From: Cyanophora paradoxa CCMP329
Taxonomy: Eukaryota; Plantae; Glaucophyta
Assembly: GCA_004431415.1 (NCBI GenBank)
Contig: QPMI01000351.1
Location: 1 to 31,719 of the forward strand
Direction: 5' to 3'
Length of the DNA stretch: 31,719 bases
The position numbers and the translations under genes are program-made. Under the pieces are notes generated by a model that worked only from the letters and a program-made list of their open reading frames with translations, ran no database searches and was not told where the DNA came from. Positions 1 to 31,719 of this stretch are shown here, piece by piece (within the stretch, counting starts at the first letter, position 1; the number at the start of each line of letters is the position of its first letter).

Positions 1-182
1 AAGCGTACCGGAACGCGCCGTCTCCAGCCGACGGCAGCGCCAGCGCGCGATGCGCACTCAGCAGTAGGCCGGTCGAGCACAGACCGTCCAGCTTGCCCGC
101 CCTCCCCGCCCGACGCCCATGACCTGATGAATGTTGCTGCAGACAGCCCGCACGGCCCTCCATGAACCTCAGAGCATCCTCG
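1..182 (+). repeat. Direct repeat of 8491-8674 (may extend beyond the window start)
   Basis: 1-134 is identical to 8491-8625 apart from one missing C. 135-182 aligns with substitutions, then similarity ends. Confidence 0.95.
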
Positions 183-687
183 GATGTCTCACGTGCCTTA
201 AGCCTGCAGTCGAGCGGCGTGCTCGCTCAGGACACGGCTCTTGCCCAAATCGCCTGCCGGACATGCTCGCCCGAACCTCTGGACTGAATCGCTCGCCCTC
301 TTCGCGTGCCCGACTACATGTTGGATCGATATCACTATCCCGTGCGCTAGCTAACCTGTGCCCGCGCCGCGCCGCACAGGTCACGCGCGTGCGCACGTCA
401 TCAGCGCCAACGGTCACTTGGCGCCGAAACCTCGGAGTCGCTTCCAGCGTCTCTGGGCTCTTGTAGAATCGCTGGACTAGTAGGCGCATGCCGAGCCGCG
501 CTAGAGACGCCGCGGGACGACCACGGCGAACGAAGGGGGGGTATAGATCACACTCTCGGCCCCTTCCGTACGCGAGCAGCTCTAGCTCTGCACGCCCGGC
601 ACTGGCGTTCACGCACGCCAACCCCTTCCAAGCACTCGTGGCCATGCGGGACGACGCGATGCCTTCGGGAAGGGAAGGCGGGTCCGA

Positions 688-1395
688 GTGGCGCGGCGAC
701 CACGTTCTCCGCCGCCGGACCCACAGGGCAAGCGTAAAGCAGATCAGCAGCAGCCGGTGGCTCGCACGCCGGCGAAGCGATCGCGCGCCGAAGCCGGTGG
801 CTTACCTAACAACGTGAGCACGAACGCGCAGTTCTCCCGCCTGTACACAGCAAGTCTGATCTGCTCCCAACCACCGCAGGCCCTCGAACGGTCCCGCCAG
901 TCCAGATCACAGGAACCCGAAAGGCCCTCGATCGCTGAGCAACGGGTGCCGCACGCGACTCCTCACCAAAGATCGTTTCCTCGCGCTCATCGCCGACCAT
1001 CGCAGAACGCGGCGCGCTCGGATGCCGGCTCCAGGATGAAGCCTCTAGGCCACCCGACCGCGAACGTCGGGGTGCGCGTGTCGCGGCGTCCTCCCTTAGC
1101 CGCAGTGCACCGCCAACACGCGACGCAGCAATGGACGATGGAGACGGCGCGCGGGCGTGTCAGCTTCGGGGCATCGATAGCTGCGCCCGCGTCGCAGTGC
1201 ACAGTCTTTTCTGGCAAGACAGAGGCAGGATTCTTCGTCGTGTGCCCCGAGCAGCAGTCACTAGCTTCTCAGAAAGCTGCAGGCTCAGTAGATCTAGGTC
1301 CCTGTCTAGATCTAGTCGCAATGCATGGCCTCCCTCGTACTCCCCTCCTAGCCAAACGCCCGCCGAGCGAGAGGGACATACTGAGGGGACAATGA
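688..1395 (+). CDS. Possible C-terminal part of an ORF1, or tail of an upstream related element; low-complexity basic protein
   Basis: Open frame of 235 codons whose TGA (1393-1395) overlaps the ORF2 ATG (1392-1394). Basic RRPRSPPP/KRK/KRSR segments, and an NPFQAL motif nearby in another frame. No recognisable domain. Confidence 0.3.
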   Translation: MARRPRSPPPDPQGKRKADQQQPVARTPAKRSRAEAGGLPNNVSTNAQFSRLYTASLICSQPPQALERSRQSRSQEPERPSIAEQRVPHATPHQRSFPRAHRRPSQNAARSDAGSRMKPLGHPTANVGVRVSRRPPLAAVHRQHATQQWTMETARGRVSFGASIAAPASQCTVFSGKTEAGFFVVCPEQQSLASQKAAGSVDLGPCLDLVAMHGLPRTPLLAKRPPSERDILRGQ

Positions 1396-2430
1396 ACAAT
1401 AACGTGAACACGGCGGGGGGGGCGCAACAGGGCCGGGCCGCGCCCCGTATAATTGACCTCTTCCCGACGGACCTCTTCACCCACGCAAAGCTCGGCGCGC
1501 GGCCGCGCACGCTGAAGCGCCAATTCGACGCTAAGCAGGCCTGGCGGATCGCCACCTGGAACGCACGGTCGTGCTCGAGCGTGAACCACGTCGGCCACCT
1601 GCAAAAGTACATGAAGGACTGGGGGATCAGCGTCATGGGCGTCCAATCACTTAACTGTACCGCCGCGGCAGCCCGAGCGATGAGGCAGGCCATCGACGCC
1701 GGCGTCATGCTGACCTCGGTCCACCCTAGCGCGCCCCGCCGCGCCGAGCCGATGAAGAAAAAGAAGAAGAAGAAGAAGAACGACCCCAAGGAGCCGTCTG
1801 CGCGCGGGTCAGGCGTTGCGCTGCTGCTGTCCGCGGACATGGCGAAGCACTGCTTCCGCACCTACTCAATGCCGGGGCGAGTCGTCGGGTGCGAGCTGCG
1901 CTTCGCGGACAACGTGCAGGTCTTCGTAGCGAGCGTGTACCTGCCGCCGGGAGAAAGCCGCACCTCAGCGAACACGGAGAGCGCCCGGATCATCGAGTAC
2001 ATGCGAAACAACATCCTCGCCGACTGGGCGGCCCGACACAAGGCGCACCTGTTCCTGCTCGGTGACTTCAACAGCTGTGTCTGCCCGGCGACCGGCGGAT
2101 CCGCAACGCGCGCTACGCCAGCTCACACGAACCGGAGCATCGCTGGTGGAGAGAGCTTCTCAGCGAGAGCGCCTGGAACCTGCGCGACGCTGCGAAGCTG
2201 GCGGGCACGGACGATCAGATCACCTTCATCTTCCCCGACAAACAGCGCGGGCCGGACGAACCTGGGCCTGAGCCGCGAGGGATCACTGCGACGGGCACCT
2301 GCGGACAGCTGCTCGGCTCGACTACATTCTCCAGTCCACGGCAGCCGGGGCCGGACTCCGGGCAGTTCAGGTATCCCCCCGCCACGCGCCCTACGAGTCC
2401 GACCACTTCCCGGTACTCGCCGAGTACGAC
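1392..2430 (+). other. Apurinic/apyrimidinic-like endonuclease (APE/EEP) domain of ORF2
   Basis: ATWNARS (~1551), GSGVALLL, ASVYLP, LLGDFN (~2055-2072), frameshifted (S)RLDYI (~2315) and YESDHFPV (~2392-2415). Confidence 0.92.
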
Positions 2431-3469
2431 AGGCGCGGACTCGGCCTCCAGTTCTCGTCCGGCCCGCCGCCGCCCCCAGCGCCCGCCTAGGTTCCAGTAC
2501 GGAAAGCAAGCCGCTCTGACGAAAGTTCGGTTCAAGGAGCTCCTGGAGGCCAGCCTGAGCCGGACCAGCCCCGGCGCCGAATGCGTGGCAGCAATCCTCG
2601 ACGAAATCGAGCGGGACGCCGCCGCGCCGCCGCAGCAGCGCCTGACCCGCCTCAGCGCCGCGCTCGACGGGGCGCTCGATCGAGTCAAGGAGATCGGCCA
2701 GTCCGCGGACTTCGGCATGTACACGCCCGCACGCAAGACCCAAAAGTTCTCTCGCAGGGGCCGGCCAGAGTCGGCGCTGCTCACGCGCGCGCAGGAACTC
2801 CGGCGCACCTGGGCGGCGGCGCGACACGGACCCGACTCCACGCCTCGCCGAGTGAGACACGCGCTATCGGACCTCCGCCTCGCCATCTCAAACCATAACC
2901 GTCGCATCTCGCAGCTCCCCGTGGAGAAACGGTCCGGCTATAGTCTCCTCCCGGCTCCACCCCCCTCTCCTCCTTTCTCAGCGCCGCAGCCCCGCTGGCT
3001 CGAGCACTACGATGTGTTCCTGGCATGGGTCTCGGCGCTCGACAAGAAGGTCGACCTGCACATCCGCGGCTTCGAGACCAAGCGCATCCTGGCGAGCCGC
3101 GAACGCACGCGCCGCATGTTCAAAGTTGACCTCGCGCAGCACCTCCGACTGGTCCTGGAGGCGCCGGCTCGCCGAGGTATCACATCTTTCTCGTTCTTCG
3201 ATGGGCTCGAATACAAAGTGTATGACTCCGAAGAGCAAGTCTGTCCCTTTGCCCGCCAGCACATGCACGCCTGGACCAAGCGCAGAGCACCCCTAACGGC
3301 CTGCCTCGACCCGCTAGGTCTCCCGCTAAGCGAATGCGCCCGGGACCCCCGCCTCTGGCAGCGACTGCACGCGCCGCGGGACGACATAGATGCAGCCCTA
3401 TTCGATAGCCTACTGAATCGCACGGAGGACACGGAGCTGGCAGAATCATTGGCTCGCTGAGAAACGGGG

Positions 3470-4700
3470 CGGCAGGGCCCTCGGGCCTCTCGAATGAAAT
3501 GATTAAGATGCTGTGGAGTGACCCTGTCCTCCCCAGGAAAACGCTCGAAGAGCTGAAGAAAGCGGGCCTGGACACCTCGGCCCTCCAGTCCGAAAACAGA
3601 ACGCCAACCTGCAGGCGGCTTCTACTGGTGACGGTCAACCTGATTCTAGAGCTCGGAGCTGTTCCTGAACCTCTGCTCTACGGAAATATCTGCCTGATCC
3701 CGAAGAGCGGAGAATGGGACGGGCACCCTGACAACGTCAGACCGATAACACTGCAAGAATGCGCCCTGAAACTGGTCACAGCTCTTCTCACGGATAGACT
3801 CTCCAGGATCATCCGAAAGAACGAACTACTGAAGGGCGCAAACTACGCCTTTACACGTGGTAAATCGACGGACGAGCCGCTCTACATGATGCGCGCATTA
3901 CTTGAAGATGCGAAACAGTTCTCTAAACCGATCTACCTGCTCCTCCTTGACATCCGTCGAGCCTACGACAGCGTGAGCTGGCCCAGCATGGCGATGGCCC
4001 TCCGCCGCCTCCGCATCCCTGAGAAGTACATTCAGCTGTACGAACAGCTCACGACGCGGCGCAAGGCATCGGTCCTCACGGGTACGGCCCCACCGAACCG
4101 TTCGATGTCGAGTGCGGGCTTCCCCAGGGGGTACGGAATCGCCTATCCACTGGCTCATCTTTTACGATGTCTTCCTTACGGCCCTGCGCGAAGTCAGCGC
4201 GGCGGAGGGTACAACATACCGCATGGGGCCCGGGATCGCACCTCGCCCGGCCCCCCCGCCAGCTCACCGCCTCCGGGCTCACCTCCCCGACGTTGACTCG
4301 CCAGGGCAGGCCTACGCGGACGACACCGTGCTCATCAGCTCGTCCGCGCGGGGGGTACAACTGCATGCGGACCTGGTATCGGAATTCTTCTGGATCCACG
4401 ATATCGCCCTGAACGCGAAGAAGACTGAGTTCACTTATAACAACGTATCTCCCGAGCCCAAACCGCCCCTCCTTGGCCCGCCCGGGGCCAAGGAGCGTGC
4501 GCACCACGTCCTGCCCCCGACGAAGCCCTTCAAGTTCCTGGGGGTCTGGTTTACCGCGGACCTAAATTGGAGGCATCAGTTCGAAGCGGTCTACACGATG
4601 GCGCAGACCGCCTGCGCGATCCTAAAGAAAAAGAAGCTCACCGCAAAGGAAGCAGTGTACATCGTGAACAGCGTACTCATCCCGCGCATCACGTACGCCT
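3470..4700 (+). other. Non-LTR reverse transcriptase domain of ORF2
   Basis: LIPK..NVRPITLQE, LLLLDIRRAYDSV, frameshifted GFPQG(G)TESP, QAYADDTVL (~4307-4335), LNAKKT, FKFLGVW. Confidence 0.97.
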
Positions 4701-6117
4701 GCAAGGTTGTCGCGTACACCGAGCGCCAGTGCGCCCAGATAGATACCCTGTGGATGACGCTAGTCAAGCATCAGGCGCGCCTCCGCCGCTCGGCGCCCAA
4801 CGCCCTAATATGGAGCCGCGGATTCTATGGGCTGAAGCGCCTGGCAGACGAGCAGCTCGCCATACACGTCCTAGACGAAACAATCCGCGCGAACCACCCG
4901 ACGCTTCGCCCGTATCTCCTCCACCGCGTGTTCGCGGCGCAGGAAAAGCTATGCCTTCCTCTCCCCCGTACTGCTATCCGAACCTAGATCCAGGCCCGAC
5001 CCTCCGGCGCGATCATCTAGCCCTCGCTATAGCCCGAAATATGAATGCGGAGGGCTACATCCTCGACTCGGGAAGGTCGCACCTGACTCCGGCCCTCCCG
5101 CATCCTCGACTCGAACGAAGATTCGTCCTCACTACGCTTCTACCGCCAGCCCTCCTCCGCAGCGCCGCGCCGTTCCTGTGGGAACACGATCTGCTGACGG
5201 CGGCGGACATCACGGGCCCGGACGGGCGCACCGTTCTGGACTGGGCGAGCCTCTGGGGCAGCGGCCGCGTCCGCCAGCGTCTCGGCCGGGCGCCGTCGTG
5301 GTTCCCAGACTTCCTCCGCGCAATCTGCGAGCCCGTCCCGCCGAGGAAGCTCCCACGCTCCCTGCGCTTCCCCATGCACGTGCTCAAGCAGGGGGCGCGG
5401 CGCCAGCAGACGCTTTTCGAAGCGAACCTGATGAGCCCGCCGTACGTGGAGGGACAGTTCGCCTGGCACCCGCAGGGCTACCTGACGCGCATCGTTAGCA
5501 AATGGGAGGAGCGCGATGAAGACGATGGGCGCCTCCGCGTGTACGTCCGCCTGGAACATTGGATCTGGCGCGACCGCACGATCCGCGACGGCGACGGGGA
5601 GGGCGCCGCCCGATTCTACAAGTGCACGATGCTCAAAGATGAGTGCGATGCGCGGTACACGACGGACGATGCGACAGCCAAGGCGGCGCGCCAGCGCTGC
5701 GACCACTCTGAGCCGGAGTCAGGCGCCTGCCAGTGGACCGAGGACTCTATCCACATTCACCCGGCCGCCTCCTCGAGCTAATCACCCCGGCGACCCGCAC
5801 GCGGAAGCACGAACCGTACGCGGTTGTGAAGCTAGAGAGTCAGGAGTGGTGGACCGAGTTCCGCACGACGCTCTTCCTTCCTCCGTGGGAACGCGATTGG
5901 GATTACGAAGCGGATCCCTCCGCGCAGCCCCAGCCGCCGTCGGGCTACAAGCAACGCCGCCCGGGTACAGTGCCACCGCGCACCGCACCGCCTGTATACC
6001 CGGATCGCCAGCCTCTCGAGCACTTTCTCATCGACCCGGAGCCCCTAGCCGACCCGTTCTGGAACCTCGTAGCCCAGGAGCTTCGCCGCGAGGAGCTCCC
6101 CGCTGCCCGGCCCCCGA

Positions 6118-7135
6118 GAGTGGCGGCGACCGATGCCAGCACAACGGGGTTCGGATCCGAGGCGGCGCTAACGGCTTACGCGGGTGTCTGGACCCGGACC
6201 ACGAGCAGAACGCGGCGCACTCCCCAGCGGATCGGCAGCGGGAAGCCCAGCGCCGCAGCGAAGGTATACAGCTGAAAAACCAGCTGCTGCGTGAAGCCGA
6301 TGCATGCGCAGAAGATGACGCCCCACAGGCGGCGGCCCTGCGGAGCTCGCCGAAGCCATCCCCACGGACGGCAGCGACTTCTTTGTCGCCCCGTGCCCGG
6401 GCACTGTCAACAACAACAAAGGCGAGCTCCTCGCCGTCCTCACGGCCTTCTTAAAGTCGCCCGAGGGCTGCACAGTTAAGACAGACAGCTCGACGGCGAT
6501 GTCACTCATCCGCCGCTCTGTCCTGCACCGCGCTGACTCGACGGTCCGCAGCGGCCTTCGCACCAACTTCTCGCACCATCTGCGAGCGGCTGCAGAAGTC
6601 CATCAGCACCGCAGAGCCCTCGCCGCCGCCGCCGGAAGGCCACCCGCCGAGGTCCGCGTACAGAAGGTGAAGGCGCATCAGAAAGAGTACACTGACCGGC
6701 CTGCGCCTGTCGCCCCGGCAGAGCCCGAGACGGACAGCGATGCGGACGACTCCGGATCGTACGTGTCCTACCTCTCCGCCCCGGACGACCTCCCCCCCGA
6801 GCCCTCTGACGCCGAGCTGTACACAAGGGACAAGGGGTGTACGCCGGGCGCCCGAACCCGCTTTCGGGCGCTTATAACTACCTGTCCGAGCACATCCGTG
6901 CGCGCACTGCTCACCTCCGCCGCCGCGAGACTCGACGCATTCTCCACCAGATCGAACGTCAGACCCGCAAGGCGCGCCGGGAGGAACGCCAGCGCCGTCG
7001 AGACGCGCTCGCGGCTCTCGGGCCCCACGTTCCCGCCCTCGCCGGCCTCCCGATCGCCCAACGCATGGAGAGGGTACTGAATGATGCGTACGACCGGGAT
7101 AACCACCGAGCCGACCGCCTCGCCGCAGCGGCGCT
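6118..7135 (+). other. RNase H domain of ORF2, with a large insertion
   Basis: VAATDAS (D1, ~6131), NNKGELLAVL (E, 6424), VKTDSSTA (D2, ~6484), VQKVKAH (~6658-6678), NHRADRLA (D3, ~7101-7124). Confidence 0.85.
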
Positions 7136-7664
7136 CGCCCTGCACCCCTGCGCCCCGTTCTCCAAGGTCTGCAGCGATGGCCACGGCCTCAATGCCTGGG
7201 CTGACGTCGAGAGCGCCACCTGGCAGGCAGATCCCGCAGTCGCATCCGACCCCGCCGTCTCGGCTGCCGCAAAACGTGCATGGCTAGCACGGCGTGAGCC
7301 CCTCTTTCCCCCCGGCGGGTTCGAGTTCGTCCTCCTCTTCTCACCCCCCCGCAGGAGCCTGGAGGGGTACGACTCCAGCAGAGCGTACCGCGTCGAGTCC
7401 GACCCCCGGGCCCACGTCCGCGCCGTCTGCGAAATGCGTAACTTCGTGCGGCTGACGTCGCTTGAATCCTCGTGGCTCGGCGCCCCGGCCGACCGGGCAC
7501 GGCTCGCGCGCGAATTCCGTAAGCAAGGCGCCTCCCGCGACGCGTCAGCCCCGTTCAATGCCCGCCTTGCGCAGCTCACCAAATTCAGCATGGAACTCGC
7601 GCCCCTCCTACCTGTCCGTGCCCGCGATGCCCCACACCTCTACGGCAACATCAACCCGCAAGGC

Positions 7665-7845
7665 CTGTGCGTACGCCCTGGGTGCGCTCGCGTCGCCGAC
7701 GCCTCCGGCGGCCCCATCCCGGCACCCCCCTGGGCACCGAGGCGCGACCCAGGAGCCGCCGCAACCGCAGACCGCGACCCCCCGCCGGCGCTCCACAGCG
7801 CGAGTCAACCCGAGACCCACGACCACGCCTTCGGCCTTTGTTCGG
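7665..7845 (+). other. CCHC-type Cys/His finger of LINE ORF2, with a long spacer
   Basis: LCVRPGC ... ETHDHAFGLC. Followed downstream by IWQARN (~8285), resembling the IWxxRN motif of L1-group ORF2 C-termini. Confidence 0.65.
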
Positions 7846-8929
7846 CATCGCAAGCGCCCGGCTCGCTATGCAATCCAAGATTTACAACCTCCTCCACACA
7901 ACGATCACCACGCAGAGACTAAAGTCGGCCGCAACGAGGTACGAGCTCCGGACGGCCTGAAGTCGGACGGCCTGTTCCTCCGCGACCTATTTCCCGCCTT
8001 CGCCCTCGCTGACGAACGCCGCTGGCGTCAGACCGTGCACGAACGCTCGCGACCCGGGCCTGTACCCCCCACCTCCGTGCCTGTCTCTACGGCTCCCCCT
8101 CCCGCTGGCTGACTCACGGACAGGCCCTTTTCACCGACCTCTCGCACGACTCGCCCCGCCTGTCCGTCCGGCTGCTCCTCCCCGCAGTCTGGTCCCGGCC
8201 CTCGAGTACCTTCATGTCCGCGCCCCCGCTGCTCGTAAATGCGCGAACGGGATCTTTGATGTACTTGTGACTGGGCTCCAGGAGATTTGGCAGGCGCGAA
8301 ACTCGGACGTCCAAGCCTGGCAGCGCCGCTGTGGCCTCAAGCGTCGGACTCTGACGGCGCCCCGACCCCCGCCAGCAACAGACCCCGCGGCCCGCCGAAG
8401 AAGCCGCCGCGCCCGGGAGACACGCCCCCAGCCGGACCCGAACCCGCAGCCCGCACCCGTAGTGCCGGTCAGTAGTATTCCGGTACCCCCAAGCGTACCG
8501 GAACGCGCCCGTCTCCAGCCGACGGCAGCGCCAGCGCGCGATGCGCACTCAGCAGTAGGCCGGTCGAGCACAGACCGTCCAGCTTGCCCGCCCTCCCCGC
8601 CCGACGCCCATGACCTGATGAATGTCGCCGCAGACAGCCCGCACAGCCCGCCCACGAACCCCAAAGCAACCTCGCGATCGGACGCCCCTCCCGTGAGCTC
8701 AGCCCCCAGCTTAACCCTCCACCCCCCTGAGCCCCCAGCGCCTCACCCGCCGGAGCCCCGGCACTCACCCTTGCCCGCGGCCCCGACCCGCCCGCAGCCC
8801 AGCCCGTGGCCCCCCCTGCCGCCGTCCGAAGAGGTCCGCCTAGCGTGGGCACAGACCCGACCCGGCCCGCTAAAGCCTGCGCAGGAAGTACTCCGACAGA
8901 TCTCCTCGCCGCTGCTCGGTACCTCGGGC

Positions 8930-9550
8930 AGCATCAACGTCACGAGGAGATCTCTCAGTCGGCTCAATGGTGAGACCTGGTTAGACGACGAGACCGTTGT
9001 CTTCTACCTCGCCCTCCTCGCCCAACTCCCTGCCCTGGCCCGCCGTCCACTAATCTTTGACTCGCTTGAGTACCCTAACCTCTCCGCGCCAGGCCGAGGC
9101 CCCCAGCGCCTTCACAACAAGCTGGTAGCCCGCGGGGTCAGCCCGTTCGACTTCGATGTTCTGCTCTTCCCGATCCACTCACCGGGCCACTGGACCTTCG
9201 CTGCGATCCACGTACGTGACCGTCGAGCCGAACTCTATGATGCCTACAACCTGCCAAACGCAGAGTCGGCTCGAGAGAAGCTGGCCCCGATTCTCCGCTG
9301 GCTCCAGCTCGAGCGCCGGGAACGCAACCTTCCCTCAGACGACCCCACCGCCTGGCCGCTTGCATCGGCCACCAGGTACCCCATCCCCGAACAACGGGAC
9401 CGCTTCAGCTGCGGTGTAATTGTCTGTGCCCTGGCAGACGCCCTGGTCCGGGGCCAAGAAGACGCGCTCACGGACCCCAACTCGCCCTTCGATGGCAGCA
9501 GTCGGTGCTGCGCCCACTGGCGCAGCCTCATCCTCACCCGAATCCTAGCC
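8930..9550 (+). other. Ulp1/SENP-like cysteine protease (peptidase C48, clan CE) domain
   Basis: LSRLNGETWLDDETV (W 8978), LLFPIHSPGHW (His 9188), LYDAY (Asp 9239), PEQRDRFSCGVIVC (Gln 9392, Cys 9410). All lie in the uninterrupted ORF 8267-10087, in frame with the IWQARN motif. Confidence 0.92.
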
Positions 9551-11105
9551 ACAAGCCAACGGCCCCCAGCACCCGGACCCGGCCCCAGAGGTCCGCCCCA
9601 GCCCCCTCCGGCTCCGGCTCCACCCCCGCCGCCGCGAGCCCGGACCCCCCGCCCCCCCACGCCCCGCCCCGCCCCCGCCTCGCCTCGCCCACCTCCGACA
9701 GGCCGACCGGAGGCGACAGGCCCTTCCTCCCGACTAGGTGCCGGCACAGCTCGACCCGGCAAGGGCCGTGGCAAAGGTCGCGGCAGAGGACGACCGTGGC
9801 GATGCGCCCCCTCCAATCCTACTTCCGGTCCGCGGTCGGTCTCTCCCCCGTTCCCCCGGCCCCGACTCGCAACTGCCCCTCCCCCTCCGGACTCCCCGCC
9901 GCCCCCGCCCCAGCGGACCCTCCGCCACCCCCGGCCCCCTCCCCTCGCCCGCCCGACCGGCCCTCCACCGTCCCCCGGCCCCGTCTCCCCCCCCTTCCCC
10001 CCAGCCCCCTCCCCCCACACCCCCAGCCTCCTCCCCTCCCCGCAGCCCAGCCCCGCTACCCCGCCGCCTCACGCGCCGCGAGCGTGAGCTGGCCGCCCTC
10101 CGTGACTCGGCCGGCTTCACCTCCGCCCGCAACAATCTTCTTGCACGTGGAGACCGCGGAGCCCGACGTGCAGGTCCGGCTGTCCCAGCCCCTGATCCAC
10201 AGGACCGCCCCCCCCGGACTCCCCCGCCTCGGCGAGCCTCTCTGACCCCCCACACCGCCGTCACCCGTCGAACCGCAAGACCGGCCCCGCCCCGCCAGCC
10301 CCGCGCCCCCGCCGCCGGCCCCCCACCACCGCCGGCACCGCCCTCGGTCCCCGCACCACCGCCCCCATTCGAGTTTTCCGCCCGCGCGCGCCAGCTCCAC
10401 CCCGAGGCACTCCCGCCCCCAGACCGATGTCCCCTCTGCCTACACCCCTGGGCCGTCACCGCCGCCTCCACCGAGCCCCGTACCCCTTCTCTGCCCCCAA
10501 GGTACCACCCCTGCTCCACCGCGGCGACCTCATCCAGTCCCTCCTCATCTTCGGCCTCTCCCCGCTGGGCTACAGACCCTGAGCCCAAAGTGTGCACTCC
10601 CTGCCCGCGCGCGCCGGGCTGACGCCACGCTCGCGCTTGAGAGGCCCACTCCTGGAGGAGAGCAGGCCCCTCGGGCGTGGCCTGCCTGCCCGCGCCAGGT
10701 CCGGTCCCGCCGCGCAGGTGCAGGCTGCCACGCCGCTGGCAGCCTGCAGGGCGGGACCCGCCGCCGGATGGGGGCCCCAACCCTCCCCCGGGGCCCCGCG
10801 CCCGGCGGCGCTCGCACCGCAGAGGCGGTGCGCAATAAATCCTCCGGGGCCCTGCCCCAATAAACTCTCCGGCCCCAGCTCCCCACCCCAACCCCACCCC
10901 CCAATGGCCGCGCTCGCGCGGCCGCTGGGGAGGCCCCACCGAGGGCCGCAAGAGTGGCCTTAGGGGTAGGGCTCGCAGTAGGGAGATTCCCTCGGGTTAG
11001 TCTAGCTGGAGACCCAATAGGGGGAGTAAGCTAGACTTGTCGTGTGTTTGTAGGCTTAGGCCTAGGGTAGGCAGATAGCATTAGCTGTTTGTCAACTTGG
11101 GGCAC

Positions 11106-11144
11106 CAGTCCCTAATACACTAGGGATTACTGAAAAAAAAAAAA
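11106..11144 (+). other. LINE 3' terminal stem-loop and poly(A) tail
   Basis: TCCCTA (11109-11114) pairs with TAGGGA (11121-11126), flanked by CAG/CTG, and is immediately followed by 12 A (11133-11144). Confidence 0.8.
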
Positions 11145-11312
11145 GGCGCGGGGCCCGTCCTGGGAGAACGGGCGCAGTTCCGCGGGCCCATCCCCTCATG
11201 TGCCCCCTCACTCCCTCGAGGCGAGCCTTTTGTCTCGCGCCCGGCGGCCCCGGCTCATCTTATAGATTCTGAATTTGAGTTTAATACACGTCGTTCCTGT
11301 GTGCTCTCACGC

Positions 11313-12260
11313 TCGCCGCCCCGCCCGTCGAGCCGCGCCGCCGCCGGCCGCTCCGATCCTCCGCCCCGCCCAGAGCCGAGCCGCGCCGCCGCCCGCCGCG
11401 GCGCCGCCCCACCCGTCGAGCCGCGCCGCCGCCGGCCGCTCCGATCCTCCGCCCCGCCCAGAGCCGAGCCGCGCCGCCGCCCGCCGCGGCGCCGCCCCAC
11501 CCGTCGAGCCGCGCCGCCGCCGGCCGCTCCGATCCTCCGCCCCGCCCAGAGCCGAGCCGCGCCGCCGCCCGCCGCGGCGCCGCCCCGCCCGTCGAGCCGC
11601 GCCGCCGCCGGCCGCTCCGATCCTCCGCCCCGCCCAGAGCCGAGCCGCGCCGCCGCCCGCCGCGGCGCCGCCCCACCCGTCGAGCCGCGCCGCCGCCGGC
11701 CGCTTCGATCCTCCGCCCCGCCCAGAGCCGAGCCGCGCCGCCGCCCGCCGCGGCGCCGCCCCACCCGTCGAGCCGCGCCGCCGCCGGCCGCTCCGATCCT
11801 CCGCCCCGCCCAGAGCCGAGCCGCGCCGCCGCCCGCCGCGGCGCCGCCCCACCGTCGAGCCGCGCCGCCGCCGGCCGCTCCGATCCTCCGCCCCGCCCAG
11901 AGCCGAGCCGCGCCGCCGCCCGCCGCGGCGCCGCCCCGCCCGTCGAGCCGCGCCGCCGCCGGCCGCTCCGATCCTCCGCCCCGCCCAGAGCCGAGCCGCG
12001 GCGCCGCCCGCCGCGGCGCCGCCCACCCGTCGAGCCGCGCCGCCGCCGGCCGCTTCGATCCTCCGCCCCGCCCAGAGCCGAGCCGCGCCGCCGCCCGCCG
12101 GGCACCGCCCCGCCCGTTGAGCCGCGCCGCCGCCGGCCACACCTCCGCCCGCCGCGGCGCCGCCCTGCCCGTCGAGCCGCACCGCCGCCGGCCGCCCGTC
12201 GAGCCGCGGCCCGCCCGCTGCTCCTCCGCCGCGCTCGTCGAGCCGCGCCGCCCGCCCGGC
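11313..12260. repeat. GC-rich tandem satellite, 88-bp unit, ~9 full copies plus a degenerate tail
   Basis: The GTCGAG anchor recurs at 11327, 11415, 11503, 11591, 11679, 11767, 11854, 11942, 12029 and 12116 (GTTGAG variant), spaced 87-88 bp. Confidence 0.97.
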
Positions 12261-13145
12261 AGGCTGCCGATTGCGTTACACAGTGTTCGCCACAGTGTAT
12301 GGAATGTGTTACGCAACTCATGTGTGGCTTATGTGTAACTCAATGTAAGAGACTGCGTAACACAATGCACACAGGCGCACCTTCAGAGGCAGTACACGGA
12401 GACTGAAACGGGCTCCTCCGGCGGCGTCGCTTCCCCTCGGCGGCGTTCCCAGCCGTCGGTCCTTCTTGCCTTTGTCCTTCGGCTCGTCCCAGATGTGCCT
12501 TTTAGGGTCGATGTGTGTTCAGGAAGGTCTCCCCGCTGCGGCCTTTGCCGCAGTGCAATTGGCTTCTTTGCGGACGGCCGGTCGCCGCCAGCTCCCGGCA
12601 AACGCTGTGCCAAGGCTGCGCGCGACGATAGACAACACGTCTGGGCTCGAAGCGCTAGCGGGCGCGGCGGCGCAGCGGCGCTCAAGCTCGTGGCCTGGGC
12701 GGCGCCTTCTTGTTCGAGCTGCTGCAGCTGCTGCTTCAAGAAGGCACGTTGTCCGCCTCCGGCTCCGCGGCTCCTCGCTTCGTCGCGAAGTAGATCTAGA
12801 AGCACCGGCGCATGCGCGCGATGCTTGCGCAGTGCGGGACGCGAGGGCAGCGAACCTCTGCCTCGTTAAAACCTTCACATCAGCTGCGCGCCGGCTCCAT
12901 CGATCGTGCTTGCACTTGCACTTGCACTGTCGACGCTGCCCTCCTTCCTGCCGCGGCCACCTGCACCGTCGACGTCTGGCTTCTAGATCTTGCCCATCGT
13001 GCGATCGCCCCGGCCGTACGCGTACGAGCTCTAGCTATAGGGATCGACTGCGGCTCTAGCTAGCTGTATCCTGGCGTAACGCAATCCCCCGCTTTGTGTC
13101 GGGCTACGCATTTACTCGAAGATGGATCAAAAACGCGGACCAAAA

Positions 13146-13201
13146 AAATTTGATGGTCCACGGAATTGTTTGGTCCACTACAAATTGTTTGGTCCACTAC
13201 A
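13146..13201. repeat. 19-bp tandem duplication AATTGTTTGGTCCACTACA x2 plus a degenerate third copy
   Basis: Perfect copies at 13164-13182 and 13183-13201; related AATTTGATGGTCCAC just upstream. Confidence 0.9.
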
Positions 13202-13699
13202 CATCGCAGGGTTCGACGGCACTCGAGCTCGCCGCATCCTTGCTGCCGGCTGGCCATATGCATGGCCTGCTGCTCACCCCATGCTCCCTCCGCCGCGGCG
13301 CTCAGCAAAGCCCCGCGGCCGGAGCCTCGGAGAAGGCCTCTATAGCTAGATCTAGCTAACTTAGTAATTATATAAGGCCTAGCCTAGTAGGGTGCCACGG
13401 TGGCAAGCTTAAGAGGCAAAGTGCCGCTGCTGAAGGCTAATACTACGCAGCCCTGGGCCGTTTACCGCAGTCGCAGATTTGTATGGGAGCGGGATTATGT
13501 ACGGCTTAAGCTTGGAAGCAAGGTGAGCGGGAGCTGACCAGGGGCTGATCATGACCAGCTGAGCTGACCAGGGGGTGAGCGGGAGAGGGGTAGACCAGAC
13601 ATTCCAAATTGACCCCAGGCGCAGCCCGAAGAGCGGCAAGCGCGGTTGGAAGAAGACGATATGGATTTGCGAGCTTAGCTAGCCGAGCCGGAGTGCGAC

Positions 13700-16600
13700 A
13701 TGGCTGGCCGATTGGCGCCGCTTGCGGCGGTTCTGCTGCTAGCTATCGCACTGGCAGGACTGGAGAGGAGCTATGCACAGAGTTCGTGCCCCTTCCGACC
13801 GCGCTAAGAGCTCTGCGCTGGCAGGGCGAACCCGCCCCAGACCGCCGGCCGCGCGGCTGACCGTGCCCTGCCCGAGCAGCCCCGACCGCATCTCCAACGC
13901 CTAGCCCCACGCCGAGCTCCAACAGCACCAATGCGACCGCGCCGACCCCCACACCCGGGATAGGACCTGCCCCGCTGCAGTTCCTCTCGGTCTCGCCGCT
14001 TGTCGGTGCGGCTAGCGCGGCTCACGCGCGCGCTTTGGCGTGCAGCTGAACGCCCCGCCTGCAGGCGATATCGGAGGGGGAACGACGGTCACCTTCGTCA
14101 TGGCAAACAACACCAACCAGTCGTCGTTTGAGATAGCGGTCGTGTACTTCGCGGGCGTGGCGGGCTCCAAGCGGCCGAAGGAGCCCGGCCGCCTGCAAGT
14201 CGTCACCAACCGCGACCCCGGCACTGGCCTCATCCCGCTGTGCGCCCCCACGCTCCGGCCGCCCCGCCCCCCCGCCGGCCTGGCCTGACGTGCTGCGCGC
14301 AGGCGGGGTGCGATCAACTACACGCTCATCGGGGATCCCGTGCCGGGCCGGCAGTACACGATCCCTAACATCACCTACAAGTTCAACGACTGTCCGCCCC
14401 GCCCCGCCCCGCCCCGCCCCGCCTCCACCCCCGCATGACGTGGCGCCGCAGCGCCTCGGATCAACTCTGTCACTTTCACGTACGCCTCGAATCCGAAGGA
14501 GACGCACGTGTTCCGAGAACTGTCGGCCCGGGCGGCGTTCACGGCGTACCTCCCCGTGGCCGGCACGGTCCGGGTAGACGTGACGACCTACACCGACACG
14601 TCGCTGCCGTACTCACGCGGCGGCGCCTTTGACCGCGACGGGCCCACCCTCGTCTACAACTGGCAGGCGCGCCCCGCCTGCCCCGTTCCTTCTCCCGCCC
14701 CGCGCTTCCTTTTCCGAGCGGCGCGCCTCGCCCGCGCAGCTGGTGAGCGGGCCGGCCGTGGACTTCGGGAACGGGACGAGGCCGTTCATCGTGTTCACGC
14801 CGGGAGCCACGCCGCGGAGGTACACCTTCGGCCTCACCGTCTTCGACTCGGACAACTTCACCGTCTACCGCGAGATCGACGTCACCGTCTCCCTCCAGCA
14901 GGGTCCGCCCCCCCTCTCGGCCCCGAGGAGCGCCCCGAGGAGCGCCGGGCTGATGGGCCGGGCGCAGTGGTGAACCTGGCGATGCGGCTCGCGGTGCCGG
15001 ACCTGAACCTGACGGCGCGCCTCTTCGCCGACCCCGCCTTCCTCCTCCGCTTCAAGGGCGGCATCTCCGACACCTACGGCATACCCCCCTCCCGCGTGCG
15101 CCCCGCGCCCTCTCTCCCCCCGGCCCCTCTGCCCACCATCTGCCCTGCCGCCGGACCGACGCCGCTGCCCGCCGCAGACGTGGGGCGTGGACACGAGCGT
15201 CGCGTCGGTGGCGCCGGCGCCGGTGCCCGTCGTCAACGGCACCGCCGGGGGCGTCAACGGCACCGCCGGGGGCGTCAACGGGACGGCGGGGGCGGGCAAC
15301 GGGACGCGGGCGACCCCGACGCCGGCCCCGCGCCCGGCCGGCGGCAACGCCACGCAGCCGGCCGGCAACTCGACGCTGGCCCTCGCAGGGGGGCGCCGCG
15401 CGCTGCGGGGCGCGGCGGCGGCGGACGGGCCGATCGCGGGGACGGTGGCGGTGACGGCGAAGCTGGTGGCCCCCGAGGCGTCGGCGCTGGCGGCGCTGCT
15501 GCAGGCGATCCAGAGCGTGCCGCTGCGCTCGCTGACGGCCAAGATCGGGGCCGCCACGGACTACGCCCTGGGCACCAGCATGGAGGTCCTCGCCGCCGTC
15601 CCCTCCCTCTTCGCCCGCCCCGCCAACGCCCTCCCCCTCGCCCTCCTCGTCGGCGGCCCCGCCGTCACCGTCCCCTCCTCCCGCCCCACCTTCGTCGTCG
15701 ACTCCTCCGCGAGCTACGACCCCGACGGCTACATCGTGCGCTACCTCTGGAGCGGGACGCTGGAGTTCCCGTGCGGGGCGGCGAGCTACTACCTCTGCTC
15801 GGACCCGCCGGCGCGGAACCCGAGCTGGCAGGAGGGCTCCTACTCGCCCCTCGCCGAGGCCTCCCTCGTCGTCCCCCTCAACGTCAGCGCCGCCAACGCC
15901 ACCGCCTTCCCCATCGCCGGCTACCGCCCCTTCTTCCGCTACACGTCCGCCCCCGCCCCGCCGCCCGCCGCCCCCCGCCCCGCCGCCGGCGCCGGCCAAC
16001 GCGGCCGCAGGGTGACGCTGCAGGTGGTGGACAACGACGGGATGCTGTGCGCTCAGCCCTTCACGCAGGTCATCGACATCGAGCGCAGTGCGCCCCCGCC
16101 CCCGCCGGCCCGTCCCGCTCCCTCTCTCTCTCTCGCTGACGGGCCCTCCGCGCCGCGCCGCGCAGCGAACGCGGCGGTGCGGGCGGAGACGGCGCCGGTG
16201 GACCTGCGCCCCTGCCTCGAGTTCCCCGTCCTCGAGCCCGTCCGCGTGCGCCCGTCCCCGGCCGCACGCCCCGCCGCGCCCCCTCTCCCGCCTCTGAGCT
16301 CCGCGCGCCCCGCAGTTCTCGGGGAAGGCGGTGGACCCGGACCTGGCGGGGGTCTTCCGGGACGGGCGGGTGGTGGCGATGGAGTGGCGCCAGGTCTACG
16401 GCCCCGCCGGCGTCCCGCAGCGCGCCCTGCCCCTCTCCGCCACCGCCACCGACTACGAGCTCACGGCCCCCGCCGTCGGCTACTACGGCCTCGAGCTCAC
16501 CGCGACGGACAACACGGGTTCTTCCCACACCGTCTCCGCCTCCTTCTGCGTCGCCTCCAGTGCGCCTGTCGCCCCGCCCCTCGCGGAGCGCCCGCCCCGC

Positions 16601-19574
16601 CCCTCACCCCCGCCCGCCCCGCAGACTCGGTCTCGCGCTGGGCGCGGGCGCTGGCGCGGGGCTTCGAGCCCTTCGTGGCGACGGCGCTGCCGTTCCTCGC
16701 CGTCGTGCACCTCGCCGCCCGCGTCTACGTCGCCCTCTCCGGCGCCTTCCTCGCCCCCGGCATCTCCGCCACCAACCTCCTGGCGCGCCCCGGCCCGCCC
16801 CGCCCCGTCCTCCCCCTCCCCCGCTCACGCGCGCGCGCTCCGCTCTCCGCAGGGCCTGCTCTCGCACGTGCAGCACGTGTCGCTGACGGGCGACCTCGCG
16901 GCGGCGCCGGCCGACTACCGCCACCTCACGCACGCCCTCTCCTGGACGAACGCCCAGTTCCCCGCCCCCTGGGACCGGGGCGTCGCCACGCCGGACGCCG
17001 CCTACCGCCGCTACTACGCGCCCCTCTCCGCGGCGCTCGCCGCCGCCAACGCCTCCTCCCCCGCGGCGGCGGCGGCGGCCCTGGCGGCGGACCCCGACAT
17101 GGTGGACCCGGCCTACGGGTGGGACCCCCTCACGGTCTTCCCGGGGACGGTCTTCTACTGCACGGTCTGCGCCCTGGGCGTCCTCCTGCTCCACGCATCC
17201 CTCCAGTACGCCGTCCGCGCCGCCTCCCGCTTCACCCTCCCCTTCCCCTACCCCATCGCCGTCCCGGGCCTCGAGCTCGGCCTCTTCCTCGCCCTCTTCG
17301 GCGGCCTCGCCCTCTCCGCCGCCAAGGTCGTGGGGGCGGGCCCGGGCCCCGACTCGGCCCAGTTCGCCCTCGCCGTCCTCCTCCTGGTCGGGCTCTTCGT
17401 GGCGGGGCCCGTGGCGGCGTACGGCCTGCCCATCTACGCCGTCGCCACGGGCCGCATCGCCTTCTTCTTCGACGTCGAGCCGCCCTGGGGCCACCACCTC
17501 GCCATGCGCGCCCTCTACCGCGCGGGGCGCGTCAGGGCGCCCACGAACCCGCACGCGGAGGTCGAGGTGCCGGGCTTCGAGCGGCCCCAGGTGGACGCCA
17601 TCCGCAAGGAGGCCCCCGTGGTGGAGACGGGGGCGACCAAGGCGGTCGACGGGGACCTGGACGCCTCGCCCCAGGCGGCGGCGGCGCGCGACTACGGCGA
17701 GTTCCTCGCCTCCCTGCGCCTCCCCAACCAGGGCCGGCCCCGCGTCCTCGAGGAGGACCGCGCCGCCGCCTACGGCTTCCGCCCCGAGGAGACGCACAAG
17801 CGCCGCGTCCTCCAGATCCGCGCCTGGTACGACCCGCCCCTCGACTGGTGCCGCCGCCTCGTGCGCATCGCGCGGCGGGCGGGGGAGCCGCTGCTGGTGC
17901 GCGGCGACTGGTGCGCGGCGCGGGAGGAGGAGCGGCGCTGGCTCTTCGCCCTCGCCCCGCTGCTCATGAACTACGTGTGGGACGGGTCGCGGGGCTTCTT
18001 CTTCGGCGCCCTCCCCGCCCTCTTCGGCGCCTTCGACCTCTCCCTGCGCCTCGCGGAGGCCCTCCTCGTCGGGTGCCTGGCGGGGCAGCCGCTCGCGCAG
18101 GCCGCCGCGCTCCTCGCCTGCGAGGCGGCCGCCCTCCTCTACATCCTCCTCGCCTACCCCTACCGCAACCGCCTCCAGTTCGCCCTCCACGCCGCCCTCC
18201 GCGCCTTCAACGTCGCCGTCCTCGCCCTCCTCGTCGACGCCGCCGCCTCCCCGCGCCCCTCCCCCGTCTACCCCTTCACCCTCGCCTTCCACGTGCGCCC
18301 CGCGTTCCCAGCGCGCCCTCCCCCCCGGCCTCGCCCCGCGCCTCACTCCCTTGCGCGCGCAGGTGTCGATCCTGCACGCGACGTCGGTGGTGGTAGCGGT
18401 GGCGGCGGAGAGCAGCTTCCTCCTCGTCCACCTCCTCAACGTCTTCTTCGGGCCCACCGCCGAGGCCTCCGCCGCCGCCCCGACCCTCGCCCGCCGCGCC
18501 GCCGGCGACGAGGAGCGCTACGGGGGCGCCTTCGACCGCACGGGCGGCACGGGCATCCGGCTTGCCGGGGAGACGCTGCGGGCGGGGACGACGCAGCGGG
18601 CGGCGGGCTCTACGGGAGGCGACGGTCAAGCCCTGGCAGGTCCTCCCGAGGAGACCGTCCGCGGCGGCCGCCCCACGGCTTCCTCGGCACCCTCCGCGCC
18701 GCCGCCCGCGCCGTCTTCGCCCCGCGCTCCCCGTGCGGCCGCCGGGACGCGGCGGGCGATGCCGGAAGAGCTGCGGGCGGGGCGGCGTCGCCGCAGCGGC
18801 TGGAGGGGCCCCGGCGTGGGCTCCCTCGCGCGCCCGCTGGAGCGCGAGGTGCTGGACGACGAGGAGGACGAGGACGAGGACGCCGTGCACGAGTTCGAGC
18901 TCCCCGTCCGCGCCCCGCCGGCGCCCCCGCACGACCCCTCCGGCCCCCGACCCCGGCACCTGGAAGGAGCCGGCCGCCTACGCCCGCCCCGGCTCCCGCG
19001 CCGACGGCAGGCCCGGCTCCCGCGCCGACGGCCGCCCGGCTCGCGGGCGGCCGGCGGGGACCGGCCGGCCAGCCGCGCCACCGGCACCGCAGAGCCGCCG
19101 CTGCCGCCGCCGCTCCCGACGGTGCCGGAGCCGACGCCGGCGCCCCCGCCGCCGGCGCGGGAGCCTCTGCCCGTCACGGGTACGTGATGAGGCCGAAGCC
19201 GCCGCCGCCGCAGCCGAAGAAGGCGGACTACTTCCCGCCCCTCGACCGACCGGCGCCGCCGCCGGCTATGCCGGCAGTACCCACGCGCGGCGGGCCTCCG
19301 CCTCCGGCACGCGCCTATCCCATCCCCTACGCCCCGCTCTACGGCGCGCCCATCCCGGGCACCGAGCCGCTGCCGCCCCGCCGCCCCTCTTTTCGGCCGC
19401 ACCGTACGGCCCGGCTCGCCGGCGCGCCCGCCGCCCCCGCCGATGGCGGTGCCGGGGCGCGTGCGTCCGGCCATGCGGCGGGGCCAGCCGGAGGGCGTCA
19501 CCGTCCTGCCCACCATCCCCTCCGCCGGCCCCCTGCCGCCTCAGCGCGAGACCCCGCGCGCCAACTTCTACTAG
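13700..19574 (+). CDS. Multi-exon signal-peptide protein: IPT/TIG-like and ~3 PKD (KIAA0319-like) repeats, multipass TRP-like (Flc/Pkd2-type) membrane domain, Pro-rich cytoplasmic tail
   Basis: Signal peptide MAGRLAPLAAVLLLAIALAG. Spliced SVSPLVGDIGGGTTVTF (IPT-like). PKD-like motifs DRDG..VYNWQLVSGP..YTFGLTVFDSD, SYDPDGYIVRYLW..VTLQVVDNDG and DPD..EWRQVYGP..LELTATDNTG. LSHVQHVSLTGDL..PADYR..LSW followed by many hydrophobic helices (16650-18450). About 13 introns. The tail needs frameshifts, so the stop at 19574 is tentative. Confidence 0.75.
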
Positions 19575-19921
19575 TCTCCGGAGAGAGCCTGTGGTTAGAC
19601 AGGCCTAGGTCGCTTATGAATTTTGAACGATATCTCGCTTCTTCGCCGGGAAAGCCTGAGCAGCGCGGCCCGGAAGCGGCGCGCGGTCGCGGTACCGGCC
19701 CCGGCGGTGCATGTTCACATGCACGTGGCGCGCGGTGGATCGGATCGGCCGGAGTATACGCAGCTTCCCAGAGTCCTTAAGCTTCGAATTCATGCACTGC
19801 GGCATGCGCATGCGCATGCGCAGGCTTCTTTTGCACGACTCGCGATTCGCGACACGTAGCCCCCTCTTATTCCCACCCCCCGGCCCGGATCAAATTCGGT
19901 TTTCAGCACGCTACGCCCACA

Positions 19922-22900
19922 ATGGGCAATCTGCCGCCTGTCGTACCGGGAGAGAGGCCGAGGCGCTGGACTCCCGGTCGCGCGTCCGATGTGCTGGATG
20001 ACCTGGAAACGGTGCTCAACGCTGAGGACAGCGGCGCCGGCGCCGGCGTGAGCGGTGCGTGCACTACGAGTGTATCGCCTGAGATTGGCTGATCCTGCGC
20101 AGCGACGCCCAACTGTGCCCGATGCGCCGAGCTCAAGCGGGTCCTCGAACGAGGCGGTGAGCCCGCCGCGCCGCCCCCTGGGTCTGCGCGCCCACGAGCG
20201 CCGGCCGCAGTACGAGACTTCGAAAAGATGCAGGAGGAAATCGGTTCGGCGGGCCTTGAGCGCGCACCACTATGAAGGCGAGCTGAGCGGCCGGCCGCAG
20301 AGACGGGAACGCGGCTGGTCAAGTCGATGGAGGAGCAGCTGGCGCGGTTGAAAGCGGAGGTGAAGTCAGCGAGGGAGGAGCGGGACGTGGAGCGCGTGCG
20401 ACGAGAAGAGCTGGAGGAGGCGCTGCGCGAGGCGACCGCGCCGCCTGAGAGCGCCCCCGACGTCTTCCTCTGCTCGGCGCCCGAGGACCGGCGCGACGCC
20501 GCCCTCGCCCGCGCCACCCTCGCCCTCCGCAAGGCCGGAATCTCCGTCGCGTCCGCCCTCCGCCCGCCCGCCCCACCTGCGAGCGCTCTCCGGCGAGCCG
20601 CCGATCCGCGCCTGCGCGGCAGGGAGACGGCGGGCCTGCGGGGCGTGACAGCGGCGCGGAGCCGCCTGGTTCTGATCGCCGCGTCGGCTGCCTCGCTGCG
20701 CAACGAGGACTGCGTCCGCCTCCTCGCCCGCGGTGCGCAGGCCGGCCCCGAGCGCAGCCCCTGGCGCCCACGCCGCCTCGGCGTCGCGCAGCGCGGGCGC
20801 GGGGCCAGCCGGTGGCCCCGCTGTTCCTGGAGGCGCCGGTGGCGGCGATGGCGGGGGCGGAGGCGGGGTGGCGGAGCAGCTGCAGGCGGCGCGGTGGATC
20901 ATGCCGTTGCCGCCGGCGGGGAGGCCCTCGCCGGGGCCCTCGCCGCCCTCGTGGACGACGTACGCTCCCTCCTCGCCGCCGCCGCCGACGGCCCCGCCCC
21001 GCCCGCCCGCGCCCCGCCCCCGCCTCCCTCCCCGCCGGCCCCGCTCTCCTCCCCGGCTCTTCCGCCTCCCAGCGGGAGCTGGCGGCGGTCTACGTGCTGG
21101 CCGCCGACCCCGCCGAGGCCGGCGCCGCCCTCGACGCGCTGCGCACCGTCGGCCTCCCCGCTCGGTCTGCTCTCTCACGTTTGGTCTTCGTGCCCGGCCC
21201 CGCTGAGGAGGGGGCTCGCCGCAGCGCCGACCCCGCCCCAATCTGCGGGCCTGACGGCCGTCTCCACGAATCCAGTGCGGCACCTCGGAATCTGCACGGC
21301 GCCGCGCGGCGGCGGCGATCCGCCTCTGACGCGCGCCGCTCGCCGCCCGCCCGCAGCGACCGTGGCGCTGCAGGCGTGCAAGCGGGTCGTGCTGCTCGTC
21401 GGCCGCGACACGGCGGCCTCCCGCGCCGCCAAGGGTCCGTCCCGCCCCGCCCCGCCCCGCCCCGCCCCCGCACCTCGCGCGCCGGGCCGGACCAGCGGCG
21501 CGGCCCGCAGAGGCGGTGGCCTACGCGACGGCGCTGGGGCGCAGCGTGCACAGCCTTTGGCTGCAGCCGCCCCCGGCGGCCTCCCCGCCCGAGGCGCACT
21601 GGCTCGCGAGCCTCGCGCCCCTCGCCCGCCCCGCGTGGGCCCCCGCCGGCCCCGCCTCCCTCCCCGCCGCCGCCGCCCGCCTCGCCGCCGACGCCGACGC
21701 CGACGAGGCGCGCCCCGCCGAACCTCCCCCTCCCCACCCTCCCTCAGAGAGCCCCGCGCGCCTGAAAGCCCCGCAGTGCCCGGGCCCTGGCCTGCTGGTG
21801 CTGCCTCCGCCGGCGGCCGGAGGGGAGGACGAGGATGAGGGGCAGGCGCGGGCCGCCCTGCCCGGCGTGTTCCGCTCCCTGCACGAGGCCCTCGCCGCCT
21901 GCCCGCAGGGCGCGGCGACGGCGCGCCCCTCCCCGCCCCCTCGTCCCCCCTCGCTGCGCTCACGGGGGTGCGGGAGCAGAGGTGTACGTGTGCGCGGGCG
22001 AGCACGCGCTGCGGGGCGCGCTGCGGGTGCGGGGCGGGGGCGCCTGGAGGGCCTCCCCGGCACCCGGCCCGTGCTCCTCGCCCGGGGGCGGCGGCCCCGC
22101 GCTCCTCCTCGAGGCCGACGAGCCCCGCGGGCGCACGTGCCCCCGGAGGAGGGCGGCCTCCTGCGCCGCCTGGAGCTCCGGCACGGCGGCGGGTGCGGGG
22201 CGGGCGGGTGCGGGGCGCTGGTGCGGGCGGGGCGGGGACGTGGACGCTGGAGGAGTGCGTGCTGGACGCCGCCTCGTGCGGCGGCTCGCTGCTCGCCGCG
22301 CCCGTCGAGCGCCGGCTCGCCCCGCCCGCCTTCGAGGGGAGGAGCCCGACGAGGACCCCCGCGTCTGCGTGCGCGCCCCGCCCCCGCCCCGCCCCGCCTC
22401 CGCCCCCGCTCACGGGCGAGGGCGCCGGCAGCTGCGGGCAGTGCGCTGCGAGCTGCGGGCCGCGTGCGCGCCGCTCGACGCCGCCTTCGACTGGCTCGAG
22501 GAGTGCGTCGCCTCCTTCGGCGCACACCCCATCCCCGTGCGAGCCCCACCGCCCCGCGGCCGGCCCGGGCGCCGAGGGGCGGGTGCGGCAGGGGCGCGGG
22601 TGGAGCGAGCGGGTGCAGGCGAGCCTCCTTCGCATGCAGAGCCTCGCGGCGGCGGCCGCCTCCCGCGGGCGCCCCGCCCTGCCTCCTTCCTCACCCTCGT
22701 GCGGCCCCCGCCCGCCCGGCACCGCCCCGCCCGGCACCGCGCGCAGCTCGCGCTCACGAGGCTCCCTGCAGGCCGCCCCGGCGGGGGAGGCGCCGACGGC
22801 ACAGCAGCTCGCCGGCCTGCGCCGCCTCGCGGCCGCCAAAGCCCGTTCCCGCCAGCCCCGCCCCGGACCCCCTCCCGCCCTCTCCTGAGAGACGCCTGCG

Positions 22901-23894
22901 GTCGCAGGGGGAGCCGCTCACGCTGCGGGTGGCCCCCGCGGGGGCCTGCGGGGCATCGCCGGCGGGCGAGGGGCCCCTGGCGGCCTCTCTCGCCGAGGCG
23001 GCCCGTCTCGCCGCCGACGGCGACCGCATCCTCCTGCTCCCCGGTACCCCCCTCCGCCTCCTCCCCCCAACAAGGCTGACGGGGCCGAAGGGCGGCACCC
23101 GGTGGCGCCGGGGCGAGTGCGGCTGCCGGCGCTGGCGGGTCTGGAGGGCGCCGGGGCGGCCGTGGTGCCCGACCCGCTGGCCCCGCCGGGCCCCGAGCCG
23201 TTCCTCCTCGAGCTGCGGGGCGGCCCGGGGAGCCCGGGGCCCCCGCCCTCCTCGCCGCCCTCTCCCTCGGGCCCCTCCCGCCCCCGCCCCCGGCCCCGCC
23301 CCGGCCCCGCGCCCTCCTCCGCCTCGCCGGCGGCCCCTGGCGCGCCGCCGACTGCACCTTCGACGCCGGCCCCGCCGCGCCCGGCCCCGGCGCGGCGGCG
23401 CTGCTCTGGCTGCAGGAGGGCGCCTCGCTGCGCGCCGAGGCCTGCACGCTGCGCGCCTCCGGGGCCGCCGGCTCCTCCTCGGCCCCGCCGCCTCCGCCTC
23501 CCTCACCGTGCGCGGCCCCGTCCTCGCCCGCGCCCGCGTCCCCGCTCGAGGGCGCGCGACGGCGGCGCAGGGCGGGGCGGCTGCGGGGTGTGCGCCCCTC
23601 GCCGCCCGCCTTGGGGAGGGCGGGCGCCTCGAGCCGGCGGAGGAGGGCGCCTGCACGTCCCACGGCGTCGCCCTTTCCGAGGACCGGCCGCCCGCCGGCA
23701 TTGACCCCGCCCTCATCCCGCCCGCCGCCCCCGCGGAGGCCGCCGCCGGGGCCGTCGGCGCTGAGAGCCCCTCGCGAACGGAGCCGCCCGCCGGGCCCGC
23801 TTCTCCGGGCTTGGCGCCGGCGGCCGCGACCCCGCGGGAAACCCCGCGGAGGACGCCCCGAGCCAGCGAGGATGTGCTGGAAGACTTGCGATAG
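19922..23894 (+). CDS. Multi-exon protein: N-terminal coiled coil, two degenerate TIR-like domains, two pectin-lyase-like parallel beta-helix starts
   Basis: MGN start, coiled coil MEEQLARLKAEVK..ELEEALRE. DVFLCSAPEDRRDAA..LRKAGISV and SRLVLIAASAASL (TIR-like 1). LQACKRVVLLVG..SRAAKEAVAYATALGRSVHSLWLQ (TIR-like 2). FRSLHEALAACPQG..VYVCAGEH and SLAEAARLAADGDRILLLPG (beta-helix N-cap motifs). Internal exon structure only partly resolved. Confidence 0.55.
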
Positions 23895-24316
23895 CATGCA
23901 GCGTAAACGGTCCCTGATAGGCGAGCTATTGCTGTAGATAGCAGGCGGGCGGGCGACCCCGGAAGCCCCGCCGACCGCCCCCTTCGAGCGCCTCTAGTCT
24001 CTGGTTTGCGCCTCCAGTAAGAAAGAGAGGGCAATCTCAGGAGCATCCCGGGCGCCAGGAAAGGAAAGGAAAACCCACTCGCAGGACGCGAGTCCATCAC
24101 GCCATCCGAAGGCATCCCGATGCAAGAGAGCACCAGGTGGTCTTCCAGAAAGCGCCAAAATGAAACATGTTTCTGATTTGAAGTGTTATGAACAGGAAAT
24201 TCATAGAATTAGCGAAGCAGCTGCCGCGAGCGACCGCCGATGCTGGGTGGGGTCACTCGGGAAGCCAGAACTATCCGCCGTTCCGCACGCGGCGGCGGCA
24301 CTTCGAGCACGAGCAA

Positions 24317-25034
24317 TTAGCCGTAGTCGTGCTCCTTGAGCTCGCGGTCGATGATCGCCTTCATCCACGGGTTGAGCTCAAGGATCTCATCAAAGCGCAG
24401 CTCGTCCAGCGGCGGCATGTTCTCAATCGCCTCAATGTCCTTGGCAGCCTGCTCGGCGGCCGCCGCGAGCACCTTGTCGTTCTGCTCCTTCTTCTTGAGC
24501 TGCGCGCCCCCGGGGCGTCGGCAAAGAGGCCACGGACCGACGCGGCGAGCGCGGCGAGCACAGGGTGCGCACCAGCTCCTGGTACTGCGCATAAAGATTC
24601 TGCCACTCCTCCGGCGTCTTGAAAGTGAGCGGCATCTTCGCCACATGGTCCGCCCACTTCTTCTTCTGCTCCTCAACGAAGGCCGTGTCCTTCGTCATCT
24701 TCAGCATCTTGTCCCAATCCGGATCGGGAACATCATCGGGCAGCTTGTTGTGCTCCTCGGTGATCTCTGCCGCGGACGTCATCGCAAGCGGCAGCGGCCG
24801 CACGGGGCCGCGCGCACGGTCGCAGATGGCCTTGAGCTTGAAGATCTCGGCCTTCGCCTCCGGCGAGTTGAACAGCGACGCGTATTTGGTCCACTCGATG
24901 GTCGGAAGGCCAGTCTTCTTCAGCTGGCGGTGGATCTCGAGAACCTCATCCTTGCTGGCCGCAATAGTGTAGGATTCCGGCAGCCGAGCCACCGCCCGGA
25001 CCGGCCGCGAAGCGCGGAAGGCGGCGCGGAGCAT
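24317..25034 (-). CDS. ATP5PD: Mitochondrial F1Fo ATP synthase subunit d (ATP5H/ATP7 family), 3 exons, ~197 aa
   Basis: Arg-rich presequence MLRAAFRASRPVRAVARL, TIEWTKYAS, LPDDVPDPDW, C-terminal IENMPPLDELRFDEILELNP..IDRELKEHDY. GT-AG introns at 24767-24817 and 24500-24572. Confidence 0.8.
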
Positions 25035-25109
25035 GGTCGAACAGACTACCCCCACAACAGTCTCCCCCCCCTTCCAACCGGTGCAAACTCAACACCGGCC
25101 GCCGCGGCG
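25035..25109. promoter_or_regulatory. Putative compact bidirectional promoter
   Basis: Only 75 bp separate the divergent start codons at 25034 (-) and 25110 (+). Confidence 0.55.
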
Positions 25110-28100
25110 ATGGGGCGCGGCACCGCTGGCGCGAATTTTGTCAATGGGCTCGGCCCGCCGCCTCCGATCGCAGTCTCCGATCCAACGCCGGAGCCTCTAG
25201 GAGGGGACTGGCCGTACCTGCTGGAGCCCTGGATCGTCGGCGTCGCGTTGTGCACGTTCGACCTGGATATCGGGAACAGTGCGCCCGCCGTGTTCGCCCC
25301 CTTCACTCTGCCCTAGCTAGAGGGCGACGCGGGCGCCGCTCGGCGCGTCCCCGGCGCAAGAGCAACTGCCGGGAATGTCCACAACCACGCGCGGCTTACG
25401 CCCTGTCCGCAGAGGTCGAGCAATTGTGGCCGCCCGACGCCCTCTGCGACCAAGACCAACTGAATGTGTAAGCGAGGCTCGCGCATGCGGCTGTGCCCTC
25501 TCTTGCACTGACTGCGCGTCGCCGTCGCCCAGCGCCTACCATGCATTTCCCGACTCGGTGCGCCGTTCCATCCCGCGCGGAGGCGCCCGGGCGCTGACGC
25601 CGCAGCAGATGAGCGCGCGGCTCGGGGACACGTCGTTCGTGTTCCGTATCAAGCTGCACCGGCGGCCGGGCGAGTCGGCGCCCAGCTCGCGGCGCGTCTC
25701 GCCCTCCCCGGAGAGCCTCCCGGGGCGGAAAGCCTCCATGCCGGACGCCCTCGGGGGATGCCTGGCGCCCCCCGACGCGCACCTCCGTCCGGCCTCGTGC
25801 GATCCGGGCGTGGGGGGCGGGGAGGGGGTAGGGGAGGGGGCGGCGCGGCCGCGGCGCTCGCGGACCTTCGCGGACGTGCTGGAGCTGCGGGACCTCGAGG
25901 GCGGGAGCGCCCCCTCGAGCCCCAAGAGCCCGAAGAGCCCCTCCGCCGCCCGCCGCGCCCCGCGCGCCTCGCCACCCGTCGAGCTGCCCCTCCCCCGCGA
26001 CCCCGGCACGCCGCCCCGGCCCCCGGGCCCCTCCCCGGCTCCGGGCTCCGCCCCGGAGCGCACCCGCAGCGCCGCCGCCGGCTACTCGCGGGGCCGTCGC
26101 CGCCGCGGCCGGCGATGTCGGAGCCGACGTCTCCGGCGGCGCCGGGGCGGCGCGGGCCGGCTGCGGATGCCGCCCTCGCCGATCCGCACGGGCTCGGGGG
26201 ACCTCCTCCCCGCCGGCGGCGGCTCCGGCAGCTCCGGCTCCCTCGGCACCCCCGCCAGCGCCGGGGGCGGCGGGGGCGGCGCCGGCGAGGGGAACCCGCT
26301 CGTCTCCCGCTCCGCCCTCTCCCGCAACTTCCTCTACGGCTACGCCCTCTTCCGTGCGCCCCGGCGGCGGGCCCTCGCCGGGGGGCGCCGGCTGAGGGGC
26401 GGGCAGGGCAGGAGCCGGACGCGAGCATCCAGCGCGGCTTCTTCCAGAAGTCCCTCGTCATCCTCTCCCGCCAGCCCCTCGCCGCCTTCTTCCGCCGCGC
26501 CGCCGCCCGCCTCGCCCCGGCCTACTTCGCCCGGGGCGCGGCGGCCGTGGAGGAGTTCCTCGGGGAGGTCAGCGCCTGGCCGGAGCCGCAGGAGGGGGAG
26601 ACCCTCGAGCTCCCCGTCCTCGGAGAGCCCCTCCAGGCCCGCCCCCCCTCTCGGCCTGCGCCGCCCCGCTCAAGCGCCCCTGAGGCGCCACGCTCCCCGG
26701 CCCCGGCGCAGGTGCGCGTGCCCGCGGAGCTCGACCTCACGAAGGAGTCCTGGCTCGCCGGCCCCGCCCCCTCCCCCGTCGACGGCTGCCCCGCCGGCCC
26801 CGCCCACCGCCAGCCCCCGCGCTCCCGTAGGCGGTGCGCCCCGCACGCCCGCCCCGTCCCTGCGCGAGCGGGTCGCGGCTGATCGGGCTGGGTCGGGTCA
26901 GTGCGGCGGGGGGCCGGGAGGGGGGCGCGGGCGGGGCGCGGCCGGCGCTGCTGGGGGAGCGGCCGGGGCTCTTCCAGGAGGTGAACCTGTACGAGACGTT
27001 CGGTCCGCTGCTGCCCAGCCTGCCGCTGCTCTGGGAGATCGTCCTCGCCGCCGAGCCCCTCCTCGTCTTCTCGCGGACGCCAGCCCAGTGCGGGGACGCC
27101 GTGCTCGCCCTCGCCTCGCTCATCGCCCCGCTGCCCTTCGCCGCCGACTTCCGGCCCTACTTCACCCTCCACGACCCCGACTTCGCGGCCTTCTCGCGGG
27201 CCGGGGGGCCCACGCGGGCGCTGCTCGGCGTGACGAACCCCTTCTTCCTCAAGGCCCTCGAGGACTGGCCCCACGTCCTCGCCGTCGGGCGGCCCCCCGA
27301 GGGGCCCCCCGCCGCGTCGTCGGCGCCCCCGCCCCGCCCCGCCTGCCCCTCCCGCCCCCCGCGGCGGCCGGCGGGGGCGCCCCGCGGCGGCGGAAGAGCG
27401 CGGGGCGGCTGAACCTGGTGGCGGAGTACCAGGAGGGCCTGTGGACGGACCGGCGGGCGCTGCGGGGGATGGACGCGGGGCTGCTGAAGCTGCTCGTGCG
27501 CGACGCGGCGAACGCGGAGGCGGCGGCGGCGGTGAACGACGACCTGCTGCGGCGCCACTTCCTCGAGCTCACCTCCGCCTTCCTCGCGCCCTTCGAGGCC
27601 TACTTCGCCCCGCGCCTCCCCGCCGCCCCCTACTCGGAGCTCCCGCCCCTCGAGCCCTTCCGCCAGGACGACTTCCTCCGCGCCATCCAGGCGCCCCCGC
27701 CCCCCGCCCCGCCCCGCCCCGCACCCCCCTCCCGCCTCCCCCTGACCCCCCGGGGCCGCAGAGCGGGGCGCTGGGGGGCGAGCTGACGGGGGGCAAGTCG
27801 AAGGAGCGGGCCGAGTGGGCCTCGCTCTACCGGCGCTTCATCCAGAGCCCGAACTTCGGGGTCTGGTTCGAGGGGCGCCGGCGCAAGGCCCGTGCCGAGC
27901 AGGCGGCCCGGCAGCGGGCGGCCCTCGAGGCGCTGGACGTGGCGGCGGTGACGCGGGGCATGCAGGAGGTCCAGCTCATCGACATGGCCCTCAAGCTCGG
28001 CGACCACCTCGTGCCCGCACCCCTCTCCTCTCCGCGCTTCCCCGAAGACGCCCTCACGCCCGCCGCGGCGCGCAGGAGCGGGAGGGGAGCACGGAGACGG

Positions 28101-28348
28101 CCTTCTACGTCTCCCTCAACGCCGCCCTCGGCGCCGTCCTCGACCGCCTCCCGCCCCGCACCCGCGCCGCCCTCGCCCCCAGGGTCCCCCCGCCCCCCTC
28201 TCTCTCTTTCATTGTCGAAGCCGCCTCTGACACGCGCGCGCAGGTCCCGCCCCCGCCGACGCCCTCCAGCGCCCCTCCCCCGCCCTCCGTGCAGCGCCCC
28301 GTCTCCCACCGCCCCGCGACCCCCTCCGGCGCCCCCGTCGCTCTTTAG
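25110..28348 (+). CDS. DENND6: DENN domain protein, DENND6/FAM116 family (putative Rab GEF), multi-exon
   Basis: Spliced motifs CTFDLDIGNKVEQLWP, AFPDSMSARLGDTSFVFRI, FLYGYALFRQ..QRGFFQKSLVILS, LLWEIVLAAEPLLV, DFRPYFTLHDPDF, LLGVTNPFF..WPHVL, LRRHFLELTSAFLAPF and WASLYRRFIQSPNFGVWF, all matching the family as I recall it. Confidence 0.92.
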
Positions 28349-28667
28349 TCGAACTTCTTGCAGCGATCTCGTAGTTCTCACAGCTATCTGTAGCGCTTAG
28401 CGGCTACACGCTATACTTTGATAGCTAGTCCATGGTTTCTTTGAGCTAGGTCTGCTCGTTGGATTCGCTCCTAGGTTCTTTGAAGCTGATTTCGTTCATT
28501 CTCTTCAAAACATATATACATAGTAAATGTATCGTTCCAGCTAGCGGCGCGCCGAGCGCGAGCCACACGAGGACGGTTTTTGATGGGGGGGGGGAGGGGG
28601 GGGGAAGGGGGGTACTTGGCGATTAGGATCAAATTCCTCGCCCACGCGCACACTGTGACAGCCAGCG

Positions 28668-30393
28668 ATGCAGCGAGCGGCCAAAGCGGTCGCTTCGTAC
28701 GCTTGGGATCGCGCCTACTCGCGCGCGTGGGCGATTGCGTACGGCCTCGCCTCCCCAATTTTGGCGCCCCTCTTCTCGGCCCTGCGCGTTCTCCGCTGGC
28801 TCCTACGCCTCCTGCGCATCGACGCGGATGCCTGGAACGCTGCGGTGTGCGCGCTGGCCATGCGATGCGCCCTGCTGGCACCCCCATCCTTGGTGCCCTG
28901 GCTCTGGAGAGCCGCCGCCCCGATGTGCGAGGGCGCCGGGGTCGCTGCTGTGCGCCTGCACGCCCAGAGCGGAGCGTTCGACTCCTTCACAGTGCAGTTG
29001 AAGTCAGCTTCAAAGTACGCGCGCCATCCCTGTCTTCTCGACAAGCTCACCACGGCCGGCAGGCAGGCGGCGGGCCGCGCGCTGGTCTACCTGCACTCCG
29101 GCATCACGCCGAGCGCGCTTTCGGAGCTCGGCCTCGCCGCCGAGCTCGCCCGCGCTGGCGGCGCGTCCGCCGTCGTCGCCCCGGAGGCCACGATCGAGGG
29201 CGAGGGCGGCGCGCCCGCTTCCTCCCGCCTTTCCGTTCGCGCCGCTCCTCACAGCGCCTCGCAGGCGCGCGCGTTGCCCTGGAGCGGGTTGAGGCCGCCG
29301 TCGCGCACGCGGCCAACGGCGACGATCGCCAGGCGCGGGCTGCCCGCCCCAGCATTTGATCCAGGCTCGCCCCTCCCTGACTAGCCGATCCAGGTGGCCG
29401 TGGCTGGCCTCTCGTCCGGGGCCCTCCTGGCTTTGCTCTGGGGCCTCGCGGGGCGACGGGCGGCGGAGCTCGAAGGGGGGCCCGAGGGGGCGGGCCTGGC
29501 GGTCGAGGTGCCCCTCGCGGGCTCCCTGCTGCTCGAGGTCCCCTTCTCCGCGTCCGAGGGGTACCGCCGCGCGCCCGTCCTCCTCCTCGACCCCCTCCTC
29601 CCGCCCGCGCCCGACGCCGGCGCGCCTGTGCCGCCGGGACCCCGCGACCGCCCCCCTGGACTTCTGCCCCTCCGGGGCGCCTCCGCGCTGCTGCAGCCGG
29701 CCCCCTCGCTCCTTTCCGAGGGCCGCCGCCGCCGCATGCAGGCCGCCCTCGCCTCTGACGCGGCCGTGCCGAGGTCGCCATGCGTCTCCGCGTGCAGGGC
29801 CCGGCGGCGCCGGCCTTGACTGCGTGCGCCTCCGCTCGCAGCCTGGAGGCGCTGGTGGGGGAGCTGGGGCGGCCCGGGGCGCTGCCCCCCGCCGCCCTCT
29901 TCTTCGGCCGCCCGCAGGCGCCCGCGCGCCCCCCCGCTTGGGACCCCCCTCGGAGCCCCGCCCGCGAGCCACCTCCCCGCAGATGGAGGCGGCGCCGCTG
30001 CAGCGCCTGGCCGACCGCATGGCGGGGCGGGGCGAGCGGGGCGGAGACAGCGGCGGCGGCGGGCGGGGCGCCCAAGGCCGGCTGGCGCTCGTGGGCCGCC
30101 GGGCTGCGCCACTGGGGCCGCCCCGCCGAACCCTTCGCCCCGCACACCGTCCGCATCTTCGACGGGTGCGGCTCGAGCCTGGGCCGGGGCGCCCGGGCCC
30201 CCATGGCCAGCGAGGGCGCCGCTTGACGGGGCGGGGCAGGCTGGGCCACGGGGCGGGGCTGCTGTACGCGCGCTGGGGCCCGGCCAGGCGGGAGGCCGCC
30301 GAGGCCGGCGCCTGGCTCGCCGCCGCCTTGGACGCGGCCTCCGAGCCCGAGGGCGCCCCCTCGCGCTCGAGCTCCCGCGGCAAGGAGGAGTGA
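28668..30393 (+). CDS. Alpha/beta hydrolase-fold protein with a hydrophobic N-terminus, multi-exon
   Basis: ALVYLHSG, nucleophile elbow VAVAGLSSGALLA (GxSxG, ~29394-29435), spliced HTVRIFDGLGHG (catalytic His-like). Stop after SRGKEE at 30393. Confidence 0.7.
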
Positions 30394-30495
30394 CCCCCGC
30401 GCCCGCGCCGCGCCAACAGCACTGCCACTCGAACTCGGAATAATCGTAACAATAATGAATGAAAGGAAGAGCCGCTGCGCCGGGGGGCGGGGCGG

Positions 30496-31719
30496 CTACT
30501 CTGCCTTGGGGGCGCCGGCGCCGGCGCCGGCGTCGGAGAGGAAGGAGGCGAATTCGGCGTACTTGGAGGGCTTGCGGCGCGCGGTGATGGGCACCGGCTC
30601 GGGCGCCTCGAACTGCGGCGCCCGCACCGAGCGCATGCTCACGCTCGCCTGCGTGCCGGCCCCCTCCTCGCCCCCGCTGCCCCCGCTCCCGATCGACGTC
30701 CGCCTGCCGCGCGCCGGGATGAGGGCCGTGGAGGGAGGCGGGGAGGGGGCGGGCGGGGCGCGCTTGCGGCGAGGGCGTGGCGCCGAGCACTGCGGCGAAC
30801 TGGGTATACTTGGAGGGCCGCGGCGGGAGGCCGGCGGCCCCTCCGCCTCCCCGCGATCTCCGGCACGTTCACCGACCGCAGGCTCACCCGTGGCCGCCCC
30901 CCGCCGCACCCGCCCCCTCCCCTCCCCGTCCCCTCCCCTCGCTCTCCGCGGCGGCCTCCGTGGCGGGCGGCCGGCGAGCGGGGCGGCGGGCGCGGGCGGG
31001 GAGGGCGGCGCCGGCGGGGTCGGCGGGGTCCTCGTCGTCGGCGGCGCCCCAGCGGATGCTGCGGGCCGTCTTGCGCGAGCCGCGGCTCTTCACGCTCGTC
31101 TCCTCCGCCTTCTCCTCCCCGGGGGGCCCCGAGGGCGCCGCCTCCCCCGGCAGCACCGCGCCGCCGCCGCCGTACGCCACCTCCTGCACGCCGCTCAGCG
31201 CCGCTCGGCCAGGCGGGAGGCGGCGGGGGCGCGGGGGGCGCCTGGGAGAGGAAGGCGGTGGCCTTGAACTCGGGGACGTGGAAGTGGAGCCCCGCGCCCT
31301 CCCCGCGCCCCGTCCGCGCCGTCGCCCCCTCCGGCGTCTTCAGCGCGCTCTGCGCGCCGCCACGGGCTCGAGGCCCGCCCCAAGGTGCGCCAGCTAGCGC
31401 GCGGCGGAGGATGCGCACCCGCAGGATTGAGGCGGTGCGCGCCGCCGCGAGGGCCTCCGGGGTGGGCTCGAGGCGATCGGGCCGGAGCCGCCGGCCTGCA
31501 CGCAGGGCGTCAGGCCCACGGCGGGACGACGGGGCGCGAAAAGCGCGGCGGGCGGCGCCTGGGTGCGGGTGCGGGTGCGGGTGCGGGTGCGGGGGCGGGT
31601 GCGGGGGCGGGGCGGGCGCCGGCCGGCTCGGAGTCGGCGACGACGCGGGTGACCCAGAGGTGGCTCCGCGCCGCCGCCTGCGCCGGCCCGGAGGGGCGGG
31701 GTGAGCGGGGCGCGCTGGG
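30496..31719 (-). CDS. 3' part of an unknown low-complexity multi-exon gene that continues beyond the window
   Basis: Exon-like segments GLHFHVPEFKATAFLSQ, EVAYGG..SIRWGAADDED and terminal ..RRKPSKYAEFASFLSD..PKAE*, separated by host-type introns. An (AP)n tract is encoded by the (GGGTGC)n repeat at ~31560-31605. Confidence 0.55.

Follow-up and report, generated by a model that had tools for sequence, protein, structure and literature searches.

Ulp1 domains are recurrent in mobile elements (PMC2836005, PMC4640811). Among non-LTR retrotransposons, NeSL and Utopia-1_TSP of nematodes possess an Ulp1-like cysteine protease at the N-terminus of the RT polyprotein, together with a C-terminal RLE (PMC4640811). 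Further, the passages of PMC9977147 on Dualen/RandI of Chlamydomonas describe a long algal LINE with APE, RT, RNase H and a cysteine protease, in which target duplications are long (median 900 bp), the protease is related to Josephin and a second (RLE) endonuclease is present. The transposon proteins of Ginger1 and Mutator also contain Ulp1, which is C-terminal in Ginger1. In contrast to LINEs, these are DNA transposons with DDE transposases, and a role of Ulp1 in transposition or repair has been proposed for them, not shown (PMC2836005). Finally, the 5' end of the telomeric element TART directly repeats a subterminal stretch, the second copy of which lies in the 3' UTR; transcripts start in both copies (PMC1636488), a template jump has been proposed and spliced antisense RNAs are produced (PMC1636488, PMC5537684).

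We analyzed a stretch of 31,719 nt of Cyanophora paradoxa CCMP329 (contig QPMI01000351.1), hereafter the window, in which a frame without stops (7961-10084, plus strand) links the IWQARN motif of a LINE to an Ulp1/SENP-type (C48) domain. The sequence-only reading had reported that this motif, a Pro-rich linker and C48 lie in a single open frame, and this was borne out. The features of the element, all on the plus strand, are as follows.

1-182, +, 5' copy of a direct repeat, the other copy of which (8491-8674) lies in the linker (sequence comparison)
586-1395, +, putative ORF1 or N-terminal leader, the TGA of which overlaps the ORF2 ATG (ATGA)
1392-2484, +, start of ORF2 and APE endonuclease (Exo_endo_phos, E 6.5e-5)
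3448-4960, +, non-LTR RT with YADD, and thumb; spread over three frames in the assembly
5400-5760, +, region with Cys and His residues that separates RT from RNase H
6120-7140, +, RNase H, split by two inserts (Pfam/alignment)
7668-7841, +, CCHC zinc finger (C-x4-C, Pro/Ala insert, H-x4-C; by eye)
8285-8302, +, IWQARN motif, equal to IWxPR near the ORF2 end of the relatives L001 and L008
8303-8890, +, Pro-rich linker (231 codons, 23% Pro)
8491-8674, +, internal copy of the direct repeat, with an in-frame ATG at 8618
8891-9556, +, Ulp1/SENP-type C48 protease domain (Pfam, PDB sequence match, fold model)
9212-9263, +, 52-nt GT-AG intron (probable RNA contigs, joint 9211/9264)
9373-9437, +, 62-nt GT-AG intron, cut ambiguous by 3 (probable RNA contigs, joint 9372/9435)
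9557-10620, +, Pro-rich C-terminal tail, interrupted by assembly indels
11133-11144, +, poly(A) tail (sequence)

Unlike NeSL and Utopia, the element has APE, RNase H after RT and a C-terminal protease; the combination of C-terminal RLE, N-terminal protease and missing APE was not found in it. The place after the zinc finger is occupied by the C48 domain, which was the only Pfam match there in a search that a very divergent RLE could escape, and no Josephin match was found by Pfam in the element, including upstream of APE. In contrast to TART, the 182-bp copy of the repeat is located inside ORF2, and no link to telomeres was seen. A literature search confined to sources other than Repbase/Dfam and most subscription papers returned no APE-type LINE with a C-terminal Ulp1, in agreement with the earlier impression that the order APE-RT-RNase H-Zn finger-Ulp1 is unfamiliar; the passages of PMC6704402 on the C. 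paradoxa genome describe no such LINE family. The domain order appears to be new for APE-type LINEs, Ulp1 itself being already known in NeSL/Utopia and in DNA transposons.

Architecture, reading frame and copies of the element

The element is an APE-type non-LTR retrotransposon: APE precedes a non-LTR RT, the 3' end carries poly(A), copies are dispersed and no LTR-type terminal repeat pair was found in the window. Its apparent 5' end coincides with the start of the window (position 1). The order APE-RT-RNase H-CCHC-IWxxR-Ulp1 was upheld by Pfam, Illumina contigs and alignment to relatives, and the protease does lie upstream of the element's poly(A). The APE motifs GDFN and SDH align with those of the relatives. 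No Pfam match was obtained for 586-1395, the frame of which is uncertain through assembly indels, or for the Cys/His region, where an Atlas search gave only ankyrin matches under 0.9 that were not credible. Candidates for the D-E-D-H-D residues of RNase H are located at ~6132, 6424, 6484, 6676 and 7113; one insert follows the first strands and another (~130-150 aa) lies in the His loop. The latter (6680-7100), which is acidic and then basic, is absent from L001 and L008. By eye, the CCHC finger matches the C-x2-C...H-x-W-x-C finger of these two relatives. The RNase H stretch 6355-6440 is common to a second family of similar depth, and the listed differences between them are all synonymous (5/5), a sign of purifying selection.

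When Illumina contigs were compared with the window, an 8.4-kb contig, one in each of two DNA runs, spanned 5300 to ~8550; over these 3.3 kb, it had 17 added letters but only 4 substitutions. Of 15 frame steps, 14 go in one direction. A single ORF would have to pass from frame 0 (at 5300) into frame 1 (at 8586), and the 17 added letters bring about exactly this change; 3 further letters between 8596 and 9157 leave frame 1 unchanged; by the count of dropped bases, a single frame is held from 5300 to 9157. The frameshifts of the window are mostly bases lost in assembly. A decayed pseudogene is ruled out by the preponderance of added letters over substitutions and by the uniform direction of the frame steps. 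The frameshifted pieces were searched separately and joined locally with X at the breaks. The C. paradoxa assembly is PacBio-based and GC-rich, with abundant short introns, and its paper puts LINEs at 2.47% of the genome (PMC6704402).

The other two frames of the linker contain 9 and 4 stops, and in Markov simulations any given frame was open by chance in 2.4% of cases. Illumina contigs contain three extra letters inside the linker (8692-8914), the net frame effect of which is zero; when they were placed by run extension, the frame stayed open in only 37-55% of placements. Because these letters are unplaced, we regard the fusion of LINE ORF2 with the protease as likely, not more. The proposal that LINE ORF2 is joined to the protease rests on the Illumina indel counts and not on the letters of the window, in which RNase H and the zinc finger sit in other frames. 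The proposed ORF end at 10087 had to be abandoned: Illumina contigs add 14 letters over 9503-10215, which carries the frame past this stop. It is almost certainly an assembly artefact; the true stop of ORF2 would fall somewhere between ~10580 and ~10860, and ORF2 probably comprises ~3,100 aa in one frame. The C-terminal tail contains an RG-rich patch, a PIP-box-like MRPLQSYF and a CxxC...HxC pattern. The PIP-box-like sequence (9802-9825, pattern match only) directly follows the RG-rich patch.

Near-identical proteins in EukProt proved to be C. paradoxa gene models, of which those of tig00001472_g8882 represent this locus and match the window without substitution. Pieces of the element are present on 8 other contigs; on six other contigs, gene models unite a near-identical LINE core and C48 with few substitutions, and on two further contigs the models comprise linker, protease and tail only (P0001, P0005). 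The six contigs establish the protease as common to copies and rule out a one-off transduction or a chimeric assembly. Nested insertion of a separate protease element is disfavoured, as depth does not differ between the two sides and 8491 is not preceded by a poly(A). Illumina depth was 589.5 in the body of the element and 617.7 at the start of its protease, compared with ~41-66 in side contigs, which suggests roughly ten near-identical long copies, depth not being a strict copy number. Depth climbs further 3', where a second, minor variant class appears with Gly-to-Ser beside the catalytic Cys and a 6-letter insertion. Synonymous variants accounted for 3/5 in the protease and 3/3 in the RG patch (small numbers). 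The best explanation is a young, recently mobile family of APE-type LINEs of C. paradoxa. Such elements are concealed in the present annotation as spurious multi-exon genes.

The protease domain and its relatives

The domain matched Pfam Peptidase_C48 (PF02902) with E 1.4e-10 and 41.8 bits, above the curated cut-off of 20.7, and the best PDB sequence match was SENP1 (E 6.8e-18). The His-Asp-Gln-Cys set described as intact is so: H (9188), D (9239), Q (9392) and C (9410) align with SENP1 H533, D550, Q597 and C603, and the tunnel tryptophans W465 and W534 (W 8978 and its partner) and the WLxDE motif are retained. In a fold model (pLDDT 87), the best Foldseek matches were SENP1, SENP2 and Ulp1 (SENP1 E 6.8e-12, TM 0.74), and a NEDD8 protease (E 1e-6) and XopD ranked lower; the model was built on a SENP-rich alignment and hence is not fully independent of the sequence. 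All of the best protein-library matches checked (150/150) were Ulp1/SENP-like. The domain thus resembles cellular SENP1, SENP2 and Ulp1 (MEROPS C48) in fold, catalytic residues and tunnel tryptophans but differs from them in its ~30% identity, its altered exosite positions and its fusion to a LINE protein.

The protease lies on a long branch, with ~30% identity to anything else. The retention of the active site despite this branch suggests long selection on the active site. The GC content at its codon positions resembles that of RT. The equivalents of SENP1 D468/E469 are retained, and those of F496/F497, R511/W512 and G600, which in SENP1 belong to the SUMO-body contact and the oxyanion loop or lie close to them, are changed (L/E, L/V and R). 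Specificity may therefore have shifted. From the kept tunnel and the SENP-like fold, the domain is predicted to cut behind the Gly-Gly of some ubiquitin-like modifier, with SUMO as the most likely one.

The nearest outside relatives found were the soil-metagenome LINEs L001 and L008, which are collinear with the element in APE, RT, thumb, RNase H and IWxxR. Their RTs are 33-39% identical to that of the element, with which they share a KVKAH-type RNase H. In contrast to the element, they are AT-rich, their ORF2 (~2,000 aa) ends 90-145 aa past the IW motif, and neither C48 nor the 5'/internal repeat is present. A C48 match was absent in 17/17 related loci; the protein searches were length-limited, and full-length relatives with RT and C48 could escape them. 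In an RT tree with rows from Cyanophora and metagenomes only, the element grouped with other Cyanophora RT families (~50% identity) and then with the soil elements. As the protease is missing from the closest outside relatives, it appears to have been gained in a Cyanophora lineage. Rfam, viral contig and RT C-half homolog searches gave no result.

The best protease matches outside the family were the Cyanophora ULP1-like gene P0004 (32-34% identity) and g657 (P0015, 29%), the latter sharing with the element the segment IPEQ-x-D-x-FSCGV...P-x-x-PF-x-G-x4-C. P0015 (tig00000430_g657) is a divergent Cyanophora C48 protein with an N-terminal domain and a 430-aa tail. A 38-row tree placed the element protease, P0004 and P0015 together with Chara and pedinophyte proteins (98/88); a 149-row quick tree was without that grouping, and AU tests rejected no grouping. 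These trees single out no donor of the protease. Recent capture of the host ULP1 (P0004) is unsupported, given the low identity, the disagreement between the trees and the AU tests.

The 5'/internal repeat and RNA contigs

When 1-182 was compared with 8491-8674, the first 134 nt were identical save for one dropped C; beyond them, identity was ~80%, fading by ~210. A long contig of one run stops at 8521, one word length into the repeat, as would be expected of a junction near 8491. The repeat was found in this copy; its depth (1.5-1.8x, inflated by overlaps) and the breaks of contigs are compatible with its presence in several copies. The identity gradient conflicts with an origin of the 5' repeat from a fresh target duplication. 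A fossil target duplication refreshed by template jumping would account for this gradient as well as for the repeat itself and the in-frame fusion. At the other end of the element, the flank behind the poly(A) (11145-11250) is a high-copy repeat with a depth of 2,500-4,500, which other contigs enter at 11144 from different upstream sequence. Close 3' of the element, a GC-rich 88-bp tandem array occupies 11314-12138 (9.4 copies, 97% matches).

Two probable RNA runs contained many GT-AG joints of 48-93 nt from 6261 to 9435, and the DNA runs were without them. Removal of the 52-nt intron excises the catalytic Asp and shifts the frame, and removal of the 62-nt intron excises Gln and Cys. No annotated gene model of any copy retains Gln and Cys. 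An RNA contig runs from upstream exons through 8282-8692. These contigs indicate presence, not expression level, and the RNA nature of the runs is a guess. Two joints at 5360-5815 are of opposite polarity (CT-AC), indicating antisense RNA. The polarity switches from CT-AC to GT-AG between 5815 and 6261, where some RNA contigs stop at 5939 and others start at 5969-5986; this switch may mark divergent internal transcription. We infer that host-type splicing disables most sense RNA and that unspliced RNA is copied.

Possible roles of the protease

The reading that we favour, with a probability of about 45%, is that the protease is a deSUMOylase tethered to LINE ORF2. Unspliced RNA alone would yield full ORF2p and would be copied back through target-primed reverse transcription. 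Held on the long, flexible Pro-rich arm, the protease would act as an isopeptidase that strips SUMO from nearby proteins at the RNP or the insertion site; ORF2p itself and chromatin-silencing or DNA-repair factors would be its targets, and removal of SUMO would favour expression or completed insertion. As to its origin, an APE-RT-RNase H LINE may have inserted near the 5' end of a divergent Ulp1-like gene, and the long target duplication made on that occasion would have become the 5'/internal repeat. Read-through from the LINE ORF would then have extended it by the protease, with the resulting polyadenylated fusion RNA as the new mobile unit.

Retroelement silencing in mouse cells needs SUMO (PMC7354471), and young TEs are methylated in C. 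paradoxa (PMC12344493). R1/R2 expression rose in Drosophila when Ulp1 itself was knocked down (PMC7676866), and deSUMOylation therefore need not benefit an element. Further arguments against a deSUMOylase are that no annotated model keeps Gln and Cys, with RNA contigs spliced through the active site, that the linker indels could make a stop, and that close relatives transpose without the protease. The more elaborate proposal of an undescribed LINE lineage, in which a captured deSUMOylase provides counter-defence, the 5' end is regenerated from an internal repeat by template jumping and host splicing that excises the catalytic residues acts as a check, appears doubtful as a whole.

Retention of the tunnel and the catalytic residues while the SUMO-contact positions changed would also be expected of an active isopeptidase for ubiquitin, NEDD8 or several modifiers that protects ORF2p or tunes repair at the insertion site. 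The fold search returned enzymes of the same clan with other or mixed specificity (NEDD8 protease, XopD and NopD), but sequence and fold are clearly closer to SENP1/2 than to the NEDD8 protease or XopD, and the library matches checked were uniformly Ulp1/SENP-like. We consider such a specificity unlikely.

Less likely still is a passenger, that is, a fragment of a captured Ulp1-like gene without a role in transposition. The near-identity of copies in a young family leaves little time for decay, relatives are without the protease, spliced RNAs destroy it and the minor variant class carries Gly-to-Ser by the catalytic Cys with the 6-letter insertion. However, the fusion is in frame along 231 codons (2.4% by chance), the best candidates for a host donor reach only 30-34% identity and yet the active site is intact, and the synonymous variants, in small numbers, point the same way.

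The protease could instead be a separate protein, translated from a short transcript with its start inside the internal repeat (ATG 8618), with the repeat as promoter and the ORF2 fusion incidental or interrupted. The repeat sits at the 5' end and directly before the protease, as would suit a promoter of the kind seen in TART, which initiates transcripts in both direct-repeat copies (PMC1636488); P0001, which starts at ATG 8618, and P0005 consist of linker, protease and tail only, and the linker indels are unplaced. Net indels nevertheless hold the frame across 8282-9157, and the RNA contig from upstream exons crosses 8282-8692, which leaves a separate protein lower again in our ranking.

Least probable is cutting of the giant ORF2 into its domains, as the sequence-only reading had offered, since despite the length of ORF2 and the cleavage after Gly-Gly by the same-clan ASFV S273R and adenovirus proteases (PMC4584293), only five Gly-Gly are present among 2,718 residues, and not one of them falls in the linker, at the protease boundary or cleanly between domains, and relatives with an ORF2 of ~2,000 aa are without a protease.

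With regard to the tethered deSUMOylase, the element offers a young, probably intact LINE with protease and RT on one chain in a culturable alga, and a single Cys-to-Ala change could tell whether a transposon turns deSUMOylation against host control or repair.

A 421-aa ORF with Peptidase_C48 was also found in the env position of another element (L018:5534-6799, also L019 and L020; SRR30758780, SRR30758800 and SRR30758801). In this element (47% GC), a 599-aa ORF in the gag position is followed by a Ty3/Gypsy-type pol (protease, RT, RNase H and integrase); judged by its sequence, it is a separate instance of Ulp1 in a retroelement.
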